Shown here piece by piece: positions 1 through 64,000 of a stretch of 64,000 nt of DNA (positions are counted from its first letter, which is position 1; each line of letters begins with the position of its first letter). The notes below the pieces were generated by a model. The model had not been told where the DNA came from. It saw only the letters and a program-made list of their open reading frames with translations, and did no database searches. Position numbers and translations under genes: made by a program. The stretch comes from Anaerolineae bacterium (GTDB taxonomy: Bacteria > Chloroflexota > Anaerolineae > S140-20). The DNA is taken from contig JALUTT010000077.1 in the NCBI GenBank assembly GCA_027021705.1, positions 62,586-126,585 on the forward strand, read 5' to 3'.

Positions 1-2975
1 TGGGTGATCCGGGGAGGGGATTCGTCGCCTACCAGCACGGCGAGGCAGGCGCGGGCGGCCGGGTTGGCCATCAGAAGGCGATGGTGAGCGTCCAGCAGGA
101 GCACACCGTGGGGCACCGTGTCTATGATCTGCTGGACCTGCCGGGCCTGCTCCTGGGTCTGGGCCAACAACCGGGCGTTCTGGATGGCGATGGCGGCCTG
201 GGCGGCGAAGCGGGAGAGGAGGGCGGCATCTCCCAGGCTGAAGCAGCGCTGACCTCGGCCCGCCTGGATGATGAGCACGCCCAGGAACTCCTGGCCCCAC
301 CGGATGGGCACCCCAACGAGGGTGGCGGGGAGATCGGCCCACTTGGGGGAGCGACCAGGCCACGTCGAGTAGTCCTCGACGATGATGGGTTCGCCGGTGG
401 CCCAGACCTTCCCGGCCAACCCCTCGCCCCACTCGAGGGTGAAGCCTATCCGCCGCTCCAGTTCCTCGCCGACGGCGACGGCCCACTCCAGCACGTTTCG
501 ACGGGGGCGGTAGAGGTAGATCCCGCCGGTCTCACCATCCAGCAAGCGGATCGCCCGCTCGACGATCTGGCGCAGCAAGGTGTCCAGGTCGTGCAGGAGG
601 GCCAGGTCCTGAGAGACTTGGTAGAGGGCTTCCATCTGGTCGGCCTGCCGCCGGGTCTCGTCGAAGAGGCGGGCGTTCTCCAGGGCGATGGCGACCTGGG
701 CGGCCAGGGACTCCAACAGGCGGCGGTCGGCCTCCCCGAAGGCGTGGGGGCGGAAGGACTGAACGGAAATGGCTCCGACCAGACGATCGTGGGCGACCAG
801 GGGGATGCCCATCCAGGTCCGAGCCGGACGGGAGCCGTGCTGGGGTTCGGCGGGCAGGGGGTCCTTCTCCAAGTCCTCCACCAGCAGCGATCGCCGCTCC
901 CGCATCACCCAGCCGGTCAGGCCGCCCTCCGCCAGGGGCATCTCCATCCCGACGGCCCCGGGAACGGGCCGGCCCTCCTCCAGAGCGAGGACCACCTGGA
1001 GGGCATCCGTCTCGGCCTCGTAGAGGGCGACGACGAAGGTATCCGGTGCCAGCAGCCGGTGGATCTGCTCGGCGAGGCGTTGGAGCAGTTCCTCGGTGTC
1101 CAAGACACTGCTGATGGCCAGAGCTGTTTCATAGAGGCCGGCCAGTTCCTGGGCGCGGCGCCGGGACTCCTCGAAGAGGTGGGCGTTCTGGAAGGCGATG
1201 GCGGCCTGGACGGCGAAGGCGGCCAACCGATCGAGGTGTTCCGGGCGGTAGAAGCCGGGCTCGGTCTTGTCCAGGGAGAAGAAAGCGATGACCTCTCCGT
1301 GGATGATGATGGGAGCGCCGGCCCAAGAGCGCAGGTAGTCCGAAGCCCGGAACCGCACCCAGTCGGGGTCGGCAGCGGTGTCGGGGATGATCATCGGCTT
1401 CCCCGTTTCGATCATCTGGCGCAGGTTGGGCGTCGTAGCGATCTCCAGGCAGAGGGTGGCGACCTCGCGGGCGACCTCCTCGCCGAAACGGTCGTAGCCG
1501 CGCATCCGGGCGATGCAGACCTTTCCATCTCTGACCAACATCACGTTGGCCGCGTCATAGGGGACCACCCGGTCAAGCTGCTCCAAGAGGCGGTCGAGCA
1601 CGGCGTCGAAGTCGAGGGTAGCGCTGAGGGCGAGCCCGACCTCGTGCAACGCCTCGGCCAATTCTCGCTGCTGGCGCTCCGCTTCCAGCAATCGGCTCTT
1701 GGCGATGGCCAGGGCGATCTGCCGCGCGGCCTGTTCACCTCGGCTGATCTCCTCCGGCGTGAAGTGGTGGATCTCGTTGAAGGCGATGAGAGCCGCTCCC
1801 AGCTTCTCCTCTCTGGCGATGAGGGGAAGGGCCAGCAGCGAGCGGTCGGGGAACATCTCGGCGATGCGCCGGCTGAGGTAGGGGCTGTCGAAGACATCCT
1901 CGATGACCAACGGGCGGCCGGCCGCCAGGACGGAACCGGTCACCGTCGTCTCACCGGGCACCACCGTCACCGAGCGGTAGCGCTCCCGCCACTCTCCGTA
2001 GGCGGCTGCCGGGATGGGGACCTTCCGCTCTTCGTCCCAGAGGGTGATGTAGCAACTGTCGGCGTGGAAGAGCTCCCCCAGCCGGTCGGCGAGGACCTGG
2101 GTCATCGTGGGTAGGTCGGGCATCTCCAGGGCGGCCCGGGTGATCTCGTTCAGGAGGGCGAGGAACTGCTCTCGGGCCTGCAAGGTTTCTTCGGCCTGTT
2201 TGCGGTGGATGGCGAAGGCGATGTGGTAGGCGATGGTCTGGGCCATCCGCACCTCTTCCTCGGTGAAGGGGTGGGGGGTGTCGTAGTAGAGCATGAACTT
2301 CCCCATCAGCCGGCCCCGATGGACGAGGGGGATGGCTCCCAGTCCCCGGATCCCCTCGGCGAGAATGACCGCCTGCAGGTCCTTCAGTTCGGGGGCTTCG
2401 GCGGCGTCGGGAACCAGCACAGGGGCGGGATCCCATTCCTCAGGCGCCCAAGGGGAATGGCCCTCCACCGCCCGACGATAGTCCTCCGAAAGGCCGTGCC
2501 AGGCTTTGAAGCGCATCACGCCGTCGGGATCGAGGAGCAGGATGGCTGTCCGGTCGGCCTTGATGGCACCCTCCAGTGCACTGAGGGCTTCCTCGTAGAT
2601 CTCCTCGACGGCTTCGGTGCGGTTGACGGTGTCGGTCAGGTGGTAGAGGGCCTGGAGTTGCCGGAGGCGTTGGTGCAGAGTCTCCGTCGTCCGCCGCTCC
2701 TCCTGCACGAAGCGAGCCAGGAAGATGACGGCCAGGAAGGCCAGGAGGCTCACCATCAGCCCCGGCAGTTCGGTCAAGGAATTGAGCAGTGGGAGCGCTG
2801 GTCCCCCATGCTCGGACCACAGTGCCAGCCCTGGCCGAACGGCCATCAGAGCTAGCATCACCGTCAAGAACCCCATTCGCCAGTCCCGCACCCGTCGTAG
2901 CAGGACGATGGACCAGCCCGTTGCCACCAGGCGAATCCCTATGGAGAGGACGAGCACCAGAACCGCCAATGACAC
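1..2975 (-). CDS. Membrane-anchored multi-GAF signal transduction protein, 3' end beyond the window start
   Basis: Absent from the ORF track because no stop lies in the window. GTG at 2975 follows AGGAGGT; hydrophobic N-terminus (MSLAVLVLVLSIGIRLVATGWSIVLL...); repeated GAF-end motifs (AIALENARLF). The + ORFs 81..2114 and 2205..2855 are its antisense shadows in the same codon register. Confidence 0.85.
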   Translation of the reverse strand, partial: MSLAVLVLVLSIGIRLVATGWSIVLLRRVRDWRMGFLTVMLALMAVRPGLALWSEHGGPALPLLNSLTELPGLMVSLLAFLAVIFLARFVQEERRTTETLHQRLRQLQALYHLTDTVNRTEAVEEIYEEALSALEGAIKADRTAILLLDPDGVMRFKAWHGLSEDYRRAVEGHSPWAPEEWDPAPVLVPDAAEAPELKDLQAVILAEGIRGLGAIPLVHRGRLMGKFMLYYDTPHPFTEEEVRMAQTIAYHIAFAIHRKQAEETLQAREQFLALLNEITRAALEMPDLPTMTQVLADRLGELFHADSCYITLWDEERKVPIPAAAYGEWRERYRSVTVVPGETTVTGSVLAAGRPLVIEDVFDSPYLSRRIAEMFPDRSLLALPLIAREEKLGAALIAFNEIHHFTPEEISRGEQAARQIALAIAKSRLLEAERQQRELAEALHEVGLALSATLDFDAVLDRLLEQLDRVVPYDAANVMLVRDGKVCIARMRGYDRFGEEVAREVATLCLEIATTPNLRQMIETGKPMIIPDTAADPDWVRFRASDYLRSWAGAPIIIHGEVIAFFSLDKTEPGFYRPEHLDRLAAFAVQAAIAFQNAHLFEESRRRAQELAGLYETALAISSVLDTEELLQRLAEQIHRLLAPDTFVVALYEAETDALQVVLALEEGRPVPGAVGMEMPLAEGGLTGWVMRERRSLLVEDLEKDPLPAEPQHGSRPARTWMGIPLVAHDRLVGAISVQSFRPHAFGEADRRLLESLAAQVAIALENARLFDETRRQADQMEALYQVSQDLALLHDLDTLLRQIVERAIRLLDGETGGIYLYRPRRNVLEWAVAVGEELERRIGFTLEWGEGLAGKVWATGEPIIVEDYSTWPGRSPKWADLPATLVGVPIRWGQEFLGVLIIQAGRGQRCFSLGDAALLSRFAAQAAIAIQNARLLAQTQEQARQVQQIIDTVPHGVLLLDAHHRLLMANPAARACLAVLVGDESPPRIT

Positions 2976-3000
2976 CTCGCGTACCTCCTAGGCCCTTGAG

Positions 3001-3066
3001 GGGACACGGATGGACACGGATGGGACGGGTTCACACGGATAGGCCCTGAAAAGTCCGTGTCCATAC
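3001..3066. repeat. Short CACGGAT-type imperfect palindromic repeat
   Basis: gacacggatggacacggat...cacacggat followed by the inverted gtccgtgtccat. Confidence 0.55.
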
Positions 3067-3114
3067 GTCGGCCTTGAGGGTGTTTTCCTACGGAAGACGA
3101 AGAACCCCGGCTCT

Positions 3115-3143
3115 ATGATACTACAAGCCGGGGGGAGATACAA
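3115..3143 (-). promoter_or_regulatory. Sigma70-type promoter for the GAF gene
   Basis: TTGTAT-N17-TATCAT on the minus strand, 140 bp upstream of the GTG. Confidence 0.5.
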
Positions 3144-3149
3144 GGGGTT

Positions 3150-3275
3150 CGTAGTCCGTAGTCCTCGGTCCTCAGTCCATAGTCCTCGGTCCTCAGCCCT
3201 CAACCAGCGGTCGGCGGTCGTATCCGGTCCTCAGTCCGCCGCTAAGCCGCTATCCGCTAGCCTCGCTAGGCTGCT
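3150..3275. repeat. Composite 7-mer (GTCCTCG/GTCCTCA) and 8-mer (GCCGCTAG-like) intergenic tandem tract
   Basis: Same unit families recur at about 24550-24678, 35833-35910, 36070-36182, 54201-54279, 57853-57977 and 61099-61134. Confidence 0.75.
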
Positions 3276-4251
3276 CGATCGGCGGGTAGGGGGTGGTGCC
3301 CAGGCGGGAGAGGAGGGCGGCACCCAGGGCCAGTCCCATCAGCAGCCACATCACGAGGCCGCCCAGGCAGGGTACCAGGGTTTCCACCAGCCGCGCTCCC
3401 AGGGTGAGCAGGAAGGCCCCGCCACCCACCACCAGCGGGGGGGGTAGGGAGAGGTTCAGCGAGCGGGCGACCTGCTCTCCCAGACGGGATCCCAGGCCGG
3501 CCCATCCTAGCAGGCCAACCGCTGTGGCCGCGACGACCAGGACCGGGATCAAGGGGGCACCGCAGATGGTGATCAGCAGCGTGAAGGAGAGGGCGGCCAC
3601 GGCGAGGATGCTCAGGCAGCCCACGCTTAGGCTGGGCAGGGGCGATTGCAGAGCCGTCTCACCGACCAGAGCCATCTGGCGAGGCCAGAGGGCGTGGATG
3701 ACCACGGCGATCAGGCCGATGGCCAGGGCGGACAGCAGCGCACCGACGCCACGCCAGACCACCAGGGCCGGCCCTTCGGTCCAGAAGAAGCTGGGGAAGC
3801 GCCAGGACCAGGACCAGAAGCGCCTCCAGGCTCGCCCTGGCCCCACCCCTCGCCAGGGGAAGGTCTCAACCAGCCTCCCGTAACGGGCCCCGGGCATCGC
3901 TTCGACGCGCCCCCCCAGGGTGACCACGTCGCCGGCCACGTGGGCCGATTCGTTCAGGGTGACGTCGGCCCCCAGCACGACCAGGTCGCCGCTGATGTAG
4001 CCGGCGATGGTGGCGTTGCTGCCCACAGCGGTCACACTGCCCAGCACCTCGCTTCCCGGTTCCATGCGCAGGACGGCCCCGATGAGGACCAGGTCGCCGC
4101 GGATCCGGTCGCCCTCGCGCAGCACCAGTTGGCGTCCGACGACGACCTCATCGCCCAACGGTCCTAAGGCCAGGGCCCGGGTCGGGGGAAAGAGGAGGCT
4201 TGTCAGCCCCAGCAGCACAACGGCAGCAAGTATCCCGACAATTCGACGCAT
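3250..4251 (-). CDS. Membrane protein with N-terminal bactofilin-like (polymer-forming cytoskeletal) beta-helix repeats
   Basis: Signal peptide, G-D-V/L-V-x-x-G-G repeats, then several TM helices; AAGGAG RBS; this type of gene usually follows ECF sigma/anti-sigma pairs. Confidence 0.75.
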   Translation of the reverse strand: MRRIVGILAAVVLLGLTSLLFPPTRALALGPLGDEVVVGRQLVLREGDRIRGDLVLIGAVLRMEPGSEVLGSVTAVGSNATIAGYISGDLVVLGADVTLNESAHVAGDVVTLGGRVEAMPGARYGRLVETFPWRGVGPGRAWRRFWSWSWRFPSFFWTEGPALVVWRGVGALLSALAIGLIAVVIHALWPRQMALVGETALQSPLPSLSVGCLSILAVAALSFTLLITICGAPLIPVLVVAATAVGLLGWAGLGSRLGEQVARSLNLSLPPPLVVGGGAFLLTLGARLVETLVPCLGGLVMWLLMGLALGAALLSRLGTTPYPPIEQPSEASG

Positions 4252-4280
4252 ACGGTTTTCTCCTTGCAGAGCGGTTCTTC

Positions 4281-5039
4281 CTACGCTTCCACAACGAACT
4301 GCAAAGCAGCGATCAGAGACGCGAACACACGCTTGATTTCCTCTTCGTCGGCCAGCGAGAGAAGCTTGCCGGCGAAGACGGCTGGTGACATTCCTAACCG
4401 GACTGTGGCCAGGTAGATTCGCACATAGTCCTTGGCCTCTCGCATACGGATGCCATTGCGTCGGAGCAACTCGGGGACTTCCTGACGGACCTTCTCTGCA
4501 AGGGCAGCCTCGCCAACGCTTTCCAGGCCAATTCCTTGGAGCAGTCGCGTTGCGGTTCGAGGATGCAGGGCCAGAGCAAGCACGTAGTCATCTGTTGTAG
4601 ACTTGGTGAACCGCTGCGACAGGCCGGGTATTGATGGGTAATGGGCGACATGAAGAGCCAGCCGCAGGTCCGGCTCATCCGATTGCCACGTGAAAACGTT
4701 AGCGTAGTCAGGATGAACAGCCAAGCTAGGCATTTTTGCAAACCCGCGCTCTTCAAAAAGGCGGCGGACAGTTTCTGCCACGCTCTGCCGGATGCTGTCG
4801 AGAGACTCGCCCTCATCCTCGTCCAGATCCCGCATAACCAGACAGCGCACAGGCGCTGCACCGAGCTCCGGTCCCAACTCGTTTCTGATCGCCTGGATGA
4901 CTTGTGCCTTGCCGCCTTTCCGCTCGCGCAGGCGTTTCTTCCAACCAGGGTTAAGATTGACGCTCAATTGGCGTTCCATCAGATGGATCACCACATTTTT
5001 CTCCGTATCCCCTTCAACGAATACGTGGGGCAAGTCCAT
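4281..5039 (-). CDS. TOPRIM-like protein (DUF3226/DUF4435-like), partner of the upstream ATPase
   Basis: FVEGDTE and MRDLDED (E...DxD) motifs; 4 bp from the ATPase stop; visibly lower GC than flanking genes. Confidence 0.6.
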   Translation of the reverse strand: MDLPHVFVEGDTEKNVVIHLMERQLSVNLNPGWKKRLRERKGGKAQVIQAIRNELGPELGAAPVRCLVMRDLDEDEGESLDSIRQSVAETVRRLFEERGFAKMPSLAVHPDYANVFTWQSDEPDLRLALHVAHYPSIPGLSQRFTKSTTDDYVLALALHPRTATRLLQGIGLESVGEAALAEKVRQEVPELLRRNGIRMREAKDYVRIYLATVRLGMSPAVFAGKLLSLADEEEIKRVFASLIAALQFVVEA

Positions 5040-5043
5040 GGCT

Positions 5044-6282
5044 CTATTCCTCCTCCCGCAGCGAGAAGAAGAGTGGGCTGGTCAGTTCATCCCCCCATGC
5101 TCGGGGGTCCCGTCCAGCTTCTAACCAGGCGATCAGGTTGTCTGCGTCAAACCACGAAGAGCGGAGAGTCCCCTCCTCCAAAGCCAACCGGAAAGCTATG
5201 ATCTGGCTTCCGTTGATCTGACCCCTTCGGGCCATCTCTGTGAAGCATGCGACCACTTCCAGGCTCTGGCTGCTGATGAAAAGCTGGACCGGTTTCCCGT
5301 GTACGATCTCTGCCACTTCCTGGAGAAGGCGATCCAGTGTTCGGGGGTGCTGGAACAACTCCGGCTCCTCCCATAGGACCAAGCCTGGCTCTCCGTCCTT
5401 GGTCAACTCAGCTAAGGCGATCAGAGGGGTCAGGAGCTTGAACGCTGCCCGTGCTCCGTCCCCGTACATATCAATTGGCATCGCCCGTCGTTTCTCTGGC
5501 GCGATCCATCCTTGCTCCCAGCGGCTGTCCAGCCCAGCCGGCGGCAAGAACTGCACGCTGAACGGCTCACCGATATCGAAGACCTTTCCAAAGTGGTGGG
5601 CAATTCGGTGGGACCAGCCGGGAATCTCTCCCAACATACGTTGGTAGAAATCCAAGAGCAAATGACGCTGGATGATGTCCATCTCGTAAAAGAGCACCCG
5701 GCGTGGCACAGGAATGTCTCCCTGGATAACCCAGGTGGCGCTTCCCTGCCGGTGGTAGCTCAGCTCAGGGTGCCAGCAAAAACACAAACTCTTCCCCGAG
5801 AAGGGCAGGATTTCACGGCCGCCGAGCTTTTCAGCCAGCACTTCGGCTTCCTGTTCCAAGTTCCGCACCGTAGACCTCAGGCTGAAGAGGGCGACGACTT
5901 GTTCCTCACCCTTAGGGAATCCGCCTTCGGTGCTGAGGGTAAAGGAACGCAAGGCTGACTCTCGGTCCTCAACGGTAATCCGCAACAGGCCACCATCCCA
6001 GCGCCCCAGTCCCTTCCATCGCTCTGGAAGCCCGTGTTTGGTCCACACCCGGGAAAGCGGGTGATACCCTAGCATATCTTTGTCTGACACCCCCACATCA
6101 TAGGTGCGTTCCTGGTGGGTCAGCACAGCCTCACGTCCCGCCGTGGCCGCCAAGTAGAGGGCTTCCAACAAGGTGGACTTCCCGGCGTTGTTGGGGCCGA
6201 TCAACAGGTTAAACTGCCGGAAACGGCTCACCACCCCCTGCTGAATGCCCCGGAAATTCCTGAACCTGATGCTTGTGATCAT
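5044..6282 (-). CDS. ABC-type P-loop ATPase (AAA_15/AAA_21, OLD/AbiEii-like)
   Basis: MITSIRFRNFRGI start, Walker A GPNNAGKST, signature-like MYGDG, Walker B LVLWEEPE, FISSQS switch. Confidence 0.85.
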   Translation of the reverse strand: MITSIRFRNFRGIQQGVVSRFRQFNLLIGPNNAGKSTLLEALYLAATAGREAVLTHQERTYDVGVSDKDMLGYHPLSRVWTKHGLPERWKGLGRWDGGLLRITVEDRESALRSFTLSTEGGFPKGEEQVVALFSLRSTVRNLEQEAEVLAEKLGGREILPFSGKSLCFCWHPELSYHRQGSATWVIQGDIPVPRRVLFYEMDIIQRHLLLDFYQRMLGEIPGWSHRIAHHFGKVFDIGEPFSVQFLPPAGLDSRWEQGWIAPEKRRAMPIDMYGDGARAAFKLLTPLIALAELTKDGEPGLVLWEEPELFQHPRTLDRLLQEVAEIVHGKPVQLFISSQSLEVVACFTEMARRGQINGSQIIAFRLALEEGTLRSSWFDADNLIAWLEAGRDPRAWGDELTSPLFFSLREEE

Positions 6283-6345
6283 AGGATTGCCTCCTGGGCG
6301 ACCTTCTCGGACATACGGCCACTCACTCGCGGGTGCACTCTTCGT

Positions 6346-6894
6346 TCAGGGAGTCTGGACCCGCCGATCCGCGCTTCTGAGGCGGTAGGCGCCCGACTGG
6401 AGGCCCAGCAGGAAGAGCAAGAGCGCCCCCAGAGCGGCGTGGGCGGCCGCGCCGAGGGAGAGGTCCAGACCGGCGGCCAGGGCGTGCGCCGCAATCCAAA
6501 GCCCCCGCAAGGTGTGCCATACCACCACCAGCCCGTGGCGGGCGAGTTGGCGGATCACCTCCGCGTCGGGGGAGAGGGGGAGCGGGAGGAGCCAGCCCTG
6601 CAGAAGCGGGGCGAAGGCGAGCAGGGCCGCCGCTGCCAGCACGACCAACCCCCCGCCCAGCCGACGGCGGGCGTTCTGACGGGCCAGCCGGGCTGCCACC
6701 CGGTCGGCGAACCCCGGCGCCGGCGGAACCAGGGGCGCACGACCGAGCCAGTTCTCGACGGCCTGAAGCGCGGTCCACTCCGCCTGACAGACCGGGCAAC
6801 GATCCAGGTGGGCTTCCAATCGGTTCACATCGGACAGCACCAGGGTGCCATCCAGAGCGTCCATCATCAGCAGGCCGGCTTCTTCGCAGTTCAT
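6346..6894 (-). CDS. Zinc-finger (zf-HC2/ZAS) transmembrane anti-sigma factor
   Basis: MNC...HLDRCPVC (HxxxCxxC) motif and TM helices; directly after the ECF sigma. Confidence 0.85.
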   Translation of the reverse strand: MNCEEAGLLMMDALDGTLVLSDVNRLEAHLDRCPVCQAEWTALQAVENWLGRAPLVPPAPGFADRVAARLARQNARRRLGGGLVVLAAAALLAFAPLLQGWLLPLPLSPDAEVIRQLARHGLVVVWHTLRGLWIAAHALAAGLDLSLGAAAHAALGALLLFLLGLQSGAYRLRSADRRVQTP

Positions 6895-6913
6895 AGGCTC
6901 ACCTCCTCAGCGC

Positions 6914-7513
6914 TCAGGCGGGCTCCGAGGCGGGCCGGGGCGCATTGGGCACCAGGCCGGCCTGCTGAGCAGCCCGGGCCAGCATACGCCGGGCCCGGAA
7001 GAGCCGGGACTTGACGGCGCTGACGGTGCTCTCGGTCATCTGGGCGATCTCCTCATAGGAGAGGTCGTACCAATAGCGGAGCACGATGGCCATCCGGTAG
7101 TCGGGGGGCAACGTGGCCAGCAGGGCCTGGACCTGGGCCTCTCGCTCTGCTTGCTCCACCGCCTGCTCCGGGTCGGTCTCCGGGCCGGCCTCCGGCCCGG
7201 TCCACCCCGCAGCCTGGAGGGTCTCCTCTTCCAAGGAGAGCCAGGTGAGCCGGCGGCGTCGCAGCAGGTCAATGCAGTGGTGGGCGGCGATGGCGAGCAG
7301 CCAGGCGCTGAACTTACGGGTAGGATCGTAGCGGTGGAGCTCGCGGTAGGCCCGCAGAAAGGTCTCCTGAGCCGCCTCCTCGGCCTCCATCGGATCGCCC
7401 AACATCCGGTAGGCCAGGTTGTAGACGGGGACCTGATAGGTTTCCACCAGTTGGGTGAAGGCAGCCTGATCCCCCTGCCGCGCCCGTTCGATCCAGTCCC
7501 GCTCCGTATCCAC
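6914..7513 (-). CDS. ECF sigma-70 family RNA polymerase sigma factor
   Basis: GDQAAFTQLV, AEEAAQETFLRAY, KFSAWL (region 2) and LSYEEIA...VKSRLFRAR (region 4). The likely start is GTG 7513 rather than 7690. Confidence 0.9.
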   Translation of the reverse strand: MDTERDWIERARQGDQAAFTQLVETYQVPVYNLAYRMLGDPMEAEEAAQETFLRAYRELHRYDPTRKFSAWLLAIAAHHCIDLLRRRRLTWLSLEEETLQAAGWTGPEAGPETDPEQAVEQAEREAQVQALLATLPPDYRMAIVLRYWYDLSYEEIAQMTESTVSAVKSRLFRARRMLARAAQQAGLVPNAPRPASEPA

Positions 7514-7733
7514 GCCATTCCGCTCCCCGCTGAACCTGATCGGTGGCAAGCCAGCCCCACGATGGGGGTGGGGCGTCGGCGTCCATAGGGCTATACGCAC
7601 CGGGGGCTGGAAAGTTGCACGTCTCGATTGTATCACAGCCGGGAGTGGACGGCAACCTTTAGTTGCCATAGAGGTCTCCTCGTTGTACAATTCTCTACGT
7701 CCATATCCACCCCCCGGAAAGTGAGGTCAGGGC

Positions 7734-10088
7734 TTGAGCGACTCCCCCTCAATCCCTCTGTACGAAATCGAGCGGGCGCGGCGCGAAGCGCTGGAGATGC
7801 TTCAGGCGGCGGCTGCCGACCTCACGGCGGAGCTGGACCTGGAAGTGTTGTTGGATCGGCTGGCCGAGCGGGCTGCTGCCCTATTCAACGTACCGACCAT
7901 CAGCGTGATGCTGTGGGAACCCGAGGAAGATATGGCGACCATCTACGCCTCCCGGGGGCTCTCACCTGCCTACGTGGCGGGCCAACGGATCCCCCGAAGG
8001 GAGGCAGAGCAGGTCTTGGAGACGGCCGACTGGCGTCCCTTCGTCCTCGACCTTCGTGCTAATCCCTTGGGCGACCGGGACCTTATCCTCAAGGAAGACC
8101 TCTACAACGTCCTGGCCGCCCCTTTTGTCTTCCGGGGGCGGTTGCTGGGCTCTCTCAACCTCTATGGCAAGGGAGCACCTCGGGATTTCACTCAGGACGA
8201 GATGCGGCTGGCCGGCATCCTGGCCAACCAAATGGCCGTCGCCATCGAGAACGCCCGTCTCTTCCAGGAAACCCGCCGGCGGGCCGACGAGATGGCTGCC
8301 CTGCTGGAGGTGGATCGCCAGATCTCGTCTACCCTCAATCTGCCTCGCCTCCTGGAACTGATCGCCAGCCAGGCCCAACGGGTTCTCCAGGCGGATCACA
8401 GCGATCTCTACCTGCTGGAGGAGGATGGCAAGACGCTCCAGGCCGTGGTCTCCATCGGTGATTACGCCCTCGATGTGATGGCCACGCCCCTGCAGGTGGG
8501 CCGGGGGATTGTGGGGCTGGTGGCTCAGACAGGCCGGGCGGAGATCGTCAATCGGGTGGACCTGGACCCCCGGGCAATGCGGCTGCCCAACATCCCCGAT
8601 CGTCCCCAGGCTCTCCTGTGCGCACCGCTGATCTCCCGAGGCAAGGTCATCGGGGTGCTCGCCCTCAGCCGGATGGGGGGGCGAGAGTTCGTCCAGGCCG
8701 ATCTGAACTTCCTGGTCGGCCTGGCCCGGCAGGCGACCATCGCCATGGAAAATGCACGGCTCTTCCAGGCCGCCCAGCAGCGGGCGGAGGCCCTGGCTCG
8801 CCGGACCGAGGCCCTGATCCAGTTGGTCGAGTTCTCCCGTACCTTGGCCACCAGCCTGGAGATGGAGACGATCCTGAACCACCTGGTCAGGAGGATGGGC
8901 AACCATTTCGAGGCGGCAGTCACCACGGTGGCCCTGACAACCGAAGGGGAGGGAGACCCCGCCTTTCGGATCGTGACCGTCTACGACCGGACGGGGCGGC
9001 TCTCCCAAGAGAGGTGGGTGATCCCCGCATCTCGCTCACCGGCGCTGGCCCGCGTGATCCGGGAACGCTGTCCGCTCTTCATCGGCGATCTGGCTCCGAC
9101 CTCGTTGACCGAGCTCTTCCTCGAAGAGGAGCGGGAGGCGATCGCCCACCTACAGGTCCACGCTGTGCTTATCCTGCCCCTCCTCTGCCAGGAAGAGGCG
9201 ATCGGCGCGGTCAGCCTGTGGATGCAGCGGATCATCCGCCGTCTCCCCGACGGGGAGCTGGACTGGGCGAAGGCCGTCGCCGACCAGGCTGCCCTGGCCC
9301 TCCAGAACGCCCGCCTGTACGCCGAATCCCGGCAGCAGGCCCGGGAGATGGCCGCCGCCCTGGAACGTCAACAGGAGCTGGACCGCCTGCAACGCCAGTT
9401 CATCCAGAACGTCTCCCACGAACTGCGCACCCCACTGGCCCTGGTCCAGGGGTACGTGGAGTTGCTCCACGCCGGTGACCTGGGTCCTCTCGACCCCGTG
9501 CAGCACCAAACCCTCTCCATCGTCGTGGATAAGGTCAAAGTGCTGGCTCGACTGGTCGAGTCCATCACGGCGCTGCAGGAGATCGAGAGCGGCCCTCTGA
9601 CGCTCCACCCGCTCTCGCTGACCGAGGTGGCCCAGACGGCCCTCAAAGGCGTCCAGCAGACGGCCTACCGGGCGGGCGTGGAGCTGGTGCTGGAAGTGGA
9701 GGACCAACTGCCTCTGGTGTACGGGGACAGGGCCCGGCTGGGGCTGGTCTTTCACCATCTGCTGGAGAACGCCATCAAGTTCAGCCCCGACGGCGGGCGG
9801 GTGACGCTACGGCTGGGTGCCGATTCCCAGATGGCCCGGATCGAGGTTTCGGATCAAGGGGTGGGCATCCCCTCCGATCAACAGGAGCGCATCTTCGATC
9901 GCTTTTACCAGGTGGATGGCTCCGCCACCCGCCGTTTCGGAGGGGCGGGGCTGGGATTGGCTGTGGTCAAGGAGATCGTCTTGGCCCACGGGGGCCGTGT
10001 AGGGGTGGAGAGCCGAGCGGGCCGGGGCAGTACCTTTACCGTAGAGCTGCCGTTGGCCCCCTTGCAGGATGCGGACACCGAGGGCTGA
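7734..10088 (+). CDS. Multi-GAF sensor histidine kinase
   Basis: Three GAF domains (AIENARLF-type ends), H-box SHELRTPL, ENAIKF, DQGVGI and GAGLGL boxes. Confidence 0.92.
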   Translation: MSDSPSIPLYEIERARREALEMLQAAAADLTAELDLEVLLDRLAERAAALFNVPTISVMLWEPEEDMATIYASRGLSPAYVAGQRIPRREAEQVLETADWRPFVLDLRANPLGDRDLILKEDLYNVLAAPFVFRGRLLGSLNLYGKGAPRDFTQDEMRLAGILANQMAVAIENARLFQETRRRADEMAALLEVDRQISSTLNLPRLLELIASQAQRVLQADHSDLYLLEEDGKTLQAVVSIGDYALDVMATPLQVGRGIVGLVAQTGRAEIVNRVDLDPRAMRLPNIPDRPQALLCAPLISRGKVIGVLALSRMGGREFVQADLNFLVGLARQATIAMENARLFQAAQQRAEALARRTEALIQLVEFSRTLATSLEMETILNHLVRRMGNHFEAAVTTVALTTEGEGDPAFRIVTVYDRTGRLSQERWVIPASRSPALARVIRERCPLFIGDLAPTSLTELFLEEEREAIAHLQVHAVLILPLLCQEEAIGAVSLWMQRIIRRLPDGELDWAKAVADQAALALQNARLYAESRQQAREMAAALERQQELDRLQRQFIQNVSHELRTPLALVQGYVELLHAGDLGPLDPVQHQTLSIVVDKVKVLARLVESITALQEIESGPLTLHPLSLTEVAQTALKGVQQTAYRAGVELVLEVEDQLPLVYGDRARLGLVFHHLLENAIKFSPDGGRVTLRLGADSQMARIEVSDQGVGIPSDQQERIFDRFYQVDGSATRRFGGAGLGLAVVKEIVLAHGGRVGVESRAGRGSTFTVELPLAPLQDADTEG

Positions 10089-10089
10089 G

Positions 10090-11928
10090 ATGAACACATA
10101 CATCTTCACGCCTCCGGCGCTCCTGATGGCCGCTCTCTCCGGCCTGATGGGTGGTCTGGCCTTCTACGCCTTCCGTCGCCGCCAGGAGCAACCCGGCATC
10201 CTCTACTTCGTGGGTCTGATGGCGGCCCTGGCGTGGTGGATGGGTGGGCTCTCCCTGGAGGTTTCCAGCCTTTCCCCCAAGACCGCTCTCTTCTGGGCCA
10301 GAGCCGAGTACCTGGGGATCAGCTTCATCGGACCGCTCTGGTTTCTCTTCGCCCTCCAGTACGCCGAGCACCACCGGCCCCTTCCCCGCTGGCTTGTTCT
10401 GCTCGTCTTGGGCTCCGGTCTCCTCAGTCTGTTGGGGGCGTGGACGAACGACTGGCACCGCCTCTGGTGGATCGAGGTCCGGTTCAACCGCGACGTCGGT
10501 CCGCTGTTGGTGATGGACGCCCGCTACGGTCCTCTCTTCTGGGCTCACGCGGTGATCGCGTACGGCTACGTCCTCGCCGGCGACCTGATCTACTTGGCCG
10601 CTTTCCTGCGGGCAGGCCCCCTTTATCGCTACCAGGCCAGCCTGATCCTCGTCGCCGCTTTCATCCCCCTCCTGGCCAACATCGCCTACGTCCTCCGTTG
10701 GATCAACGGCATCCCGGCCCTGCTCCTGACAGCCTTCAGCTTTGCTCTGATGGGGGGGATGATGCTTTACGGGCTGCTCCGCTATCGCCTGCTGGAGGTC
10801 CTGCCCATCGCCCGCTGGGCGGTGGTAGACCACCTGCCCGACGGTATCCTGGTGGTGGACCCGGCTTCCCGGATCGTGGACCTGAATCCGGCGGCGCGAC
10901 GGTTGGGCGGGATGGTCCGGCGAGAGCCCCTGGGACAGCCGCTGGAGCAGGCCATCCAGCCCCCCTCTCTGGCCCAGGCGCTGGCGGAGGCCTGCCGGAG
11001 AGCTGCGACCCAGCCCGTGGAAGGGGAGGTCCGGTTGGAGCGTTCGACGGGTCTACAGGTTCTCCAATACACTGCCCACCCCTTCTGTGATCGCCGGGGA
11101 CGCCTGCTGGGCCGCATCTTGATCCTGCGGGACATCACCGCCCGGGTGCAGGCGGAGGATGCGCTGCGCCAGCGCAGCGAGGAGTTGGATGCCTTCGCCC
11201 GCACCATCGCCCACGATCTGAAGGCTCCCCTGGCCACCGTGCGGGGGTACGTGGGGGTCCTGATCGAGGACTATGGCTCTCGGCTGGACGAGGAGGGGCG
11301 TCGCCTCCTGGCCCGGGTCGAGGAGGGGGCGAACCGGATGGCCCGGATGATCGAGGACCTGCTGCTCTTGGCCCGTGCCGCCCGGGTTGAGGGGCCGATG
11401 GAGCCGGTGGACGTGGGTGAGGCGATCTACACCGCCCTCCTTGGCCTGGAGCGGGCCATTGCAGAGCGCCGTATCCTCCTGACCATTGCGCCGGAACTCC
11501 CCACCGCGCTGGGCCATCCCGCCTGGGTGGAGCAGGTCTTCTCCAACCTTCTGGACAATGCCATCAAGTACATCGGCGAGGAGAACCCGGCCCCCCGCGT
11601 GGAGGTGGGCGGCGAGCTGGTCGTCACCCAATCAGCCGAGGGGGAGGTTCGGGAGGCCCGCTTCTGGATCCGGGATAATGGCATCGGGATCGCCCCGGAG
11701 GATCAGGAGCGCATCTTCCAGCCCTTCACCCGCCTGCTGCACAACCACCGGGGGGGCGTCGGGTTGGGCCTGGCCATCGTTCGCCGGGCTGTGGCTCAGA
11801 TGGGGGGACGGGTCTGGGTGGAGAGCGAGGTAGGGCAGGGGAGCACCTTCTACGTCGCGCTACCGACGGTCTCCTCGTACCGCGAGGGATGCGGGAACGA
11901 GGATCGGTCCCACGACGGGACCGCCTGA
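10090..11928 (+). CDS. HisKA_7TM + PAS sensor histidine kinase
   Basis: 7TM N-terminus, PAS (PDGILVVD...LNPAA), AHDLKAPL, NAIKY, DNGIGI, GVGLGL; ATG 10090 lies right after the upstream stop. Confidence 0.9.
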   Translation: MNTYIFTPPALLMAALSGLMGGLAFYAFRRRQEQPGILYFVGLMAALAWWMGGLSLEVSSLSPKTALFWARAEYLGISFIGPLWFLFALQYAEHHRPLPRWLVLLVLGSGLLSLLGAWTNDWHRLWWIEVRFNRDVGPLLVMDARYGPLFWAHAVIAYGYVLAGDLIYLAAFLRAGPLYRYQASLILVAAFIPLLANIAYVLRWINGIPALLLTAFSFALMGGMMLYGLLRYRLLEVLPIARWAVVDHLPDGILVVDPASRIVDLNPAARRLGGMVRREPLGQPLEQAIQPPSLAQALAEACRRAATQPVEGEVRLERSTGLQVLQYTAHPFCDRRGRLLGRILILRDITARVQAEDALRQRSEELDAFARTIAHDLKAPLATVRGYVGVLIEDYGSRLDEEGRRLLARVEEGANRMARMIEDLLLLARAARVEGPMEPVDVGEAIYTALLGLERAIAERRILLTIAPELPTALGHPAWVEQVFSNLLDNAIKYIGEENPAPRVEVGGELVVTQSAEGEVREARFWIRDNGIGIAPEDQERIFQPFTRLLHNHRGGVGLGLAIVRRAVAQMGGRVWVESEVGQGSTFYVALPTVSSYREGCGNEDRSHDGTA

Positions 11929-11948
11929 GAATGTGGAGGAGGAGCAGA

Positions 11949-12929
11949 ATGGAGTACGTCAACCTTGGCCGCAGCGGCCTCAAGGTCTCCCGCATCTGTC
12001 TGGGAACGCTGAGCTATGGCACGCCGGCGTGGCGGGATTGGGTCCTGCCGGAAGAGGAGAGCCGCCCTTTCATCAAGCGAGCCTTGGAACTGGGAATCAA
12101 CTTCTTCGACACCGCCGATATGTACTCCCAGGGTGTGAGCGAGGAGATCCTGGGCCGGGCGCTGCGGGATTTCGCCCGGCGGGAGGAGGTGGTCATCGCC
12201 ACCAAGGTCTACTTCCCCACCGGCGAAGGGCCCAACCAGCGCGGCCTCTCCCGCAAGCACATCATGGACGCGGTGGACGCCTCGCTGCGGCGGCTGGGCA
12301 CCGATTACATTGACCTCTACCAGATCCACCGCTGGGATTACGAAACGCCCATCGAGGAGACGCTGGAGACCCTGCACGACCTGGTCAGGATGGGCAAGGT
12401 GCGCTACATCGGGGCCTCCAGCATGTACGCCTGGCAGTTCGCCAAGGCTCTCTACCTGGCCGATATGCACGGCTGGACCCGCTTCGTCTCGATGCAGAAC
12501 CACTACAACCTGGTCTACCGGGAGGAGGAGCGGGAGATGCTGCCCCTCTGCCGGGCGGAAGGGGTGGGCGTCATCCCCTGGAGCCCTCTGGCCCGGGGCT
12601 TCCTGGCCGGTAACCGTTCCAAGCAGGGCGGTGGCGAGACGAAACGGGCGCGGAGCGACGAGTTCGCCCATCGGATGTACTATCAGGAGGCCGACTTCCG
12701 GGTGGTGGATCGGGTGGTGGAACTCGCCCGACGTCGAGGGGTCACGCCGGCCCAGATCGCCCTGGCCTGGCTGCTCCACCAGCCGGGTGTCACCGCGCCC
12801 ATCGTCGGGGCGACCAAGATCTCCCACCTGGAGCAGGCGGTCGCCGCCCTGGAGATTCGGCTCTCCCCGGAGGAGTGCGCCTACCTAGAGGAGCCTTATC
12901 AACCCCATCCGGTGTTGGGGCATGAGTGA
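11949..12929 (+). CDS. Aldo/keto reductase
   Basis: MEYVNLGRSGLKVSRICLG, FFDTADMY, ATK, DLYQIH, PWSPLARG; GGAGGAGG RBS. Confidence 0.93.
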   Translation: MEYVNLGRSGLKVSRICLGTLSYGTPAWRDWVLPEEESRPFIKRALELGINFFDTADMYSQGVSEEILGRALRDFARREEVVIATKVYFPTGEGPNQRGLSRKHIMDAVDASLRRLGTDYIDLYQIHRWDYETPIEETLETLHDLVRMGKVRYIGASSMYAWQFAKALYLADMHGWTRFVSMQNHYNLVYREEEREMLPLCRAEGVGVIPWSPLARGFLAGNRSKQGGGETKRARSDEFAHRMYYQEADFRVVDRVVELARRRGVTPAQIALAWLLHQPGVTAPIVGATKISHLEQAVAALEIRLSPEECAYLEEPYQPHPVLGHE

Positions 12930-12954
12930 CAGCCTGGTGCGTGTGTGGTATAAT
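12926..12954 (+). promoter_or_regulatory. Sigma70-type promoter of guaB
   Basis: GTGACA-N17-TATAAT with extended -10 TG. Confidence 0.6.
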
Positions 12955-12987
12955 CCGGTCTGCCTGTGCCCTGTACGACCGATCTGA

Positions 12988-14517
<1,530 letters not shown>

Positions 14518-14522
14518 TTGGT

Positions 14523-14671
14523 CGGTGATCATTGGGGGTAGGGAGATGAGCCGTCCACGAATGGGGCGCGAATACACGAATGAAAACGGAACTGCCCCAT
14601 TCGTGCATTCGTGAGAGATTCGTGGACGGCCTGCTACGGACTACCCTCTCGCTCACTCGTGGGCAATCGCC
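14523..14671 (+). mobile_element. Degenerate copy of the 155-bp MITE-like element (CACGAAT/ATTCGTG hairpin core)
   Basis: Aligns along its length with the reverse complement of 32006-32160; ends cggtgat.../...tgggcaatcgcc. Confidence 0.6.
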
Positions 14672-14683
14672 AATGATTTACGC

Positions 14684-14712
14684 TTGAAATCTGGCCCCTT
14701 TTGTGGTATAGT
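14684..14712 (+). promoter_or_regulatory. Sigma70-type promoter
   Basis: TTGAAA-N17-TATAGT with extended -10 TG. Confidence 0.55.
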
Positions 14713-14830
14713 GGCACTGTGCTTGGCCGGGTGCTCCAACCGACGGCTCGTCTGTCGGAGGTGGGGGGGCCTGGAGATGGGCTATTGCAGCGACGACGGT
14801 GCTCGGTCCAATAGACGAGGATAGAGGGCG

Positions 14831-16774
14831 ATGACGAAGAAGACGGCAGGTCTGATCCTCTTCCTGATGGCCTTGGCTGGCCTGCTCCTGCTCGCCGGGC
14901 AGGCTGCTGAAGCGGGTCCCCGGATCCACCCCCCTCCCCGTCCCCTGTTTCAGGTCAACGAGACAGAGCCCAACGACTCTTTCAGCGACGCCGATAATGT
15001 GGGGGATTTCACACCGGGCCAGATTATCAGCGGGACGCTGAACCCGGCGGGTGAGGACGATTTCTTCCGCTTCGCCGTCACCCCGGGCCGTCAGTACCGG
15101 GCCGAACTCCGTCCTCTGACCGTCTCCAAGCTGGAGATGGAGATATACTTTTCCAGCCAGGCCCTGTCTGACAGTACAGGTCCCTCTGGTAGTACGATGG
15201 AGATCTTCTGGACGGCATCGGATTCCCTCTACTACATCCGGGTTTTTAACGATGGCTCCAGCAGTGGCACCTACCGCCTCTTCGTCTCCGAGGTGGGGAC
15301 GACGCCCACCCCGACGAACACCCCCACGCCCTCTCCCACCCCGACCCCCACACCGACCGACGCCTGGGATGCCTACGAGCCCAACAACGGGCTGGACCTG
15401 GCGGATCCCGATCCCAACAAGCGTCCTAGGGATGTCTCCCTGGGTCAGACGCTGGAGAACCTCAACTTCTGGCCCTTCGGGGCCAAGACGGAGGCTGAGG
15501 CCAACGATCCGGCCCGCCGGGATGTAGACGTCTTCCGCATCTGGTGCAAGCCGGGCCACCGCTGCCGGGCAGCCACCGAGGTCACCTCCGGTGTAGACAC
15601 CCGCATCCGCATCTACGCCGACACGGCCATCACCGTCACCGATCCCATCGTCGCCGAGAACGATGACCGGGCTCCCAACGACCTGGGCTCCGATGTGACC
15701 TGGACCTCCAGTGGCAGCGGTTTTTACAAGGTTTACGTGGAGAACCTGGATGGTTCCCCCCGCACGATGACGGGCCAGACCTACAAGCTGGTGCTGGAGG
15801 ACGTGTCACCCACGGCTACGCCAACGCCGACCCAGACACCGACACCGAGCCCCGGCCCTTCGGCCACGCCCACCTCCGGCCCCACGGCCAACCCTTACGT
15901 GGACGACTACGAGCCCAACTACGACTTTGACCACGCGGCCGTCATCGGCCTGGGAGAACGGATCACCGGCCTGAACTTCGCGCCCTGGGGTGGGGCGACC
16001 GAGGACAATGACTTCTACAAAGTCTGGGTAAAGCCGGGACTCCTCTATGTCTGCGAGACCTTTATGAAAAGTCCGGGGACGGACACCAATATGATCCTTT
16101 ACGACGCCAACCGTAACGGCATCGCCGGCAACGACGACAAGGCCCCGGGCGACTACGGCAGCAAGGTCTCCTACTTCTCCACCTACCAGGGCTACCTCTA
16201 CATCCTGATCGGCCAGGTGGGCGGTGTCCGGCCCGAGGAAGGGAAGGACCGGGTCTACGACCTGGAGTGCCGCATTGTTGTGCCGGGAACGCCGACGCCG
16301 ACGCCGACATCCCGGGTCAGACCTTCACCCACGCCTTCGCCGGCCCGGCCCACGGCCACATCCACCCCGGCCCTGCCTCCGACGGCTACCCCTCAGGAGG
16401 GCCAGACGCTCTCCCTCCGCCCACTGATAACCCCCACGCCGCCGCCGGCGACGGCGGGCACCTCCGTCCCGGGCTCCCCTACGCCCTCCCTGCTGACCAT
16501 CGAGATCCTGCTCTACTACGATGGCAACCGGGATGGGAAGCCCGACACGGGGGAGGGGATCACCTCCATCCCCGTCTACGCCTACGATGCGACGACCAAC
16601 GAGCGGCTGGCCCGGGGGTACACCGATGCGTCCGGCTACCTACGCTTCACCGTGCCGGCCTCAGAGGCCGTGCGGATCAGCATCCCCTTCTTTAGCTTCA
16701 GCCAGATTGTGGCTGCCGATGCCAGCATCGAAGTGCGCATCGCGCCACCACCACCGCCAGGGGGAAGTCCCTGA
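14831..16774 (+). CDS. Secreted protein with pre-peptidase C-terminal (PPC)-like domains and Pro/Thr linkers
   Basis: Signal peptide; three E-x-EPN(D/N)...D-x-D-F/Y-F modules; PTPT linkers; C-terminal DGNRDG motif. Confidence 0.75.
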   Translation: MTKKTAGLILFLMALAGLLLLAGQAAEAGPRIHPPPRPLFQVNETEPNDSFSDADNVGDFTPGQIISGTLNPAGEDDFFRFAVTPGRQYRAELRPLTVSKLEMEIYFSSQALSDSTGPSGSTMEIFWTASDSLYYIRVFNDGSSSGTYRLFVSEVGTTPTPTNTPTPSPTPTPTPTDAWDAYEPNNGLDLADPDPNKRPRDVSLGQTLENLNFWPFGAKTEAEANDPARRDVDVFRIWCKPGHRCRAATEVTSGVDTRIRIYADTAITVTDPIVAENDDRAPNDLGSDVTWTSSGSGFYKVYVENLDGSPRTMTGQTYKLVLEDVSPTATPTPTQTPTPSPGPSATPTSGPTANPYVDDYEPNYDFDHAAVIGLGERITGLNFAPWGGATEDNDFYKVWVKPGLLYVCETFMKSPGTDTNMILYDANRNGIAGNDDKAPGDYGSKVSYFSTYQGYLYILIGQVGGVRPEEGKDRVYDLECRIVVPGTPTPTPTSRVRPSPTPSPARPTATSTPALPPTATPQEGQTLSLRPLITPTPPPATAGTSVPGSPTPSLLTIEILLYYDGNRDGKPDTGEGITSIPVYAYDATTNERLARGYTDASGYLRFTVPASEAVRISIPFFSFSQIVAADASIEVRIAPPPPPGGSP

Positions 16775-18303
16775 TGAGTTCAAAGCCATCGCCTTCCCAT
16801 CCCTCTGAGTCGCTTCCGGGATCCGGCCCCACGACCCCACCTCCCCGACGCCCCACACCGTCGGGCCGACCGCCCAAGAAACCACCTCAGAGACGAAGTC
16901 CTGCCGCCATTCTAGGGACCGGAGAGCGGCGCGCGAAGCTGCTGCTGTTGGGCGGGATCGTTGCTCTGCTGCTCCTCACCCTGTTGGTCTGCTGGGCAGG
17001 CTGGCGCTTAACCCGTCGCCTGCGGGGGGAGGAGCTTCCGCCTACCTTGGTCCCCATCGCCAGCCCCCGTCCGACATCCACCCCGGCCTTCCAGGAGGTC
17101 CCCGAACCCCTGGCCTCGCCGATGGTCGTCCCGCTGGTGAGCAGCCAGGATGTGCGGACCGCCCCCGCCATCCCGATGACCCTGCGCGTGAACGGGCGCG
17201 TCTTCCCCATCGAGCCCGACTACGAGGCTGGGACTGACTGGCCCGCCCCCCCCGCCGTCCCGGAGCAGGCCCGGTGGGCCTCCGGGACCTTGGTCAACTA
17301 CCTGATCGGCTTAGCCCCTGACGAGGAGAACCGGGCGTTGCTGGAGGGGCTAGAGGAAGGGAGCGAACTGACGCTGGAGATGAGTACGGGGGTGCGACTG
17401 CGCTTCCAGGTTCAGGAGCCTGCCCGCCCACCCGAGGACGAACGGCTTCTCTTTGCCCAGAACAGGCCGGGCCTGACGCTGGTACTGCTTGCCGAGGAGC
17501 CTCAAGAGCGGCTGGTGGTAACGGCCGGCTATGCCGGCGAAGAGACCTCCCTACCCCCAGAGTTGGTGACGGCCCCGCAAGGAGAGGTGGGTGAGCAGGT
17601 CCAGACGACCAGCGTGCGGGTCAGCGTGTTGGAGACGCGGGTGGTACGGGCGGCTGAGGCTGGTCTACCTCCCGGTAGCGCCTATTACCTGGTGGACTTC
17701 TCCGTGGAGAACATCGGTCGGCAGGTGCTGGATCCCAACTTCTTCCAGATGGAACTGCGGGATGGGGCGGGGAATGTCTACCCCCTCACCCTCTCCGCCA
17801 ACCAGTTCGCCAACTACGGCTTGCCTACGGACCCCTTAAAGCCCGGCGAGACGGTCATCGGATCCGCCGGCTACCTGATCCCTGAACGCCTTCCCACCGA
17901 AGAACTGCGCTGGACCTTCAACCCGCTGCCGGGATCCAACCAGTGGATCCAGGTCTTGCTCCCCTACGCCACCCCAACTCCGGCGCCCACCTCCCCCCCG
18001 GCGGTGGGTTATGCCGAAGTCTACCTGGATGACGCCTTCCTCTCGAAGGATGGGGAACTGCTCATCGTCGAAGGGGAGGTATACAACCCATCGTCGGCTC
18101 CGGTCACGCTGGAGGCCGAAGCGATCCGGCTCAGTTCCAGTGCCGGAGTGGCCGACCTGGTGAGCACTGCGCCTCTGCTCCCCATCACCATCGCGCCGGG
18201 GGACTCCCAGATCATCGAGCTTCAGTTCCAACGGCCGGCAGCCGACAGCGCCGTCTTGGAGATCCTGGGCTACGCCTTCGAGATCAGCGGATTGGGGCCA
18301 TAA
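16774..18303 (+). CDS. Membrane-anchored DUF4352-like (Ig-fold) protein
   Basis: One TM helix; YLVDFSVENIG...FQMELRDGAGNVY...LKPGETV pattern; TGATG coupling to the upstream gene. Confidence 0.65.
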   Translation: MSSKPSPSHPSESLPGSGPTTPPPRRPTPSGRPPKKPPQRRSPAAILGTGERRAKLLLLGGIVALLLLTLLVCWAGWRLTRRLRGEELPPTLVPIASPRPTSTPAFQEVPEPLASPMVVPLVSSQDVRTAPAIPMTLRVNGRVFPIEPDYEAGTDWPAPPAVPEQARWASGTLVNYLIGLAPDEENRALLEGLEEGSELTLEMSTGVRLRFQVQEPARPPEDERLLFAQNRPGLTLVLLAEEPQERLVVTAGYAGEETSLPPELVTAPQGEVGEQVQTTSVRVSVLETRVVRAAEAGLPPGSAYYLVDFSVENIGRQVLDPNFFQMELRDGAGNVYPLTLSANQFANYGLPTDPLKPGETVIGSAGYLIPERLPTEELRWTFNPLPGSNQWIQVLLPYATPTPAPTSPPAVGYAEVYLDDAFLSKDGELLIVEGEVYNPSSAPVTLEAEAIRLSSSAGVADLVSTAPLLPITIAPGDSQIIELQFQRPAADSAVLEILGYAFEISGLGP

Positions 18304-18479
18304 GCCCGTTCGGATAGAATAGGCCCATCCCCGGCCTGGGGGGGGAGAGCGGCCATTCCTTTGCTCCCACGCAGGGCGCGGGAGTGGTCTTCTCTGTTCC
18401 CAACGCTCCGGCGTGGGAACAGGCCGGGACCGATGGGGGGGCGGATCAGGCAAGGAGGAGGGGACCTCGATGGAGATTC

Positions 18480-18520
18480 AGGCACGTCAGCAACGATGCT
18501 GCTGACGTGCCTCGTTTTCT
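18480..18520 (+). terminator. Perfect 13-bp hairpin followed by a T-rich tract, upstream of cooF
   Basis: AGGCACGTCAGCA-7nt-TGCTGACGTGCCT then cgttttctt. Confidence 0.55.
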
Positions 18521-18562
18521 TGTCATCCCTCGAAGGATCCAGCCAGAAAGGAGGTGAGCTGC

Positions 18563-19126
18563 ATGGCGAAAGAGGTCTTCACCATCGTGGAGCGGTGCAT
18601 GGCCTGCAAAGCGTGCGAAATCGCCTGCGCGGTGGAGCACTCGGCGGCCAAAACCCTGTTCGGTGCCCTGCTCGAAAGCCCCCGCAGTCGCCCTCGGGTG
18701 CGGGTGCAACGGGCGATGGCTTTCAGCTACCCCGCCCGCTGTATGCACTGCGAAGATGCCCCCTGCATCCTCGCCTGTCCGACGGGAGCGATGCAGCGCC
18801 ATCCGGTCACCGACAGCGTCTTCGTGGACGAGGACCGCTGCATCGGCTGCTGGATGTGCGTGATGGTCTGCCCCTTCGGAGCCGTCACCGCCGACCCCAC
18901 CTACAAGAGGGCGCTCAAGTGCGACCGCTGCCCGGAGCGGGTGGAGGCCGGACGGGAGCCGGCCTGCGTGGAAGCCTGCCCTACCCACGCCCTGGTCTTC
19001 GCCTCGCCCGAGGAGATGGCGGCCATGCGCCGGGAGCCGATCGCCCAGCAGGTGGCCGCAGCGGTCACCGCCACCGAAGGGCTGAGCACCGTCCGGCTCT
19101 GGCGCTCGCTGCGGAGCTCGGCGTAG
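18563..19126 (+). CDS. cooF: CooF-like 4Fe-4S electron transfer protein
   Basis: CxxCxxCxxxC, CMHC...C...CP, CIGCWMC...CP and KCDRC...C...CP motifs; AAAGGAGGT RBS; directly upstream of cooS. Confidence 0.85.
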   Translation: MAKEVFTIVERCMACKACEIACAVEHSAAKTLFGALLESPRSRPRVRVQRAMAFSYPARCMHCEDAPCILACPTGAMQRHPVTDSVFVDEDRCIGCWMCVMVCPFGAVTADPTYKRALKCDRCPERVEAGREPACVEACPTHALVFASPEEMAAMRREPIAQQVAAAVTATEGLSTVRLWRSLRSSA

Positions 19127-19237
19127 CGCCCAGCGGGAATCTTGGGCGCTCAGGCCCTTGGAACGAGGGAGAAATACCAATGCGCGAAGGGAAGACGACC
19201 GGCTCTCGGCCTGCATTTTGTGGAAGGAGGTCTCCAG

Positions 19238-21136
19238 ATGGTCACGACCCTTGTCCCTGAATCGGAAGCCCTTTTGCTGGAGAAAGCTCGCGCCGAGGGG
19301 ATCACGACTGGGCGCGAACGGTGGTTGGCGATGTCGCCCCAGTGTGGCTTTGGAGAACTGGGCACCTGCTGCCGGATGTGCTACATGGGGCCTTGTCGCA
19401 TTGACCCCTTCGGAGACGGCCCCCAGACCGGCATCTGCGGCGCATCGCCGGACACCATTGTGGCCCGCAACCTGCTGCGGGAGTGCGTGGGCGGTGCGGC
19501 CTCCCACGTGGGCCACGCCCGCCACGTCCTGCTCACCCTGCGGGATGCCCTGGAGGGGAAAGCCCCCTACGAGATCCGCGACGAGGGCAAGCTCTTCGCC
19601 CTGGCCGCCCGATTTGGCCTCGAGACCGATGGCCGTCCGGCCAAGGAGGTGGCCCGCGAGTTGGTGGACCTGGCGTTGGAGGATTTTGGCCGCCAGAACG
19701 GGAAGCTGCACAACTGGATGCGGGCCCGAGCCCCGGCCAAGGAACTCGCCATGTGGGAGGAGCTGGGGCTGGCCTTCTCCAATCCCCACAACGAGATCGA
19801 GACCGCTATGCACCGCACCTCGATGGGGAACGACGCTGATCCGGCCAGCCTGCTGATGGCCACCCTGCGCATGGGGCTGGTGGACGGCTACGCCGGCCTT
19901 ACGCTGGCCACCGACCTGCAGGACGTGCTCTTCGGCACGCCCCAGGTGCGCAAGATCGAGGCCAACATGGGCGTGCTGGAGGAGAACAGCGTCAACCTGG
20001 CCGTCCACGGCCACAACCCTGTCCTCTCCGAGAAGGTTCTGGAATGGGCCATCAAGCTGGAGGATGAGGCCAAGGCCGCCGGAGCCGAGCGCATCAATGT
20101 GGTCGGCGTCTGCTGCACGGGGAACGAGCTGACCATGCGCCACGGCGTGCCGATGGCGGCCCACAACCTCCAGTCGGAACTGATCCTGCTCACCGGGGCC
20201 GTGGATGCGATGGTGGTGGACGTGCAGTGCATCTGGCCCCAGGCGGCTAGCCTGGCCGGCTGCTACGACACCGCCTTCATCACCACCGACGAGATGGTGC
20301 GCATCCCCGGCGCGACGCACATCGAGTTCGAGCCTCAGCACGCCGATGAGCGGGCTCAGGCCATCGTGCGGGCGGCCATCGAAGCCTTCAAGAAGCGCAA
20401 GGGGAAGCCCGTTCATATCCCCGATGTCAAGTCGGTGGGGCTGGCGGGCCTCTCCGTGGAAACCATCGTGGAAATCCTGTCCAAGGTCAACCCCGACGAT
20501 CCCTTGAAGCCGGTGATTGACAACATCGTGTCGGGGAAGATCTTCGGCGCGGCGGGCTTCGCCGGATGCCCCAGCCTCAAGTTCCGTGACACGGCTATGA
20601 CCGAGCGCATGGTCAAGGCGCTGCTTCGGGAGAACGTACTGGTCGTCACCACCGGCTGCACGGCCCACATCTGCGCCCAGGCCGGGTTCCTCACCTCGGC
20701 CGCCACGGAGGAGTACTGCGGTGAGGGGCTGAAGGCGGTGCTCACCGCCGTGGGCGAGGCGGCCGGCCTCGGTGCCCCCCTGCCCCCCGTCTGGCACATG
20801 GGCTCGTGCGTGGACAACAGCCGCATCGTGGACCTGCTGGCGGCGCTGGCGGCCAAGCTCGACGTCAAGATCAGCCAGTTGCCGGTCGCCGGCTCCGCCC
20901 CGGAGCTGGTTCAGGAGAAGGCCATCTCCATCGGCTCCTGGCTGCTGGCCCTCGGCTTGATGGTCCACGTCGCGCCGGCCCCGCGCATCCTGGGCAGCCC
21001 TGTGGTGACCCAGGTCCTGACCCACGACCTGGAGGAGATCACCGGAGGTCGGGCCTACGTGGAGTACAACCCGGAGAAGGCCGCGGCCGGCATCGTCGCC
21101 CACATCGCCAAGAAGCGAGAGGCCCTGGGGATCTGA
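19238..21136 (+). CDS. cooS: Anaerobic [NiFe] carbon monoxide dehydrogenase catalytic subunit
   Basis: CGFG...CCRMC..GPC...ICGA (D/B clusters); C-cluster motifs HGHNP, VCCTGNE, DVQC, AGC, TGC, GSCVDNSR; EKA lysine. ATG 19238 follows AAGGAGGT. Confidence 0.95.
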   Translation: MVTTLVPESEALLLEKARAEGITTGRERWLAMSPQCGFGELGTCCRMCYMGPCRIDPFGDGPQTGICGASPDTIVARNLLRECVGGAASHVGHARHVLLTLRDALEGKAPYEIRDEGKLFALAARFGLETDGRPAKEVARELVDLALEDFGRQNGKLHNWMRARAPAKELAMWEELGLAFSNPHNEIETAMHRTSMGNDADPASLLMATLRMGLVDGYAGLTLATDLQDVLFGTPQVRKIEANMGVLEENSVNLAVHGHNPVLSEKVLEWAIKLEDEAKAAGAERINVVGVCCTGNELTMRHGVPMAAHNLQSELILLTGAVDAMVVDVQCIWPQAASLAGCYDTAFITTDEMVRIPGATHIEFEPQHADERAQAIVRAAIEAFKKRKGKPVHIPDVKSVGLAGLSVETIVEILSKVNPDDPLKPVIDNIVSGKIFGAAGFAGCPSLKFRDTAMTERMVKALLRENVLVVTTGCTAHICAQAGFLTSAATEEYCGEGLKAVLTAVGEAAGLGAPLPPVWHMGSCVDNSRIVDLLAALAAKLDVKISQLPVAGSAPELVQEKAISIGSWLLALGLMVHVAPAPRILGSPVVTQVLTHDLEEITGGRAYVEYNPEKAAAGIVAHIAKKREALGI

Positions 21137-21139
21137 GCC

Positions 21140-22423
21140 ATGGAGATCGTAATCGTTGGCAACGGCCCGGCGGCGGTGAGCGCCTTGGAGGTCATCCGGG
21201 AGTTCGACCGGGATTCGCGGATCACCCTGATCTCCCAGGAACCTGTGCCCTTCTACTCGCCCTGCCCGTTGGCCGAGTACATCGAGGGCACCGTATCCCG
21301 CGAGCACCTCTTCCTGCGGGATGAGGGGTTCTACGCGGCGTTGGAGATCACCACCCGCTTCGGCTGGGAGGTCGTCCGGGTGGACACGGCGGCTCAGGAG
21401 GTGGTGGCCGTCCCCATCGCGGAGGCGGAAGCCCCGGAGGAGGTGCGCGTCCCCTACGACCGCCTCCTGATCGCCACCGGGGCGCGTGCCCTCCTGCCGC
21501 CCATCCCCGGCCTCGAACGGGGGAAGCGGGGCCTCTTCGTGCTGAAGACCCTGGCCGACGCGGAGGCCATCCTCGCCTACCTGGGGGAGGCACGACGGGC
21601 GGTGGTCGTCGGCGCCGGCTTCATCGGCCTGGAGGCGGCCCAGGCCCTGGCCCGGCGGGGCCTCGCCGTCACCGTGGTGGAGGCCCTGGACCGCGTGCTC
21701 CCCCAGATGCTGGACGCCGAGATGGCCGGCTACGTCCAGGCCCACCTAGAGCGCCACGGAGTGTCGGTGGTGGTGGGTGCACCGGTGGAGGCGGTACTGG
21801 GGGATGGTCGGGTGCGGGGCGTGGTCGTCGGCGGCCGGGAGCTCCCCTGCGACCTGGTGATCTGCGCGGTGGGGGTGCGCCCCAACCTGGCGCCGGTCCG
21901 GGATACCGACATCGCCACCCACATCGGCATCCTCGTGGATGAGCATATGCAGACCAGCCATCCGGGGGTCTTCGCCGCCGGCGATGTCATCGAGGCGGCG
22001 GACATCTTCGGCGAGAGGCGGGTGTTGCCCACCTGGCCCAACGCCGTCGCCGGCGGTCGGGTGGCGGGGGCCAACATGGTCGGCCTGTCGCGCCGCTTCA
22101 CCGGCCTGGTGAACGCCAACGTGCTGCGCCTCTTCGACCTGCCCATCGTCGCCCTCGGCCGCCGGGAGGGCGACCGCCTCCTCCGCTGGGAGCGGGGAGG
22201 CGTGGTCAAGAAGGCGACCCTGCAGGGCGACCGGCTGGTGGGCCTCCAGATGGTCGGCCAGGTGGATGGGGCTGGGCTCTTCCTGGAACTGATCAAGAAG
22301 GGCCGTCCCGTGACCCCCTTCGGCGAGGACCTGCTGGCCCCCGACTTCAACTACGGGCGGCTGATCCGGCCCATCTTCCGCAACGGGAAGGGGTACGTGG
22401 CCCTGCGGTCCCTAGAGGGGTAG
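21140..22423 (+). CDS. FAD/NAD(P)-dependent oxidoreductase (FNOR, NirB/NADH:rubredoxin reductase-like)
   Basis: GNGPAA, IATGA, GAGFIGLE and VFAAGD motifs; co-oriented with cooS. Confidence 0.9.
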   Translation: MEIVIVGNGPAAVSALEVIREFDRDSRITLISQEPVPFYSPCPLAEYIEGTVSREHLFLRDEGFYAALEITTRFGWEVVRVDTAAQEVVAVPIAEAEAPEEVRVPYDRLLIATGARALLPPIPGLERGKRGLFVLKTLADAEAILAYLGEARRAVVVGAGFIGLEAAQALARRGLAVTVVEALDRVLPQMLDAEMAGYVQAHLERHGVSVVVGAPVEAVLGDGRVRGVVVGGRELPCDLVICAVGVRPNLAPVRDTDIATHIGILVDEHMQTSHPGVFAAGDVIEAADIFGERRVLPTWPNAVAGGRVAGANMVGLSRRFTGLVNANVLRLFDLPIVALGRREGDRLLRWERGGVVKKATLQGDRLVGLQMVGQVDGAGLFLELIKKGRPVTPFGEDLLAPDFNYGRLIRPIFRNGKGYVALRSLEG

Positions 22424-24504
22424 GCTTCCCGCGCCCCCCCTGGGATCAGCAGGTCGGCGATCCACCGGCCGGAGATGACCACCGCCTCCACGCCGCCGCC
22501 CTGGGTGCTGGCCCCGACGAGGTAGAGGTTGCGGATCGGCGTCTGGTGGGGCAGATGTCCTCCCGGGTGCACCGAGCCGTAGATGGCACCGGCGGGGTGG
22601 CCCGTGTAGCGCGTGACCGTCGCCGGCGTCGCCGCGTCGCGGGTGACGATGTGGTCGCGCAGACCGGGCAGCAGGCTCTCCGCCTGGCGCACGAGCCGGT
22701 CCGCCAGAGCCGCCTTCCGCGCCTTGTAGTCGGGAGCGGTGCGGTCCCACGTGGCGGCCTCCGGCTGGGGAACCAGGGTCATCAGGGTCATCACGTGGTG
22801 GCCGGGAGGGGCGAGGGAGGGGTCCACCTGGGAAGGGATGGCGAAGCCCATCCCCGTCCCATCGGGTGCCCGGTACATTGTGATGGGGGCGATGGGAGGG
22901 TTGTAGTCGAGGGCGAGAAAGACGGCGAAGATCGAAACCGTGGGCTGGAGCGCCTGAACCAGCGCAGCGTAGTCCTGGGGCAGGTGCTCCAGCCCTACCA
23001 GTTCCCGGAAGGTGACGCCCGGATCGGCGTTCGAGAGCACGACGCGGGCGCGGAAAGTGCGCCCGTCGGCCAACCGGACCCCGTAGGCGGTCCCGTCCTT
23101 CACCAGGACCTGCTCCACCCGCCGGCGCAGGAGAAGTGTGCCCCCGTAGGTCTGAAACGCCTCGGCGATGGCCTGGGGTAACCGACCGGAGCCGCCCTTG
23201 GGGTAGAACCCACCGTCGAAGTAGTAGCCGAAGATGGGGGCCATCTGCATCACGGTCAGCGTCTCGGGCCTGTCCGTCTGGTATGCGGTCAACATGCGCA
23301 GCAGTCGCTTGAGGTCCTCGTCGGCGAAGTAGGCATCCAGCATTCCCAGGTAGGAGTGATCCATCCAACGGGAGAGGTGGGGGTAGGTCAACGGATAGCG
23401 CAGCATCACCTCGGGATCGGTCGGGATGTTGGGTCGCCCGTCGTCGGTGTACATCTCGCGGTAAATGTGGCGCATCTCGGCGAAGAAAGCCCGGAGGGAA
23501 TCCCCCTCGGCGGGGAAGCGGGCGGCCAGCTCCTCGACGAAGGCGTCGGCATCCTCCGGCACCCGTAGGCGCAGGTCGCCCAGGATGTACTCGTGGGGCA
23601 TCCGCACGAACTCCAGCCGCGACTCGATCCCTAGCTCGCGCAGCAGGTGGCGCACAGGCCCCCGGGGCCCCAGCCCGCTGATGTCGTGGACCCCGATGTC
23701 GAAGGTGTACCGCCGGTGCAGGCGGCGGAAGTGGGCGCAGAAGCCGCCGACGTAGTGGGCCTGCTCGACGACGAGGGCTTTCAGGCCCCGCTTCGCCAGC
23801 AGCGCAGCAGCCGTCAGCCCCCCCATCCCCGCGCCGATGACGATCACGTCGAACTCGTCGGAGGCTGCCGGTGGCTCTTGGGGGAACCGAGGCGGCCGCC
23901 AGCCGAAGGGGCGGTCGCGCCGCTCGATCGCCCGGGCCAGGGCGTAGCGGGGGAACCAGCGGGGGAAGTACAAGGAGAGGAGGACGCCCGGGATGAGCAG
24001 GATGTGCGGGATCACCGTCGCCAGGATGATCTTGTGGGCCGGCCAGACCAAGGCGGCGGCGTTGAGGACCATCCCGAGGGTGAAGATCACCGCCCAGATC
24101 AGCGTGATGATCTCGTTGGTGCGGCGGAAGAGGGGGTGATGCCAGTACTCGCGGGGCCAGTCGTCGCGGGCGTACTGGTAGGTGAAGGGGGTGCGGGCGG
24201 CGAGGGACCCCCACGCCATCAGGGCCAGGGCCAGGTAGACCAGCACACCGCCGTAGGTGAGGAAGAGCTTGCTGCCCAGCACCCCCGTGAACAGGATGTG
24301 CAGGGCGAAGAAGGCGAGGGTGACTCCGTCCATCAGCTTGGGGTTGCCGGTGCGCAGACGGTAGAGGTTCAGCCCCAGCGCACCGGTGAAGGCGGCGATC
24401 GCGCCGGGGAGAACCCGTCCCGCCCCGGCGAGAACCCAGTAGGCGATCCAGGGAACGAAGGCGATGAAAGCCCACACCGTTGAGGGAATCCGTCTCTTCG
24501 ACAT
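22351..24504 (-). CDS. Phytoene desaturase (CrtI)-family FAD oxidoreductase with an N-terminal multi-TM domain
   Basis: ATG 24504 after AAGGAGG; about 6 TM helices, then VIGAGMGGL...VVEQ...GG, YPKGGS, TPIRNLYLVG. Confidence 0.85.
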   Translation of the reverse strand: MSKRRIPSTVWAFIAFVPWIAYWVLAGAGRVLPGAIAAFTGALGLNLYRLRTGNPKLMDGVTLAFFALHILFTGVLGSKLFLTYGGVLVYLALALMAWGSLAARTPFTYQYARDDWPREYWHHPLFRRTNEIITLIWAVIFTLGMVLNAAALVWPAHKIILATVIPHILLIPGVLLSLYFPRWFPRYALARAIERRDRPFGWRPPRFPQEPPAASDEFDVIVIGAGMGGLTAAALLAKRGLKALVVEQAHYVGGFCAHFRRLHRRYTFDIGVHDISGLGPRGPVRHLLRELGIESRLEFVRMPHEYILGDLRLRVPEDADAFVEELAARFPAEGDSLRAFFAEMRHIYREMYTDDGRPNIPTDPEVMLRYPLTYPHLSRWMDHSYLGMLDAYFADEDLKRLLRMLTAYQTDRPETLTVMQMAPIFGYYFDGGFYPKGGSGRLPQAIAEAFQTYGGTLLLRRRVEQVLVKDGTAYGVRLADGRTFRARVVLSNADPGVTFRELVGLEHLPQDYAALVQALQPTVSIFAVFLALDYNPPIAPITMYRAPDGTGMGFAIPSQVDPSLAPPGHHVMTLMTLVPQPEAATWDRTAPDYKARKAALADRLVRQAESLLPGLRDHIVTRDAATPATVTRYTGHPAGAIYGSVHPGGHLPHQTPIRNLYLVGASTQGGGVEAVVISGRWIADLLIPGGAREAYPSRDRRATYPFPLRKMGRISRP

Positions 24505-24549
24505 CTGATCCTCCTTGACGTGACCGAGTGACCACCTGTTAATGACCCC

Positions 24550-24678
24550 TGACGGCCGACCGCGGACCGCCGACCGTGGACTGCGTCCGACCGCCGACCG
24601 GGCGGCGTAGCGGCCTAGCGGCTGGCGGCCTGGCAGCGGACTGAGGACCGTGGACTGAGGACTGAGGACCGAGGACAG
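24550..24678. repeat. Composite 7/8-mer tandem tract (CCGACCG, GCGGCCTA/G, AGGACTG)
   Basis: Directly visible; same families as at 3150 and 57853. Confidence 0.75.
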
Positions 24679-24891
24679 CATATCCGAAACAGGGTCACGT
24701 CCGCCAGTGCCGAAGGTCATCATCTGGGGTCACATTCTTTGCGGCGAACCAACAGAGCTGTAATCAAGCTGTAATGATGAAAAGGGGGAAACCCCTTATA
24801 CTCGGTAGACCAGGACGTATTGGCGTCGAGGGCGAGCGTGGAATGTATAGTGCATGTATAGTGTGTAGAGTACGAGGGAGGAAGGTTCAGG

Positions 24892-26214
24892 ATGGCATCA
24901 ACCAGGGTTGTCGAGACGGTCCACGATAACGGTCGTTCTAAAGAGGTCGTCCTGCCCGCCAATCTGGCGCGCGTCCGCAACTGGCTGGTGGAGCAGATCA
25001 TCGCTCGGCTGGACCCGGCGATCACCTGGCAGCGGACGCCCGAGACCACCCAGCAGGTCTTTCAGCACTTTCAGCGGCTTTACCAGCAGGCCGGCCTGAC
25101 CCTCTCTGAGGAGATGCGGAAGCGACTCTTCGAGGCCGTGGTGGACGAAGTACTGGGGTATGGCCCCATTGAGCCCTTCCTCCAGGACCCCACGGTCTCC
25201 GAGGTGATGGTCAACGGCCCCCACCTGGTCTACGTCGAGCGGGATGGGAAGTTGGAGGAGACAGGGGTCCAGTTTGACGACGATGAGCACGTCATTCGGA
25301 TCGCCCAGAGGATCGTGAAGCCGCTGGGCCGTCCCCTGGACCGGGCCCATCCTCGGGTGGATGCCCGCCTCCCCGACGGCTCCCGGGTCAACATCATCAT
25401 CCCGCCGGCCGCGCTGCCCGGCCCCGTCATCACCATCCGCAAGTTCCCCGCCAACCCGCTGACCGTGGACGACCTGCTCCGCTTCGGCACCCTCACCCCC
25501 CAACTGGTGGAGTTCCTGCGGGCCTGCGTGGTCGCCCGGCTGAACATCGTCGTCTCCGGCGGCACCGGGTCGGGCAAGACCACCCTGCTCAACGTGCTCT
25601 CCTCGTTCATCCCCGACGACGAACGGATCGTGACCATCGAGGACGCGGCCGAGCTCCAGCTTCACCAGCGCCACGTCGTGGGGCTGGAGACGGTTCCTCC
25701 GCTCCCCGACGGGTCCGGCCAGGTGACGATCCGCGACCTGGTGATCAACAGCCTGCGGATGCGACCGGACCGGATCATCGTGGGCGAGTGCCGGGGTGGG
25801 GAGGCGCTGGATATGCTCCAGGCGATGAACACGGGGCACGACGGCAGCCTGACCACCGTCCACGCCAACACCCCCCGCGACGCCATCGCCCGTCTGGAGA
25901 CGTTGAGCCTGATGGCCGGCTTCGACCTGCCCGTGGTGGTGATCCGCCGGCAGATCGCCTCGGCGGTGGACCTGATCGTCCAGCAGGCCCGGCTGCGGGA
26001 TGGGTCGCGCAAGGTGATCCAGGTGACCGAGGTCCAGGGGATGGAGGGCAATACCGTGGTGCTCCAGGACATCTTCATCTACCGTCAGCCTCCCTTCGGG
26101 GGGGAGGGGAAGCTGGAGCCTACCGGCATCCGGCCCAACTTCATGCCCCGTTTGGAGGAGGCCGGCTTCAAGCTCTCGGCGGAGATCTTCGGCGGCCTCT
26201 CCTTCCGGCGGTGA
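24892..26214 (+). CDS. cpaF: CpaF/TadA-family pilus assembly ATPase
   Basis: VDARLPDGSRV, GGTGSGKTT, TIEDAAEL, LRMRPDRIIVGECRGGE, AMNTGHDG. Confidence 0.93.
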   Translation: MASTRVVETVHDNGRSKEVVLPANLARVRNWLVEQIIARLDPAITWQRTPETTQQVFQHFQRLYQQAGLTLSEEMRKRLFEAVVDEVLGYGPIEPFLQDPTVSEVMVNGPHLVYVERDGKLEETGVQFDDDEHVIRIAQRIVKPLGRPLDRAHPRVDARLPDGSRVNIIIPPAALPGPVITIRKFPANPLTVDDLLRFGTLTPQLVEFLRACVVARLNIVVSGGTGSGKTTLLNVLSSFIPDDERIVTIEDAAELQLHQRHVVGLETVPPLPDGSGQVTIRDLVINSLRMRPDRIIVGECRGGEALDMLQAMNTGHDGSLTTVHANTPRDAIARLETLSLMAGFDLPVVVIRRQIASAVDLIVQQARLRDGSRKVIQVTEVQGMEGNTVVLQDIFIYRQPPFGGEGKLEPTGIRPNFMPRLEEAGFKLSAEIFGGLSFRR

Positions 26215-26249
26215 AGTCCCTGTTGCCCCAATCCAGGCCCCAACGCGAA

Positions 26250-26275
26250 GCGGCCAGCCCCCAGGGGCTGGCCGC
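26250..26275. terminator. GC hairpin between convergent cpaF and aor
   Basis: GCGGCCAGCCCC-CA-GGGGCTGGCCGC. Confidence 0.55.
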
Positions 26276-26302
26276 CGTCGTTCTCACTGAGAGGGGTGGG
26301 GA

Positions 26303-28123
26303 TCACAGGATGCCCAGTTCCTTCAACTTGCTTTCGGGCACGACGCCGTTCTCCCATCCCCGGGCCTGGTAGTACTCCTCCAGCATCTGGTCCAGTTCGC
26401 AGACGTGGCCCTCGGAGCCGGGCATCGTGCTGGGCTCCTTCAGGAAGCGCTCCGGCAGGTAGTCCGATCCGGCACCGTGGCCGGCCAGGTTGTTGTAGTA
26501 GCGCTCCAGGTTGTAGATGCGCTCGCCGATCTTCAGCACGTCGTCGTCGGTGATCTCCCAGCCGGTGTAGGCGGAGAACTGGGCGGCGTACTCCTCGGCC
26601 CCCTCGGCGAAGGAGCTGAACTTGCAGACGTCCAGCGAGTCCATAAAGGCGAAGAGGTCCTGGAGCAGCTTGGTCAGCTCGCCCTTCCCCTCCCACGCCA
26701 GCGGGTCCGACTTGAGCGGGATGAGGGCCAGCTCGCTGGCCGGCGTGTAGGCCCGCAGGTGGCAGGCCCCTCGGTTGCTGGTGGCGTAGGCGATGCCCAT
26801 CCCCTTCAGGCCGCGCGGATCGTAGGCGGGGATGGCCATCCCCTTGACGGTCATCGCAATCTCGGGGTGACCGAAGGTCTTGGCCGCCCGCTCGGTGCCC
26901 TCGGCCAGCACGTCGCCCACACCCTCGCGGCGGGCGATCTTGGCGATGATCTCCCGCATCCCCTTGGCGTCGCCCCACTGGAGGCCGGGGCCGTGGCCGT
27001 TCAGGAAGCCCTTCTCGGTGGCCTCCATGTACATCGAGAGCACGTTGCCCATCTCGATGGTGTCGAGGCCGAAGTCGTTGCAGTCGTAGATCAGTTGGGC
27101 GAGGGCTTTGGAGTCATCCAGGTCGCAGTTGGCCCCCAACGCCCACATAGACTCGTACTCGGTGCTCTCCATGCGCAGCCCCGCGTACTCACCGTCCTTG
27201 ATCTCCACCTCCTTCTTGCATGCCACCGGGCAGGCGTGGCAGGTGGGGTCGGAGACCAAGATGTGCTCCTTGACCCACTCACCGCTGATCAACTCGGCCC
27301 GCTCGCCGAAGCTGGTCAACTGGGAGTTCTTGGTCGGCAGCGCCCCCATGTTGCTGACGATGTTCATCAGCACGTTGGTGCCGTAGACGGAGAGGCCGCC
27401 CTTGCGCGGTGCAGTGACGTTGGCCTCGTCGGTGATGGTCTCCAGGGCCCGCTTGTCGGCCGCCTTGAAGGCCTCGGCGTCGGCGGGGGCGGGCCACTTC
27501 TCCTTCTCGCCCTTGATGACGATGGCCTTCAGGCGCTTCCAGCCGGCCACCGCGCCGGTACCACCTCGGCCTGCCGCCCGGTCGTCGGCGTTCACCCAGT
27601 TGGCGAAGCGGGCCAGGTTCTCCCCGGCCGGCCCGATGGCCATCACGCCGCAATCCTCGCCGTGCTTCTCCCGCAGGATGCGGACGGTCTCGTGCACGCC
27701 CTTCCCCCACACCTCGGAGGCGTCGTGCAGGGTGACGGTGCCGTTCTCGACATAGGCGTAGACGGGCGTCTCGCTGCGCCCCCGGAAGACCAGGCCGTCG
27801 AAGCCGGCCCACTTCAGCTTGGCCGCCGTCCAGCCGCCCATGTGGGAGTCCACCACCGTGTAGGTGAGCGGGCTCTTGGTGACGACGGCAAGCCGGCCGC
27901 TCATCTTCACCCGCGTGCCGGACAGGGGACCGTTCATAATGCAGAGGATATTTTCCTCGGAGAAAGGCTCGACCTCGGGACCGTTGTCGAAGACGTACTT
28001 GACGCCCAGCCCTCGGCCGCCGATGTACTTGCGGGCGTCTTCTTCGTCAATCGGCTTGTACTCCACCTCACCGGTCGTGAGGTTGATCCAGGCCACGCGG
28101 TTGGCGTATCCGCCCAGAGCCAT
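26303..28123 (-). CDS. aor: Tungsten-family aldehyde:ferredoxin oxidoreductase
   Basis: YIGGRGLG, TKSPLT, IGPAGENL, AAGRGG, CHACPVAC, GLDTI, YDPRG, SNRGACHL. Confidence 0.93.
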   Translation of the reverse strand: MALGGYANRVAWINLTTGEVEYKPIDEEDARKYIGGRGLGVKYVFDNGPEVEPFSEENILCIMNGPLSGTRVKMSGRLAVVTKSPLTYTVVDSHMGGWTAAKLKWAGFDGLVFRGRSETPVYAYVENGTVTLHDASEVWGKGVHETVRILREKHGEDCGVMAIGPAGENLARFANWVNADDRAAGRGGTGAVAGWKRLKAIVIKGEKEKWPAPADAEAFKAADKRALETITDEANVTAPRKGGLSVYGTNVLMNIVSNMGALPTKNSQLTSFGERAELISGEWVKEHILVSDPTCHACPVACKKEVEIKDGEYAGLRMESTEYESMWALGANCDLDDSKALAQLIYDCNDFGLDTIEMGNVLSMYMEATEKGFLNGHGPGLQWGDAKGMREIIAKIARREGVGDVLAEGTERAAKTFGHPEIAMTVKGMAIPAYDPRGLKGMGIAYATSNRGACHLRAYTPASELALIPLKSDPLAWEGKGELTKLLQDLFAFMDSLDVCKFSSFAEGAEEYAAQFSAYTGWEITDDDVLKIGERIYNLERYYNNLAGHGAGSDYLPERFLKEPSTMPGSEGHVCELDQMLEEYYQARGWENGVVPESKLKELGIL

Positions 28124-28346
28124 GACTTCCTCCTTTCTTCGCGAGTGTCCAGTCCCTTGAGCCTCTAGATCCGCTTACCGCCTGCCCGATAACCCTTCTG
28201 GGTCAGGCGGGATCAGATCAGCACCGTCTGGCGACGCACCACAAAGCGCCCAGCGAGGTGGGGTGGACCGCTGGCGGCCTTTGTGGCCCCTCAGACAGGC
28301 ACCCAGACCAATGATCCTATGACCGTGACCACCTCCTTTCCCTCGG

Positions 28347-28466
28347 GTATCTATTCAGCCTACCCTCCCGCAGGTCACCCGTCGAGGGCGCTTTCATCCC
28401 CGATGGTCTTTAAAGCACGGTTTCGCGTCGGAAACGCGCCTAACCTGCGGGAGGGTGAGCGGTTAC
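28347..28466. mobile_element. 120-bp MITE-like element, copy 1
   Basis: Ends GTATCTATTCA...TGAGCGGTTAC; inner perfect IR ACCCTCCCGCAGGT/ACCTGCGGGAGGGT; preceded by TCCCTCGG. Confidence 0.75.
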
Positions 28467-28481
28467 TCTCTCGTCCCTCGG

Positions 28482-28601
28482 GTATCTATTCAGCCTACCC
28501 TCCCGCAGGTCACCCGTCGAGGGCGCTTTCATCCCCGATGGTCTTTAAAGCACGGTTTCGCGTCGGAAACGCGCCTGACCTGCGGGAGGGTGAACGGTTA
28601 C
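28482..28601. mobile_element. 120-bp MITE-like element, copy 2, with 8-bp target-site duplication
   Basis: Near-identical to copy 1; flanked by TCCCTCGG at 28474-28481 and 28602-28609. Confidence 0.8.
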
Positions 28602-28620
28602 TCCCTCGGATGGTTTGGGA

Positions 28621-28663
28621 GAAGAAAAAGCGTTGTGCGAATTGAGCACAACGCTTTCTTTCC
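28621..28663. terminator. Bidirectional intrinsic terminator-like hairpin
   Basis: AAAGCGTTGTGC-7nt-GCACAACGCTTT with T-rich tails on both strands. Confidence 0.7.
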
Positions 28664-28745
28664 AACCGGCCCTCTCACGCTCCCCGCGCCCCCAGTGGCC
28701 GGTCTGCTTGTGACGCACCATCCACACCCCCCCGGGAGTTCTGTG

Positions 28746-28867
28746 GACTTCGTTCAGCCTACCCTCCCGCAGGTCACCGGTCGAAGGCGCTTTCAGCCCC
28801 GATGGGCTATTTAACCCACGGTTTCGCGTCGGAAAGGCGCCTGACCTGCGGGGGGGTGAACAGCTAG
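28746..28867. mobile_element. 120-bp MITE-like element, diverged copy 3
   Basis: Same core (ttcagcctaccctcccgcaggt...acctgcgggggggtgaac); ends degenerate, no TSD seen. Confidence 0.65.
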
Positions 28868-28871
28868 CCCT

Positions 28872-28899
28872 ATCTTAGCACAATTCAGGGAAATGTCAA
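28872..28899 (-). promoter_or_regulatory. Sigma70-type promoter directed toward aor
   Basis: TTGACA-N16-TAAGAT with extended -10 TG on the minus strand. Confidence 0.6.
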
Positions 28900-28929
28900 G
28901 GTTTGTGCTGCCGGTTTTGGGTAGCCTCC

Positions 28930-28958
28930 TTGCCTCTCCGGGGAACCTGAAGTACAAT
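28930..28958 (+). promoter_or_regulatory. Sigma70-type promoter of the dnaX operon
   Basis: TTGCCT-N17-TACAAT. Confidence 0.6.
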
Positions 28959-29117
28959 CCTGGCAGCGAGTGCGCCGCCTCCTGCTCCCACCAGACAGGT
29001 CCGGCGGGCCGGGCCGGGGCGGACCGTCCGGAGCATCGGGAGCGCAATCCTGGTGGCAGGAAGGGGAATGGGAGGTCCGAAGAGGCCGACCGTCGGTGGA
29101 CAACGATTGGGGGAACG

Positions 29118-30854
29118 ATGCCCGGTGCAGTGCTCTATCGGAAGTGGCGACCCCAGACCTTCGAAGAGGTGGTCGGGCAGGAACACGTGACCCGAACGCT
29201 GCGCAATGCCATCGCGATGGGGCGGATCGGGCACGCTTACCTCTTCTCCGGCCCCCGGGGTACGGGCAAGACGACGACGGCCCGCCTGCTGGCCAAGGCG
29301 GTCAACTGCCTGGCCGAGGAGCCCGCCGGGCGTCCCTGCAACCGTTGCGACGTCTGCCGGGCGATCAACGAGGGTCGGCTGCTGGACCTCATCGAGATTG
29401 ATGCGGCCTCCCACACCGGTGTGGACGATGTGCGGGAGCTGCGCGACAAGATCGCCTTCCGCCCCAACGAGTGCCGTTACAAGGTCTACATCATTGACGA
29501 GGTCCACCGCTTCTCCGGCTCTGCCTTCGATGCCCTTCTCAAGACCATCGAGGAGCCTCCCCCCCACGCCATCTTCGTCCTGGCGACGACGGAGATCCAC
29601 AAGGTCCCGGCCACCATCCGCTCCCGCTGCCAGCAGTTCGACTTTCGGCGCATCCCCGTTGAGCAGATCGTGGAGCGGCTGCAGCGGATCGTCCAGGAGG
29701 AAGGACTCCGGGCCGAGCCCGAGGCGCTGCGCTTCATCGCCCGTCAAGCCACCGGCTCGCTGCGGGATGCCATCAGCCTGCTGGACCAGTTGGCTGCCTA
29801 CAACGCCGGCGAGATCACGTTGGCGCAGGCCCAGGCCGTGCTGGGGGCGGGTACGCTGGAGACGGTGCTTCGACTGACGGACCGGCTGGCGGCCGGAGAC
29901 GTGGCCGGCGGTCTCAACCTGATCAACGAGGCGGTGGACCGGGGTGTGGACCCCCGCCAGTTGACCCGCCAACTGGTCGAGCACCTGCGGGGCGTGTTGC
30001 TCCTGCGTCTGGATGGCGCAGACCTGCTGGACCTCCCCCAGGAGATGCGCAGGACGATGGCCGACCAGGCCGGGCGCTTCCCCGTGCGCCGCCTCCTGCG
30101 GGCCATCCGCCGTTTCAGCCGAGCGGAGGGGAACTTCCGAGGGGGATGGCACCCCCAGCTCCCCCTGGAGATGGCCTTCGTGGAGAGTTGCCTGGATGAG
30201 GAGGCGGTGTCGCCGGCCGACGGTGCGCCAGCGGCTGCCTCTCGTCCCCCTGCCGCCTCTGGGCCGGCCTCAAGGCCGTCGCCGCCGTCCTCGTCCTCTC
30301 CTCTCCCATCGGAAGCTCCCGCCGGTGGGCAGGCAGCAACTCCCCCTGCGACAGGTACCACGTCAGCGCCCAAGGGGACAGCGAGGCGTCCGACCAGGCA
30401 ACCGACGTCTCCCCCTGCCCGGCCCTCTCCTCCAAAGGCCCCGACCGGAAGGCCGACGACCGGGGTCTCGCCGGACGAACTCACCCTGGCCCTAGTGCAG
30501 GAGCGGTGGCGCGGACTGCTGCGGGTGATGCGCTCCCGGGACCGCTCGGTGGAGGCGCTCCTTCGCTCGGCCCATCCCATCGCTGTGGAGGGTGAGACGG
30601 TGGTCCTGCGGGCAGACCACGAGTTCGCCCGGTCCAAGCTCCAAGTCCCTCGGACCAAAGCGCTGGTAGAGGAGGTCCTGGAACACGTGACCGGCCATCG
30701 GTGTCACGTCCGCTACGTCTTGAAGGGACAGTCGGCCCAGGCAGGAGAGGCCCAAGGGGAAGCCGGTTCATCGGACTTGGACGGAGATCCGCTGTTGCAG
30801 GAGGCGGTGGAAAAACTGGGCGCTCAGGTGCGTCCTTTCAACCAAGGAGGGTAA
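29118..30854 (+). CDS. dnaX: DNA polymerase III subunit gamma/tau
   Basis: LYRKWRPQTF, GPRGTGKTT, EIDAAS, IIDEVH, TIRSRCQ; ATG 29118; conserved dnaX-ybaB-recR order. Confidence 0.97.
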   Translation: MPGAVLYRKWRPQTFEEVVGQEHVTRTLRNAIAMGRIGHAYLFSGPRGTGKTTTARLLAKAVNCLAEEPAGRPCNRCDVCRAINEGRLLDLIEIDAASHTGVDDVRELRDKIAFRPNECRYKVYIIDEVHRFSGSAFDALLKTIEEPPPHAIFVLATTEIHKVPATIRSRCQQFDFRRIPVEQIVERLQRIVQEEGLRAEPEALRFIARQATGSLRDAISLLDQLAAYNAGEITLAQAQAVLGAGTLETVLRLTDRLAAGDVAGGLNLINEAVDRGVDPRQLTRQLVEHLRGVLLLRLDGADLLDLPQEMRRTMADQAGRFPVRRLLRAIRRFSRAEGNFRGGWHPQLPLEMAFVESCLDEEAVSPADGAPAAASRPPAASGPASRPSPPSSSSPLPSEAPAGGQAATPPATGTTSAPKGTARRPTRQPTSPPARPSPPKAPTGRPTTGVSPDELTLALVQERWRGLLRVMRSRDRSVEALLRSAHPIAVEGETVVLRADHEFARSKLQVPRTKALVEEVLEHVTGHRCHVRYVLKGQSAQAGEAQGEAGSSDLDGDPLLQEAVEKLGAQVRPFNQGG

Positions 30855-30855
30855 T

Positions 30856-31236
30856 GTGGCCAAGAAACGTAGTCGCAGACAGATTCCTCGCCGTGGTGCC
30901 TCCCAGCCCGGAGGTATGGGGATGGGAGGGCTGGGGATGATCCAGAAGCTTCAGGAAGAGGTGTTGAAAGCCCAGGAGGCGCTGGAGAGCGAGACGGTGA
31001 CGGTGACGGCCGGCGGTGGGGCCGTCGAGGTGGTCATCACCGGCCACCAGCATCTTCAGTCCATCCGCATTGACCCCGACGTGGTGGACCCGGAGGATGT
31101 GGAGATGCTCCAGGACCTGATCCTGGCGGCGGTCAACGAGGCCATCGAGCAGTCGAAGGCGATGGCGGCCCAGAAGATGGAATCCCTCACCGGGGGGCTG
31201 GGGTTGCCGAGCCTGAAGGACCTGGGGTTGGGGTAG
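30856..31236 (+). CDS. ybaB: YbaB/EbfC nucleoid-associated protein
   Basis: AGGGAVEV...IDP...D.EMLQDLILAAVNEA; lies between dnaX and recR. Confidence 0.93.
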   Translation: MAKKRSRRQIPRRGASQPGGMGMGGLGMIQKLQEEVLKAQEALESETVTVTAGGGAVEVVITGHQHLQSIRIDPDVVDPEDVEMLQDLILAAVNEAIEQSKAMAAQKMESLTGGLGLPSLKDLGLG

Positions 31237-31239
31237 CTG

Positions 31240-31842
31240 ATGGCCGGGATGCCGGAACCGATCACCCGGCTCATTGAGGAGTTCTCTCGGCTGCCGGGCA
31301 TCGGACCGAAGACCGCCTCCCGGCTGACCTTCTACCTGTTGCGGGCGCCGGCTGAGCAGTCCCTGGCTTTGGCAGAGGCCCTGGAGCAATTGAAGTCCCG
31401 CACCCAGCTCTGCCAGGTCTGCTTCAACATCACCGAGGAGAGCCCCTGCCCCATCTGTGCCGATGAGGACCGGGATCGCGGGCTCATCTGCGTGGTGGAG
31501 GAGCCGTTGGACCTGTGGGCGATCGAGCGGACGGGGAGCTATCGGGGGCTCTACCACGTGCTCCACGGCGTCATCTCGCCGATGGAGGGGGTAGGGCCGG
31601 AGGAACTGAAGGTCCGGGAACTGCTGGTGCGCGTGCAGGCCGGCGGTGTACGGGAGGTGATCTTGGCGACCAACCCCAGTTTGGAGGGGGAGAACACCGC
31701 CATCTACCTGCAGCGGAAGCTGACCCCCTTGGGGGTGCGGGTGACGCGCCTGGCCCGGGGCCTGCCGGTGGGTGGAGACCTGGAGTACGCCGACGAGGTG
31801 ACGTTGACCCGGGCGCTGGAGGGTCGGCAGGAGATGGGATGA
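31240..31842 (+). CDS. recR: Recombination mediator RecR
   Basis: LPGIGPKTA, C4 zinc finger, YHVLHG, EVILATN, LEYAD. Confidence 0.97.
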   Translation: MAGMPEPITRLIEEFSRLPGIGPKTASRLTFYLLRAPAEQSLALAEALEQLKSRTQLCQVCFNITEESPCPICADEDRDRGLICVVEEPLDLWAIERTGSYRGLYHVLHGVISPMEGVGPEELKVRELLVRVQAGGVREVILATNPSLEGENTAIYLQRKLTPLGVRVTRLARGLPVGGDLEYADEVTLTRALEGRQEMG

Positions 31843-31876
31843 AAAAAGGCCCGGTGCCTCGATAGCACCGGGTTTG
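31842..31876. terminator. Terminator between convergent recR and tRNA
   Basis: A6-CCCGGTGC-7nt-GCACCGGG-TTTG; the T6 tail is on the minus strand. Confidence 0.75.
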
Positions 31877-31879
31877 TAG

Positions 31880-31953
31880 TGGGCGGTAGAGGACTTGAAC
31901 CTCTGACCTCCACGATGTCAACGTGGCGCTCTAGCCATCTGAGCTAACCGCCC
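31880..31953 (-). tRNA. tRNA-Val (GAC), CCA not encoded
   Basis: GGGCGGTTAGCTCAGATGGCTAGAGCG-CCACG-TTGACAT-CGTGG-AGGTC-AGAGG-TTCAAGT-CCTCT-ACCGCCC-A cloverleaf; followed by CTA rather than CCA. Confidence 0.96.
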
Positions 31954-31964
31954 TTTCCGTCCTA

Positions 31965-31993
31965 ATTATACAAAACTCCCCTCGATTTGGCAA
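31965..31993 (-). promoter_or_regulatory. Sigma70 promoter of tRNA-Val
   Basis: TTGCCA-N17-TATAAT, 11 nt upstream of the tRNA 5' end. Confidence 0.8.
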
Positions 31994-32005
31994 GAGGGTT
32001 TTCTG

Positions 32006-32160
32006 CGGTGATTACCCACAAGGGAGCGAGAGGGTGGTCCGCAGCAGGCCGTCCACGAATTTCTCACCAATGCACGAGTGAGGCGGTCCTTCATTCGTGT
32101 ATTCGTGCCCCATTCGTGGACGGCTCGTCTCCCTATCTCCAACGATATGGGTAATCACCG
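32006..32160. mobile_element. 155-bp MITE-like element with perfect 13-bp terminal inverted repeats
   Basis: CGGTGATTACCCA...TGGGTAATCACCG; internal CACGAAT/ATTCGTG hairpin; flanks gggttttctg / gggttttttc may be an imperfect TSD. Confidence 0.7.
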
Positions 32161-32182
32161 GGGTTTTTTCACGTATGTACGT

Positions 32183-33319
32183 ATGATCTACCTTGACGTT
32201 TCGGCGGCGGTGCACCGACGCGCCGGTCTGGGCCGTTATGCGGAGAGCTTGGTTCGCGCCCTCGTGGCCTGGGCCCAGACCCATCCCGACGAGGCCCTGC
32301 CCTTCGCCCTCTTCTACAACCGGGGCCGGGGAAGCCGGCCCCTGGCGGGCCTAGAACACCTGCCGGCCCGGACGGTGCGGGCCGGATACAAGCCCTGGCG
32401 GATGGCCATCTGGCTGGGGCAACTGGCCCGCATTCCCTTCAACCGACTGCTCCCAGGGGCCACCCTCTACCACGCCACCGAGCACCTGTTGATGCCCTTG
32501 CGAAACCTGCCCACCGTCCTCACCGTTCACGACCTGATCTTCGAGCTCTTCCCCCGTTTCCACAAGCCCCTCAACTACTGGTACCTTCACTGGACGATGC
32601 CCCTCTACTGCCGGCGGGCCGACCGGATCATCGCCGTCTCCCAGGCCACCCGCCGGGACCTGACCCAGCACTACGGCGTGGCCCCGGAGCGGATCACCGT
32701 TGTCTACGAAGCGGCGGCTCCCCACTTCCGGCCTGCTTCCCCTCAGGCTATCGCCGCCCTCCGGGCCCGCTACGCCCTGCCCGACCGCTTCCTGCTCCAC
32801 GTGGGCACCATCGAGCCTCGCAAGAACCTGGAGCGGCTCCTGGACGCCCTGGCCCTCCTGCGCCGCCAGGGCCAGGATGTGTACTTGGTGCTCGCCGGAG
32901 GCAAGGGGTGGCTCTACGAGGGCTTCTTCCGCAAGCTGGAGCGCTTCCCCCACCGGGAGGCGGTCCGGTGGCTGGGCTACGTTCCCGATGAAGCGCTGCC
33001 AGCCCTCTACAGCGCGGCCACTCTCTGTGTCGTCCCTTCCCTCTACGAGGGCTTCGGCCTTCCCGTCCTGGAGGCGATGGCCTGTGGCACCCCCGTGGTC
33101 TGCAGCCGGAGCGGTAGCCTCCCGGAGGTGGGGGGGGCGGCAGCCCGCTACTTCGACCCCAACGACGTTGAGGCGATGGCCGCTGCCATCGGGGCCGTCT
33201 GGCAGGACGGCGACGCCCAGGCAGCGATGCGGGAGCAGGGGCTGGCTCAGGCGGCTCGCTTTTCCTGGGAGCGGGCCGCCGAGGAGACGATGGCCGTCTA
33301 CCGGAGGCTGAAGGGATAG
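32183..33319 (+). CDS. Glycosyltransferase family 4 (MtfB/WbaZ-like)
   Basis: TVHDL, IIAVS, VGTIEPRKN, PSLYEGFGLPVLEAMACG. Confidence 0.92.
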   Translation: MIYLDVSAAVHRRAGLGRYAESLVRALVAWAQTHPDEALPFALFYNRGRGSRPLAGLEHLPARTVRAGYKPWRMAIWLGQLARIPFNRLLPGATLYHATEHLLMPLRNLPTVLTVHDLIFELFPRFHKPLNYWYLHWTMPLYCRRADRIIAVSQATRRDLTQHYGVAPERITVVYEAAAPHFRPASPQAIAALRARYALPDRFLLHVGTIEPRKNLERLLDALALLRRQGQDVYLVLAGGKGWLYEGFFRKLERFPHREAVRWLGYVPDEALPALYSAATLCVVPSLYEGFGLPVLEAMACGTPVVCSRSGSLPEVGGAAARYFDPNDVEAMAAAIGAVWQDGDAQAAMREQGLAQAARFSWERAAEETMAVYRRLKG

Positions 33320-33332
33320 CAGGCGACAGGAC

Positions 33333-33384
33333 TTGTCCCTTTGTCTAGCCCGTGGTATAATCGCAATTGCAAATCGTTGGCAAT
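33333..33384 (+). promoter_or_regulatory. feoAB promoter with an adjacent 19-bp palindrome (Fur-type operator candidate)
   Basis: TTGTCC-N17-TATAAT (33333-33361), then ATTGCAAAT-C-GTTGGCAAT (33366-33384) over the expected transcription start. Confidence 0.6.
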
Positions 33385-33522
33385 AAAGAGCTCAGGTCAC
33401 CAACGTGAGATCGTCGTGGAGCAGCCTTCCCCTGTTGTCGGACTGCTGGCGGACCCCAAAGCCTGCCCCACGTCTCTGCCATCAAGATGACTGATCACCG
33501 CCGGAAGGAGGCGACAAAGGGT

Positions 33523-33780
33523 ATGGGAGGATCGAAGACCATCGCTTTGAACGGCTTGCCCGCCGGCCAACGGGGCATCGTTCGGGAACTGCAGGGCGGC
33601 CACCGCTTTATCAGTCGTCTGGCCGTCCTGGGCTTCACGCCGGGTACCGAGGTCCTGATGGTGCGAAATCCAGGCCGGGGACCGCTGATCGTCCAGGTCC
33701 GGGATACGCGGATTGCGCTGGGCCAGGGGGAGGCCCGGCGCATTTTTGTCAGTCCCAGCGCTGACGGCAATCGGGAGTGA
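33523..33780 (+). CDS. feoA: Ferrous iron transport protein A
   Basis: RLAVLGFTPG...GPLIVQVRDTRIALG; AAGGAGG RBS; adjacent to feoB. Confidence 0.92.
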   Translation: MGGSKTIALNGLPAGQRGIVRELQGGHRFISRLAVLGFTPGTEVLMVRNPGRGPLIVQVRDTRIALGQGEARRIFVSPSADGNRE

Positions 33781-35870
33781 GCCCTATGCATTGCCACGCG
33801 ACGACGACCGACCTCTCGCTGACCGAGCAGAAGACCGCCGAGCATCTGGCCGAGGGACAACGGGTGATCACGGTTGCCCTGGCCGGCCAGCCCAACGTGG
33901 GCAAGTCTACCATCTTCAACATGCTGACCGGTCTGAACCAGCACGTGGGCAACTGGCCGGGCAAGACCATTGAGCAGAAGGTGGGGACGTACCACCACAA
34001 CGGCTTTCTCGTGCGCATCGTGGACCTGCCGGGCACCTACAGCCTGACGGCCAACTCGCCGGAAGAGCGGATCGCCCGCGACTTCATCATCCGGGAGCGG
34101 CCCGATGTCGTGGTGGCCATTGTGGACGCCGCCTCCCTGGAGCGCAACCTCTACCTGGTGGCCGAACTCCTCTGCCTGCCTGTACCGGTGGTGGTGGGGC
34201 TCAACATGGTGGATGTGGCCGAGATGCAGGGGATGCGGATCGAGCCCCACGTCCTCCAAGCTGCCCTGGGGTTGCCCGTCGTCCCGATGGTCGCCTCGAA
34301 GAACCAGGGGCTGCGGGAGCTGATGGAAACGGTGGATGCGGTGGTGCGAGGCCAGGTCCCTCTCCACCCCTGTCCGCCGGAGATTCGGGCCGACCATCGG
34401 GAGGTGTTGGACGAGCTGGAGCGGCTGATCCACGGCTACGTGCCGGAGCCCTACCCCGAGACCTGGGTGGCCCTCAAGCTGCTGGAGGGGGACAGTGAGA
34501 TCACCGAGATGATGCGCCGGCAGCTCCCCCCGGATCGGTGGGATCAGGTGGACAGGCTGCTCCGGCAGCACGAGGACGCCATCCTGGCGGTGGCCGGGGG
34601 GCGCTACGACTGGATCGCCCGGATGATTCGCGCCGCTGTCACCCGCCCCCGTGCCGGACAGATCACCCTCACCGACCGGCTGGACCAGGTGGCTACCCAT
34701 CCTCTTTGGGGCTTCTTGCTCCTCTTGGTCATTATGGGGGCGGCCTTCTGGCTCACCTACACCATCGGCACACCGATCCAGGACTGGTTGGACGCCCACG
34801 TTGTCCAGGCAGGGGCCGCCGTGGTGCGGGCCAAGCTTCAGGGAGCGCCCGTCTGGTTGGTTGGCCTCCTGGCCGACGGCGTGCTGGGTGGGGCGGGGAC
34901 GGTGCTCACCTTCCTGCCCATCCTCATCCTCTTCTTCGCCCTCTTCGGCCTGCTGGAGGATGTGGGCTATATGGCACGGGCAGCCTACGTGATGGACCGC
35001 TTTATGCACCTGATGGGGTTGCATGGCAAGTCCTTCCTGCCCCTCTTCCTCGGCTTTGGCTGCAACGTGCCCGCCGTGATGGGCGCCCGCATCATCGAGG
35101 ATCGGCGGGCCCGGCTGCTCACCATCCAACTGGCTCCGCTGGTGCCCTGCACCGCCCGCATGGCCGTCGTCGTCTTCCTGACGCCGGCCTTCTTCGGACG
35201 GCAGGCCGCCCTCGTCGCCTGGGGGCTGGTGGCGATCAACCTGGCGGTGCTGGCCGTGGGCGGGGTGCTGCTCAATCGGATCCTCTTCAAAGGCGTCCAC
35301 ACCGCGTTCATTATGGAACTTCCCCTCTACCACATCCCCAACGCCCGGACCATCGGGCTCCAGGTCTGGCAACACACCACCGCCTTCCTGCGCAAGGCCG
35401 GCAGCATCATCCTCATCATCTCCGTCATCGTCTGGGCCCTCTCCGTCCTGCCCACAGGGGAGCTGGAGACGAGCGTCCTGGCCTGGGTGGGACGGGGGCT
35501 CGCCCCTCTGGGCCGCTTGATGGGGATGGACTGGCGGATGGTGGTGGCGCTGCTGGCCAGCTTTGTCGCCAAGGAGAACGCTATCGCCGCTCTGGGCGTC
35601 CTCTACGGCACGGGCCGGGAGGCCGTTGGTCTGGCCGAGACGATGGCGGCCACCGTCCCTGCCTCCTCTGCGCTGGCCTTCCTCGTCGTGGAGATGCTCT
35701 TCATCCCCTGTATGGCCACGGTCGCCACGATCCGGCAGGAGACCCAGAGCTGGCGCTGGACCTTGCTCAACATCCTCCTGCTCCTCTTCGTCTCCCTGGC
35801 CGCCGGGATCGTCATCTACCAGGTGGTCAAGGTAGTCCTCGGTCCTCAGTCCTTGGTCCTCGGTCCTTAG
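33777..35870 (+). CDS. feoB: Ferrous iron transport protein B
   Basis: GQPNVGKST, GNWPGKT, DLPGTYSL, LERNL, GFGCNVPA gate, PC motifs. Confidence 0.96.
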   Translation: MSPMHCHATTTDLSLTEQKTAEHLAEGQRVITVALAGQPNVGKSTIFNMLTGLNQHVGNWPGKTIEQKVGTYHHNGFLVRIVDLPGTYSLTANSPEERIARDFIIRERPDVVVAIVDAASLERNLYLVAELLCLPVPVVVGLNMVDVAEMQGMRIEPHVLQAALGLPVVPMVASKNQGLRELMETVDAVVRGQVPLHPCPPEIRADHREVLDELERLIHGYVPEPYPETWVALKLLEGDSEITEMMRRQLPPDRWDQVDRLLRQHEDAILAVAGGRYDWIARMIRAAVTRPRAGQITLTDRLDQVATHPLWGFLLLLVIMGAAFWLTYTIGTPIQDWLDAHVVQAGAAVVRAKLQGAPVWLVGLLADGVLGGAGTVLTFLPILILFFALFGLLEDVGYMARAAYVMDRFMHLMGLHGKSFLPLFLGFGCNVPAVMGARIIEDRRARLLTIQLAPLVPCTARMAVVVFLTPAFFGRQAALVAWGLVAINLAVLAVGGVLLNRILFKGVHTAFIMELPLYHIPNARTIGLQVWQHTTAFLRKAGSIILIISVIVWALSVLPTGELETSVLAWVGRGLAPLGRLMGMDWRMVVALLASFVAKENAIAALGVLYGTGREAVGLAETMAATVPASSALAFLVVEMLFIPCMATVATIRQETQSWRWTLLNILLLLFVSLAAGIVIYQVVKVVLGPQSLVLGP

Positions 35871-35911
35871 CCCTCGGCCCCCGGCCCTCGGCCCTCCGTC
35901 GGCGGTCGGCT

Positions 35912-35940
35912 TTGACAAACCGGCCCACCTGTGCTACCAT
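35912..35940 (+). promoter_or_regulatory. Sigma70 promoter upstream of mtnA
   Basis: TTGACA-N17-TACCAT with extended -10 TG. Confidence 0.6.
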
Positions 35941-35963
35941 ACCGCTGTTGCCCACGCGGTCTT

Positions 35964-35992
35964 CGCTCTCTGCCGTCGAGAGCGTTTTTTTT
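35964..35992 (+). terminator. Intrinsic terminator
   Basis: CGCTCTC-7nt-GAGAGCG-T8. Confidence 0.75.
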
Positions 35993-36200
35993 GGAAGGTA
36001 GTCGGAGGATCGGATGGCCGGGTATCGAGATGGTCGGAAGGTCCCGCTGTCCAAGGGCCGGCCGACCCCTGGACCAGGCGACTACCGGACCAAGTGACCA
36101 CCGGACCATCTGACCACCCAACCAACAACTGAGGACTCAGGACTGAGGACCGAGGACCAAGGACCACCCGACCACCTGACCAACAGAGAGGGGAGGGCTT

Positions 36201-37255
<1,055 letters not shown>

Positions 37256-37256
<1 letters not shown>

Positions 37257-38092
37257 TGGGCCTGTCGGTGGTCATCCTGTGCGGGGGACAGGGAACCCGC
37301 ATGCGGAGCGGAACGCCGACGAAGAAGGAACTGGTGGAGATCGGGGGCCGGCCCATCCTCTGGCACGTGATGAAGATCTTCGCCACCTATGGCCACACCC
37401 ACTTCATCCTGGCCTTGGGCTACCAGGCCGATGCGGTGAAGCGGTACTTCCTCGAATACGAGGCGATGACGCGCGATTTCACCCTCTGGCTGGGGGACAG
37501 CCGGCGGATCACCTACCACCAGCCCTCCGATGAGCGGGCCTGGCGGGTGACGTTGGCCGACACCGGGCTGCGCACCAACAAAGCCTCGCGCATCCGCCGG
37601 GTCGCCCACTACATCGAAGGGGAGACCTTCTTCGTCACCTATGGGGACGGCGTAGCCGACATTGACCTGGACGCGCTGCTGGCTTTTCATCGGGAGCATG
37701 GCCGGCTGGCCACGGTGACCGGGTTCCAACCCCGGTCGCAGTACGGCCTTCTGGAAGCGGATGCCGATGGGCGCGTCGTCAGCGTGCGGGAGAAACCCCG
37801 CCTCGACCACTGGGTCAACGGGGGCTTCTTCGTCTTTCAGCGGGGGGTGTTGGACTACATCGGTCCTGGGGATGACGTAGACCTGGAGCGGGAGACGCTG
37901 CCCCGCCTCGCCGCCGACGGCCAGTTGATGGTCTACCGTCATCGGGGCTTCTGGCGTTCGATGGACACTTTCAAGGAAGCCATCGAGCTGGACCGGCTGT
38001 GGCGGGAGGGTGCCCCGTGGGCGGTGTGGAAACGTGATAGGGGGAGAGCGAGTAACGAAGCAAAGAAAAGAGCAAAGGGATGGAGCAGCTAA
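37256..38092 (+). CDS. rfbF: Glucose-1-phosphate cytidylyltransferase
   Basis: ILCGGQGTR, VEIGGRPILWHVMK, VTLADTG, TYGDGVAD, NGGFFV, GFWRSMDT. Confidence 0.85.
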
Positions 38093-39411
38093 ACTTGTTC
38101 GCTTCGGAAGAGCGGGAATCCCGGAAGGACAAACGGCCTCCTCCACGGACCCCCCGTGAGCGCCTTGGAGCCCTGCTGGAGGCGGACCTGGACTTTCAGG
38201 GGGCGAAGACTGGCTACGCCTCTCACTCCTGGCACGCCTTCGCCGCCAAGTTCCCTCCCCAACTCCCGCGTCACTTCATCCAGGGCCTCACGGAACCGGG
38301 GGATGTTGTCCTGGACCCGATGGCCGGCTCCGGTACGGCGGTCGTGGAGGCGCTCCTGCTCCGACGGATCGGCATCGGCGTGGACCTGGACCCGTTGGCC
38401 GTCCAGATCGCCCAGGTGAAGCTCACCCACCTCCCATCCTCGAAGCTTCTCGGAGCGGCCAGGCGGGTGCTCTCCAAAACCCGACGGCTGCTGGAGGAAG
38501 GGGAAGCGATCACCCGCCGGCTGCACGCCTTCGACACGCCGACCCGGGAGTTCATCGAGTACTGGTTTCTCCCCGCCACCCAGAGGGAGCTGATGGCCCT
38601 GAGCATGGCCATCCAGGAGGAGCCTGATGCCAAAGCCCGGCGCTTTCTGCGATTGGTCTTCTCCTCCACCATCGTGACCAAGTCGGGTGGGGTCTCGCTG
38701 GCCCGAGACCTGGCCCACAGCCGGCCCCACCGTGATCTGGCAAAACGGCCTCGCAGCGCTCTGGAAGCCTTTCAGGTTCGCCTGGGCAAGGCGATGCAAG
38801 GGATGGAATCCCTGTCCAGGGGGGGGCAAGCCATCATCCTCCACGGGAACGCGCGGCACCTGCCGTTGGCCGATAACACGGTCCACTTGGTGGTCACATC
38901 ACCGCCTTATGCCAATGCTATTGACTATATGCGAGCCCATAAGTTCTCGCTGGTGTGGATGGGAAAGCGGATTCCAGACCTTTCTCGGTGGCGGGGGCGT
39001 TACATCGGTGCGGAGCGGCTGGGCGACTTTGAGCCTCCTCCTTTCCCGACGGCGACCCAGCAGGTGATCCAGACCCTGGCAGAGCGGGACGCGAGAAGGG
39101 CGCGGGTGTTGGGCAAGTATTTCTTCGAGATGCAGCAGGTTCTGGGGGAGATGCACCGAGTCCTGCGGCCGGGAGCGGCGGCGGTCATCGTTGTCGGGAC
39201 CTCGACGATGCGGGGGATGAATGTTCAGACCCACCTCTGTCTGGCTGAATTGGCTGAGGAAGTGGGGTTTGATTTGGTCCGCATTGTGGAACGGGGTATA
39301 GACCGGGACCGGCGGATGATGCCGGCGCGGTGGGGAGCGAAAACCACCCAGATCGAGCAGCGGATGCATCACGAATACGTGATCGGACTGCTAAAACCGG
39401 AGGAAGGATGA
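38080..39411 (+). CDS. Amino (probably N4-cytosine) DNA methyltransferase
   Basis: HAFAAKF, motif I DPMAGSGT N-terminal to motif IV TSPPY (alpha order); coupled to the downstream nuclease by ATGA overlap. Confidence 0.88.
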   Translation: MEQLNLFASEERESRKDKRPPPRTPRERLGALLEADLDFQGAKTGYASHSWHAFAAKFPPQLPRHFIQGLTEPGDVVLDPMAGSGTAVVEALLLRRIGIGVDLDPLAVQIAQVKLTHLPSSKLLGAARRVLSKTRRLLEEGEAITRRLHAFDTPTREFIEYWFLPATQRELMALSMAIQEEPDAKARRFLRLVFSSTIVTKSGGVSLARDLAHSRPHRDLAKRPRSALEAFQVRLGKAMQGMESLSRGGQAIILHGNARHLPLADNTVHLVVTSPPYANAIDYMRAHKFSLVWMGKRIPDLSRWRGRYIGAERLGDFEPPPFPTATQQVIQTLAERDARRARVLGKYFFEMQQVLGEMHRVLRPGAAAVIVVGTSTMRGMNVQTHLCLAELAEEVGFDLVRIVERGIDRDRRMMPARWGAKTTQIEQRMHHEYVIGLLKPEEG

Positions 39412-40274
39412 GCCTTCTCCAGGACCTGCGGGGCCAATATCATCGTCAGATCTGCCAGACCATCCTGGGTGAGCGCAATGGCGTCTTGAACAACGCGGAT
39501 AAAGGCAGTCGGATCAGCCGCAAGTTGGCCCAGGGGATCGCAGAGCAGCTACCCTATGCTCTGTGCCCTCATCCTCCTTTGGGGCAACGAGCAGGAAGCC
39601 TTTTCGAGAAGGCAACCAGTTGGTTTCTGGAAGAAGCTTTTCGGTTATTGGCCCATATTCGCCCCGGTAGGTGGGGATTCTTCGTTGCTGACCCGGATCA
39701 TCCTTCCCGAGACATCACCCATTTTGAGCAGTATGAGCATTTATCTTCACTCAGTCGCATCATCTCCGAACATCCTGAATTGTCCACGGTACTGGGCGCT
39801 GAATACTTGGTCAAGCCCGACATCTTGATCGGACGGTATCCGTTGGAAGATGCGGAGATTGATGCTCGGCAGGCTGTTCTCCAGGAGAGCGAGGCGGTCG
39901 CCCGTTTGACGCCCCTACGTAAGAAGAATCGGTCTCCTGTGACATGGTTGCTCCACGCCAGTGTCTCTTGCAAATGGACGATTCGCAGCGACCGCGCCCA
40001 AAATATACGTACTGAGGCATTGAACCTGATCCGTAATCGTAAGGGACATACACCGCACATTGTGGCTGTTACGGCTGAACCTATGCCGACCCGCATAGCT
40101 TCGCTTGCTTTGGGGACTGGTGACATAGATTGCGTCTATCACTTCGCGCTACAGGAGCTCATTGCGGCTACTCAGAGCGCAGGGAGTGAAAGCCAACAGG
40201 AGATGCTGGAAACACTCGTTGCAGGACGGCGGTTACGCGACATTACCGACTTGCCCTTTGACCTAGTTGCGTAA
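39408..40274 (+). CDS. NgoMIV-family type II restriction endonuclease
   Basis: YLVKPDIL, LHASVSCKWTIRSDRAQN, EALNLIRNRKG..PHIV.VTAEP, GTGDIDCVYH; lower GC. Confidence 0.85.
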   Translation: MSLLQDLRGQYHRQICQTILGERNGVLNNADKGSRISRKLAQGIAEQLPYALCPHPPLGQRAGSLFEKATSWFLEEAFRLLAHIRPGRWGFFVADPDHPSRDITHFEQYEHLSSLSRIISEHPELSTVLGAEYLVKPDILIGRYPLEDAEIDARQAVLQESEAVARLTPLRKKNRSPVTWLLHASVSCKWTIRSDRAQNIRTEALNLIRNRKGHTPHIVAVTAEPMPTRIASLALGTGDIDCVYHFALQELIAATQSAGSESQQEMLETLVAGRRLRDITDLPFDLVA

Positions 40275-41232
40275 ACAAGTGGACGCAGTTTGGTCAACGT
40301 TGCGAGACCAATCAGTTCTGGTCACCGGCGCAACCGGCTTCATCGGTCGGGCGCTGACCCAACGGCTGATCGCCTTGGGGGCTCAGGTAACCCTCTTCCT
40401 CCGGCCTCACCACGCCTCCAAACCGCTGCCCTGGTCTCCCTCGGGCGTCCATTGGGGAGAGATCCAGGATGGCGAGGCCGTGGCCCGGGCGGTGGAAGCG
40501 ACGAGGCCCCGTTTCGTCTTCCACCTGGCGGCGGTGGGCGCCACCGAGCCCTGGGTGGACGAGGACCTGGCGCTGGCGGTGAACCTGCGGGGAACCCTTC
40601 ACCTGCTGCGGGCCCTGCGCCGGCTCCAGGCGTCGGGGGAAGACGTGAGCCGGGTGGTCCTGGCCGGCACCGCCTACGAGTACGGGGAGCGGCGCGGCGT
40701 CGAGGGGCTGGACCCTCCCAACGTCTACGCGGCCTCCAAGGTGGCTGCCTGGGCCTTCGCCCGGGTCTACCATCGGGCTTACGGGCTCCCCCTGGTGGTC
40801 GTGCGGCCCTTCAACACCTACGGGCCGGGCCAACGGCCGCCCGCCCTGGTGGCCGCTGCGTTGCAGGCAGCCCTGGAGGGGCGTGACTTCCCCACCACGC
40901 CGGGGGAGCAGCGGCGCGACTTCATCTACATTGACGACGTGGTGGAGGGCCTCCTGGTGGCTGCCACCGCGCCCGAGATCGAGGGGGAGAGCCTGGACCT
41001 GGGCACGGGCATCTCCACGCCCATAGGCGAGGTGGTGACCCGCATCTACGAATTGGTAGGCGGACCGGGGCGTCCTCGGATCGGCGCGTTGCCCCCCCGT
41101 CCGGGCACCCTCTGGGACCTGCGGGCCGATGCCCGACGGACGACCCAACTCACCGGCTGGCAAGCCCGCGTGGGATTGGAACAAGGATTGCCCAGAACGG
41201 TAGAGCAGGCTCGGATACCATTGGAGGGGTAG
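40267..41232 (+). CDS. NAD-dependent nucleotide-sugar epimerase/dehydratase/reductase (extended SDR)
   Basis: TGATGFIG, FHLAA, YAASK, RPFNTYGPG, RDFIYIDD; exact start uncertain. Confidence 0.88.
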   Translation: MRKQVDAVWSTLRDQSVLVTGATGFIGRALTQRLIALGAQVTLFLRPHHASKPLPWSPSGVHWGEIQDGEAVARAVEATRPRFVFHLAAVGATEPWVDEDLALAVNLRGTLHLLRALRRLQASGEDVSRVVLAGTAYEYGERRGVEGLDPPNVYAASKVAAWAFARVYHRAYGLPLVVVRPFNTYGPGQRPPALVAAALQAALEGRDFPTTPGEQRRDFIYIDDVVEGLLVAATAPEIEGESLDLGTGISTPIGEVVTRIYELVGGPGRPRIGALPPRPGTLWDLRADARRTTQLTGWQARVGLEQGLPRTVEQARIPLEG

Positions 41233-41236
41233 GGGT

Positions 41237-41635
41237 ATGGAAAGGGAAAAGCAAGTCATTACTCTAGAGCTGTCACCCGCAGTCCAGGAGGTCCTGGACG
41301 CCCTCGAAGGGGATACGGTGGGGCACAAGATCGCCCGACTGGTTTACAATGAGAGCCGGCGCTACCTGGAAGCCTGCGAGCGGGAGATCCTGGAGTTGGA
41401 GATGAAGTATGGTATGTCGTTTGAAGAATTCCAACGCCGCTTGCAGGAGGGAGAATTGGGAGACCCTTTCTCTTACCCCTTGGAAGAAGACGCTATGCGG
41501 TGGGAAGACCTGATCGCCGAGAAAGCTCATTGGCTGGCCCACTTGAAACGGATCGCCTCGGATGCGAGACCTTCTCCAGAAGTAAACGTAGACGATATTT
41601 GTACACTCAGGAGAAACAATGATTACAACGCTTGA
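41237..41635 (+). CDS. Hypothetical small protein (possible antitoxin-like)
   Basis: RBS present; LEMKYGMSFEEF...ED...WE pattern resembles small putative antitoxins; overlaps the rfbH start. Confidence 0.5.
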   Translation: MEREKQVITLELSPAVQEVLDALEGDTVGHKIARLVYNESRRYLEACEREILELEMKYGMSFEEFQRRLQEGELGDPFSYPLEEDAMRWEDLIAEKAHWLAHLKRIASDARPSPEVNVDDICTLRRNNDYNA

Positions 41636-43004
41636 GAGACTCGGTACGGCCCAGATCGTCGAGGCCCTCGAGGAGCTCCCGGCGGACCAGCAGAAGGAAA
41701 TCCTGCGCCGGCAGATCCTCGACCTGGTGGCCCACTACACCCGGATCGCCCACGCCCCGCGCCCCTTCGTGCCCGGCGAAACCCGGGTCCACTACGCCGG
41801 CCGCGTCTTCGACGAAGACGAACTGGTCCACGCCGTGGACGCGGTGCTCGATTTCTGGCTCACCTTTGGCCGCTTCTCCCAGGCCTTCGAGCAGGGATTG
41901 AAAGCCTTCCTGGGGGTGCGGGACGTGATCCCCGTCAACTCCGGCTCCTCGGCCAACCTGGTCGCCATCACCGCCCTCACCTCCTCGCGGCTGGAGCGGC
42001 CCCTGCAGCCCGGCGACGAGGTGATCACGCCGGCGATGGCCTTCCCCACCACCATTGCTCCCCTGGTCCAGAACAACCTGGTCCCCGTCTTCGTGGACTG
42101 CGAGATCGGCACCTACAACCTGGACGTGGAGCAGTTGGAAGCCGCCCTCTCCCCCCGCACACGGGCCATCTTCTTCGCCCACACCCTGGGCAACCCGGCC
42201 CCAATGGACCTCATCGTCGAGTTCGCCCGCCGGCACGACCTCTACCTGATCGAAGATGCCTGCGACGCCCTGGGGTCCACCTTCGACGGCCAGATGGTCG
42301 GCACCTTTGGCCATTTCGGCACCCTCAGCTTCTACCCGGCCCACCACATCACCACCGGCGAGGGAGGGGCCGTCTTCACCAACCGCCCGCGCCTGGGCAA
42401 GATCGCCCGCACGGTGCGTGACTGGGGGCGGGACTGCTGGTGCGGCTACCGGAACCCGCCCGACGGCGTCTGCGGTCGCCGCTTCGAGTGGAAGATCGAG
42501 GCCCTGGGCACCACCTACGACCACCGTTACCTCTTCACCGAGATCGGCTACAACCTGAAGATGACCGACCTCCAGGCGGCCATCGGGGTGGCCCAACTGC
42601 AGAAGCTCCCCGACTTCATCGCTGCCCGCAAGCGCAACTTCCGCCGGCTCTACGAAGGGCTCAAGCCCTACGAGGAGTACTTGCTCCTGCCTACCTGGCA
42701 CCCCAAAGCCGACCCCTCTTGGTTCGCCTTCCCTTTGCTGGTGCGCGAAGGAGCGCCCTTCCAGCGGGAGGACCTGACCCGCTTCCTGGAGTCCCGCAAC
42801 ATCGAAACCCGGCTCCTCTTCGCCGGCAACATCCTGAAGCAGCCGGCCTACCGCCACATCCGCCACCGGATCGTAGGCGACCTGCCCAACACCGACCGGG
42901 TGATGCGCAACGCTTTCTTCGTCGGCGTCTACCCCGGCCTGGACGAGGCCCGTCTGGACTACATGCTCGCCACCTTCGCCGACTTCTTCCGCCGCTTCGG
43001 ATAG
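41619..43004 (+). CDS. rfbH: CDP-4-keto-6-deoxy-D-glucose 3-dehydrase (RfbH/DdhC)
   Basis: NSGSSANL, EDACDALGS, SFYPAHHITTGEGG (His in place of the PLP Lys), DWGRDCWC Fe-S motif, YDHRY, SWFAF. Confidence 0.92.
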   Translation: MITTLERLGTAQIVEALEELPADQQKEILRRQILDLVAHYTRIAHAPRPFVPGETRVHYAGRVFDEDELVHAVDAVLDFWLTFGRFSQAFEQGLKAFLGVRDVIPVNSGSSANLVAITALTSSRLERPLQPGDEVITPAMAFPTTIAPLVQNNLVPVFVDCEIGTYNLDVEQLEAALSPRTRAIFFAHTLGNPAPMDLIVEFARRHDLYLIEDACDALGSTFDGQMVGTFGHFGTLSFYPAHHITTGEGGAVFTNRPRLGKIARTVRDWGRDCWCGYRNPPDGVCGRRFEWKIEALGTTYDHRYLFTEIGYNLKMTDLQAAIGVAQLQKLPDFIAARKRNFRRLYEGLKPYEEYLLLPTWHPKADPSWFAFPLLVREGAPFQREDLTRFLESRNIETRLLFAGNILKQPAYRHIRHRIVGDLPNTDRVMRNAFFVGVYPGLDEARLDYMLATFADFFRRFG

Positions 43005-43048
43005 GGGCAAACCCGCAACCCGTAACACGCGACACGGGGCACATCTCG

Positions 43049-43744
43049 ATGAAACTCACCATCCTGATCTGTGTCTACAACGAACGCAAGACCATCCTCA
43101 CCGTCCTGGACCAAGTCCGCGCCGTGGACCTGGGAGAGGGCTGGGAGAAGGAGATCCTGGTCGTGGACAACTTCTCCACCGACGGGACCCGAGAACTGCT
43201 CCGGTCCGTGGAAGGGCCGGAGGTGCGGGTGATCTACCACCCCCGCAACCTGGGCAAGGGGGCCTCCGTTCGCACCGGCATCGCCCACGCCACCGGCGAC
43301 TACCTGGTCATCCAGGACGCCGACCTGGAGTACGACCCGGCGGATTTGCCGCTGCTGCTGGAGAAGATCAACCCCACCCACACCGTGGCCGTCTTCGGAT
43401 CGCGCCGTCTGGGCGGGCGGGCCATCTACCGCTACGCCAAGAACTACTGGGGCGTCGTCTTCCTGACGGCGCTGACCAACTGGCTTTTCGGGGGCCGGCT
43501 GACCGACGTGGCGGTGGGGACCAAGATGGTGCGGCTGGACGTGCTGCGTTCGTTGAACCTGCGCGGCTCCGGCTTCGACCTGGACTTTGAACTGCCCTGC
43601 AAGCTGCTCAAGGCCGGCCACGACATCGTCGAAGTGCCCATCTCCTACAAGCCCCGGACGGTCGAGGAGGGGAAGAAGATCCGGGCCTTCCGCGACGGCC
43701 TGCGAGCCCTTTGGGTCATCCTCCGCGAGCGCCTGATCGGGTAG
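43049..43744 (+). CDS. Glycosyltransferase family 2 (DPM synthase-like)
   Basis: MKLTILICVYNE, VDNFSTDGT, NLGKGA, IQDADLEYDP; the real start is ATG 43049 inside the 42440 ORF. Confidence 0.9.
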   Translation: MKLTILICVYNERKTILTVLDQVRAVDLGEGWEKEILVVDNFSTDGTRELLRSVEGPEVRVIYHPRNLGKGASVRTGIAHATGDYLVIQDADLEYDPADLPLLLEKINPTHTVAVFGSRRLGGRAIYRYAKNYWGVVFLTALTNWLFGGRLTDVAVGTKMVRLDVLRSLNLRGSGFDLDFELPCKLLKAGHDIVEVPISYKPRTVEEGKKIRAFRDGLRALWVILRERLIG

Positions 43745-43752
43745 ATTGCATA

Positions 43753-44289
43753 ATGGATTCCGAGGAACGAAAGCCGTTTCCCAACCGGTGGCAGAGCCGG
43801 ATAGGTGAATATTTCGCCTCCTGGGCAGACCAGGTGGTCCTGGTCTACCTCTTCGGCTCCTGGGCAACAGGGCGAGTCTGGGCTCAGAGCGACTTGGACC
43901 TGGGCGTGCTCTTTGATAGGGCATTGCCCCGCCGGGAGCGATGGGAACTGACCCTCCGTTTCGAGGTTGACTTGGTCGGCTTGCTGAAAGACAAAGGAGA
44001 GATAGATGTGCGGGAACTGAATACCGCGCCGCTCGCCTTCCGTTACCAGGTGATCCGTCATCAACAATGCCTGTATGCCCGCAGTGAAGCCGAGCGAGTT
44101 GCCTTTGAAGCCTACGTGATCAGCGACTACTGCGATTTTAAGCCGGTTCGAGACCGTTACTACCGCTATATGGCCGAGCGACTCCGGCAGGGGGATGTAA
44201 ACTATGCGCTTGCCTCTGGACAACGTCTGGTCGCTCCTCGACCTGCTACGTCAGCAGCGAGACCTTCTTCTGGAGTTACGAGAGATTGA
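43753..44289 (+). CDS. Minimal nucleotidyltransferase antitoxin (MntA-like)
   Basis: YLFGSWATG...SDLDLGV (GSX10DXD), IDV..LN.AP. Confidence 0.85.
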   Translation: MDSEERKPFPNRWQSRIGEYFASWADQVVLVYLFGSWATGRVWAQSDLDLGVLFDRALPRRERWELTLRFEVDLVGLLKDKGEIDVRELNTAPLAFRYQVIRHQQCLYARSEAERVAFEAYVISDYCDFKPVRDRYYRYMAERLRQGDVNYALASGQRLVAPRPATSAARPSSGVTRD

Positions 44290-44650
44290 CTATGCTGACT
44301 TCCTTCAGAATCTCGAACGGCAGTACGCCGTCAAACACGCCCTTCTGCTGGCGATTCAGATCACGCTGGACATCTGCGCCCATCTGATCGCTATTGCCGG
44401 TAGAGGTGTTCCTGATGAATATCGGCAATTGCCTTTGGCCCTGGCCAAGATGGGGGTGATTTCTGACTCTCTTGCTGAGCGGTTAGCCCTGGCAGCAGGG
44501 TTCCGCAATCGCTTGGTGCATGCCTACCGAGACGTAGCTCTGGAGATGGTGTACGAATTTCTATTTGAGGACCTCGGCGACTTCGACGAGTTCCTGCAAG
44601 ACGTCTCGAAGTTCCTGGAACGGATGTCCCGGAACCAGGAGGAGGGATGA
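44204..44650 (+). CDS. HEPN (DUF86/HepT-like) toxin
   Basis: GFRNRLVHAY (RX4H followed by Tyr); directly after the MNT gene. Confidence 0.85.
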   Translation: MRLPLDNVWSLLDLLRQQRDLLLELREIDYADFLQNLERQYAVKHALLLAIQITLDICAHLIAIAGRGVPDEYRQLPLALAKMGVISDSLAERLALAAGFRNRLVHAYRDVALEMVYEFLFEDLGDFDEFLQDVSKFLERMSRNQEEG

Positions 44651-44653
44651 GCC

Positions 44654-45622
44654 ATGAAGGTGGTGATCACCGGCTCCATCGCTTACGACTACATTATGTC
44701 CTTCCCCGGCTACTTCAAGGAGCACATCCTGCCGGATCGGATCGAACGGCTGAGCCTCAGCTTCCTGGTGGATTCGATGCGGAAGCAGCGGGGCGGCTGC
44801 GCCACCAACATCGCCTACAACCTGGCCCTGCTGGGCGAGCGCCCCAAGGTGATGGCCACGGCCGGCGAGGACTTCGCCGAGTACCGGGCCTGGCTGGAGG
44901 CCCACGGCGTGGACACCTCGGCCATCGTCGAGATCCCCGGCGAGTTCACCGCCTCCTTCTTCGTCAGCACCGACCGGGCCAACAACCAGATCGCCAGCTT
45001 CTACACGGGGGCGATGGCCTATGCCCACACCCTCTCCTTCCGGGAGAACAACCTGGGACCTGTGGACCTGGTGGTCATCTCCCCCAACGACCCCCGGGCG
45101 ATGGAGCGCTACGTGGAGGAGTGTCGGGACCTGGGGCTGCCCTACCTCTACGATCCCAGCCAGCAGATCGTCCGCCTCTCCCCGGAAGCCCTGCGGACCG
45201 GCATCGAGGGGGCCCGCATCCTGACCGTCAACGACTACGAGTTCGAGCTGATCCGGGAGAAGACGGGGCTCGCCGAAGAGGATGTGCTGGAATGCACCGA
45301 GGTGCTGGTCATCACCCGGGGTGAGCAGGGTTCCACCATCATCACCCGGAAGGGGCGGCTGGAGATCCCACCGGTCCCCCCCACCACCGTCGTGGACCCC
45401 ACCGGGGTGGGGGACGCCTACCGGGCCGGCCTCATCAAGGGGATGGCGTTGAACCTGCCCTGGGAGATCGCCGGGCGGATGGGGAGCGTGGCTGCCACCT
45501 ACGTCCTGGAGCAGGCCGGCACCCAGAACCACCGCTACACGCTGGAGGAGTTCGTCGCCCGCTTCCGCCAGCACTTCGACGACGGCGGAGCCCTGGACGC
45601 CCTCCTGACCCACGATACGTAA
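44654..45622 (+). CDS. PfkB-family carbohydrate/nucleoside kinase (adenosine kinase-like)
   Basis: TGSIAYD, GGCATNIAY, NDYE, TRGEQG, DPTGVGDAYRAG. Confidence 0.9.
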   Translation: MKVVITGSIAYDYIMSFPGYFKEHILPDRIERLSLSFLVDSMRKQRGGCATNIAYNLALLGERPKVMATAGEDFAEYRAWLEAHGVDTSAIVEIPGEFTASFFVSTDRANNQIASFYTGAMAYAHTLSFRENNLGPVDLVVISPNDPRAMERYVEECRDLGLPYLYDPSQQIVRLSPEALRTGIEGARILTVNDYEFELIREKTGLAEEDVLECTEVLVITRGEQGSTIITRKGRLEIPPVPPTTVVDPTGVGDAYRAGLIKGMALNLPWEIAGRMGSVAATYVLEQAGTQNHRYTLEEFVARFRQHFDDGGALDALLTHDT

Positions 45623-45638
45623 CGCGCAACACGTCCCC

Positions 45639-46412
45639 ATGTGGCACCCCCGGCGGTTGACCGATAAGGGCGAGATCCTGGCCTTCCTGGAGCAAGACCG
45701 CCTCTACGCCGCCTACGCCATCGGCGACCTCGAGGCCGGTCCCTTCGAGCTGAGCGACTGGGCCGGCGCCGTCCGGGGTGACCGGCTGGAGACCTTGGCC
45801 CTCCACTACCGGGGGCTGGACCCGCCGGTGCTCTTCCTGATGGGAGAGCCGGACGGTCTCCCTGCCATCCTGCGGATGATCCTCCGTCCTCGTCGGGTCT
45901 ACCTGACCTGTCTGCAGGAGCACTGGCCGGCCATCCGGGCCTTCTACCGGGCCGATCCCCCCCAGGTGATGTGGCGGATGGTGCTGCGGCCGGCCGACTT
46001 CCGCCCGGTCTCCCACCCCGACGTCGTCCCGCTGGGGCCCATCGCCGTGCCCCAGTTGGAGCAGCTCTACGCCTTGGGCGGGGCCGACGCCTTCAGCCCC
46101 ACCCAGGTCGCCACCGGCGTCTTCTACGGCGTCCGCCTTCACGGCCGTCTGGTCTCGGCGGCCGGCACCCACTTGGTCAGCCCCACCTATCGCGTCGCAG
46201 CCGTGGGCAACGTCTTCACCGCGCCCGAGTACCGGGGGCGGGGATACGCCACGGCGGCCACCAGCGCCGTCGTCGCCGAACTGCTAAAACGGGGCATCCA
46301 AGACGTGGTGCTCAACGTGGCCCGGGACAACGCGCCGGCCATCCGCATCTACCGGCGGCTCGGCTTTCGGGAACACTGCCTCTTCCTGGAAGGGCTGGCG
46401 GTCCGCCGCTGA
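45639..46412 (+). CDS. GNAT N-acetyltransferase (FR47-like)
   Basis: VGNVFTAPEYRGRGYA, NAPAIRIYRRLGF. Confidence 0.88.
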   Translation: MWHPRRLTDKGEILAFLEQDRLYAAYAIGDLEAGPFELSDWAGAVRGDRLETLALHYRGLDPPVLFLMGEPDGLPAILRMILRPRRVYLTCLQEHWPAIRAFYRADPPQVMWRMVLRPADFRPVSHPDVVPLGPIAVPQLEQLYALGGADAFSPTQVATGVFYGVRLHGRLVSAAGTHLVSPTYRVAAVGNVFTAPEYRGRGYATAATSAVVAELLKRGIQDVVLNVARDNAPAIRIYRRLGFREHCLFLEGLAVRR

Positions 46413-46447
46413 GCGGGGAGAGCGGAGGGCAAGTGAGGTAAGGGAGG

Positions 46448-46765
46448 ATGGAAACGGGCGCTTGGACCGTTGTAGCCGATGGGGAGGGAGCCCGCTTCGC
46501 CGTGCGGGTGGTGCCCCGGGCGAAGCGGAGCGAGGTGATGGGAGTCCAGGGGGAGGCCCTGAAGGTTCGGGTGGCCGCCCCCCCTGTGGAAGGAAAGGCC
46601 AACGAAGCGTTGCGGGCCTTCCTGGCCGAGCGGCTGGGCCTGCGCCGGCAGCAAGTGGAGATCGTCGCCGGCCACCGAGGACGCCGGAAGGTGGTGCGGG
46701 TGCAGGGCCTCTCCCCCCGGCAGGTGCGGGAACGGCTGTTGGGCCCCGAAGCCCCGGAGAAGTGA
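46448..46765 (+). CDS. DUF167 (YggU) family protein
   Basis: VRVVPRA...LKVRVAAPPVEGKAN. Confidence 0.88.
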   Translation: METGAWTVVADGEGARFAVRVVPRAKRSEVMGVQGEALKVRVAAPPVEGKANEALRAFLAERLGLRRQQVEIVAGHRGRRKVVRVQGLSPRQVRERLLGPEAPEK

Positions 46766-46775
46766 GCGTCGCACG

Positions 46776-47615
46776 ATGGACCTATTTCGTCTCCTGATCG
46801 GTATGGTGCTCAGCAGCGCCATCGGACTGGCCGGCTACCGGGCCGAGGCGCTGTCGTTGAGCGGCGTCCTGGGAGCCATCCTCACCGGGACGGTGATCTT
46901 CGGCTTCGGCGGCTGGAGTTGGGGGTTGCTGCTCATCGCCTTCTTCGTCTCCTCCAGCCTGCTCTCCCGCTACCGGGAGGCGGAGAAGGAGACCCTGGCG
47001 GAGAAGTTCGCCAAGGGCCACCGGCGGGACCTGGGGCAGGCCCTGGCCAACGGCGGCTGGGGAGCGATCCTGGCCCTGGCCTACGCCTTCGGCGGCGGAG
47101 GGCGGCTCCTCTGGGCCGCCTTCACCGGGGCGATGGCGGCGGTCACCGCCGACACCTGGGCCACCGAGGTTGGGGTGCTCAGCCCGCAGCGGCCCCGCCT
47201 GATCACCACGGGGCAGCCGGTGCCCGTGGGGACCTCCGGCGCGGTGAGCCGGCTGGGCACGCTGGCCGCGCTGAGCGGCTCCCTCTTCATCGGCCTGACG
47301 ATGCTCCTCTTCCAGGTCGCCGGCTCGGCCTTGGGGAACAGGCCGGGCCTCTGGAACGACGTCTTCATCGTGCCGGCCGGGGCGGCCGGCGGGCTGGTGG
47401 GAACGGTCGTGGACAGCCTGCTGGGGGCCACGGTCCAGGCCATCTACTACTGCGATCGCTGCCGGAAAGAGACGGAGCAGAAGGTCCACCGCTGCGGTCG
47501 GCGCACCCACCGCCTGCGGGGCTGGCGCTGGCTGAACAACGACGTGGTGAACTTCCTGAGCGCCGTGGCCGGCAGCGGAGCCGCCCTGCTGGTGGGGCTC
47601 CTGGGATGGGGGTAG
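46776..47615 (+). CDS. DUF92 (TMEM19-like) membrane protein
   Basis: QALANGG, ADTWATEVG, GTSGAVS..G, DSLLGATVQ, NDVVN. Confidence 0.9.
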   Translation: MDLFRLLIGMVLSSAIGLAGYRAEALSLSGVLGAILTGTVIFGFGGWSWGLLLIAFFVSSSLLSRYREAEKETLAEKFAKGHRRDLGQALANGGWGAILALAYAFGGGGRLLWAAFTGAMAAVTADTWATEVGVLSPQRPRLITTGQPVPVGTSGAVSRLGTLAALSGSLFIGLTMLLFQVAGSALGNRPGLWNDVFIVPAGAAGGLVGTVVDSLLGATVQAIYYCDRCRKETEQKVHRCGRRTHRLRGWRWLNNDVVNFLSAVAGSGAALLVGLLGWG

Positions 47616-47657
47616 AGCGATTCGTGTATTCGTGCCCCATTCGCGGAGTAACGCACG

Positions 47658-50600
47658 ATGGCCCTGCTTGGAGAGTTTCTGATCAACCTGGCCGCCGGCC
47701 TGGCCTACGACCTGCTCAAGGCCGGCGCGGCGCGGCTGAAGGCGCAGGCCCTGGGCGAGCCGGCCCAACGCGCCCTGCGGGGGTGCTACGAAACCGCCTT
47801 CCGGGCGATGCTGGAAGAGGTGGCCACCGGCCTGACGCCTGATGACCGGCGCCGCCTGGAGGACATCCTGCGCCGGTTCGTGGCCCGGCCGGAAGTTGCC
47901 GAAGGGCTGCTGGCCCTGGCCCTGACCGGCGCGCCGCTGCCGGACCTGCCCGCCCTGGAGCGGGCTTTCGCCCGCCAGTTCGACTGGGCCGGCCTGGAGG
48001 TCGGGCCGGGGGCCCGGTTCGACCGGGCCATGCGTGCCCTCCACCGGGGCCTGACCACGGCGCTGCTGGAGGAGGCCGGCCGGCCCGACAGCCCCCTCTT
48101 CAACCGGGTCAACCTGGGGCGGCTGCTGGCCCTTCAGGCGCTGCTCCAGGACCCGGGGCGCGCCCTGGCCGGGGTCAACCGGCGGCTGGCGCGCCTGGAG
48201 GCCCGGGGCGGGCAGACGGTCTACAACATCGTCATCGCCCGGGCCACCGGCGTGGCCATCGGTGACGGGGCGACCGTGCAGGGCTCATTGCCCCCCGATG
48301 TGCAAGACGTGCTGGACGCGATGCTGGCCCTGCTGCGCGAACTACGCTCGGAAGCCGGCGGGCGGAGCATCGCCATCGGCGGCGGGGTCAGCGGCAGCAT
48401 CCTCATCACCGGCGACAACAACATCGTCCAGGGCATCACCCACCTGCCCACCGACTACGGCACGCGCATCCGCAACTTCATCGTCGAGTACACCGGCACG
48501 CCCGAAGAGCCCGTTCCCTTCGGCGGGCGGGAGGCGGCGCTGGCGGAGTTGGACCGTTGGCTGGCCGACGCGGACGCCCCCCCTTACCTGCTCCTGGCCG
48601 CCCCGGCCGGTCGGGGCAAATCGGCCCTGCTGGTGCGCTGGCTGGAGCGGGTGCGCGAGCGCGACCCTGACCTGCCGCCGGTCTTCGTGCCCGTCAGCCT
48701 GCGCTTCAACACCGCCTCCCAGGCCGTCTTCTTCGCCGCCCTGGCCGCCCGCCTGGCCCACCTCTACGGCGAGAAGGTTCCCGCCGACCTGAGCCACGCC
48801 CCCGATTTCTGGCGGGGGATGGTGAGCAGTTTCCTGGGCCAGCCCCCACCCCAGGGCCGCCTGTTGGTGGTCCTGGACGGGCTGGACGAGGCCACCGACT
48901 GGGAGGCGGGGCCGGACCTCTTCCCTTTCCAGCCGCCGCCGGGGGTGCGCGTGGTGGTCTCGGCCCGCTACCTGGCCGACGAGGAAGGGCCGAGCGGTTG
49001 GCTGCGCCGCCTGGGGTGGGACCGCCCCGGCCTGGCCCGCCCCCTCGACCTGGACCCCCTCACCCGCGAGGGCGTGGCCGACGTGCTGGAGCGGATGGGC
49101 TTTCCCCTGGCCGAGTTGGGCCGCCGGGTGGACATCGTGGCCGAGCTGCACCGGTTGAGCGAGGGCGATCCCCTGCTGGTGCGCCTGTACGTGGGCGACC
49201 TGTGGCAGCGGGGGGAGGCGGCCACCCGCCTGCAGCCGGAGGACCTGCGAGGCCTGAAGCCCGGCCTGAAAGGGTATTTTGACGACTGGCTGAAGTATCA
49301 GCGTAAGCAGTGGGGAGAGAGGGCACCGCTCAAGGAGCAGGCCGTGCGGGAGGTGCTCAACCTGCTGGCGGCCGCCCTGGCCCCCCTGATGCAGGACGAC
49401 CTCCTCCGCCTGAGCCCGGACCTGGACACTTGGATGCTGGAGGAGGCCCTGCGCCCCCTGGCCCGGCTGGTCATCGGCGACGGCCGCGAGCAGGGCTATG
49501 CCTTCGGCCACCCCCGCCTGGGCCGGTACTTTTGGGAGAAACTGGGCCGACAGGAACGGCGGGCCCTGGAGGAGCGCTTCCTGACCTGGGGGTGGGAGAC
49601 CTTGGAAGCGCTCAAGCGGCGGGAGATGGCGCCGGCGGACGCGCCGGCCTACCTGGTGCGTGCCCTGGGGGGGCACCTGGTGCGGGCGAAGGCGGGGCCG
49701 GAGGAATGGTTACGGCTGGTAGATGGGGCTTGGGCGGCGGCGGGGGAGGCCCTGGAAGGGGCCTACGGCCTCTTCCTCCAGGACGTGCACCGCGCTTGGC
49801 AGGCCTGCGCTGTCGCCGACGGCGAGCGGGCGGAGCGGGGAGAGAGGGCCCCCTACCTGGGCGGGGAGGTGCGCTGCGCCCTGGTGGAGGCCAGCCTGCA
49901 CGCCCTGGCCGGGAACTTGCCGCCGGAACTGGTGGAGGCAGCGGTGGCGAAGGGGGTATGGACACCCCGCCAGGCCCTGGCCCACGTGCGCCAGATGCCC
50001 GATCCCCGGCAACAGGCCCGTGCCCTCGCCGTCCTGGTCCCCCACCTGCCGGCCCCGCTGCGAGAGCAAGCGCTGAGGGAGGCCCTGGCCGCCGCGCGGG
50101 AAATCAGGGATGCGGCACCACGGGCCGAGGCACTGAGGGAACTGGCTCCCCACCTGCCGGAGCCGCTGAGGGAGCAGGCGCTGAGGGAGGCCCTGGCCGC
50201 CGCGCGGGGAATCAGGGATGCGGCACCACGGGCCGAGGCACTGAGGGAGCTGGCTCCCCACCTGCTGGAGCCGCTGAGGGAGCAGGCGCTGAGGGAGGCC
50301 CTGGCCGCCGCGCGAGAGATTCGGTGGAGCGATGACCGGGCCGAGGCCCTCGCCGCCCTGGCTCCCCACCTGGCCGAGCTGGGGTATCTCCAGGAGGCCC
50401 TGGCCGCCGCGCGAGAGATTCGGTGGAGCGATGACCGGGCCGAGGCCCTCGCCGCCCTGGCCCCCCGCCTGGCCGAGCTGGGGTATCCCCAGGAAGCCCT
50501 GGCCGCCGCGCGGGCGATTGGGCACGAGCGATCCCGGGTCGAGGCCCTCGCCGCCCTGGCCCCCCACCTGCCGGCCCCGCTGGGGGAGCAAGCACTGAGG

Positions 50601-53045
50601 GAGGCCCTGGCCGCCGCGCGGGAGATTCGGTGGAGCGATGACCGGGCCAGGGCACTGAGGAAACTGGCCCCCCACCTGCCGGAGCCGCTGCGGGAGCAGG
50701 CGCTGAGGGAGGCCCTGGCCGCCGCGCGGGAGATTGAGTGGGAGTGGAGCCGGGCCAGGGCCCTCGCCGCCCTGGCCCCCCACCTACCGGCTCCGCTGCT
50801 GGAGGAGGCCCTGACCGCCGCGCGGGAGATTGGGGATGCCGATGACCGGGCCAGGGCCCTCGCCGCCCTGGCCCTCCGCCTGGCCGAGCTGGGGTATCCC
50901 CAGGAGGCCCTGGCCGCCGCGCGGGAGATTGAGCAGGGGTGGATACGGGCCGAGGCCCTCGCCGCCCTGGCCCCCCGCCTGGCCGAGCTGGGGTATCACC
51001 AGGAAGCCCTGGCCGCCGCGCGGGAGGTTGAGGAGGGATGGAAACGGGCCCGTGCCCTCGCCGCCCTGGCCCCCCACCTACCGGCTCCGCTGCTGGAGGA
51101 GGCCCTGGCCGCCGCGCGAGAGATTCGGTGGAGCGATGACCGGTCCGAGGCCCTCGCCGCCCTGGCTCCCCACCTGCCGGAGCCGCTGGGGGAGCAGGCG
51201 CTGAGGGAGGCCCTGGCCGCCGCGCGGGCGATTGGGCACGAGCGATCCCGGGCCGAGGCCCTCGCCGCCCTGGCCCCTCACCTGCCGGCTCCGCTGGGGG
51301 AGCAGGCGCTGAGGGAGGCCCTGACCGCCGCGCGGGAGTTGCCGGAGTGGGAATCTCTCGGGATCCTCGAGACCATGCGCCCACGGGCCGAGGCCCTCGC
51401 CGCCCTGGCCCCCCGCCTGGCCGAGCTGGGGTATCCCCAGGAGGCCCTGGCCGCCGCGCGGGCGATTGGGCACGAGCGATCCCGGGCCGAGGCCCTCGCC
51501 GCCCTGGCCCCCCGCCTGGCCGAGCTGGGGTATCCCCAGGAGGCCCTGGCCGCCGCGCGGGCGATTGAGAGGGAGTGGAGCCGAGCCGAGGCCCTCGCCG
51601 CCCTGGCCCCCCACCTACCGGCTCCGCTGCTGGAGGAGGCCCTGACCGCCGCGCGGGAGATTGGGGATGCCGATGACCGGGCCAGGGCCCTCGCCGCCCT
51701 GGCCCTCCGCCTGGCCGAGCTGGGGTATCCCCAGGAGGCCCTGGCCGCCGCGCGGGAGATTGAGCAGGGGTGGATACGGGCCGAGGCCCTCGCCGCCCTG
51801 GCCCCCCGCCTGGCCGAGCTGGGGTATCACCAGGAAGCCCTGGCCGCCGCGCGGGAGGTTGAGGAGGGATGGAAACGGGCCCGTGCCCTCGCCGCCCTGG
51901 CCCCCCACCTACCGGCTCCGCTGCTGGAGGAGGCCCTGGCCGCCGCGCGAGAGATTCGGTGGAGCGATGACCGGTCCGAGGCCCTCGCCGCCCTGGCTCC
52001 CCACCTGCCGGAGCCGCTGGGGGAGCAGGCGCTGAGGGAGGCCCTGGCCGCCGCGCGGGAAATCAGGAATGCGGCACCACGGGCTGGGGCACTGAGGGAA
52101 CTGGCTCCCCACCTGCCGGAGCCGCTGGGGGAGCAGGCGCTGAGGGAGGCCCTGGCCGCCGCGCGGGAGATTGAGAAGGGATGGGGACGGGCCAAAGTCC
52201 TCGCCGCCCTGGCTCCCCACCTGCCGGAGCCGCTGCGAGAGCAGGCGCTGAGGGAGGCCCTGGCCGCCGCGCGGGAGATTGGGGATGCCTATAGCCAGGC
52301 CGAGGCCCTCGCCGCCCTGGCCCCCCGCCTGCCGAAACCGCTGCGAGAACAAGCGCTGAGGGAGGCCCTGGCCGCCGCGCGGGAGATTGAGAAGGGATGG
52401 GGACGGGCCAAAGTCCTCGCCGCCCTGGCTCCCCACCTGCCGGAGCCGCTGCTGGAGGAGGCCCTGGCCGCCGCGCGGGAAATCAGGGGTGCGGCACCAC
52501 GGGCTGAGGCACTGAGAGAGCTAGCTCCCCACCTGCCGGCCCCGCTGGGGGAGCAGGCGCTGAGGGAGGCCCTGACCGCCGCGCGGGCGATTGGGGATGC
52601 CGATGACCGGGCCAAAGCCCTTGCCGCCCTGGCTCCCCACCTGCCGGTTCCGCTGCTGGAGGAGGCCCTGGCCGCCGCGCGGGAAATCAAGGATGCGGCA
52701 CTACGGGCCAAGACACTGAGGGAGTGGGCCTCCCACCTGCCGGAGCCGCTGGGGGAGCAGGTGCTGAGGGAGGCCCTGACCGCCGCGCGGGAGATAGGGG
52801 ATGCCGATGACCGGGCCAAAGCCCTCGCCGCCCTGGCCCCCCGCCTGGCCGCCTGGGCGGAGGAGGACCGGGCCACCGTCCACGCCCTCTGGCGGGAAAC
52901 GCTCCCCTCCCTGGCCCGCCGCACCCGCCGCCACCTCCTGGCCGACCTCCGCGCCCTGGAGCCCCTCATCGCCGCCCTAGGCGGCACCGAGGCCGTTGCC
53001 GAGACCTCCCGCGCCATCCGCGATGTGGGTCGGTGGTGGCCGTAG
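47658..53045 (+). CDS. NLR-like STAND NTPase (NACHT/AAA_16-like) with 27 C-terminal helical repeats
   Basis: FGGRE, Walker A APAGRGKS, Walker B LLVVLDGLDE, GDPL, then 32-36 aa repeats EALAAAREI-x5-RAEALAALAPHL...; single intact 1795-aa ORF. Confidence 0.88.
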   Translation: MALLGEFLINLAAGLAYDLLKAGAARLKAQALGEPAQRALRGCYETAFRAMLEEVATGLTPDDRRRLEDILRRFVARPEVAEGLLALALTGAPLPDLPALERAFARQFDWAGLEVGPGARFDRAMRALHRGLTTALLEEAGRPDSPLFNRVNLGRLLALQALLQDPGRALAGVNRRLARLEARGGQTVYNIVIARATGVAIGDGATVQGSLPPDVQDVLDAMLALLRELRSEAGGRSIAIGGGVSGSILITGDNNIVQGITHLPTDYGTRIRNFIVEYTGTPEEPVPFGGREAALAELDRWLADADAPPYLLLAAPAGRGKSALLVRWLERVRERDPDLPPVFVPVSLRFNTASQAVFFAALAARLAHLYGEKVPADLSHAPDFWRGMVSSFLGQPPPQGRLLVVLDGLDEATDWEAGPDLFPFQPPPGVRVVVSARYLADEEGPSGWLRRLGWDRPGLARPLDLDPLTREGVADVLERMGFPLAELGRRVDIVAELHRLSEGDPLLVRLYVGDLWQRGEAATRLQPEDLRGLKPGLKGYFDDWLKYQRKQWGERAPLKEQAVREVLNLLAAALAPLMQDDLLRLSPDLDTWMLEEALRPLARLVIGDGREQGYAFGHPRLGRYFWEKLGRQERRALEERFLTWGWETLEALKRREMAPADAPAYLVRALGGHLVRAKAGPEEWLRLVDGAWAAAGEALEGAYGLFLQDVHRAWQACAVADGERAERGERAPYLGGEVRCALVEASLHALAGNLPPELVEAAVAKGVWTPRQALAHVRQMPDPRQQARALAVLVPHLPAPLREQALREALAAAREIRDAAPRAEALRELAPHLPEPLREQALREALAAARGIRDAAPRAEALRELAPHLLEPLREQALREALAAAREIRWSDDRAEALAALAPHLAELGYLQEALAAAREIRWSDDRAEALAALAPRLAELGYPQEALAAARAIGHERSRVEALAALAPHLPAPLGEQALREALAAAREIRWSDDRARALRKLAPHLPEPLREQALREALAAAREIEWEWSRARALAALAPHLPAPLLEEALTAAREIGDADDRARALAALALRLAELGYPQEALAAAREIEQGWIRAEALAALAPRLAELGYHQEALAAAREVEEGWKRARALAALAPHLPAPLLEEALAAAREIRWSDDRSEALAALAPHLPEPLGEQALREALAAARAIGHERSRAEALAALAPHLPAPLGEQALREALTAARELPEWESLGILETMRPRAEALAALAPRLAELGYPQEALAAARAIGHERSRAEALAALAPRLAELGYPQEALAAARAIEREWSRAEALAALAPHLPAPLLEEALTAAREIGDADDRARALAALALRLAELGYPQEALAAAREIEQGWIRAEALAALAPRLAELGYHQEALAAAREVEEGWKRARALAALAPHLPAPLLEEALAAAREIRWSDDRSEALAALAPHLPEPLGEQALREALAAAREIRNAAPRAGALRELAPHLPEPLGEQALREALAAAREIEKGWGRAKVLAALAPHLPEPLREQALREALAAAREIGDAYSQAEALAALAPRLPKPLREQALREALAAAREIEKGWGRAKVLAALAPHLPEPLLEEALAAAREIRGAAPRAEALRELAPHLPAPLGEQALREALTAARAIGDADDRAKALAALAPHLPVPLLEEALAAAREIKDAALRAKTLREWASHLPEPLGEQVLREALTAAREIGDADDRAKALAALAPRLAAWAEEDRATVHALWRETLPSLARRTRRHLLADLRALEPLIAALGGTEAVAETSRAIRDVGRWWP

Positions 53046-53046
53046 G

Positions 53047-53680
53047 GCCGTCCACGAATGGGGCCACGAATGCCCGAATAGGTTCCCACCGCCATTCGTG
53101 TATTCGTGAACAATTCGTGGACGGCCGCCCGCCATTCGTGCATTCGTGAAAAATTCGTGGACGGCCGGCCCACGCCGTCCACGAATGGGGCCACGAATGC
53201 ACGAATAGGCCCCGCCGCCATTCGTGCATTCGTGAGAAATTCGTGGACGGCCGGCCCGTGCCATCCACGAACGGGGCCACGAATGCCCGAATAGACCCCG
53301 CCGCCATTCGTGTATTCGTGAACAATTCGTGGGCGGCCGGCCTGTGCCATCCACGAATGGGGCCACGAATGCCCGAATAGGTTCCCGCCGCCATTCGTGT
53401 ATTCGTGAGAGATTCGTGGCCGGCCGGCCCGCGCCATCCACGAACGGGGCCACGAATGCCCGAATAGACCCCGCCGCCATTCGTGCATTCGTGAGAGATT
53501 CGTGGACGGCCGGCCCGTGCCATCCACGAATGGGGGCGCGAATACCCGAATAGGTTCCCGCCGCCATTCGTGGATTCGTGGGAGATTCGTGGACGGCCGG
53601 CCCGCGCCATCCACGAATGGGGCCACGAATGCCCGAATAGGTTCCCGCCGCCATTCGTGCATTCGTGAGAAATTCGTGGA
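53047..53680. repeat. Tandem array of seven ~86-bp palindromic (CACGAAT x3 / ATTCGTG x3) units
   Basis: Unit starts at 53047, 53174, 53260, 53346, 53433, 53519, 53606; an extra half-unit lies at about 53128-53166. Confidence 0.9.
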
Positions 53681-53865
53681 GCGTGACCAAAAGCTGTTGA
53701 ACCACTGAAGCGCTGAGAGAAATGAGCTCACTGAGGAGTTGCGCGCCTCCTCCCCGTCGTCAGGGCATGGCCTTGCCGACGACCTAGGCCGCCCTGCCCA
53801 AGGCTCAGTGTCTTCACCTCCCTCAGTGCGTCAGTGATTCTGAGGGCCTGGTTGGCGGACGGACA

Positions 53866-54460
53866 AGCTGTCAACGGATTGGGAACGGATTGAACGGATT
53901 TGGAACGGATGGGGTGGTGCTCCCAAGAGGGCTTGTCCAGACCTTCGCACCGCTTCGTGCTCTTTGAGCTCTTGGTGTCCTTCGTGTCTCCCACCGTGGC
54001 CGGAGCGGACGAGCTGTCAACGGATTGGGAACGGATTGAACGGATTTGGAACGGATGGGGTGGTGCTCCCAAGAGGGCTTGTCCAGACCTTCGCACCGCT
54101 TCGTGCTCTTTGAGCTCTTGGTGCCCTTCGTGTCTCCCACCGTGGCCGGAGCGGACGAGCTGTCAACGGATTGGGAACGGATTGAACGGATGGGAGGCAT
54201 AGTCCTCAGTCCTCGGTCCACAGTCCGCTGCTAGGCTGCTAGGCCGCTAGGCCGCCAGTCGCTATGCCGCTATGCCGCCCTGGAACGGATAGCTGTCAAC
54301 GGATTGGGGAACGGATTGAACGGATGGGGGGCTCCCAAGAGGGCTTGTCCAGACCTTCGCACCGCTTCGTGCTCTTTGAGCTCTTGGTGCCCTTCGTGTC
54401 TCCCGCCGTGGCCGGAGCGGACGAGCTGTCAACGGATTGGGGAACGGATTGAACGGATGG
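53866..54460. repeat. Tandem ~146-bp units (AACGGATT-type + CTTCGTG-type subrepeats)
   Basis: agctgtcaacggatt starts at 53866, 54012, 54158 (partial), 54291 (133 bp) and 54424 (partial); bracketed by a 39-bp direct repeat at 53802-53840 and 54469-54507. Confidence 0.88.
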
Positions 54461-54647
54461 GGGACGACGGCTCAGTGTCTTCACCTCCCTCAGTGCGTCA
54501 GTGATTCGGAGGGCTTTTGAACCGAGCGTGACCGGAAGCTGCTGGGGTAAAGATGCAGGGGCGTTGCGCTTCTACCGCCTCCAACCCATTTTGGTCACAC
54601 TCAAATTCGTGGACGGCCGGCCCGTGCCATCCACGAGCGGACGCCAA

Positions 54648-56855
54648 CTACCGGATGAAGCTCTGCGTCCAGGCCGGCCGGTCCGGCTTGGGGTCCATCG
54701 CCTGCCAAGCCTCGTCCGTCAGCCGGTCGGCCATCGGCTGCTTGAACTCGTAGTAGCTGAAGGTCGCCCCCGTCATCAGCCAGACCTGCCCCTCCACGGG
54801 AACCAGGACGTAGAGGGTGAAGGCATCCCCCACCCCCTCCTCCAGCACCTGCCCGCTGTTGGGGTCGGTGTGCACGTCGGCGACGATGGCCATCCGCTCA
54901 TCGGCCTCCGACGCCACCTCCTCCTGGATGACCGGCGAGAAGGTGGTCAGCGATTCCAGGGTGGAGCCGATGCGGCGCAGGGTGGCGTACTCCTCCGCGC
55001 TCAGCGTCTCCCCTCGCAACTCCTTCTCGGCCATCGTCTTGAGGGCGAGGAGGAGCGATTCCATCCGCTCCAGCTTCTCCCGGGGCTCCTTGTCCAGCAG
55101 CCCCCGGCTCTCCAGCCCCTCCCGGGTCTGGCGGGTGAGCGCGGCCAGCCGGGCGTAGACCTGGGGCCGGGGCTCGACGTAGGCCGGCGGACGCTCCGGC
55201 TCCGGCATCGCCCCCGTGGCCCGCACGGTGTAGCTCTGCTTGGCGTAGAGGATGGTGTCGTGGCGCAGCTCCGTCCAGGAGCCCAGCCAGGTGTGCAGGT
55301 CCTTGTCCACCCAGGCCGTCGTCTGCATGAAGGCGGGATACCCCTCCCCCGGCGGCGTCAGCAGCGGGAGCAGGCTGTAGAGCCAGTTCCAGTAGAGGTT
55401 GCCGGTCCACTGCTCCTCCGGCAGGGCGGCGAAGGCCCCCCGAAGCCGGGCCACCTGCTCCTCGTACCCCTCGTAGTCGGCGTCGCCCTCGGCCCGCAGG
55501 ATCTCCAGCGCCCGCTCCGAGCCCAGGACGGCGGGGATGTCGAGCCCGCGCGGGAAGCCCCGGATGGGGCCGGCGTCGGACAGGACCAGGGTGAAGGGCC
55601 GGCCGCTGCCCCGGTAGCGCCCCACCCGGTCGTAGACGAGCTGCTGGAAGATGTAGCTGTCGGGGATGAAGCGCTGGCCCATAAAGCGGAAGGAGCGGGT
55701 CTGGGCGACCACGTCCTCCCAGTCCTCCACGTAGCCGCCGACGATCTGGGGGGGGCGGAGGGTGGCCGTCCGCTCGCGGAAGGCGTCCAGCCGTTCGTCG
55801 TCGGTCAGGTCCTCCAACGTGGGCAGCCCCCCGTAGACCTGCCGGGCCAGATCGGTGTAGTCGTAGACGGTCAGGTCGTCGGCCGCCCCGACGAAGAAGA
55901 CCGTCGGCTCGTAGATCCGCTCCCAGGTCTCCCGTTGGTCGCGTTGGTGGAGGGCCAGGACGATCAGGAGGGCCTGCCGGGTCTCCCGCCGGGCCTGCTC
56001 CTCCTCCCGCACCGTCGGGTGGAAGCCCATCCGGCCATACCACATCATCGCCCGGAAGTAGCGCTCGAAGGTCTCGTTGCGGGTGTAGTGGCCCCGGGGG
56101 ACGTACTGGCTGTAGTCCTCGGGGTAGCCGAAGATGGGGGAGGGGGCGAAGCCGGCGTGCCGCTCGATCAGGCTCAGCTCCTGCTGCACCACCTCCTCGA
56201 CCGGCGCGGGGATGGGGGCCGTCGGGTCCAAGAGCCGGCGGGCGACGGCGAAGAAGGCGACGTTCCGCCGGGCCGCCTCCTTGACCGGCTCCGGCGCAGC
56301 CCGGTACTGGGCCTGGGCCTCCTCCAGCATCGCCTGGGTCAGGGCCTCCAGATCGGCGACGAAGTGGCGGTACTCGGCCAGGCGCAGGGTGTAGTCGTAG
56401 AGGATGTGGTAGGTGTGGAGGAGGGCGTCGGTGGTGACGAAGATGGGGAGACCTGCCTCGGCGGCCCGCTTGTAGGGCAGGTAGATCTGGGGCCAAGCGC
56501 CGGGGACGACGACGAAGCCCTGGGCCTCCAGAGCGGCGGCCTGGGCCTCGTTCAGTTGGAGGGCCAGCTCGGGGTTGGCGATGCTCCCCAGGTCGAAGGA
56601 GTAGGGGGCCACCGAGGGCGTGACCTCAACGGCGACGGGCTTGTACTCGGCGAAGTGGCCCCGGGCCGTGGTCAGGCCGGTGATGGGGGGGAGCGGCGTT
56701 GGCGTCGCCTCGACCGTCGGGGGGAGGGGCGATGGGGAGGCAGGCGCCCCTTCCTCGGGGGGGCGCGTCGGCGTCTCCCCCGGCGAAGGCCGGGCGCAGC
56801 CGGCCAGGATGAGCAGGCTGAGGATCCAGAGGCTTCTCACGATCGCTTTCGCCAT
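54648..56855 (-). CDS. DUF3160-family lipoprotein
   Basis: Lipobox ILAGC; FVTTD..LH.YH, EDYSQYVPRGHYT, FRFMGQRFIPDS, SWTELRHDTILYAKQ, FSYYEF, RLTDEAW. Confidence 0.85.
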   Translation of the reverse strand: MAKAIVRSLWILSLLILAGCARPSPGETPTRPPEEGAPASPSPLPPTVEATPTPLPPITGLTTARGHFAEYKPVAVEVTPSVAPYSFDLGSIANPELALQLNEAQAAALEAQGFVVVPGAWPQIYLPYKRAAEAGLPIFVTTDALLHTYHILYDYTLRLAEYRHFVADLEALTQAMLEEAQAQYRAAPEPVKEAARRNVAFFAVARRLLDPTAPIPAPVEEVVQQELSLIERHAGFAPSPIFGYPEDYSQYVPRGHYTRNETFERYFRAMMWYGRMGFHPTVREEEQARRETRQALLIVLALHQRDQRETWERIYEPTVFFVGAADDLTVYDYTDLARQVYGGLPTLEDLTDDERLDAFRERTATLRPPQIVGGYVEDWEDVVAQTRSFRFMGQRFIPDSYIFQQLVYDRVGRYRGSGRPFTLVLSDAGPIRGFPRGLDIPAVLGSERALEILRAEGDADYEGYEEQVARLRGAFAALPEEQWTGNLYWNWLYSLLPLLTPPGEGYPAFMQTTAWVDKDLHTWLGSWTELRHDTILYAKQSYTVRATGAMPEPERPPAYVEPRPQVYARLAALTRQTREGLESRGLLDKEPREKLERMESLLLALKTMAEKELRGETLSAEEYATLRRIGSTLESLTTFSPVIQEEVASEADERMAIVADVHTDPNSGQVLEEGVGDAFTLYVLVPVEGQVWLMTGATFSYYEFKQPMADRLTDEAWQAMDPKPDRPAWTQSFIR

Positions 56856-56871
56856 TGGGCACCCCCTCGTT

Positions 56872-56945
56872 AACCAAGTTCAGCCTACCCTCCCGCAGGT
56901 TCCCGGTCGGAAACGCGCTTAACCTGCGGGAGGGTGAACGGTTAC
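56872..56945. mobile_element. Internally deleted copy of the 120-bp MITE-like element
   Basis: ttcagcctaccctcccgcaggt...acctgcgggagggtgaacggttac with the centre missing; junction at a gtcg microhomology. Confidence 0.65.
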
Positions 56946-57254
56946 GTTATCTCCCCGCAGGGTGTTTCCCTTCGGCCCGGCCCGGGGAACGTCCGGGCCG
57001 AGTGGGCAGCACCCCGCAGGCCGTCTCCCAGCCCCCGAGGGAGGCTTTTCCCGTCTTGGCCGGGCGGTTCGGCGGTCGGCCGGCAGCCTACCCGCCGGGC
57101 CGGTCCGCCGGCCCCTGGGGAAGCGCCTCCGGCCTGCTCCGGGCTTCCGGGCCGCGCGGCACCCGTCCATGCCGAGAGGGCAGGCCGTCGGCAAAGGGGC
57201 CGCCCACGATCCCGGGCCCGACAAAGAGGGGGATGCGATCGGGTTCCTGGCCGC

Positions 57255-57773
57255 TCAAGAGCCCCCGGAAAAGGGATGGCGCTCCGGAGTTCCTGCGTGC
57301 AGCCGTTCGTAGAGGCGTCCGAAGCCCATAGGACCTGCCTCTAGGTCCATCGCCACCGTCACCGTCTTGGCCCGGTCCGCCATGCGCACGGTGATGTAGG
57401 CTGCCGGCTGGCCCGCTTCCCCCGTCTTCGGTCCGTACCAATCCTCCCATTGGAAGAACCCTTCTTCGATGATGAACCGGAAGAGGTTGGCCAGCTCCTC
57501 CTCGCTCAGACGGCCCTCCCAGAGGGTGGGTTGTCCTTGGGCGTCGTACTCGACCCAGACGATGCGCCCATCCCCCCACACCCGCACGTCGGGAACCCGG
57601 TCCTGCGCTCCGGCGGTAGTCAGCGGCCCGCCGAGGACGTCGGCCTCGATGACCAGGGCCTCGGGGCGGCGGTCCCAATCCACCGGGATGGGGGTGACGG
57701 GGACCCGACAGCCGACCGGCAGAAAGGTCATAACCATCAGGCTCAAGAGGACAGCAGCGACTCTTCGGGCCAT
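57255..57773 (-). CDS. Hypothetical lipoprotein
   Basis: ATG 57773 after GGAGAG; lipobox-like LPVGC; upstream TTGCTC-N17-TATAAT (57818-57846). Confidence 0.6.
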   Translation of the reverse strand: MARRVAAVLLSLMVMTFLPVGCRVPVTPIPVDWDRRPEALVIEADVLGGPLTTAGAQDRVPDVRVWGDGRIVWVEYDAQGQPTLWEGRLSEEELANLFRFIIEEGFFQWEDWYGPKTGEAGQPAAYITVRMADRAKTVTVAMDLEAGPMGFGRLYERLHAGTPERHPFSGGS

Positions 57774-57852
57774 CGGACTCTCCAGAACGGGCATGGCTCC
57801 GGGCGTTTCCACCCTTCATTATACCCCACGCCCAACCAGAGAGCAAGGGAGT

Positions 57853-57977
57853 GACGGCCGCGGGCCGAGCGGCATAGCGGCCTGGCGGCCTGGCGGCGGA
57901 CTGCGTAGCCGACCACGGACCGCCGACCGCCGACCGCCGACCGCCGACCGAGGACTAAGGACTACGGACCAAGGACC
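57853..57977. repeat. Composite 7/8-mer tandem tract
   Basis: (GCGGCCTG)n, (CCGCCGA)n, (AGGACTA)n; overlaps the stop of the VIT gene. Confidence 0.75.
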
Positions 57978-60303
57978 ATCCAACCACCCCAAGCATCAGC
58001 CCCAGCAGCAGGGCTCCCAGGCAGAGGCCGGTCTTCTCCGCCATCGGTTCGGTGGAGGGGGCGGGCGTGGACGACGGGTTGCCGACCTGAGCCGTCGGGC
58101 CGGCCTCCGGCGTGGCCGGGAGCGGGGTGGGCAGCTCGATGGGCTCCCCCTCCCCCTCGACGACCTGGTAGGCTGTCTCCCCCACGACGACGATCACCCG
58201 GCGGCCCAGGGCGAAGTAGGCCCCCAGGTCCGGTCGGGCCTCCAGCAGCCGGAAGTAGTCCTCCGACCCGAAGCCTACCCGCCGGGGCTGCATCCGGGCG
58301 GGGTCGAAGGTCGTGTCGGTCCAGACGCCCTCGCGCAGGACGAAGGTCTTGGGGCCGACGACGCGCACGGGCGCGGCCTCCGGGCCGGCCTCCCCCGGCA
58401 TCCCCGTCGGCACCTCCATCGGCACCTCCGCCTCCCGCATCCCGCCCACCTCGGCCGCCTTCTCCACGGCGGGCGCACCCACCGCCTCCGCCGTGGCGGC
58501 CGGGAACTGGGAGAGCATATCCTCGGCGGCCCGACGCCGGCCCTCCTCTGTCAGGACCTCGGTCGGCTCCTCTACCAGGTAGGAGGTGTAGGGGGTGACG
58601 ATGCCGTAGCGGACGCTGAGGGCCACGATCTCGTCCACCAGCTCCCGGCTCTCGCCGTGCAGCCGGATCTGGTCCAGCAGGTAGCCGATCTTGCGGGTCG
58701 CCCAGAGGCGGGGGATGGCCGGATCGCCCCCCTGCCGGCGGAAGGTCAGGCCCTCGTAGGTGAACACCTGGAGGCGGTCGTCCACCCGCCCGGTGAGGCG
58801 GAGGCGGGCCGTCCCGCCCTCGCGGTAGCGCCCGACGACGATCAACTGGCTGCCGGCGAAGAGGTCGGGCAGGGGGTAGGGGTAGAGGTCCTCGACCTGA
58901 ACCCCCTCCACCTCCAGGCGCAGGTCGGTCAGCACCGGGGTGCTGATCTTGGCGTAGAGGCCGGAGACCACCTCGTCAATCCGCTCGCCGGGCCGGACGT
59001 AGAGGCTGACCCCACCGTGCTCCCGGGCCAGCGTGTCCAGCAGCACCGTGTTCACGTCGTCCCCCACGCCGAAGGTGAAGACCCGCACGTTGGGGGGCAG
59101 CGCCTGGGTCACGTTGTTCAGGATCTCCGGCACCTCCACCACGCCGCTGGTGGGGAGGCCGTCGGTCAGGAAGAGGAGCACCGTGGGGCGGGTGGGGTCC
59201 ACGCCGGCCAGCGTCTCCAGCAGCGCCCGGTTGATGTCGGTGCCGCCGACCGCCTGCAGCCCATCCACCCAGCGCAGGGCGGCCTCCCGCTCCTTCAGGG
59301 GCTGCGGAGAGCGGGCGAAGGTGCGCACGCCGGTGCTGAAGTCGGTGATGTTGAAGCGGTCCTCGGGGTTCAGGTGCTCCAGCACGTAGCGCAGCGCCGC
59401 CTTGGCCTGGTCCAGCTTCTCCCCCTCCATCGAGCCGGAGGTGTCCAGCACCAGCAGCACGTCGCGGGCCACCACCGCCTCCTGCTCCACCGCGACCCGA
59501 GGGGCGACCAGGAGCAGGAAGAAGCCGTCTTCTTCACCCTCGCGGAAGCTGAGCAGGTTGGCCCCCACCTCCTCGGGGGAGACGGTGTAGTAGAGGACGA
59601 AGTCCCGGTCGGGCAGCACGTCCTGGGCCTCGTAGCCGACCGTGGCGTGGTAGTCGTCGGGCCGGTCCACCGCCACCCGGTGGCTGGAGGAGTAGACCGC
59701 CTTGATGGGCACATCCGACTCGATGGAGACGTTGATGCTGACCGACTCCAAGGGGCGGGCGGAGAAGCGCTCGGTGTCCAGGGGATAGACGTAGCGGACC
59801 AGTCCGTCTTCGATGGGGAGCACCTGGCTGTACTCCAGTTCGATGCGGCGCTCCTCCCCCGGCGGGATGGGGAAGATGCGCACTTGGAAGGCTCCCCGGC
59901 CCAGGTACTCCAGGAGGGCGGGGTCACGGCGCCGGCGGACGATCTCCTCGTAGATGCGCCGGGCCTGGTCGGCATCCAGCACCTTCCCCTCGACCCGCCG
60001 GCCGTCCACCCACATCGCGAAGTCCTGGACGGAGGCATCGGCGGGCAGGGGGAAGATGTAGGTCCCTTCCAGCTCCCAGCGGGATTCGTTGACGAAGACC
60101 TGGTCCACCCGGGTGGTGGCCACCTGGTCCTTGATCGTCACCGTCACCCGATGGCTCTTGATGGTCAGCCAGACCGGCTCCGGGGCGGGCGGGAGCGGCG
60201 GCGGGTCCACGATGATGATGCCGTCGGCCGCTGCCGGCAGGACCGTGGTCAGGGAGAGCAGGATGCTCAGGACAAGGGTAGCGAAGACGGTGCGGCTCCT
60301 CAT
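57955..60303 (-). CDS. Secreted VIT + vWA domain protein (inter-alpha-trypsin inhibitor-like)
   Basis: Signal peptide, VIT (EGTYIFPLP, DPALLEY), MIDAS DTSGS, GGTDI, FLTDG, LWATRKI, C-terminal TM. Confidence 0.9.
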   Translation of the reverse strand: MRSRTVFATLVLSILLSLTTVLPAAADGIIIVDPPPLPPAPEPVWLTIKSHRVTVTIKDQVATTRVDQVFVNESRWELEGTYIFPLPADASVQDFAMWVDGRRVEGKVLDADQARRIYEEIVRRRRDPALLEYLGRGAFQVRIFPIPPGEERRIELEYSQVLPIEDGLVRYVYPLDTERFSARPLESVSINVSIESDVPIKAVYSSSHRVAVDRPDDYHATVGYEAQDVLPDRDFVLYYTVSPEEVGANLLSFREGEEDGFFLLLVAPRVAVEQEAVVARDVLLVLDTSGSMEGEKLDQAKAALRYVLEHLNPEDRFNITDFSTGVRTFARSPQPLKEREAALRWVDGLQAVGGTDINRALLETLAGVDPTRPTVLLFLTDGLPTSGVVEVPEILNNVTQALPPNVRVFTFGVGDDVNTVLLDTLAREHGGVSLYVRPGERIDEVVSGLYAKISTPVLTDLRLEVEGVQVEDLYPYPLPDLFAGSQLIVVGRYREGGTARLRLTGRVDDRLQVFTYEGLTFRRQGGDPAIPRLWATRKIGYLLDQIRLHGESRELVDEIVALSVRYGIVTPYTSYLVEEPTEVLTEEGRRRAAEDMLSQFPAATAEAVGAPAVEKAAEVGGMREAEVPMEVPTGMPGEAGPEAAPVRVVGPKTFVLREGVWTDTTFDPARMQPRRVGFGSEDYFRLLEARPDLGAYFALGRRVIVVVGETAYQVVEGEGEPIELPTPLPATPEAGPTAQVGNPSSTPAPSTEPMAEKTGLCLGALLLGLMLGVVGWSLVRSP

Positions 60304-60356
60304 CGTTCTCCTCCATCGCGCATCGCGCAGGGTGTCGCCGGTGTCATTCGTTCACC

Positions 60357-60476
60357 GTGTCTACTCAGCCTACCCTCCCGCAGGTTACCGGTCGAGGTGC
60401 TTTCAGCCCCGATGGGCTGTTTGAAGCACGGCTTCGCGTCGGAACACGTCTAACCTGCGGGAGGGTGAACGGTTAC
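60357..60476. mobile_element. 120-bp MITE-like element, copy with 8-bp target-site duplication
   Basis: Flanked by CGTTCACC at 60349-60356 and 60477-60484. Confidence 0.8.
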
Positions 60477-60517
60477 CGTTCACCTTGTAGACGCCGATGG
60501 GATGGAGGAGGTTCCCG

Positions 60518-61015
60518 TCAAAGGACGTCGGCAGGCTCGCCCGAGGCCGGCGCTCTCAGGCCGGGGCGGCTCACCCGCCCGACCCCCCAGCCCACCAGCA
60601 GGCCGGCCACCGCGTCGGAGAGGTGGTGGACCCCCAGCGCTACCCGGGAGAGGCCCACCAGGATGGCCCAGAAGAAGAGGAGGGGGCGGGCGACCGGGCC
60701 GACGAGGGGGGAGAGGGCGGTGGCGACGGCCATCGCCCGGCAGGCGTGACCGGAGGGGAAGCTGTGGGCATCGGGGCCCAGGTAGGGGCGGTTGGAACTG
60801 CCCGGCGGTCGCTGACGCCGGAAGAGCCCTTTGAGGGCCAGAGTGACCAGGGCGGCGACGAGGGTCGCCCGCCCAATGGCCCGTCCCCGGGTCCGCCAAC
60901 GCGCCTCCGGCCGCCGCCAGGCGACCAAGCTGAGGAGCGTCCACACCCAGATGTCGCCGGAGCGGGCGAGGAGAAAAGCCAACCGTCGAAGCCACCCATT
61001 GCGTACAGCTTGCAT
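60518..61015 (-). CDS. PAP2-family phosphatase
   Basis: K...R.RP, SFPSGH, SRVALGVHHLSD; start uncertain. Confidence 0.85.
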   Translation of the reverse strand: MQAVRNGWLRRLAFLLARSGDIWVWTLLSLVAWRRPEARWRTRGRAIGRATLVAALVTLALKGLFRRQRPPGSSNRPYLGPDAHSFPSGHACRAMAVATALSPLVGPVARPLLFFWAILVGLSRVALGVHHLSDAVAGLLVGWGVGRVSRPGLRAPASGEPADVL

Positions 61016-61058
61016 AGAACCACCGCTGATCCAGAGGATGCAGGTCCCACGGGGAGGA

Positions 61059-61165
61059 ATTATAGCCGATTACCGACCGCCGAGCAACGGGTGTCAACGG
61101 CCGACGGCAGACCGAGGACCGAAGACCAAGGACTATTTGCCGATTTTCCAATCCTGGAGTACAAT
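61059..61165. promoter_or_regulatory. Divergent sigma70 promoters
   Basis: Minus: TTGCTC-N17-TATAAT (61059-61087). Plus: TTGCCG-N17-TACAAT (61137-61165). Confidence 0.55.
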
Positions 61166-61320
61166 CCCTGGTCGTATTCTAGAAGCCCACCGGTGGGGTT
61201 CATCCATCCTGCCTACGCCGACGCTGCTTTGCCGACCTCCGCAGGCCGGTCGAGCAGCTTCCTCGCTGTTTAGGGCCGTTGTGCCCGAAACCACTTTCAC
61301 AAGGAGCAAGTAGAAGGCCT

Positions 61321-64000
61321 ATGGACGAGACACCCGGAAATGCCACCTCATCCGAGAGCGCCGAGGCTTCGTCCCGTTTCGCGTCCTTTGCCCTCCCCTC
61401 CCTCGTGCCAAGGGTCCGTCGGCTCCAGGTAGCGCTTCAGGATCACGTGGGGATCCTGGGCTTGGTCGTCGTCGTGGTCCTCACCTTCCTCTTCCTGCCC
61501 CCCTTTCAGGTCGTGCGCCGCCTGGGGGAGTCCGGCTACACCTTCTTCTCCGCCGAGCAGCCCACTGTGGTCCACCCCGATGGCCTCACCGTCCAGGTGG
61601 ACCCCGATGACCTCCAGGGCCGGTTTGGCGTGCGGCTCAGCGCCGTACCCTCGTTGAACTTCCTGGAGGGCTCGGCGGGCAAGGCCCTCTACAAGGCTGT
61701 GGAGGCCCTTCCTCCCTACCTGACGGTCAAGAGCCCTTACTACCGTCTGGAGAGCCGGGGGACGACACCCCGCCAGGTGGAGATCCGGGTGCAGATCCCG
61801 CCCGACCTCCAGTCCTGGATGGCGCTGGACCTCTACACCTGGGATGGCGAGCGCTGGTCCTGGGTAGGCGGTCGCCGAGATGCCCAGGCGGGGGAACTGG
61901 TCCTGCGCACCGACGAAGTGCCCGCCTCCCTTGTCCTCGTCCAAGCGGCCGCGCAGCCCCCGGTGGTGGGGGTGGAGTTGCCGGCCGGCACCACCCTGGC
62001 CGGCAGCGCGATGGGCGACCTGATCACCCAGGTCTACCCCCTGGGTCTCCTCCTGGGCCTGGACGGCGGGGTGACCGGCGATCCTGACCGGCTGCTCCAG
62101 CCCTCGGCAGGCGATCCCTACCCCCTGCTCCCCTCGCTGCGCAACTGGTCGGCGGAGACGGGCCGGGTCAACCAGGGGCTCCTGAATGACCTGTTGAGCG
62201 ACCCGACCCTCCAGCAGACCCACATCGAGACCATCGTCCGGCTGGTGGTCGAGCGGGGTTACGCCGGGGTGGACGTGGACTACCGAGGCGTGACGCCCGA
62301 GGCCCGGGAGGCCTACACCGCCTTCATCCAGGCGTTGGCCCGGGCTCTCCACGATCAGAACCGGCTGCTCTCGGTGACCGTCGAGGCTCCGCAGCCGGCC
62401 CCCGATGGAGCGTGGGACACCGGCGGCTACGACTGGCGGCGGCTGGGGATGGCGGCCGATTTCCTCCGCTTCCCCCTGCACCGAACGGGTGGGGAGCGGC
62501 TGGAGGACCTGCTGGCCTGGGCGACCGGTGAGGTGAGCCGCTACAAGCTCCAGCCCATCCTCACCTCCCTCAGCGTGGATGAGGTGGCGGGCACAGAGAC
62601 CTTCGTGAGCTACCAGGAGGCCCTCTCGCACCTGGGATCGGTGCAGGCCGAGCCCTCGGCTTCCGTCGTGATGCCGGGGCAGGCGGTCCGCCTGGACCTG
62701 CAGGACCCCCGCCTCCGCTACGACAAGGCGGCGGGCCGCTACACCTACATCTACCAGGACGCTGCCGGACAACTGCACACCGTCTGGCTGAGCACGCCTT
62801 CTGACCTGGCTGCTCAACTGGACCAGGTGCTCCGTTACCAACTGGGAGGGGTCACCATCCGGGGGCTGTTGGAGCCGGGCAACGCGCCGGGGATGACCGA
62901 CGTCGTCCGCAGCTACCGGGATCAGGCGCTGGCCCAGGTCCCGCCCTCCCTGCAGGTGCTCTGGACGGTGCAGGGGCCGGAGGGGCCGGTCCAGGAGACC
63001 CGGCCTCTGGATTCGCCCTCCTACGAGTGGACGGTGCCGGACCGACCGGGACAGCAGGTGGTGATCGCGGCGGCGCTCCAGGGGAGCGGGGCGGTGCCGC
63101 TGGGCGAGGTGGCCCTGCGTATCGCCACCCCGACGCCGGAGGCCACGCCGACCCCTACCGCGATGCCTGCCGCGGCCGCCGGCATCACCTCTACCGTCGG
63201 GGCGACCCCTACCCCGATCGCCGCTGACTGCCTGGATGCGGCTTTCGTCGCCGACGTCACCATCCCGGATGATACCCAGTTGGACAACGGGGCGGCCTTT
63301 GAGAAGACGTGGCGGTTGAGCAACAACGGCTCCTGCGAGTGGCCGGCCGACACCGTGCTGGCCTTCGTCAGCGGGGAGCCGATGGGAGCGCCTGCCAGCG
63401 TCACCGTGGGGCCGGTTGCGCCGGGCAAGAGTGTGGACATTACCGTGAAGATGACGGCGCCGGCGGAACCGGGACGCTACCGGGGCTACTGGCAGCTCCA
63501 GGCCGGCGGGACGACCTTTGGTGACCAGGTCTACGTCCAGATCATCGCCGGAGAGCTGCCCACGCCGACGCCGGGGGCCCCTCCGCCCTCGTCACCGCCG
63601 CCCGTAGCCCGGGGGAACTTCGAGCTGGGTGGGCACATCCGCACCTGGAACTACGTCCAGCAGATGAAGTACGCCGGGATGACCTGGGCCAAGACCCAGG
63701 TCCACTACGGCCAGGATGCCTCCGGCTGGATCAACGCGGCCCACGCCAACGGCTTCAAGATCCAGTTGAGCGCCCTGGGGCGGCCCGATATGGTGACCCA
63801 GCCGGGCTTTGAGCAGAGCTTCGCCACCTGGGTGGCGAGCCTGGCCGCTGCCGGGGCGGACGCCATCGAGGTCTGGAACGAGCCCAACATTGACCGGGAG
63901 TGGCAGATCGGCTACATCAGCCCTCAGGCCTACACCAACCTGCTCTGCACCGCCTACCAGGCCATCAAGGCGGCCAATCCCAACACCCTCGTCATCAGCG
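61321..64000 (+). CDS. Membrane-anchored multidomain glycoside hydrolase-like protein (GH18-like, NBR1-Ig-like, clan-A GH), runs off the window end
   Basis: Open from ATG 61321 (not in the ORF track, no stop); TM helix; GYAGVDVDYR; DVTIPD...FEKTWRLSNNGSCEW; AIEVWNEPN. The minus ORF 61348..62841 is its shadow. Confidence 0.8.
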   Translation, partial: MDETPGNATSSESAEASSRFASFALPSLVPRVRRLQVALQDHVGILGLVVVVVLTFLFLPPFQVVRRLGESGYTFFSAEQPTVVHPDGLTVQVDPDDLQGRFGVRLSAVPSLNFLEGSAGKALYKAVEALPPYLTVKSPYYRLESRGTTPRQVEIRVQIPPDLQSWMALDLYTWDGERWSWVGGRRDAQAGELVLRTDEVPASLVLVQAAAQPPVVGVELPAGTTLAGSAMGDLITQVYPLGLLLGLDGGVTGDPDRLLQPSAGDPYPLLPSLRNWSAETGRVNQGLLNDLLSDPTLQQTHIETIVRLVVERGYAGVDVDYRGVTPEAREAYTAFIQALARALHDQNRLLSVTVEAPQPAPDGAWDTGGYDWRRLGMAADFLRFPLHRTGGERLEDLLAWATGEVSRYKLQPILTSLSVDEVAGTETFVSYQEALSHLGSVQAEPSASVVMPGQAVRLDLQDPRLRYDKAAGRYTYIYQDAAGQLHTVWLSTPSDLAAQLDQVLRYQLGGVTIRGLLEPGNAPGMTDVVRSYRDQALAQVPPSLQVLWTVQGPEGPVQETRPLDSPSYEWTVPDRPGQQVVIAAALQGSGAVPLGEVALRIATPTPEATPTPTAMPAAAAGITSTVGATPTPIAADCLDAAFVADVTIPDDTQLDNGAAFEKTWRLSNNGSCEWPADTVLAFVSGEPMGAPASVTVGPVAPGKSVDITVKMTAPAEPGRYRGYWQLQAGGTTFGDQVYVQIIAGELPTPTPGAPPPSSPPPVARGNFELGGHIRTWNYVQQMKYAGMTWAKTQVHYGQDASGWINAAHANGFKIQLSALGRPDMVTQPGFEQSFATWVASLAAAGADAIEVWNEPNIDREWQIGYISPQAYTNLLCTAYQAIKAANPNTLVIS

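Follow-up and report, generated by a model that had tools for sequence, protein, structure and literature searches.

The window, that is, the whole 64,000-nt stretch of Anaerolineae DNA analyzed here, encodes a large NLR-like STAND protein with two short candidate signaling motifs ahead of its NTPase. The gene and its features are arranged as follows.

47658..53045, + strand: the whole gene, encoding a 1795-aa NLR-like STAND protein in a single open frame, stop codon included.
47658..48212, + strand: N-terminal helical domain (N-domain), residues 1–185, NNH2-like according to a below-cut-off Pfam NNH2 match and the bundle in an AF2 model.
48216..48284, + strand: motif 1, residues 187–209, a conserved half-motif of BASS3/RHIM-like type in the end part of the N-module, assigned by profile and homologues.
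48294..48353, + strand: amphipathic helix, residues 213–232, the last element of the N-module, seen in the AF2 model and conserved in module-A homologues.
48357..48434, + strand: motif 2, residues 234–259, of BASS6 type and ancestrally at the very N-terminus of the NLR, assigned by similarity to BASS6 and by relatives.
48504..48971, + strand: NTPase core, residues 283–438, assigned by PADLOC/Pfam profiles and Walker motifs.
50186..52851, + strand: about 25 Ala/Leu-rich helical repeats, the presumed sensor, found by Tandem Repeats Finder.

A preliminary description of this DNA had placed the two motifs between a helical N-terminal domain and the NTPase, separated by one short helix. Translation puts them exactly at residues 187–209 and 234–259, and the AF2 monomer model of residues 1–281 agrees with this arrangement. 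In the model a helical bundle spans residues 1–184 with pLDDT mostly >90, and the single helix 213–232 separates motif 1 from motif 2. Motif 1 is poorly determined and drawn as a helix (pLDDT 52–73); motif 2 is disordered and devoid of beta structure (pLDDT 41–49). An in-frame ATG at residue 222 (48321) would permit a possible short form starting just ahead of motif 2; no ribosome-binding site was seen at this ATG.

Residues 283–438 match the PADLOC model STAND_TPR at E 6.2e-16, and the Pfam models NPHP3_N (20.6 bits, cut-off 24.8) and NACHT (13.2 bits, cut-off 26.7) score below their cut-offs on the protein. The module contains GRGKS at residues 318–322 and VVLDGLDE at 404–411, which from general knowledge of P-loop NTPases we take to be the Walker A and a Walker B-like motif, respectively. 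The repeat region has a 108-nt period in 24.8 copies and an internal duplication (50708–51007 versus 51539–51838, 98% identity). In a Pfam scan of the protein, the repeats matched no Pfam repeat family.

The N-domain has 170 relatives at E ≤ 0.001, and its first ~20 residues are the most conserved stretch of the family. Pfam NNH2 (PF22734) scores 19.4 bits on the window protein against a cut-off of 27, which is therefore not reached; the model matches 18 of 52 family members at E ≤ 0.01, with 31.5 bits at best, and gives 31.8 bits on a paralogue in the same genome (C117). We thus regard the N-domain as a divergent relative of NNH2 rather than a scored member. Elsewhere it is fused to TIR (5 of 35 proteins scanned) as well as to FHA, Clp_N, HEAT and BNR modules. 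In the window protein it occupies the position of an effector, and it is possibly a second effector, a membrane anchor or an adaptor. As a separate lead, G-x-x-Y-D in its N-terminus recalls, by published positions alone, the mutated Bab positions G11/Y14/D15 (Ibarlosa et al. 2024, 10.1101/2024.11.07.622273).

Sequence comparison places motif 2 in BASS6, a published NLR-associated family of bacterial amyloid-signaling motifs. It shares 16 of 26 residues, counted on the printed strings, with C09_s051 of cluster C09 (supplement of PMC8086366), and the archive README gives this cluster as BASS6. The motif-2 profile hits the window ORF at E 1.6e-10 in the window-frame scan and at i-E 1.3e-8 in the genome scan, and the pattern recurs in 14 other proteins of the 161 compared. 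Proteins closely related in the NTPase module (P0015, P0085, P0088, the L032 NLR and C162) start with motif 2, and in the window protein it runs straight into the conserved start of that module with no flexible linker. The closest relative of this module, at 81% identity over 515 aa, is that of L032; it has the motif at its very beginning, and only 1 nt separates the L032 NLR from the preceding gene, which encodes a helical protein of 142 aa with a matching motif at its end. A related-contig search returned a single related locus. Furthermore, motif 2 is retained in a 95%-identical relative (P0016) and behind at least three different N-domains (P0014/P0084, P0036, P0046 and P0154).

Motif 1 resembles BASS3 over its first two thirds, and membership is only partial. 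The BASS3/RHIM-like signature has a K-Y-x-V ... G-V-Q-[IV]-G-D core, behind which comes a tail rich in N/Q with F as its last residue. Motif 1 is identical to each of two BASS3 members at 7 of 20 positions of the aligned strings and has the elements Y-N-[IV] and A-x-G-h-x-I-G-D in common with BASS3; it carries Ala in place of the central RHIM-like Gln and is devoid of the N/Q-rich tail. Substrings such as VAIGD were absent from the BASS sets compared, and Pfam RHIM gave no match to the window protein at E ≤ 1. The motif-1 profile reached E 9.4e-13 in one search and E 2.5e-14 on the window ORF in the window-frame scan. The pattern was found in 33 other proteins of the 161 compared, each time directly behind a homologous N-domain, and its conservation extends to relatives with ~40% overall identity. 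It is likewise found behind the N-domain in a protein that combines this domain with FHA and is no NLR, and motif 1 may thus serve the N-domain rather than signaling in trans.

Both motifs fit BASS in length and composition (~25 aa, enriched in G, N, Q, V and I). Beta propensity also belongs to the definition of the class; the AF2 monomer model draws motif 2 as disordered and motif 1 as a weak helix. According to Dyrka et al. (2020, 10.1101/2020.01.06.895854), a BASS motif lies at the N-terminus of an NLR and is matched by the C-terminus of an effector from an adjacent collinear gene, and such motifs form fibrils and prions. The window motifs are internal instead, starting at residues 187 and 234. 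Similarity to module-A homologues stops after helix 213–232, which places the fusion junction behind this helix. The gene is thus a chimera, in which an N-module (residues 1–232) was fused at the former start codon of a complete BASS6-NLR. By the same comparison, the motifs are not a designed pair; they belong to two different modules that were brought together by fusion. We also considered the two motifs as HET-s-like r1/r2 repeats and rejected this assignment, given their different origins and families. In the definition of the same source, the HET-s-type prion-forming domain has one motif present as two pseudo-repeats, which a flexible G/P-rich loop of 6–15 residues connects; between the window motifs lie 24 residues that include a predicted helix. 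The identity proposed in the preliminary description, RHIM-like or BASS, is accordingly retained for motif 2 and only in part for motif 1.

No partner gene adjoins the window gene, as had been stated earlier: among the window's 1,158 open frames of at least 25 aa, none except the ORF itself scored below E 0.1 with either motif profile. In the genome assembly (183 contigs, 94.9% complete), a search of 43,702 open frames found 14 with a BASS6-like motif at i-E <0.001. Among the sequences behind the profile used were the C120 protein of this same genome and a protein 95% identical to that of the window. The tail of the C120 protein (152 aa) is the best of the 11 in-genome motif instances compared with motif 2, with 15 of 27 residues identical and a BLOSUM score of 81 that none of 100,000 composition-preserving shuffles reached; BLASTP gave 60% over 25 aa. 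An AF2 model of this protein consists of a five-helix bundle with pLDDT >90 and a disordered tail. Its family counts 462 relatives. HetE-N (PF20701) is precomputed on all 120 of those listed, and a direct Pfam scan found it on one of four members tested, below the cut-off, the C120 protein being unmatched. Over 111 residues the C120 protein shares 42% identity with a small protein that bears a classical BASS3 tail and lies ~1.3 kb from an NLR-like protein starting with a BASS3-type motif. On these features, the C120 protein looks like a Bell/HetE-N-like executioner. A literature search on HetE-N found nothing relevant.

Sequence searches of the C120 protein and of residues 1–281 of the window protein against solved structures gave nothing meaningful. 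Foldseek and VIA-align searches with the AF2 models of the N-domain and the C120 protein found nothing at E ≤ 0.001; the best Z scores (5.9 and 5.8) belonged to unrelated helical bundles at noise level, and a Bell, HeLo or Bab-like structure was found for neither. ZAR1 and Rx-CC appeared among the fold-search rows at noise level, and we left the fold unassigned. We also rejected the N-domain as a relative of Bell/HetE-N, given an hhalign probability of 1%.

Further candidate partners for motif 2 are a small C181 protein with a composite tail and the C175 trypsin-like protease. The C181 small protein is followed by an NB-ARC protein starting with a motif-1-like sequence. For motif 1, a 197-aa adaptor-like protein (C40) shares 14 of 24 residues, with none of 20,000 composition-preserving shuffles reaching the score; an ESM Atlas look-up of this protein gave only low scores (0.78). 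All four candidates (C120, C181, C175 and C40) are unlinked to the window gene. Pairing with them is proposed from similarity, and its specificity among the 14 motif-bearing frames is uncertain. Both motifs exceed chance, as shown by their recurrence in 33 and 14 other proteins, by the profile hits and by the shuffles, which never attained the partner similarities. The preliminary description had named peptides that form no fibrils, together with a lack of matching motifs on effector-like proteins, as grounds for refutation; the genome search found such motifs on effector-like small proteins, and the refutation therefore does not apply. As far as sequence comparison goes, the core amyloid-signaling reading holds.

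Matched gene pairs of small protein and NLR occur for both motif types in related genomes. For motif 1, the profile used on other genomes was built from six in-genome instances only and is hence narrow. In G263, a genome from the same phylum, an NLR that is a module-A homologue has a gene for a small protein of 170 aa ~880 nt upstream. The tail of this small protein matches motif 1 of the NLR at 15 of 24 positions, a score reached by none of 20,000 shuffles. For motif 2, the G002:C17 cluster encodes an NB-ARC-TPR protein with a small protein on either side. This NLR has an N-domain different from that of the window protein and an internal BASS6 motif, which both small proteins match. The G006:C21 cluster consists of a large protein followed by a small one. 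Within each of these two clusters the motif variants are pair-specific.

The order of domain, BASS motif and NOD is found in four other proteins of the same genome (C73, C36, C178 and C117). The first domain of C73 is Trypsin_2, those of C36 and C178 are 28–32% identical to the Bell-like C120 protein, and C117 carries NNH2 itself. Three proteins form a series, with C175 combining protease and motif, C162 combining motif and NLR, and C73 combining protease, motif and NLR. C73 resembles both of the others, with 62% identity to C162 (1295 aa) and 34% identity to C175 (241 aa). This trio suggests that such proteins arise by fusion of two-gene systems.

These data enable us to propose, as the somewhat more probable reading, that the window protein is an NLR-like STAND sensor coupled through two short homotypic motifs to effectors encoded elsewhere. 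Ligand binding to the helical repeats would trigger NTP-dependent oligomerization. The oligomer would crowd the disordered motifs, which would fold cooperatively into a cross-beta nucleus, and this nucleus would template the matching tails of free partners. The putative partners would be the 152-aa C120 protein, the composite-tail C181 protein and the C175 protease for the BASS6 motif, and the 197-aa C40 protein for motif 1. Templating would switch on their membrane-targeting or proteolytic activity, leading to regulated cell death or abortive defense.

It is conceivable, though on balance doubtful, that the two motifs, BASS3-like and BASS6, make this one NLR a dual-channel amyloid hub, a hybrid of the two-gene and all-in-one designs. 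Such a hub could fire two classes of effector at once, i.e. a membrane-type small protein or trypsin-like protease via BASS6 and an adaptor via motif 1. The composite tails of Bell-like executioners (C181 here, G263 and G250 elsewhere) combine the same two motif types in opposite order, and the receptor could thus bind them bivalently. Together with the four other domain-BASS-NOD fusions and the ~14 motif genes, it would be part of a genome-wide network in which sensors are many, executioners few and partners unlinked; the fused proteins would be functional hybrids combining cis activation with trans amplification.

An ordinary homotypic adaptor, in which EAD10-like alpha+beta motifs engage in stoichiometric beta-augmentation within the oligomer and no self-propagating cross-beta structure forms, is a less probable but serious alternative to templating. 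EAD10 (PF19954) covers the same motif in a 1197-aa C181 protein (residues 1–54, E 2.6e-9) and in the C181 small protein (residues 132–162, E 4.2e-4). Kaur et al. (2020, PMC7159879) describe EADs as small non-enzymatic domains that are duplicated between a core component and its effectors. The genes concerned are often neighbors, more copies lie elsewhere in the genome, one protein can contain several, and homotypic action is inferred. The direct junction of the motif with a folded domain also fits such an adaptor. However, the EAD10-TPR-GreA/B-C-PIN architecture (PMC8195603) is the one given for Agp, whose N-terminal motif has been demonstrated to assemble into amyloid and to work through templating (Ibarlosa et al. 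2024); from these two texts we infer that the EAD10 element and the Agp amyloid motif are the same element. Moreover, the window protein has no EAD10 match at E ≤ 1, and motif 2 and the C120 tail are predicted to be disordered.

The second alternative, already raised in the preliminary description, is an all-in-one receptor. In this case the NNH2-like N-domain would be the executioner, and the motifs would act in cis or between protomers as a zipper or switch, free of any partner. The solitary position of the window gene, the four similar layouts in the genome with recognizable effectors in first place in three of them (C73, C36 and C178), the fusion history of the C175/C162/C73 trio and the well-conserved N-terminal ~20 residues of the N-domain family all speak for it. 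Signaling in trans, the other option of the preliminary description, is nevertheless better supported, because the G263 NLR with the same N-domain and motif 1 keeps a neighboring small protein with a matching motif; likewise, the internal BASS6 motif of the G002 NLR is flanked by two matching small proteins. Furthermore, the varied fusions of the N-domain fit adaptor or targeting roles as well as an effector role, and the N-domain shows no detectable relation to the Bell-like family. We consider this alternative improbable. That motif 2, and perhaps motif 1, is merely an inert linker left over since the fusion and kept by descent would suit a junction recent enough to be readable and the atypical motif position, yet it is highly improbable given that motif 2 persists in P0016 and behind at least three N-domains and motif 1 in 33 other proteins down to ~40% overall identity.

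Amyloid signaling from NLRs to executioners is established in fungi, in mammals and, recently, in bacteria, and is described as a two-gene, end-to-end system. If the motifs of the window protein are active, genome mining limited to protein termini and adjacent genes undercounts such systems, several effectors may be addressed by one receptor, and trans signaling is not necessarily ended by gene fusion. C175, C162 and C73 provide a concrete set for how two-gene systems become fused ones.

Among known systems, the Bell/NLR BASS pairs (Dyrka et al. 2020) share with our case a ~25-residue motif rich in G, V, I and N, its occurrence on NLR-like NTPases and at the C-terminus of small helical proteins, adjacent collinear matched pairs in close relatives (L032, with a 1-nt gap), and composite or repeated motifs on the effector side. 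The window protein differs in that its motifs lie internally, preceded by an N-domain of 185 residues, that one receptor unites two motif families, and that the partner candidates are scattered over other contigs, none being adjacent. The E. coli Bab/Agp pair (BASS11), which confers phage defense through amyloid templating (Ibarlosa et al. 2024), likewise combines a small helical Bell-related executioner bearing a C-terminal motif with a large sensor bearing a matching one, and two proteins of the window's genome have their BASS6-like motif covered by EAD10. By description rather than by sequence, Agp differs in being a TPR-GreA/B-C-PIN sensor devoid of a STAND NTPase and in having its gene adjacent to that of Bab. 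HET-S/NWD2 of Podospora anserina is similar in that two short beta-prone motifs come after a helical N-terminal domain, and in its design, in which an NLR nucleates the fold that activates a membrane-targeting protein. In HET-S a single motif is repeated, with a flexible loop linking the two copies, at the C-terminal end of the effector, whereas the two motifs of the window protein represent different families, have a helix between them and are located inside the receptor. Finally, all-in-one NLRs of fungi and bacteria also unite an N-terminal domain, a NOD and repeats in one polypeptide. The literature, in the parts available, presents the all-in-one and the amyloid two-gene layouts as alternatives, and the portions covered by our limited search do not describe a hybrid domain-BASS-NOD layout; the window protein and four others, by contrast, keep the signaling motif between the N-terminal domain and the NOD.

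A single open frame on the + strand, 47658–53045, encodes on translation of the window an NLR-like protein of 1795 residues. The two peptides quoted in the preliminary description correspond exactly to residues 187–209 and 234–259 of this protein, ahead of its NTPase region (NOD):

48216–48284, + strand: motif 1 (residues 187–209)
48357–48434, + strand: motif 2 (residues 234–259)
3′ of the motifs: P-loop NTPase (GRGKS at residues 318–322, VVLDGLDE at 404–411)

The NTPase region matches PADLOC STAND_TPR (E 6.2e-16), and Pfam NACHT and NPHP3_N only below their cut-offs. After it comes an array of about 25 helical repeats, rich in Ala and Leu and recurring every 108 nt. These contain a 98%-identical internal duplication (50708–51007 versus 51539–51838, 831 nt apart), consistent with recent shuffling of repeats in what is presumed to be the sensor. 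The AlphaFold2 model of residues 1–281, built on 52 aligned relatives (mean pLDDT 79.3), displays a confident helical bundle (residues 1–184) and a helix between the motifs (213–232); motif 1 is drawn as a helix at pLDDT 52–73, and motif 2 is disordered (pLDDT 41–49). Just 3′ of the gene lie two intergenic tandem arrays, at 53089–53680 (86/173-nt unit, 6.4 copies, 90% identity) and 53856–54191 (146-nt unit, 2.3 copies, 98%). Elsewhere in the window, at 43711–44650, two overlapping + strand frames of 192 and 148 aa resemble, from their translations, what we take to be a nucleotidyltransferase/HEPN (DUF86-type) toxin–antitoxin pair.

With residues 1–281 as the query, 13 of 8000 scored candidates passed a threshold of E ≤ 0.001, as did 170 proteins among 1.84 billion representatives. 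These relatives split into two groups. Module A (N-domain, motif 1 and the helix after it, spanning roughly residues 1–232) is common, at 40–60% identity, to proteins with differing downstream parts, namely other NACHT types, NB-ARC, nSTAND1, AAA-TPR, FHA, TIR, Clp_N, HEAT and BNR. Module B comprises motif 2, the NTPase and the repeats; its relatives either begin with the motif (P0015, P0085, P0088, P0152, P0155) or carry another N-domain ahead of it (P0014/P0084, P0036, P0046, P0154). Since the likeness to module-A relatives stops after the helix and that to module-B relatives starts at the position of the P0015 start codon, the gene appears to have arisen by joining an N-module to the front of an intact NLR that began with its motif. 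An in-frame ATG at residue 222 (48321–48323), 12 codons ahead of motif 2, could yield a motif-first short form, and has no obvious ribosome-binding site upstream. The N-domain itself scores 19.4 bits against Pfam NNH2 (cut-off 27), which 18 of 52 relatives match at E ≤ 0.01; NNH domains are named without function in the accessible part of a bacterial NACHT study (10.1101/2022.07.19.500537). Neither sequence nor fold search found a solved-structure relative of the N-domain.

The preliminary description had put both forward as candidate amyloid-signalling motifs, with the RHIM-like/BASS motifs of bacterial NLRs as the known background. Among the training sets of the ten BASS families, supplied as an archive with PMC8086366, cluster C09 is BASS6 according to the README. 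Motif 2 is identical to one C09 member at 16 of 26 positions, counted on the printed sequences; judged on sequence, it is of the BASS6 type, and the C09 members listed clearly show this very motif. BASS motifs are defined genomically, in the accessible text of 10.1101/2020.01.06.895854, by a pairing: a small Bell-type protein carries the motif at its C-terminus, and the adjacent collinear NLR carries a matching one at its N-terminus. Such a pairing is present at L032, the locus of the relative closest to module B (81% identity over 515 aa): there the NLR opens with the motif, and its gene starts 1 nt downstream of one for a 142-aa helical protein whose end bears the matching motif.

Motif 1 is similar to BASS3, a RHIM-like family (cluster C03 of the PMC8086366 archive), over the first two thirds of that motif. 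However, it has Ala at the BASS3 Gln position, lacks the N/Q-rich tail, and is only 7/20 identical to each of two BASS3 members; we therefore regard it as a second, related motif type that is BASS3-like, not BASS3. The pattern occurs in 33 other proteins (among 161), always straight after a homologous N-domain, and a profile built from six instances within the source genome finds matches in 11 of 301 genomes. In genome G263, a small helical protein of 170 aa has a composite tail, in which a BASS6-like motif runs straight into a motif-1-like one. Its gene lies about 880 nt upstream of a module-A homologue, across a repeat-filled spacer similar to the arrays 3′ of the window gene, and its motif-1-like element agrees with motif 1 of that homologous NLR at 15/24 positions (score reached by 0/20,000 shuffles). 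The same composite tail stands in G250 beside a protein with a BASS3-like motif, and on contig C181 of the source genome directly upstream of an NB-ARC protein starting with a motif-1-like sequence; one BASS6 training sequence likewise continues into the start of a motif-1-like motif (PMC8086366 archive). The C181 locus (L038) is an NLR island in which an EAD10-STAND protein of 1197 aa is also encoded, at a distance of about 5 kb. Classical BASS3-type tails were seen in two genomes of the same phylum: in G241 (L058), on a small protein encoded about 1.3 kb from one that is NLR-like and begins with a BASS3-type motif, and in G192 (L059), on a 204-aa protein, TIR-like by eye, whose gene lies just ahead of that for a larger protein with a comparable N-terminus. 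The G241 small protein is like a candidate partner from contig C120.

As the preliminary description had stated, no partner gene is adjacent: among the window's 1,158 frames of at least 25 aa, none other than the NLR frame itself matched the motifs below E 0.1. The suggested search of the source genome (5.19 Mb, 183 contigs) did return matching motifs. BASS6-like motifs (i-E below 0.001) occur in 14 of its 43,702 open frames, by a profile whose input sequences included the C120 protein of this genome and one nearly identical to the window protein. In the predicted structure of the C120 protein (152 aa), which has a hydrophobic N-terminal helix, five helices score pLDDT above 90; its tail is disordered and closes with a BASS6 motif. 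This tail is the best motif-2 match among 11 in-genome instances (15/27 identical, BLOSUM score 81, reached by 0/100,000 shuffles). Metabolic and stress genes surround it. Its family counts 462 relatives at E ≤ 0.01; all 120 matches listed carry the precomputed label HetE-N (PF20701), an uncharacterised effector domain in the accessible part of Kaur et al. 2021 (PMC8195603), which our own Pfam scan matched weakly in just one of four members tested. The C120 protein found matches in 20 of 301 genomes of the phylum, including two more matched clusters with pair-specific motif variants: G002:C17 (small protein, NB-ARC-TPR protein with N-domain and internal motif, second small protein) and G006:C21 (large protein, then small one). 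The best motif-1 match is a 197-aa protein (14/24 identical; score reached by 0/20,000 shuffles):

L029:6404–6994, + strand: C40 motif-1 protein, ending in a conserved helical module

It has 35 relatives sharing the helical module and looks like an adaptor, because in other proteins that module is joined to a caspase, TIR-like, SIR2-like or STAND domain. Two frames of contig C85 (about 61.4–63.2 kb) likewise carry it; a frame that by eye reads as RAMP-like (type III CRISPR-like) lies a few kb away. Further candidate partners are the C181 composite-tail protein and a Trypsin_2 protease on contig C175 whose C-terminus bears a BASS6 motif.

The order domain, BASS6-like motif, NOD recurs in four other proteins of the source genome. 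The N-domain is NNH2 in C117 (31.8 bits, above cut-off), 28–32% identical to the C120 protein in C36 and C178, and Trypsin_2 in C73. The last is 62% identical over 1295 aa to the motif-first NLR of C162 and 34% over 241 aa to the free protease:

L034:2287–3102, − strand: C175 free trypsin-like protease with BASS6 tail
L002:498–4205, − strand: C162 BASS6-first NLR
L035:1022–6688, − strand: C73 protease–NLR fusion

The three genes give a direct picture of a putative two-gene system beside its fused form. Reviews and a preprint, in their accessible parts, present all-in-one and amyloid two-gene designs as alternatives; a limited literature search found no description of the hybrid layout.

The analysis shows that the motifs resemble known families, that relatives have matched pairs, that the source genome encodes matching motifs, that the gene is modular in origin and that the tails are predicted to be disordered. 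By analogy with published systems, ligand-driven oligomerisation would crowd the motifs, which would take up a cross-beta fold, template the partner tails and so activate the partners. The main rival holds that the motifs are adaptor elements in the sense of Kaur et al. (accessible part of PMC7159879), not amyloid; indeed, Pfam EAD10 covers the same motif in two proteins of the source genome. However, the EAD10-TPR-GreA/B-C-PIN architecture of Kaur et al. 2021 is the one reported for Agp, the large sensor of the E. coli antiphage pair Bab/Agp; the motif of Agp was shown to be amyloid (10.1101/2024.11.07.622273). Given this match, the EAD and BASS nomenclatures probably describe one element, an equation drawn from parts of two texts. 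An all-in-one receptor acting only in cis is possible but made less likely by G263 and G002, where NLRs with an N-domain have partners next to them. The observation was confirmed, and the preliminary interpretation, an all-in-one fusion or a hub signalling in trans, was largely right; we class the feature as a genuine variation on a signalling design already known rather than as a system of a new kind.

What the first reader, a model, noticed from the sequence alone, without database searches (positions are those of the whole stretch)
50079..52850. Combinatorial sensor array: 27 near-identical repeats with swappable 5-residue cassettes
Seen: constant frame EALAAAREI-[x5]-RAEALAALAPH with three linker types (36, 33, 32 aa). 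Cassette order: RDAAP, RDAAP, RWSDD, RWSDD, GHERS, RWSDD, EWEWS, GDADD, EQGWI, EEGWK, RWSDD, GHERS, one long loop (LPEWESLGILETMRP), GHERS, EREWS, GDADD, EQGWI, EEGWK, RWSDD, RNAAP, EKGWG, GDAYS, EKGWG, RGAAP, GDADD, KDAAL, GDADD. Reused cassettes share codons yet pair with different linkers. Known analogy: fungal NLRs with highly conserved repeats reshuffle to change specificity. Inference: a recombination-diversified immune receptor with a limited alphabet of Trp/charged binding loops; the best candidate here for an undescribed system.
Basis: partly seen in the sequence, partly recalled or inferred. Interest (0 to 1): 0.82.

Follow-up and report, generated by a model that had tools for sequence, protein, structure and literature searches.

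The report
Bacterial NLR-like sensor, homogenised repeat array
The 27 near-identical repeats are real and form the helical sensor tail of a large immune-receptor-like ATPase from an uncultured Chloroflexota bacterium; it is a striking example of a receptor type already described in fungi and filamentous bacteria.

Summary

The protein is a three-part STAND/NLR-like NTPase:
- an N-terminal helical domain that is weakly NNH2-like;
- a NOD module whose predicted fold matches Avs3, Apaf-1 and NOD2;
- a two-helix alpha-solenoid repeat array, closed by a conserved cap ending in WWP.

Variation sits in the inter-helix loop and the first turn of helix B (positions 10-14, then 17 and 20/21). The same positions vary in 11 related arrays.

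The "cassettes" are not discrete swappable modules. They travel with linked changes in the flanking helices, fall into about five point-mutation lineages, and have no donor copies elsewhere in the genome. The mosaic fits intragenic unequal crossing-over or gene conversion, including an exact 470-nt duplication.

High internal repeat conservation in bacterial NLRs, and its proposed role in diversification, is in print (Dyrka et al. 2020 preprint). This scan has noted the same kind on other DNA (e1-3772532, e1-3127676, e1-2524468).

The repeat-plus-cap module has no Pfam match but is widespread (1217 representative clusters) and is joined to both NB-ARC and NACHT-type NODs.

Repeat order and number rest on a metagenome assembly that independent contigs cannot span. 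Strain polymorphism could not be tested.

The parts
47658..53045 (+). Whole ORF, 1795 aa: NLR-like STAND NTPase with a repeat sensor
47658..48137 (+). N-terminal helical domain (aa 1 to about 160), weakly NNH2-like. Presumed effector or adaptor.
   Evidence: Pfam NNH2 E=0.00095, 19.3 bits, below the cut-off of 27. AF2 gives a helical bundle with pLDDT 87-95 over aa 1-90. Atlas lead to NNH2 at 0.85.
48138..48434 (+). Low-confidence helical or disordered linker (aa about 161-259)
   Evidence: pLDDT 25-69
48435..49964 (+). NOD module (aa about 260-769): P-loop NTPase plus helical and winged-helix domains
   Evidence: PADLOC STAND_TPR E=6.2e-16 over aa 283-438. Foldseek matches Avs3, Apaf-1, CED-4, NOD2 and plant resistosomes at E 4e-8 to 1e-5. 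About 60 invariant columns among 38 homologues.
48603..48626 (+). Walker A (aa 316-323, P-A-G-R-G-K-S-A)
   Evidence: G318, G320, K321 and S322 are invariant in alignment A1; sequence
48864..48890 (+). Walker B with acidic extension (aa 403-411, V-V-L-D-G-L-D-E-A)
   Evidence: D407, G408, D410 and E411 are invariant
49965..50078 (+). Degenerate repeat 0 (aa 770-807)
   Evidence: The unit HMM finds 28 units starting at aa 775. It is part of the solenoid model.
50079..52847 (+). 27 homogenised two-helix repeats of 36, 33 or 32 aa
50759..51228 (+). First copy of an exact 470-nt duplication (end of repeat 7 to start of repeat 12)
51590..52059 (+). Second copy of the exact 470-nt duplication (end of repeat 15 to start of repeat 20), offset 831 nt
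   Evidence: In run X1 a piece inside this copy has k-mer depth 123, against 54-70 for single-copy pieces.
51315..51440 (+). Repeat 13, with a 14-aa loop in place of the 5-aa patch
   Evidence: An exact 104-nt Logan contig covers 51309-51412.
52848..53042 (+). C-terminal cap (65 aa) ending in WWP
   Evidence: phmmer against 1.84 billion representatives gives 1217 proteins at E<=0.001. The match lies at the extreme C-terminus in nearly all of the 150 listed.

Best explanation
This is an all-in-one NLR-like (STAND) conflict or immune receptor of an uncultured Chloroflexota bacterium.

Shown:
- It has a P-loop NOD module with a STAND fold.
- A C-terminal alpha-solenoid of 27-28 two-helix repeats is closed by a conserved cap.
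- The N-terminal helical domain occupies the position where close homologues carry proteases, TIR, nuclease or CHAT effectors.
- Repeat frames are about 81% identical. Nearly all diversity sits at loop positions 10-14 and at positions 17 and 20/21 on one face of helix B.
- Units are mosaics, and a 470-nt block was duplicated without a single later change.

Inferred:
- The variable residues of successive units line up as a continuous stripe on the solenoid and form the ligand-binding surface.
- Ligand binding releases autoinhibition, the NOD exchanges nucleotide and oligomerises, and the N-terminal domain then kills or arrests the cell (abortive defence, or possibly kin discrimination).
- The high DNA identity of the units is both cause and consequence of frequent intragenic unequal crossing-over and gene conversion. 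These duplicate, delete and re-order units.
- Point mutations in the patch create new unit types and selection keeps them. Specificity therefore changes quickly without a dedicated diversification enzyme.
For: Architecture:
- Walker A and Walker B are invariant in 38 homologues.
- PADLOC STAND_TPR, E=6e-16.
- AF2 model of aa 1-800 has pLDDT 84.3, and its fold matches Avs3 8dgc, Apaf-1 3sfz, NOD2 5irm and CED-4.
- The 318 homologues of aa 1-800 share about 70% of the query (the NOD) and swap their N-termini: precomputed Pfam gives DUF4062, trypsin, TIR, SEFIR, CHAT, caspase, Mrr_cat and NNH.

Sensor:
- AF2 of aa 770-1147 has pLDDT 93.6 and pTM 0.80 and is made entirely of helix pairs.
- Its fold matches TPR and HEAT solenoids.

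Variable patch:
- Entropy is 1.8-2.8 bits at positions 10-14 and 1.6 at position 17, against 0.9 or less elsewhere.
- The same positions are the most variable in most of 11 other arrays, 5 in the same genome and 6 from metagenomes; the pattern blurs in the most diverged arrays, P0006 and C73.
- Nei-Gojobori over 21 unique unit cores: patch pN 0.588, pS 0.466 (ratio 1.58); frame pN 0.110, pS 0.218 (ratio 0.46).
- Trp makes up 14 of the 130 patch residues.

Recombination:
- All four combinations of GHERS or RWSDD with the AELGY or PxPLxEQxLR linker are present.
- Exact duplications of 470, 100 and 85 nt.
- In run X1, k-mer depth of a piece inside the duplicated block is 123, against 54-70 for unique pieces.

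Concept in print: Dyrka et al. 2020; fungal reviews and papers.
Against: - No functional data exist for any member of this subfamily.
- The N-terminal domain matches NNH2 only below Pfam's threshold (19.3 bits against 27), so the output is unknown.
- Pfam NACHT (13.2 bits against 26.7) and NPHP3_N (20.6 against 24.8) are also below threshold.
- The gene's neighbours are housekeeping-like (PfkB kinase, GNAT, DUF92 membrane protein, DUF3160, VIT-VWA). A MNT/HepT toxin-antitoxin pair 3 kb upstream is the only defence-type neighbour.
- The dN/dS contrast is crude. Patch sites are saturated, units recombine, and pairs are not independent.
- Polymorphism of repeat number or order between strains, the key prediction, was not shown.
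- Surface exposure of the patch is inferred from helix periodicity and the DSSP string. It was not measured on coordinates.
Confidence: 0.74

Rival explanations
1. Neutral young array. The repeats are a structural scaffold or spacer that expanded recently by replication slippage or unequal crossing-over. The loop varies only because exposed loops are the least constrained sites, with no selection for diversity and no receptor function.
For: The exact 470-nt duplication shows very recent expansion. The ratio of 1.58 comes from saturated, non-independent comparisons. Loops vary most in any solenoid.
Against: The same patch positions are the most variable in most of 11 independent arrays, including old, diverged ones (C73, P0004, P0007). 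The patch is rich in Trp and charged residues, and distinct unit types persist in several copies. The array is fused to a STAND NOD, whose homologues carry death or defence effectors.
Confidence: 0.12
2. Assembly artefact. The order and number of units, or part of them, is a chimera of strains or paralogues built by a short-read metagenome assembler.
For: The genome is a 183-contig draft from a metagenome. Three sister arrays are broken at contig ends or exist only as repeat-only contigs of 1.0-1.5 kb (C51, C119, C183). Logan contigs of the best-holding run stop at nt 50006 and give only 80-190-nt pieces inside the array. Short-read assemblies of fungal NLRs with such repeats were shown to be unreliable (PMC12222747, passages read).
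Against: Apart from one 470-nt direct duplicate, every 127-mer in the array is unique. The path A-R-B-R-C is the only one that uses all segments (the path argument is my inference). The frame stays open through units of three lengths. Pieces in run X1 match with 0 differences, and their depths fit one or two copies. The longest exact stretch shared with any paralogous array is 28 nt, so paralogue chimerism is unlikely. A collapsed copy number of the R-B loop cannot be excluded.
Confidence: 0.09
3. Programmed cassette switching. A dedicated mechanism (silent donor cassettes, a site-specific recombinase, or a diversity-generating retroelement) writes 5-residue cassettes into a constant frame.
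For: Identical 15-nt cassettes recur in different contexts.
Against: Of the 14 cassette strings, 13 occur nowhere else in the 5.19-Mb draft. The 14th (GDADD) has two hits in unrelated contexts. Cassette borders are not fixed, and linked flanking variants travel with each cassette. The ORFs scanned between 43.7 and 60.3 kb hold no reverse transcriptase or recombinase. Differences between cassettes are not confined to one base type.
Confidence: 0.03

Closest known systems
Fungal NLRs with highly internally conserved (HIC) repeats: Podospora HET-E, HET-D and the HNWD family, and the ANK/TPR/WD HIC NLRs of Dyrka et al. 2014 (PMC4986451)
   Same: Both have three parts: effector, NOD and repeats. 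Repeat units are about 80-90% identical. Diversity is confined to a few positions predicted to lie on the surface. Units are shuffled by recombination, and only some NLR paralogues in a genome are homogenised. Here C77, C162 and C51/C119/C183 are homogenised, while C73 is not.
   Different: The repeat here is a 32-36-aa two-helix solenoid unit, not WD40, ANK or canonical TPR. No exchange between paralogous arrays is seen (28 nt or less shared), unlike what is reported for HNWD genes (review passage). The organism is a bacterium, and no allorecognition or defence phenotype is known.
[quoted passage not shown] 2020 preprint, 10.1101/2020.01.06.895854; passage read)
   Same: The organism type, the architecture and the degree of internal repeat identity are the same. 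[quoted passage not shown]
   Different: That text names WD and TPR repeats joined to NB-ARC or NACHT. The present repeat-plus-WWP-cap module gets no Pfam TPR, HEAT or WD hit. In the papers I read I did not find it described as a family.
Bacterial NACHT proteins of the 'antigen receptor type' (Kibby et al. 2022 preprint/2023, 10.1101/2022.07.19.500537) and Avs antiviral STAND proteins (Gao et al. 2022, recalled; Avs3 structure 8dgc)
   Same: A STAND NOD with a C-terminal array of superstructure-forming repeats as the presumed sensor, and an N-terminal NNH-type helical or enzymatic effector. Avs3 is the top fold match.
   Different: The characterised Avs and bNACHT sensors are not reported, in the passages I read, to be internally homogenised. 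Sequence-level membership is not met: PADLOC matches only STAND_TPR over the P-loop, and NACHT is below Pfam's cut-off.
DGR-diversified STAND sensors of multicellular bacteria (Dore et al. 2024, PMC10907252)
   Same: Targeted diversification of the C-terminal sensor of STAND NTPases in multicellular or filamentous bacteria.
   Different: The mechanism differs. In that system a reverse transcriptase mutates a C-type lectin fold at adenines. Here there is no reverse transcriptase and no template repeat, and diversity arises by repeat recombination plus point mutation.

Membership tests
STAND NTPase / NLR-like tripartite receptor | P-loop NTPase with Walker A GxxxxGK[ST] and Walker B hhhhD followed by acidic residues | tested here: met
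   G318, G320, K321, S322 and D407, G408, D410, E411 are invariant among 38 homologues; sequence
STAND NTPase / NLR-like tripartite receptor | NOD fold (NBD, helical and winged-helix domains) like Apaf-1, NOD2 or Avs | tested here: met
   AF2 pLDDT is mostly above 90 over aa 260-760. Foldseek: 8dgc_B 4.4e-8, 3sfz 1.2e-6 (TMq 0.34, rmsd 7.7 over 461 columns), 5irm, 4m9s.
STAND NTPase / NLR-like tripartite receptor | C-terminal superstructure-forming repeats | tested here: met
   Alpha-solenoid model with pLDDT 93.6; TPR and HEAT fold matches
STAND NTPase / NLR-like tripartite receptor | N-terminal effector or adaptor domain | tested here: inconclusive
   NNH2 scores 19.3 bits against a cut-off of 27. 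A helical bundle is modelled. Homologues carry known effectors at this position.
STAND NTPase / NLR-like tripartite receptor | Ligand-induced oligomerisation and a defence or cell-death phenotype | not testable with these tools
   Needs experiments
Pfam NACHT (PF05729) / NPHP3_N (PF24883) | Score at or above the family's gathering threshold | tested here: not met
   NACHT 13.2 against 26.7; NPHP3_N 20.6 against 24.8. Some homologues pass NPHP3_N or AAA_16. The clade (NACHT or NB-ARC) is left open.
NLRs with highly internally conserved repeats (fungal HIC type) | Repeat units about 80% or more identical to one another | tested here: met
   Mean pairwise identity of the 21 frame positions is 0.81. 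Sister arrays score 0.88 and 0.95.
NLRs with highly internally conserved repeats (fungal HIC type) | Variation confined to a few positions with an excess of non-synonymous change | tested here: inconclusive
   The concentration is clear. The ratio is 1.58 in the patch against 0.46 in the frame, but the sites are saturated and the units recombine.
NLRs with highly internally conserved repeats (fungal HIC type) | Repeat number or order polymorphic between strains | tested here: inconclusive
   No protein closer than 80% in the search of aa 1-800. No orthologue in the 30 relatives searched. Only short variant joints in other metagenomes, which the tool itself warns may come from repeats or other organisms.
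NLRs with highly internally conserved repeats (fungal HIC type) | Repeat exchange between paralogous genes | tested here: not met
   The longest exact stretch shared between this array and the five others is 17-28 nt
Pfam HEAT / TPR repeat families | Sequence match to a HEAT or TPR profile | tested here: not met
   No HEAT or TPR family at E<=0.1. The resemblance is at fold level only. The PDB sequence hit is TON_1535, 3zpj, at E=6e-6.
Donor-cassette or DGR-type programmed diversification | Silent donor copies or a template repeat, plus a recombinase or reverse transcriptase | tested here: not met
   This applies to the 94.9%-complete draft and to the ORFs scanned between 43.7 and 60.3 kb.

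The most novel reading that the evidence does not exclude
The 32-36-aa repeat plus WWP cap is an unnamed, very widespread, portable sensor module, joined to both NB-ARC and NACHT-type NODs. On this reading it works as a combinatorial 'repeat-code' receptor. Each unit's patch of 5-8 residues reads a short stretch of an extended ligand. In filamentous Chloroflexota the arrays are reshuffled so often that cells or filaments of one population carry different receptors, a recombination-based repertoire comparable to lamprey VLRs or fungal HIC NLRs.
Probability: 0.12. Interest if true: 0.78.

Novelty: new member of a known kind. Interest (0 to 1): 0.4.

Why it matters
This is a very clean bacterial example of the "homogenised frame, hypervariable patch" design known from fungal NLRs. 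It has 27-28 units, a fresh 470-nt duplication and unit lineages that can be traced by point mutation. It supports the view that recombination-driven receptor diversification predates eukaryotes.

Two practical points follow.
- The repeat-plus-cap sensor module has no Pfam model although it occurs in more than 1000 representative clusters. It is shared between NB-ARC and NACHT-type NODs and would merit a family definition.
- Many database entries carrying the cap are fragments of 60-300 aa. These arrays evidently break short-read assemblies, so their diversity is under-sampled.

Tried and rejected
- **Pfam RhoGAP hit** (E=5.6e-6, no stretch passing on its own, aa 1683-1730). Rejected as a low-complexity artefact of the repeats.
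- **NCBIfam.** No family matched.
- **Strain comparison through relatives.** Any match at E<=0.001 occurred in 5 of 31 genomes, G000 included. Outside G000 the best was 31% identity over part of the NOD, so there is no orthologue.
- **Strain comparison through metagenome contigs.** Of 79 pattern matches, 7 encode relatives and one of those is the window's own contig. The other 6 are 73-81% identical. tblastn with PfkB, GNAT, DUF92 and the two downstream + ORFs found none of them in these 6 loci. Four of the six are only 2.3-4.9 kb long, so they hold little flanking DNA.
- **Sequencing runs.** All four runs are Logan contigs and none spans the array. Variant joints inside it (for example 51764->52404 at depth 3.1 in X1, 51470->50330 in X3, 50690->51979 and 50836->50434 in X4) have short sides or low depth. 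They may come from paralogues or other organisms, so they say nothing either way about polymorphism.
- **Cluster look-up for near-identical proteins.** Not available.
- **Donor cassettes.** None found.
- **Exchange between paralogous arrays.** None found.
- **PDB sequence search with the NOD.** No hit at E<=1.
- **Atlas search of the N-terminus.** Scores of 0.86 or less, which are leads only.
- **Literature searches**. These found the general concept but no paper that names this repeat-plus-cap family. Marold et al. 2015 and Hu et al. 2017 are known to me only as citations inside Dyrka et al. 2020 and were not read.
- **Supplements.** None of any paper was opened.
Full report
**Observation**

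Window 47658-53045 (+) is one open frame of 1795 aa. The anchor EAL[AT]AAR occurs 27 times from aa 808 (nt 50079). The core of the last unit ends at nt 52847.

Unit lengths are 36 aa (12 units), 33 aa (7) and 32 aa (6). Repeat 13 is 42 aa because a 14-residue loop replaces the 5-residue patch, and the last unit is terminal.

Tandem Repeats Finder sees the array on its own, with scores of 1242-1610. A unit HMM adds a degenerate unit 0 at about aa 775, making 28.

**What the protein is**

- *NOD module, sequence.* Pfam gives only sub-threshold NACHT, NPHP3_N and NNH2 hits. PADLOC's STAND_TPR model matches aa 283-438 at E=6e-16. Walker A (G318, G320, K321, S322) and Walker B with its acidic tail (D407, G408, D410, E411) are invariant in an alignment of 38 homologues.
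- *NOD module, fold.* An AlphaFold2 model of aa 1-800 built on that alignment has mean pLDDT 84.3, mostly above 90 across aa 260-760. Its best PDB fold matches are Avs3, Apaf-1, CED-4, NOD2, plant resistosomes and NLRPs. The module is therefore a STAND NOD. Whether it belongs to the NACHT or NB-ARC clade stays open.
- *Homologues.* A search with aa 1-800 found 318 homologues at E<=0.001 among the 8000 candidates scored. The listed ones share roughly 66-74% of the query, which is the NOD. Their precomputed N-terminal Pfam domains include DUF4062, trypsin-like peptidase, TIR, SEFIR, CHAT, caspase, Mrr nuclease and NNH. That modular effector swapping is typical of conflict-system STAND proteins.
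- *N-terminus.* In this protein it is a confident helical bundle (aa 1-90, pLDDT 87-95) followed by a poorly predicted linker. It resembles NNH2 only weakly.
- *Organism.* Source names on homologues (Anaerolineales, Ktedonobacteria, Chloroflexia, Nitrospira, Acidobacteria) and earlier scan notes on this genome point to an uncultured Chloroflexota bacterium. The best-holding run is labelled a hydrothermal vent metagenome.

**The repeat fold**

A single-sequence AF2 model of aa 770-1147 is confident (pLDDT 93.6, pTM 0.80) and consists only of helix pairs.

- Mapping the DSSP string onto the units gives helix A as the second half of the linker plus E-A-L-A-A-A-R-E.
- The loop is I-x1-x2.
- Helix B starts at x3 and runs to P-H-L.
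- Foldseek matches TPR proteins (LGN/Pins, OGT) and TON_1535 by E-value.
- The best global superposition is with HEAT-type solenoids: 9j5i_A at TMq 0.60 and RanBP5 6xte at TMq 0.57.
- By sequence, the only PDB hit of note is TON_1535.
- No Pfam HEAT or TPR model matches.

**Where the variation lies**

- Across the 27 units, entropy is 1.8-2.8 bits at core positions 10-14, 1.6 at position 17 and 0.9 or less elsewhere.
- Positions 13/14, 17 and 20/21 have i, i+3/4, i+7 spacing. The invariant Leu and Ala residues (16, 19, 22/23, 26) fill the other face. I infer that the variable residues form one exposed face of helix B, continuous with the loop. This was not measured on coordinates.
- The same columns are the most variable in most of 11 other arrays, 5 in the same genome and 6 from metagenomes. 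Their frame identity ranges from 0.51 to 0.95, and the pattern blurs in the most diverged ones, P0006 and C73.
- A Nei-Gojobori count over 21 unique cores gives pN 0.588 and pS 0.466 for the patch, against pN 0.110 and pS 0.218 for the frame. The contrast points towards diversifying selection. It is crude, because the patch sites are saturated and the units recombine.
- Trp accounts for 14 of the 130 patch residues.

**Are the patches swappable cassettes?**

Not as discrete modules.

- *Linked variants.* Each patch type travels with linked variants. The xxAAP types come with GAAATC in helix A and an R-E-L-A-P-H-L helix B. GHERS comes with A-R-A-I, and GDADD with Thr in helix A.
- *Linker linkage.* Linker class is linked to the last codons of helix B: P-R-L goes with AELGY, and CTA-Leu with PxPLLE. 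There are exceptions, namely repeats 3, 22, 23 and 25.
- *Scattered breakpoints.* Repeat 6 combines RWSDD with an AAP-type helix B, so breakpoints are not fixed.
- *Recombination is required.* All four combinations of GHERS or RWSDD with the AELGY or PxPLxEQxLR linker occur. Given identical 15-nt patches, that needs recombination between units.
- *Unit lineages.* The 13 five-residue patches fall into about five lineages related by one to three point changes: AGGGAT/AGGAAT/AGGGGT/AAGGAT...; EWEWS and EREWS, which differ by one base; EQGWI, EEGWK and EKGWG; and GDADD and GDAYS. The "alphabet" is a genealogy of duplicated units rather than a library.
- *Recent duplication.* A 470-nt block (50759-51228) recurs exactly at 51590-52059. 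Smaller exact repeats of 100, 85 and 72 nt also exist.
- *No donors or exchange.* No patch string occurs elsewhere in the genome except two chance GDADD 15-mers in unrelated contexts. The array shares at most 28 nt of exact sequence with any paralogous array.
- *No dedicated enzyme nearby.* No reverse transcriptase or recombinase is among the ORFs scanned nearby.

The mechanism that fits is ordinary homologous recombination within the array (unequal crossing-over and gene conversion) plus point mutation in the patch.

**Reliability of the array**

- G000 is a 183-contig draft, 94.9% complete.
- Sister arrays are broken at contig ends: C51, and the repeat-only contigs C119 and C183.
- The best-holding run, X1, is probably the source, so it is not independent support. 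Its Logan contigs stop at nt 50006 and cover the array only as exact pieces of 83-188 nt.
- Apart from the 470-nt duplicate, every 127-mer in the array is unique. I infer that the assembled order is then the only path that uses all segments once. The copy number of the duplicated loop could still be wrong.
- Depths fit the assembly: 69.5 in the flank, 54 for the unique repeat 13 piece and 123 for a piece inside the duplicate.
- A paper on Podospora shows that short-read assemblies of such NLRs tend to be wrong (PMC12222747, passages read).
- I therefore treat the units and their local junctions as verified, and the total number of units as provisional.

**Strain polymorphism**

This could not be tested.

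- No protein closer than 80% identity was found.
- No orthologue was found in the 30 relatives searched.
- The six related metagenome loci are 73-81% identical and not syntenic.
- Variant joints in other runs are too short or too shallow to interpret.

**Family context**

- The genome holds at least five genes with this repeat type: C77 (28 units), C52 (26, a roughly 40-aa variant), C162 (17), C73 (17, diverged), and C51 with the fragments C119 and C183.
- The 65-aa cap ending in WWP finds 1217 representative clusters at E<=0.001 and 176 at E<=1e-10. The match lies at the very C-terminus in nearly all of the 150 listed, and many of those proteins are fragments of 60-300 aa.
- I picked 18 of the listed proteins for their length (799 aa or more). 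Ten carry a Pfam NB-ARC domain. Six have NACHT, NPHP3_N or AAA_16-type hits, two of them only below threshold. Two show no NOD hit.
- The N-termini of those 18 include Mrr nuclease, CHAT, trypsin and HTH domains. The sensor module is thus portable across STAND clades.

**Comparison with what is known**

- Dyrka et al. 2020 (passage read) state that bacterial NLRs, like fungal ones, include WD and TPR repeats with 80-90% internal identity. They suggest these may be under a regime allowing rapid diversification.
- Kibby et al. (passages read) class repeat-bearing bacterial NACHT proteins as "antigen receptor-type".
- Fungal work describes shuffling of highly conserved repeats.
- The kind is therefore known. 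This scan has already noted it on other DNA (e1-3772532, e1-3127676, e1-2524468). I did not check those notes.
- Four things are specific here. The repeat family has no Pfam model. The array is very large. The duplication is fresh. Homogenisation is strictly within the gene.

**Verdict**

The "cassette" and "undescribed system" parts are overstated. This is a new member of a known kind, of moderate interest.

Noticed in passing
window 53046-53680 and 47617-47645: A palindromic ATTCGTG/CACGAAT element forms an 86-nt tandem array (6.4 copies) directly after the stop codon, and a partial copy lies directly before the start codon. The motif occurs 134 times on 64 contigs. In run X1 its k-mer depth is about 2700, against 70 for the flanks. 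Copies also lie next to the paralogues on C162 and C73. It looks like a REP/MITE-type dispersed repeat, as earlier scan notes found in this genome.
   Followed up: partly
window 53856-54191, with a further copy near 54290-54450: A 146-nt tandem repeat (2.3 copies, 98% matches) holding AACGGATTGGG sub-repeats, in the non-coding gap downstream of the gene. Unexplained.
   Followed up: no
window 43711-44650: A nucleotidyltransferase (Polbeta/MNT) and HepT-like RNase pair, that is a type VII toxin-antitoxin module, about 3 kb upstream of the NLR-like gene.
   Followed up: no
window 54501-60453: The long + strand ORFs (790 and 994 aa) have no Pfam hit. The opposite-strand ORFs are real genes: DUF3160 (54648-56855, -, E=3e-219) and a VIT-VWA protein (57955-60303, -). 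The + ORFs are probably shadow frames of this high-GC DNA.
   Followed up: partly
L006 (G000:C52:8859-13232) and L007/L009 (G000:C73): Paralogous STAND genes in the same genome. C52 carries a very homogenised variant unit of about 40 aa, again with a 5-residue variable patch. C73 carries a diverged, non-homogenised array of the same family.
   Followed up: partly
proteins P0122-P0269: The WWP cap, and so the sensor module, is attached to NB-ARC-type NODs in 10 of the 18 long proteins I sampled, and to NACHT/NPHP3_N-type NODs in 6. Many database entries with the cap are fragments of 60-300 aa, probably from arrays that broke assemblies.
   Followed up: partly
G000 contigs C119 (1516 nt) and C183 (1005 nt): Contigs made only of repeats. 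They share exact stretches of 85-117 nt with the truncated array at the end of C51, so they are probably pieces of one unassembled sister array.
   Followed up: partly
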